Positions 1-11,257 of a DNA stretch of 11,257 bases are shown here, in pieces. Position numbers and translations under genes: made by a program. The DNA is from an uncultured archaeon. Its GTDB lineage: Archaea > Asgardarchaeota > Lokiarchaeia > Sigyniarchaeales > SOKP01. Under the pieces are notes generated by a model that saw only the letters and a list, made by a program, of their open reading frames with translations, was not told the origin of the DNA and did not search any database. Numbering within the stretch: the stretch's first letter is position 1; the number at the start of each line of letters is the position of its first letter. The stretch spans positions 1-11,257 of the forward strand of contig CAZGJX010000121.1 in NCBI GenBank assembly GCA_964525635.1, given 5' to 3'.

Positions 1-113
1 TTCATCAATAAAAATATTTATATAATTGAAGTATGGTAAAATATATAATTTTATTAGATTAAAAATAAATTATTTTTAAATGATATATGTTAAAGAACGT
101 TATGTGAATTATA

Positions 114-1007
114 ATGATGGAGAAAAAAAAAGAGTTATTATTTATTAGTCTTGCTATACTTTTCCAATTTCCCGTAATTGTTATTCTTATTATTGGAAGT
201 GAGGATAGTGGTGATATCACAGGATTAGTCCCCATTCATAGCACTACAATAGACATACTATATATCTTTTTTATTTCACCTCTGCTAATGATATTATTTA
301 TTGAACTAACAACAATAATATTGGCTTTTTTATTTTTTAAATTGCATGATATTATAAAAATCAAAAGATATAACTATGCTATCTTTAAAATTGAAAATCT
401 TCCATTAAGAACAAGAGATTTAATTATCAGAACCTTTACTCTCGGTCTATTTGCATTTACAATTGGGACATTAATTACTGAATTTGTTCCTCATGATATA
501 ATTATCACAACCCATCATATAGATGATATACAAATGAGTTTTATAACTCTCAGTGCCACTATTTTTATATTACCTTTTTTGATTCTCATTTTTCTACCAA
601 TATGGTTGTTAAGAGATGCAGGAATTGTCTGCTCCAAGAAAATATTCAAAGAAGGTTATCAAAAACTCCCTGACATAGAAGGCGTCTATCGTGTGTATAA
701 TAGTTATATTTTAGGATATATAGGGATAGCCACGATAATTGCAATTGCATTATTAATCTATACTGATATTTTCCTTATTATTCAAGAAGGAGGTAAGGAT
801 GTAGGCCTTGCTATTCCGATATTTTTTGCTCCTTTTATTGGTATGGCCATAAGCTTGATACCACTTGTGTACTATAATTTTCGTAAACAAAAATTAGTAG
901 AAAGATTTAATCAAAAACTTCATCAAAAAAGCATAAAAACTGTAGAAAATATCAAGATATTTAGTTATAACTTTTTTTTCTATAGATTTGTGAATTTTCT
1001 TAAATGA
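114..1007 (+). CDS. Hypothetical polytopic membrane protein (297 aa, about 6 hydrophobic segments)
   Basis: Long ORF with several hydrophobic stretches (LLFISLAILFQFPVIVILIIG; ILYIFFISPLLMILFIELTTIILAFLFF; TFTLGLFAFTIGTLI; FITLSATIFILPFLILIFLPIWLL; YILGYIGIATIIAIALLIY; LAIPIFFAPFIGMAISLIPLVYY). A soluble loop contains LLRDAGIV...LPDIEGVY. No family recognised. Confidence 0.75.
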   Translation: MMEKKKELLFISLAILFQFPVIVILIIGSEDSGDITGLVPIHSTTIDILYIFFISPLLMILFIELTTIILAFLFFKLHDIIKIKRYNYAIFKIENLPLRTRDLIIRTFTLGLFAFTIGTLITEFVPHDIIITTHHIDDIQMSFITLSATIFILPFLILIFLPIWLLRDAGIVCSKKIFKEGYQKLPDIEGVYRVYNSYILGYIGIATIIAIALLIYTDIFLIIQEGGKDVGLAIPIFFAPFIGMAISLIPLVYYNFRKQKLVERFNQKLHQKSIKTVENIKIFSYNFFFYRFVNFLK

Positions 1008-1065
1008 TTTCTATAGTAGAGAATAAGATTTTAATGAAAATAAATAAGATTAAAGAATTTTCTTC

Positions 1066-1272
1066 TTATGTTAATACTTCTATAATTTTAGTTAATATAC
1101 GTGCTTTACCCCCAGTGGATTGAAGGATTATTTTTCCACATACTTCACAATTAACATCTTGAGCCGCACATCCAAAAATAACTTGTTGATTTCCGCAATG
1201 TAAACACTTAACTCGTAAAAATCTACTTTTTGGTTGGGGTATAAGTTCTTTTATTCTTTTTTTATGAGCCAT
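1066..1272 (-). CDS. rps27e: Small-subunit ribosomal protein eS27 (S27e)
   Basis: PQPKSRFLRVKCLHCGNQQVIFG...VNCEVCGKIILQSTGGKARI matches the archaeal S27e C4 zinc-finger signature. Confidence 0.97.
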   Translation of the reverse strand: MAHKKRIKELIPQPKSRFLRVKCLHCGNQQVIFGCAAQDVNCEVCGKIILQSTGGKARILTKIIEVLT

Positions 1273-1436
1273 ATAAATTAATCATCAATATATTTTTCTT
1301 ACTTTCCTTATGAATTAAGGTCATTTATAAATTAAAAATTTTTCCCTCAAAAATTTCCTAATTTAAAAAAAAATAAAGATAATAATAAATAAAATATGCT
1401 TATCTGAATAATTTCTAAAAAAGTTATTATAATACA

Positions 1437-2276
1437 ATGAAAACATATTCACATTCTAGGTTGAAAGATTTTATTAATTTATTCAAACAAAATCTCTGTT
1501 TAACAAAGAGCAAGGTAAAAGGCGTATATATGAATTATGTGAAATTTAATCAAGAAATCCAAGAGATTTTAGAGGAAAAATTGGAAAATAAGAAAATTTT
1601 AGATATTGGATGTGGTCAGAGATTTCCTTATACTTACCTTTTAGGTAAAAATAATAATGTTATTGGGATAGATCTTGATATAATTTTATTAAAGCATAAT
1701 CTAATAGACTATATCTCAATTATTAAAAAAAATGGTTTTAATCGATTTCTAAAAACATTTATACGTTCTCTTGTTTTTGACCGCATTTTTTTCAAAAAGT
1801 TATCAAAATTGAATAATATTTCGAAAAAAGCTAATTTTAATATTATAGAAATGAATGCAGAGAATTTAGAATTTCAAGATCATACTTTTGACTTCATAAT
1901 TTCGATATATAGTTTTGAACATCTTGAAAATGTGGAAAAATGTGTTAAAGAAATAAAAAGAGTTTTAAAAAAGGGAGGAAAATTCTATATTGCGATAGAT
2001 GTATATACAAAATATTTTGGAGGTCATAAATTCGACCCAAATAATCCTTGGGACCATTTATTAGATAAATCTTTTAAACCTAATGTATATTTGAATAAAC
2101 TCAGATTAAATGAGTATAAAATTATTTTTAAAAAATATTTTGAGAATATTAAATTCATTAGTGAAGAAAACATCATTATAAAGAAATTATTAACTCCTGA
2201 AATAAGAAAAAAATTAGAGAAATATTCTGAATTAGAACTTATTATGAAACCATTAGTTGTAATGGGAACAAAATAA
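1437..2276 (+). CDS. Class I SAM-dependent methyltransferase (Methyltransf_11-like); true start may be the in-frame ATG at 1530
   Basis: Motif I ILDIGCGQ, acidic VIGIDLD, and MNAENLEFQDHTFDFIISIYSFEHL...EIKRVLKKGGKFYI, all typical of class I methyltransferases. Substrate unknown. Confidence 0.9.
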   Translation: MKTYSHSRLKDFINLFKQNLCLTKSKVKGVYMNYVKFNQEIQEILEEKLENKKILDIGCGQRFPYTYLLGKNNNVIGIDLDIILLKHNLIDYISIIKKNGFNRFLKTFIRSLVFDRIFFKKLSKLNNISKKANFNIIEMNAENLEFQDHTFDFIISIYSFEHLENVEKCVKEIKRVLKKGGKFYIAIDVYTKYFGGHKFDPNNPWDHLLDKSFKPNVYLNKLRLNEYKIIFKKYFENIKFISEENIIIKKLLTPEIRKKLEKYSELELIMKPLVVMGTK

Positions 2277-2385
2277 AAATAACCTAATTTATACCTGTTA
2301 AGGCTAGGAAAATTTTAAAAGATTATTTTAAGGAAAGAATTAAAGAGTATTTAATGATATTTTAAATTATAAAATAAATCATGAG

Positions 2386-2667
2386 TTAAACTTGTTGAAT
2401 CTCAAATTTTTTAACTCTGTAAGATTTTCCATATTCTTTTTTACTACATTCTGAGCATTGAAACATAAGTTGGGTTCTTTTATTTATTTTTGCATTCTTA
2501 TGGAAAATTTCTTTTGGGAAAGATCCATATCCTCTCTTTTTTCTTTCGACTCTTCTTCTTCCTTGATTAAGCATACGTTCCTTTCCTTTTTTATAAACAG
2601 ATACATCATGTTTCACATGTTTTCTGCAATGCTTACAATATCGATTTACTTCTTTAGGGTACTTCAT
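2386..2667 (-). CDS. rpl44e: Large-subunit ribosomal protein eL42 (L44e)
   Basis: MKYPKEVNRYCKHCRKHVKHDV...KKGKER...GRRR...GYGSFPK...FQCSECSKK matches archaeal L44e with two CxxC pairs. Confidence 0.96.
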   Translation of the reverse strand: MKYPKEVNRYCKHCRKHVKHDVSVYKKGKERMLNQGRRRVERKKRGYGSFPKEIFHKNAKINKRTQLMFQCSECSKKEYGKSYRVKKFEIQQV

Positions 2668-2820
2668 TTTTATTTCAATCTTTTTCCATTAACTTATTGC
2701 TATTAATTAATTATAAATTTTAAATTTTTTTACTTATTCTGCAGATTACTTATGGTTAGTAATAAAAATTATATAAAATAGTGATCTAAATTATTACAAA
2801 AAGAAAAAAAAAGATTTTTT

Positions 2821-3741
2821 ATGTTTAGGGAGAAATTTAAGGATGGTATAATAAGTGCTCGTGATTTTAATAGGGAAGATATAGAATATCTTCTGGAAAA
2901 AGGCCATGAAATGATAAATATTAAGAATTCTAAAATACTTGAAGGAAAAATCTTAGCTACATTATTTTTTGAACCCTCAACACGTACAAGATTAAGTTTT
3001 GAATCAGCAATGCATAGATTAGGTGGAGATGTTATAGGTTTTCAATCAGGAGATGTCTCTTCAATTAAAAAAGGAGAGAGTTTAGCAGATACAATACGAA
3101 CTGTAGAAAACTATTGTGATTGTATAGTAATACGTCATTCAAGAGAGGGTTCTGCTAAAATGGCTGCAAGATTTTCTAGTATTCCAATAATAAATGCTGG
3201 TTCAGGTAGTAAAGAACATCCTACACAAGCTTTATTAGATCTATTAACGATAAAAGAAGAAATTGGCACTTTAGATGGAATAAATATAGGAATCATGGGA
3301 GATTTAAAATATGGTAGAACCGTGCATTCTTTAGCCATTTTACTCTCTAATTTCAATGTAAGTTTATATTTCATTAGTCCTGAAGAATTAAAAATGAGAA
3401 ATAGATATAAGGATTACCTTTATCAACATAGAAGAATTAAATTTAAAGAAATCACCAACTATAGAAAAATATTAGATATATTAGACGTTTTATATATGAC
3501 TCGAATTCAAAAAGAAAGATTCGCTGATTTGGAAGAATATGAAAGAATAAAAGATGTTTATGTTTTTACAAAAAAAGATCTTAACCAAACAAAAGACAAT
3601 TTCAAATTACTACACCCCTTACCCAGAATTAATGAAATTTCCACAGATATAGATAAATCAGAAAAAACCATATATTTCGAACAGACATATTATGGATTAA
3701 AAATGAGACAAGCAATTCTAGCGGAATTATTAAAAGACTAA
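2821..3741 (+). CDS. pyrB: Aspartate carbamoyltransferase catalytic subunit
   Basis: Signature motifs FFEPSTRTRLSFE, KKGESLADT, IVIRH, INAG..EHPTQALLDL, GDLKYGRTVHSL, MTRIQKERF and HPLPR are all present. Confidence 0.98.
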   Translation: MFREKFKDGIISARDFNREDIEYLLEKGHEMINIKNSKILEGKILATLFFEPSTRTRLSFESAMHRLGGDVIGFQSGDVSSIKKGESLADTIRTVENYCDCIVIRHSREGSAKMAARFSSIPIINAGSGSKEHPTQALLDLLTIKEEIGTLDGINIGIMGDLKYGRTVHSLAILLSNFNVSLYFISPEELKMRNRYKDYLYQHRRIKFKEITNYRKILDILDVLYMTRIQKERFADLEEYERIKDVYVFTKKDLNQTKDNFKLLHPLPRINEISTDIDKSEKTIYFEQTYYGLKMRQAILAELLKD

Positions 3742-5724
3742 TTATTCTATAGGATTGAATTTAAAAGCAGTTAAATTAGAATTCAATAACTTATTAATAG
3801 TTAGGGTCAAATCATCTGACTTATTGGATTTAATAGGCATTTCAAATAAAGATCCTCCATCAATGATTTTATTAAATTTCTTAAATAAAGAAAGATGTCT
3901 TTCTATAGGTAATTTAGAATTCTTTCTAATAATTCTATAAGAATAAGGATTAGTATTATTTTTTGATTTTATTTTATTATTAATTGAATATTCTTTTAAA
4001 TAAATACCATTATGAGGTTGAGATAAACAATATTTATTATTTTCTGTATTATTTCTCATATTAATTATCTCTTTCATTTTTTTCATAATTTTCAGAGCAA
4101 ATAATTCACTCTGATTAATTTGATCTAATTCTAAACCACAATGGTGTTTTATTGCTTCATTTAAACCTATAAAACTCACAGATTTAATCATATTATTTGC
4201 TAAAGAGTTTGATCTATATTCAAAAAAGTGATCAATTATTTTTTGCCATTCAATCGAATTCCCTATTTTTTTTATCATTAGTGATTCTTTAATTTTAAAA
4301 AGGTCAAATACGGAGTATATACGATTTTCCAGAATCTCATAAAATTTATCATCATCTTGGTGTGCTTCCAAGGCAATATAATGTAAATTAATTAATATTT
4401 TATCTAAAATAATTTTATTAGAATTCTTAGAATTATTGATTCCAAAACTAACTAAATTCGAATTTAATAGGTTATTTTTACCATTATAAAATATATATTT
4501 ATGTAAATATTTGAAAAAATCCAAGTTATTTAACAATTCATTTAATATTCCTTGATTTTTTACATTTAGATAATTAAAGAATAAATAGGGAGAATATTCA
4601 ATATCTTTAAAATAATTAGTCTCAAATATTTTTTGAATTGTTTTTAAGTATCTATTAGTATCATAATTATCTAGATTGTTTTTCAAATTTAATCCTAACT
4701 CTATATTTGAGATAGTATTTTTCCTATTAAATCTTGAAATTTGTGAAAGTAATAAATTTATAGTATGATTTAATTTATTATCAGGGAAATTGAAAGTATC
4801 AATAAATTCTTCAAAATTAACTAATAGAATATTGCTCGAAAAATACGGATTGAATAAATCAAGAAATTTACAAAATTCTATAATTAATTTAGAACATTTA
4901 ATATTATTTATTTTATTTTTTAAAGATACACCTAGGTTTGTTTCTATGAGATATTGTAAAAGTGATTTTGATTGTAGAAAAATACTCAGAGGTTTGATTG
5001 CCCAATAATTTAAATTTAATAATATAATTCTATTAGATAAATACAGATCAGCAAGTTTATTAGGTAAAAGGTTTAATAATAAAAACTGTTCTGATACTTC
5101 TGACCCTAGCTTTTTTATAAATTTATCAGGATTATATGATTTATTGTGAAATAATTCAAATGTATCAAAAGGAGGGACACCTAATCTAGTTAGTTTATGC
5201 CTACAATGTTCTAATCCTTCTTCTAATAAAATCCCATTAATATATTCTCTCATTAATGGTGTAGTTAAATATTTTATATTCGTTTTTAATAGTCTCTTTT
5301 TTACTACTTTTGCTATTTGATTTGCTAAAAAAGAATCCATCTCCGCTTCTTTAACTAAATAATCCCTTACTTTTTCAATATTAAAAGGTTCAGTAGAATA
5401 TTTTGAAGTTCTAATTAAGACTTTTTCATTAACTTCATTTAAAGTTTGTTCAATATCCAGTATTTTTATTAAAATTTTTTTACCCAATTTTGTAATTAAA
5501 TAACCATCTGAAGAGGATTCGATAAAATCCACTTCTTTTAACACATTCAAATGAAATGATAAATTAACGGAATTATTCTCTGATCCTAATATTTCTTTTT
5601 GAATCTCAGAGAAAGATAAGTTCTTCTCTGTAACATACAATTGTTTTAAAATATCCAATCTTATTCTTTTTCCAATCACTTTTAAATGTTTTTCTAAAAG
5701 CTTTGAAATTTTGTCGGAATCCAT
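3742..5724 (-). CDS. ArsR-like winged HTH + ATP-cone + degenerate class III ribonucleotide reductase (NrdD-like) fusion; putative nucleotide-responsive regulator or pseudoenzyme
   Basis: aa ~10-90: RIRLDILKQL..LSFSEIQKEI..NLSFHLNVLKEVDFIE..GYLITKLGKK (wHTH). aa ~102-185: IRTSKYSTEPFNIEKVRDYLVKEA..IAKVVKKRL..YLTTPLMREYINGILLEEG..RHKLTRLGVP (archaeal NrdD-type ATP-cone). Later NrdD-like blocks are INLHYIALEAHQDDDKFYEIL, SVSFIGLNEAIKHHCG and LPIERHLSLFKKFNKIIDGGS. No C-terminal CxxC/CxxC or RxxGY motif. Confidence 0.85.
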   Translation of the reverse strand: MDSDKISKLLEKHLKVIGKRIRLDILKQLYVTEKNLSFSEIQKEILGSENNSVNLSFHLNVLKEVDFIESSSDGYLITKLGKKILIKILDIEQTLNEVNEKVLIRTSKYSTEPFNIEKVRDYLVKEAEMDSFLANQIAKVVKKRLLKTNIKYLTTPLMREYINGILLEEGLEHCRHKLTRLGVPPFDTFELFHNKSYNPDKFIKKLGSEVSEQFLLLNLLPNKLADLYLSNRIILLNLNYWAIKPLSIFLQSKSLLQYLIETNLGVSLKNKINNIKCSKLIIEFCKFLDLFNPYFSSNILLVNFEEFIDTFNFPDNKLNHTINLLLSQISRFNRKNTISNIELGLNLKNNLDNYDTNRYLKTIQKIFETNYFKDIEYSPYLFFNYLNVKNQGILNELLNNLDFFKYLHKYIFYNGKNNLLNSNLVSFGINNSKNSNKIILDKILINLHYIALEAHQDDDKFYEILENRIYSVFDLFKIKESLMIKKIGNSIEWQKIIDHFFEYRSNSLANNMIKSVSFIGLNEAIKHHCGLELDQINQSELFALKIMKKMKEIINMRNNTENNKYCLSQPHNGIYLKEYSINNKIKSKNNTNPYSYRIIRKNSKLPIERHLSLFKKFNKIIDGGSLFEMPIKSNKSDDLTLTINKLLNSNLTAFKFNPIE

Positions 5725-5934
5725 TATATTTTTTATTAGAATTACCTACTAAGAAAACTCTATTTATAAAATAATAGGATATACAATAATATAAAAATTT
5801 AGTAAAGATTAACATTAATAAATATATAAAAATTTAATATAAATTGAACTTGAAAACAAATAATAATTCTACTCAAATTATGATATAGAACCTAAAAGAT
5901 ATTCAAATTAAAAGACTCGATACAAATTAATGAT

Positions 5935-6267
5935 CTATAGGTCTTTATTTTCATCATCTGAAATAAATTCTTCTTTTAATTTTAAAAGAATCTGTTCTTT
6001 TTCTTCTTTTGATAATATATTGAGATTATCTCCTTTATTTTCATATATATCAGAAGGTTTATTGTCAACTAATGATAATAAAATAATTAGAGCATTTTTT
6101 AACCAATTTTCATTTTCTGGTTCTTTTAATGCATTCATAAGGCGAGTAATTAAATTACCTTTCCATTTCTCCATTGTAATTGGATCTTTATCAAATTTTG
6201 AAAATAAATTGATTATATTACTATAACAATCTAATTCCTTCTCATCAGGGGATTTTTTCTTAGACAT
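5935..6267 (-). CDS. Hypothetical protein (110 aa, probably helical)
   Basis: ATG-started ORF with Glu/Lys/Leu-rich, protein-like composition. It fills the gap between two genes on the same strand, and the opposite-strand ORF looks like a shadow. No family recognised. Confidence 0.75.
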   Translation of the reverse strand: MSKKKSPDEKELDCYSNIINLFSKFDKDPITMEKWKGNLITRLMNALKEPENENWLKNALIILLSLVDNKPSDIYENKGDNLNILSKEEKEQILLKLKEEFISDDENKDL

Positions 6268-6488
6268 TTTTCTACCAACTATAATTAAGAGATTAAAATA
6301 TTTTTTTTTTTTAATTTAGAATATATTGCTTATGATTTATTATTATATAACTTTATAATTATAATAATATAATACGCAAATTTTTATTTCTTATCACTCA
6401 TAATTAAAACAAGATAATAATATTTCGCTAAGTTGAATTTAAGGATTTTGATTTTATCAGAATGAATTTTTTCATCTGATTAAAGTAT

Positions 6489-7445
6489 TTATTTATCAAA
6501 TAAATTCTCATCAGCCCATTTTAGATAATAATTACTAACTTTTTTCCTTATATTTTTCATTAAAGCAAAAATTTTATTTCTTTCAAGGTTCTCAAAAACA
6601 TATATTATATTCATAATAAGAGGATGATTGATCTCTTTTTCATCTTTGTAAACATCAGATATCACTGGTCCAACATCTTTAATTCGTTTTATATTTAAAG
6701 CAATTGAACCTCTCTTATCAGAAATCAATTTTTGTTTTGCTATTCTCTTGTAGATATCACTTATTATTTCTGGTTCAAAATCATCTGTAATAGATTGAAC
6801 AATAATACTTTTAGAAACATTATTAACTATACAGAATATTTTTGAATATTTCTCAAGAGTTTTATCAATTATTTTTTTAATATCAAGAGTATGAGTTGAA
6901 AAACTCACTAATATCTCAAAAAAGGAATTATACATATAATATATAAAATCAGGCATTATGCTTGTTATATACATTTTTGGTATGATAGATAGGTTTATTG
7001 ATTTAAGAAATTTCTTTTTTATCTTTTGAAAGTTTATTTTTTCTTTATTTCTTTCAAATAAATCAATTTTATGAAGAAATATTATCAATTCAGAATTAAT
7101 ATTATATTTTTGAATGATATTAAAAATCCTTTCTATATCAATCTTACAATCTTGATAATAAGTCTCCCAATTATTATAATCTAAAATATATATGAAAGCT
7201 TTGGTGTCAGCAAATGAATTAAGTTTTTCTTCTTCATCTTGTAAAATATAATTCAATTCTTGCCCAGACATATCAAATAATCCTAATTCTAAATCCATCC
7301 ATTTGTATGTTATAGTCTCAATTCCCCTAGTTGGCTCCAATGCAATTTTTAATATGTCTGAAGGATCAACACCTTCAAATATGATTTTTTTTATACTTGT
7401 TTTTCCAACAGCAGGTCTCCCAAGTAAAATTATTTTAACACTCAT
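6489..7445 (-). CDS. Rag-like (Gtr1/RagA-type) small GTPase with probable roadblock-like C-terminal domain
   Basis: G1 GRPAVGKTS followed by IKKIIF (compare RagA GKTSMRSIIF), G2 EPTRG, G3 FDMSGQE, G4 FLHKID (Rag-type HKxD), G5 YITSI (Rag-type TSI). The C-terminal ~130 aa show a helix, two strands, a helix, then a strand and final helix. Confidence 0.85.
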   Translation of the reverse strand: MSVKIILLGRPAVGKTSIKKIIFEGVDPSDILKIALEPTRGIETITYKWMDLELGLFDMSGQELNYILQDEEEKLNSFADTKAFIYILDYNNWETYYQDCKIDIERIFNIIQKYNINSELIIFLHKIDLFERNKEKINFQKIKKKFLKSINLSIIPKMYITSIMPDFIYYMYNSFFEILVSFSTHTLDIKKIIDKTLEKYSKIFCIVNNVSKSIIVQSITDDFEPEIISDIYKRIAKQKLISDKRGSIALNIKRIKDVGPVISDVYKDEKEINHPLIMNIIYVFENLERNKIFALMKNIRKKVSNYYLKWADENLFDK

Positions 7446-7653
7446 AAGGATGTTATAATTTTATCTATCTTTAAAAAATATAAATAATTAAACTTAATTT
7501 AGCTTAATATAGTTATCTGATTATCTTTAGAGTTTAGTTATTAGAAAAAAATATCATTTGATAATCTTCAATATTATGAATTTTTAAAATAAGATGCTTT
7601 AATAATTATATTTCGATACTTCGTTGAACTATTACTATCTAAAGGTAATAGAT

Positions 7654-7916
7654 TCATAATTCATTGAAAATTATTGACATAACATCAGTCTTACATCTTC
7701 TTCAATTGTATTAATAGTAGCTCCTACCATATAATCATTGTTTTTTATAATCATGATATATTTTTATCTTAGAATACTTAATCCTTCATTTCTAATATTA
7801 AAGAAAGCATTTATATTTCTATTGTGAGGTGTATTAAATTCAGGATAAATTTATTCACGAATACTAGAATCAATCTTTGATATTTTTGAAAGTGTAAAAA
7901 TATATAATCAATTCAT
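7654..7916 (-). pseudogene. Possible decayed small gene between the two GTPases
   Basis: ATG at 7916 lies 7 nt after the upstream stop. The frame reads MN*LYIFTLSKISKIDSSIRE*IYPEFNTPHNRNINAFFNIRNEGLSILR*KYIMIIKNNDYMVGATINTIEEDV..., with a possible frameshifted tail KTDVMSIIFNEL*. It has 3 internal stops in about 82 codons, fewer than expected at this AT content. Confidence 0.35.
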
Positions 7917-7923
7917 ATGAAAT

Positions 7924-8796
7924 TTATGATGAATTTAGGCTTTTTTTATTTATATTTGAAAATATAAGAAACATTTCGAGGATTTTATTAATTTCATAGT
8001 CTTTTTTCTGTGATTCTAATCCAAATTTGAAAAAATTAACTCTCTCTGTTAATTTAAAATTATTTGAATATTCATCCAATTTAATAAAACCTAATTTTTC
8101 TAATCTTTTCAAATGTAAAATTGCATCTTTTTTTGATAAATTTAAGTCTAAAAATAAGTCATTAGTACTGTATTTCTTTTCATAATCATAATTTAATATA
8201 ATTTCTAAGTCATTTTTATAGTTTTGAAAAACAAATTCTAAATATTTGTTTTTATCTGATATTTTAATAATTAATTCGGAGATTAGACAAAAGGTTTTGA
8301 AGAAATATTTTTTAGCGATTGATGTTGTATGAATAGTAATTTTAAAATCAATTTTCATTTCTTTGTCTATAAACTCATTAATTGCTTTAATTTTATGTTG
8401 CAGATATAAACCATCTATTAAATCTATCTTGTGTAATAATATAACGATTTCAATATCAATCAGCTTCATTTTGTTATAAAGAGTAATGAGGTTATTTAGA
8501 AATTTAATAATATCTTTCAAATAACTGTTAATATCTAAGACACAAATAATTATATTAGAATTAATGAAAATATCTTTATCTTTATCAAACCAAATGTTAT
8601 TTTCTTGACCAGCTAAGTCAAATACGGCAAAATCTAAATCAAAAAATGAGTAGACGATTGACTCTATTCCTTTAGTAGGATCTAGGGATTTCTCTAATAA
8701 TTCCAATGGATTAACCATTTCAAAAAAAACCTTTTTTAATGTTGTTTTTCCTGTCCCAGCAGGTCCTATAATTACTATCTTTTTAGTTAGCCTCAT
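7924..8796 (-). CDS. Rag-like small GTPase fused to a C-terminal winged helix-turn-helix domain
   Basis: G1 GPAGTGKTT, G2 DPTKG, G3 FDLAGQE, G4 LLHKID, G5 TTSI. aa ~193-258 DLEIILNY..KYSTNDLFLDLNLSKKDAILHLKRLEKLGFIKL..NNFKLTER follows a wHTH pattern. Confidence 0.85.
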   Translation of the reverse strand: MRLTKKIVIIGPAGTGKTTLKKVFFEMVNPLELLEKSLDPTKGIESIVYSFFDLDFAVFDLAGQENNIWFDKDKDIFINSNIIICVLDINSYLKDIIKFLNNLITLYNKMKLIDIEIVILLHKIDLIDGLYLQHKIKAINEFIDKEMKIDFKITIHTTSIAKKYFFKTFCLISELIIKISDKNKYLEFVFQNYKNDLEIILNYDYEKKYSTNDLFLDLNLSKKDAILHLKRLEKLGFIKLDEYSNNFKLTERVNFFKFGLESQKKDYEINKILEMFLIFSNINKKSLNSS

Positions 8797-8981
8797 ATCT
8801 ATATCTTGCTTAGGTACAACGTATAATTTATACTTTTTTGTTTAATAGATTAAATCCTAAATGATTATTTAAATTCTTTAAGAATTAAAGATTTATCAAA
8901 TGATTCCAAATAGAATTTAATCAATTAATCATGTTTTTTTATAAAAATTATGGTATTGAATAAGACTTAATGTGAAAATTA

Positions 8982-9605
8982 TTAAAGATTTCTGAATTTT
9001 AACTTTAAATTCTTTTCTTTTAACTGATATTCTGGACATAATTTATTATTCGGAAAATTACAAATTGACTCCTTTTTGGGTAAAACACATTTTCGAGAAA
9101 AAGGACAGAAGAAGATATAATATCTCTCAATCCTTTTTTTAATGTTAAACATAGCTAAATAAGATAAAATGAAATCTACATCTATATCTATATCTATTAA
9201 ATCAAATTCCTTCAAATTTTCTATTATTTGATAGAAATCATGAATTAGGTTTAATTCAGATATTTTTTGAAGTATTAATATGTTCTTGTTATTTGTTTCT
9301 ATTTTTTGCTTATATTTTTTCATCATTTTAAAAAAAAAATCCTTTAGATTTATATCAGATTCCTTATCAGTTTCTAAAAGATACAATATTCTATTGAGAT
9401 ATTCCTCAACAATGAGTTTTATTTCGCTACCTATTGTTAAAACCTTTAATTGACCTAATGAATTCTTAGATTCTGGAATCAATTCTGTTTTAAGAGTCAT
9501 GATAATGAATTCTATGTGTTTTTTTAGCGTTTCTCTATTTTTATTTATATTGGACATTAACTTATTTCCATTCATTATTTTAAGTTTTTTTTCTCTTGAA
9601 TTCAA
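8982..9605 (-). CDS. Hypothetical protein with a C-terminal four-cysteine motif; probably the intact 3' part of a longer decayed gene
   Basis: 207 open codons from a TTG start. The C-terminus is CPFSRKCVLPKKESICNFPNNKLCPEY (CX5CX8CX7C). The start is uncertain, with in-frame ATGs at codons 11 and 17. Confidence 0.65.
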   Translation of the reverse strand: MNSREKKLKIMNGNKLMSNINKNRETLKKHIEFIIMTLKTELIPESKNSLGQLKVLTIGSEIKLIVEEYLNRILYLLETDKESDINLKDFFFKMMKKYKQKIETNNKNILILQKISELNLIHDFYQIIENLKEFDLIDIDIDVDFILSYLAMFNIKKRIERYYIFFCPFSRKCVLPKKESICNFPNNKLCPEYQLKEKNLKLKFRNL

Positions 9606-10107
9606 AAAAGTTTCTATCTAATTTGGTTATTACACTCTCATTTCTCTTTTGTATTTCTAAATTTTTTTACTGAATAATTATCACATTATTTTAGAGATAT
9701 TTCTAATTTAAGCTTCTTTATAGGATGTCTTCTATTTAATCATAATCAAAAAGATAAGTATATCTAGTTAGGTCGAATTTTTCAAATCTAATTTCATGTT
9801 CTAGTTTTTTCCTAAATAAGAGAGGCAATTTAATCACGAGATTACGATCTTTAATGTATAAGTTATCATAAAAAATATTTTTTCTTCAATCAAAATCTAT
9901 AAATTTACTTAAATTAGAAATATCTTTATCTACTTTAGGTGTTATGAACATAAATTTCCCTCCAATGCCAACTTAACTTTAATAATTTGTCTAATTTCTC
10001 TATATTTTTACTTCTTTTATCTCCTTGAGATTTTTCTTTTTGCTATTTGGTATATATTTAATAATATAAAATCTATTTAATATTTTTGAGACTGAATCCT
10101 TATCTTT
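9606..10107 (-). pseudogene. Degraded coding sequence upstream of, and possibly once continuous with, the 8982-9605 ORF
   Basis: One frame reads KDKDSVSKILNRFYIIKYIPNSKKKNLKEIKEVKI (10107-10003). It resumes at 9972-9739 as VGIGGKFMFITPKVDKDISNLSKFIDFD*RKNIFYDNLYIKDRNLVIKLPLLFRKKLEHEIRFEKFDLTRYTYLFDYD (78 codons, one stop). It then gives KNLEIQKRNESVITKL (9666-9619), which joins IETFLNSREKK if the single base at 9618 is removed. Confidence 0.5.
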
Positions 10108-10385
10108 TTATGATTATTAAATAGATAAGAAAAAAAATCACTCTATAAATGGTATTTTTTGATGATAAGAATTAAAAGATATCAATATATGATGAACTGA
10201 AAGAATATGGCAAAATAACGAACTATTAAAGAAAAGCAGGAAGAATTTATCAAAAAAATTAAAAAGAAACAAAAAAGTAAATAGACATATCTTATTAATA
10301 GAAAATTATAGTTAAAAATAATATTTATCAATTAAAATTAGATAGAATGTATAGTTATTAAAAATAAAATAAATATAATAATCCT

Positions 10386-11009
10386 TTACCGCGCTGATAA
10401 AGAAATCCTCTCGATTTCATCCTTTTTTTTAATTGCTTTTGAATCTTGACTGTTTCTGGCAGCTAAAATTAATTCTTGAGCTACATTTTCTTCAAAAGTT
10501 TTTATATTATGATGGGTTGCTGAACCAATTGCCTGAACTAGAAATTTTATTGCTAAATCTACTCGTCTCTGGGGGGCAATGTCGACGGCAGAGGAATATG
10601 AAATTCCACCCATCGCTATCCTAGTAATTTCTTCTCTAGGAGCAGTATTGCATATAGCATCAACTAATACTTTAACAGGATTCTTTCCAGTTTTTATATC
10701 TATTAACATAAATGCATTTTTTATTGTTTTCAAGATATGATTCTTTTTTCCTTGATGATATGAACTTTTATGACCTTTTGTCTTTGTTGCAATAAACCCA
10801 GGTGATAATAATCTATTAACAAATCTTTCAATAACAGAAACTTTTGTTGTTTTCCAAAATGTTTTTTTTTCATGTCTTCCACATGAGTGAGGAATAATGA
10901 TAGGTTTTAAATTTATATATCTTTCAAGGGTCCAATCATTTACTTCAATATCATCAAAAGACCATCTATTAAATAGTGTAATCTTGTTCTTGTTTTCTTT
11001 TTCACTCAT
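10386..11009 (-). CDS. rps7: Small-subunit ribosomal protein uS7 (archaeal type)
   Basis: LFNRWSFDDIEVND..LERYINL..PHSCGRH, GKNPVKVLVDAICNTAPREE, GGISY..AVDIAPQRRVDLA and AIKKKDEIERISLSAR are archaeal/eukaryotic-type uS7 motifs. Confidence 0.97.
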   Translation of the reverse strand: MSEKENKNKITLFNRWSFDDIEVNDWTLERYINLKPIIIPHSCGRHEKKTFWKTTKVSVIERFVNRLLSPGFIATKTKGHKSSYHQGKKNHILKTIKNAFMLIDIKTGKNPVKVLVDAICNTAPREEITRIAMGGISYSSAVDIAPQRRVDLAIKFLVQAIGSATHHNIKTFEENVAQELILAARNSQDSKAIKKKDEIERISLSAR

Positions 11010-11219
11010 ATCAGTTTAACAAAATTCTTAATAAAATAATTAATATGAAAAATATTTGATTGTTTTAATTTTTTATGGATTTGAGGGTAACTTTTAATAA
11101 TTAATAATTTATATTCTTAATTATTCATTGTTTCTGTTTAATATCTAACAAATTTATAATATTTAATGACAAATGATTTTTTTTGGAAAAGAATAGAAAA
11201 ATAAGAAAAAAAACTCCTT

Positions 11220-11235
11220 GCGAACTAAAGTTCGC
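11220..11235. repeat. Perfect 7-bp inverted repeat GCGAACT-AA-AGTTCGC
   Basis: Directly visible, and GC-rich relative to the background. On the minus strand it is followed after 6 nt by a T-run, which suggests a terminator hairpin or operator. Function not established. Confidence 0.6.
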
Positions 11236-11257
11236 TTCTAATCACAAAACTTTTTTT

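Follow-up and report, generated by a model that had tools for sequence, protein, structure and literature searches.

Rag-like GTPases of Asgard archaea are already known, and two have been crystallised (LokiRagO, PDB 8YL2; LokiRagM, 9M28); almost none of them has an assigned partner or output. In the supplement of Tran et al. (2024; PMC10933270), a protein of the cultured archaeon MK-D1 is listed as 'GXLX', X standing for a domain of unknown function, and the supplement text reports no activity for it. Helix-turn-helix (HTH) proteins that act together with GTPases have also been described. The HTH protein MfpC (DUF742) is the GEF for the conservon GTPase MfpB (PMC11343762); FeoC binds the G-domain region of FeoB, and helix 3 of KpFeoC contacts NFeoB (10.1101/2022.02.26.482101); and in NPRL2/3, winged helix-turn-helix (wHTH) domains lie behind longins (PMC3747258).

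Here we describe a gene that combines these elements in one protein. It lies in a window of 11,257 nucleotides, by which we mean the whole stretch of DNA analysed, from a contig (C121) of a 4.45-Mb genome of 26.8% GC. An original prediction, made from the sequence alone, held that the gene encodes a Rag-like GTPase in which a wHTH has replaced the roadblock domain, and proposed that the protein is a GTP-switched transcription factor. The gene does encode a fusion of a Rag-type GTP switch with a winged helix (Table 1). The fusion appears to be new: full-text searches, which covered few subscription journals, returned neither a description of a Rag-wHTH fusion nor a paper on LokiRagO or LokiRagM.

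Table 1. Features of the Rag-wHTH gene and of its neighbour, in window coordinates
Feature	Position	Strand	Basis or remark
GW family type I gene, 290 aa: Rag-like G domain, winged helix and tail helix	7924..8796	-	ATG start
Rag/Gtr-type G domain, aa 3-180	8257..8790	-	Pfam PF04670, E 2e-16; structure Z 22-23 to RagA, Gtr1, LokiRagO
G1 P-loop GPAGTGKT, aa 11-18	8743..8766	-	Sequence; G16 and K17 invariant in 102 homologues
G3 DLAGQ with catalytic Gln (Q64), aa 60-64	8605..8619	-	Invariant, 102/102
G4 HKID with Rag-type His, aa 122-125	8422..8433	-	H122 and K123 invariant; D125 in 101/102
G5 TSI, aa 158-160	8317..8325	-	T158 and S159 invariant; I160 in 99/102
Winged helix-turn-helix, aa 190-262, MarR/ArsR-like topology	8011..8229	-	AlphaFold2, structure searches, HTH profile
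Helix 3 ('recognition'), aa 222-234: variable N-terminal half, acidic 224, hydrophobic 227; conserved C-terminal RLEKLG	8095..8133	-	
Wing hairpin, aa 238-249: short, acidic/hydrophobic, without conserved Arg or Lys	8050..8085	-	
Conserved tail helix and strand, aa 269-284, short family only	7945..7992	-	Model, conservation
Neighbouring Rag-like GTPase with roadblock-type tail, 318 aa	6489..7445	-	Longin-less relative of the longin-Rag-roadblock protein

Results

A Rag-type G domain

The complete set of G1-G5 motifs claimed in the original prediction, with the Rag-type HKID and TSI, is present, T41 serving as G2. The Pfam family Gtr1_RagA covers residues 6-192 with 60.5 bits against a cut-off of 22, and outscores both Arf (4e-8) and Ras. 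Structure searches likewise place RagA, Gtr1 and LokiRagO at the top, ahead of Arf and Rab (Z of 19 or less). The G domain thus lies nearer to Rag/Gtr than to any of Arf, Ras and Rab. With its motifs intact, the protein presumably cycles between GTP and GDP. Switch I contains an extra helix (aa 30-35) that is specific to the subfamily. We also note that the residue following the switch-I Thr, residue 42 (8671-8673, minus strand), is Lys in the window protein and Arg in 92 of the 102 members of the short family, and that in the long family described below the commonest motifs have Phe, Tyr or His at this place; it is possibly a subfamily-specific catalytic or effector residue.

The C-terminal domain is a winged helix

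The AlphaFold2 model of the window protein, computed from a 102-row alignment, has a pLDDT of 90 and a pTM of 0.89. Its C-terminal region consists of a helix (190-202), a strand (208-210), two helices (211-217 and 222-234), the hairpin 238-249 and a further helix (251-262), with a tail helix at 269-280. The wHTH had been placed at 8220-8023, which falls inside the modelled domain (8229-8011). The three-helix, three-strand winged-helix fold was found by the model, by structure searches and by an HTH profile. When the isolated domain was used for structure searches, only wHTH folds were matched (CggR, MarR, IclR, ArsR and Z-alpha), the best with a Z of 9.9 and an rmsd of 1.6 over 61 residues; the families are tied, none being prominent, and the wHTHs of SelB are among them. 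Pfam matches to the winged helix alone are weak (HTH_5, E 0.009). The HTH profile, which combines 35 unrelated HTH segments found in the source genome, gave 26.6 bits for the window protein and more than 10 bits for 88 of 102 family members, a value that none of 507 shuffled and none of 102 reversed sequences exceeded.

An independent model in the ESM Atlas, representing a 78-member archaeal cluster, superimposes on the whole window-protein model with a TM of 0.94 and an rmsd of 1.6. The two models agree in predicting a fixed arrangement of the domains, and with them the claim that the C-terminal region folds as a wHTH stands. Conservation of the winged helix (0.56) is near that of the G domain (0.64). 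A homodimer prediction on the family alignment scored 0.16 against a mark of 0.42, a result that is neutral either way.

An outside donor of the domain was not found in a HMMER search of 1.8 billion proteins with the C-terminal domain, whose 14 matches (34-68% identity, same region) are apparently family members or fragments. The ESM Atlas feature search with the same domain gave no usable match, Rfam and promoter scans detected nothing, and a search across sequencing runs listed no RNA run as containing the sequence.

A short family, a long paralogue and their place in the Rag clade

The window protein belongs to a conserved family of Lokiarchaeia with 185 matches; among the matches listed, most are about 290 aa long and 38-69% identical to it. 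The Asgard origin supposed in the original prediction agrees with the labels of these homologues (Promethearchaeota/Lokiarchaeota). The protein stops at residue 290, and about 100 homologues likewise end there. Of 68 genomes sampled from the source's taxonomic family, about 20 contain full-length short forms, and outside this family there are a few divergent ones (L095, L097 and L113). The other Asgard families sampled gave no match at E 1e-25, except for long forms in a sister family. Loki-type kinase and Rag genes were also seen on two contigs labelled Patescibacteria and Bathyarchaeota (L090 and L097), which are probably mis-binned or mislabelled.

Two subtypes make up the short family, and both are represented once in the source genome, by the window gene (type I) and by C111:8161-9054 (type II). 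By the HTH profile these are the only two of its 84 small-GTPase-like open reading frames to carry a wHTH, in keeping with the view that such a fusion is unusual for the Ras superfamily.

In a paralogous family, whose members are about 500-513 aa long, this same pair of G domain and wHTH is followed by a longin-type domain and a helical tail. The wHTHs of the short and long families match with an hhalign probability of 92.8 (E 4e-7). The family has a member in MK-D1, WP_147663498.1, and residues 183-262 of this protein superimpose on MarR-type models with a TM of about 0.8; the first 'X' of GXLX is the same winged helix as that of the window protein. Since wHTH and longin, a domain of the roadblock class, coexist in this family, the wHTH is not simply a replacement of the roadblock domain, and that part of the original prediction is not supported. 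A search for fused forms longer than 535 aa gave three matches of about 560 aa, a length that fits the long type. The tail of the short family gave no profile match to the long-form longin. The long form was not found in the four genomes of the source genus; MK-D1 and a closed genome of the sister family have long forms only.

A quick tree of G domains unites the short and long families with the longin-Rag-roadblock (LGR) proteins in one clade with a support of 100, and the short forms are an old clade of their own. The tree gives these three groups no firm order within the clade, so that the longin may have been either lost or gained. A stand-alone homologue of the longin and tail ('LX'; C40:30024-30776, equal to L122:6025-6777, minus strand) encodes 250 aa without a Pfam match. 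It occurs in 71 of 101 genomes of the family, a far wider spread than that of the short family, and was for this reason kept as a lead only and not as a dedicated partner.

Genomic context

In relatives, the gene is part of a conserved island, whose other members are PAS-HisKA kinases, stand-alone receivers, a folliculin-like longin of 226 aa that has a GP motif, the longin-Rag-roadblock protein, an Arf/Rag-like GTPase of 490 aa and the long form. In the source genome, the folliculin-like longin is at C111:9092-9772. A kinase or receiver is nearby in 34 of 41 loci and another Rag-like GTPase in 30, the loci being related to one another so that these counts are not independent. Directly upstream there is a folliculin-like longin in 16 loci (type II) or a receiver in 6 (type I), and type I genes often begin 20-123 bp after the receiver gene. 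The window copy itself does not lie in the island, and the 11 kb of the window contain neither a kinase nor a receiver.

The 318-aa neighbour in the window has 39% identity with the C111 copy of the longin-Rag-roadblock protein but lacks the N-terminal longin, no remnant of which was found upstream of it. It is a possible partner of the window protein. A fixed pairing of the two was rejected: it was not seen in the closest relative (L051) and occurs in 2 of 41 loci only.

Two orphan genes flank the GTPases, 8982-9605 (minus strand; about 200 aa with a Cys-rich C-terminus) and 5935-6267 (minus strand; 110 aa). They have two and five paralogues, respectively, in the genome, and one of each adjoins the other on C34 (32115-33506). 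The 660-aa protein at 3742-5724 (minus strand) begins with an ArsR-like wHTH (DUF7347, HTH_20) and has an ATP cone; its body resembles NrdD only weakly (E 1e-14), with a score that falls far short of the NCBIfam cut-off. No RxxGY glycyl-radical motif is visible at its C-terminus, and a defunct class III ribonucleotide reductase may here have been turned into a regulator. Among the remaining genes noted in the window (10386-11009, 1066-1272, 2386-2667, 2821-3741 and 1437-2276), those for ribosomal proteins S7, S27e and L44e and for aspartate carbamoyltransferase can be recognised from their sequences as housekeeping genes; a SAM methyltransferase (Pfam) is also among them, and none is tied to the finding.

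Helix 3 compared with transcriptional regulators

The winged helix was compared with regulators in (i) the composition and (ii) the conservation of its DNA-facing positions, which were located through an alignment and the usual geometry of HTHs, not through model coordinates. For composition, the controls were 35 HTH regulator segments of the source genome. Position 224 is Asp or Glu in 71% of the family; in the controls it is Ser or Thr in 60% and acidic in 0%. Position 227 is hydrophobic in 78% of the family versus 6% of the controls (Pro in 44% of type I), Lys or Arg occupies position 222 in 8% versus 40%, and the net charge of the wing is -0.8 versus +0.7. Neither conserved polar or basic base-reading residues at the start of helix 3 nor a basic wing was found. 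The family and nine controls were not told apart by their overall net charge (p 0.6, n = 9), which was for that reason dropped as a discriminator in favour of the position-wise tests.

For conservation, three sets of orthologues from the same archaeal family were used (ArsR-, Lrp- and DtxR-type), each comprising the 30 best matches to one query. Seven DNA-facing positions of helix 3 are 87, 80 and 73% conserved in these sets, at 58-63% mean identity, which is 1.0-1.2 times the domain mean. In type I, where the mean identity is 58%, conservation of the same positions is 54%, or 0.79 times the domain mean, and falls to 46% once duplicates are removed; in type II it is 37%. These positions are the least conserved part of the domain. 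The helix 3 of the long paralogue, located between G domain and longin, is net acidic (-1.5), with Asp or Glu in 58-81% at three exposed positions. These comparisons show a helix 3 that has lost the conserved DNA-reading signature of true transcription factors in the same organisms.

Against a role in protein contacts stand several basic residues that are conserved in helix 3 or behind the wing, K223 (85% in type I), R231 (91%), K234 (63%), R252 (91%) and K257 (92%), which could bind the phosphate backbone. All fold matches are nucleic-acid-binding wHTHs, a result that mirrors the content of the PDB. The position of the window copy away from the island also counts against this role.

Discussion

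We consider it probable, from sequence comparisons and predicted models, that the protein is a Rag-clade switch of the kinase-GTPase island, and that its winged helix is a protein-contact domain, with longins acting in trans. The GTP/GDP switch would work within a conserved Lokiarchaeial signalling island. The winged helix, derived probably from a MarR/ArsR-type regulator, would now contact proteins: it may dock a partner, which could be a longin protein, a receiver, a kinase or a Rag-like GTPase of the island, or it may pack on its own G domain, or do both. The longin that is fused behind the wHTH in the GXLX paralogue would here be supplied in trans. Nucleotide cycling, partners and winged-helix role are what we infer; the fold, motifs, conservation, tree and context, as well as the lost DNA-reading signature, are the observations described above.

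A role in protein contacts is suggested by helix 3, whose composition at positions 222, 224 and 227, together with that of the wing, is unlike that of the 35 control regulators, and whose conservation is low at matched divergence. It is also suggested by the acidic helix 3 of the long paralogue in its place between G domain and longin, by the kinases, receivers and Rag-like GTPases of the loci, and by the fixed domain arrangement on which the models concur. Finally, there are precedents for HTH domains that act on GTPases in MfpC, FeoC and NPRL2/3. Protein contacts had been the fallback in the original prediction, and fit the evidence better than a transcription factor does.

Alternatively, the domain might bind DNA or RNA without sequence specificity and tether the GTPase to the nucleoid or to RNA, in the manner of the Lrs14/Sso10a chromatin wHTHs or the SelB wHTHs. 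We regard this as rather unlikely. Variable base-reading positions combined with conserved basic residues would suit binding to the backbone, there are weak NCBIfam matches to Sta1, Lrs14 and Sul12a, far under the cut-offs, and Z-alpha and SelB wHTHs belong to the tied fold matches. However, the domain has a mean net charge of about 0 and its wing is acidic, as is the corresponding helix of the long paralogue. Z-alpha domains are marked by an Asn/Tyr/Trp signature, which is absent from the family columns.

That the protein is a sequence-specific, GTP-switched transcription factor, whose winged helix binds operators and whose nucleotide state is set by the island kinases or a longin GAP, seems distinctly unlikely. 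The MarR/ArsR-like fold is intact, with R231, R252 and K257 conserved, and in the labelled loci, where kinases and stand-alone receivers occur, no DNA-binding response regulator is evident. The close position of type I genes behind a receiver resembles that of a split REC-wHTH regulator, and a comparable link is the one proposed for the group 3 MglA systems (PMC4316618). What weakens this part of the original prediction is the state of the base-reading positions, which are the least conserved ones and are acidic or hydrophobic, with Pro common at 227 in type I, and a wing without a basic motif; helix 3 has neither the composition nor the conservation of matched regulators. In addition, no shared palindrome rises clearly above the shuffled null upstream of four island gene classes (14-29 regions each; top z 3.4-4.4 versus null maxima of 4.0-4.9), which is a weak test in AT-rich DNA. 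We would give little credence to a Rag-clade GTPase that serves as a DNA-binding regulator and as the transcriptional output of an Asgard island, its nucleotide state being set by PAS kinases, receivers and a folliculin-like GAP; such a one-component factor would link two-component input of the bacterial type to a eukaryote-like Rag switch. If the helix does bind DNA, which is the less likely case on these comparisons, this would be a new signalling design.

Lastly, the short form could be a truncated GXLX that keeps its winged helix as a vestigial spacer and structural cap, as the long form carries this domain at the corresponding position and the helix-3 surface drifts, but this is very improbable for an old clade with two subtypes and a conserved tail of its own, in which the domain is nearly as conserved as the G domain.

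The finding bears on the Asgard Rag-like GTPases more generally. The analysis identifies the first 'X' of the MK-D1 GXLX proteins as a winged helix. It also defines a short sister family that has neither longin nor roadblock domain, and places both families in one conserved kinase-receiver-longin island. This provides a parts list for asking what relatives of the Rag proteins did before TORC1 and lysosomes, one version of which is present in the cultured MK-D1.

Comparison with known systems

FeoC/FeoB and NPRL2/NPRL3 are systems in which wHTHs occur with GTPases and DNA binding is unproven; their wHTHs are not fused to a Rag G domain. We liken FeoC, NPRL2/3 and MfpC to the window wHTH by analogy only. 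The MarR/ArsR factors have the same fold as well as the RLEKxG motif at the C-terminus of helix 3 and the LT motif, but in the window protein the N-terminus of helix 3 and the wing are without conserved polar or basic residues, and there is no MarR-type N-terminal dimer helix.

The actinobacterial conservon (CvnA-D; MfpE-D-C-B) has the same parts list, namely a histidine kinase, a roadblock/longin regulator (in the conservon a roadblock GAP), an HTH protein and a small GTPase, and its HTH protein MfpC binds the GTPase. In the conservon, however, the GTPase is of the MglA type and the HTH is a separate protein, whereas the GTPase of the island is of the Rag type. Pfam scans of the window protein gave no DUF742 row, and the resemblance is therefore an analogy only.

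The Rag/Gtr proteins (RagA-D, Gtr1/2), LokiRagO and LokiRagM share with the window protein the G-domain fold (Z 22-23), the G4 His, the TSI of G5 and the Gln of G3. The identity is about 20-25%, and the full-length structures differ by an rmsd of more than 10 Å. The window protein has no roadblock domain, its C-terminus being a wHTH and one helix, and it would consequently form no roadblock-mediated heterodimer and have no Ragulator docking; it is wired to two-component genes. The GXLX protein of MK-D1 has in addition a longin and a long helical tail, where the window protein ends in a short tail helix; the two have in common the G-domain clade, the gene island and, as the first X, the winged helix.
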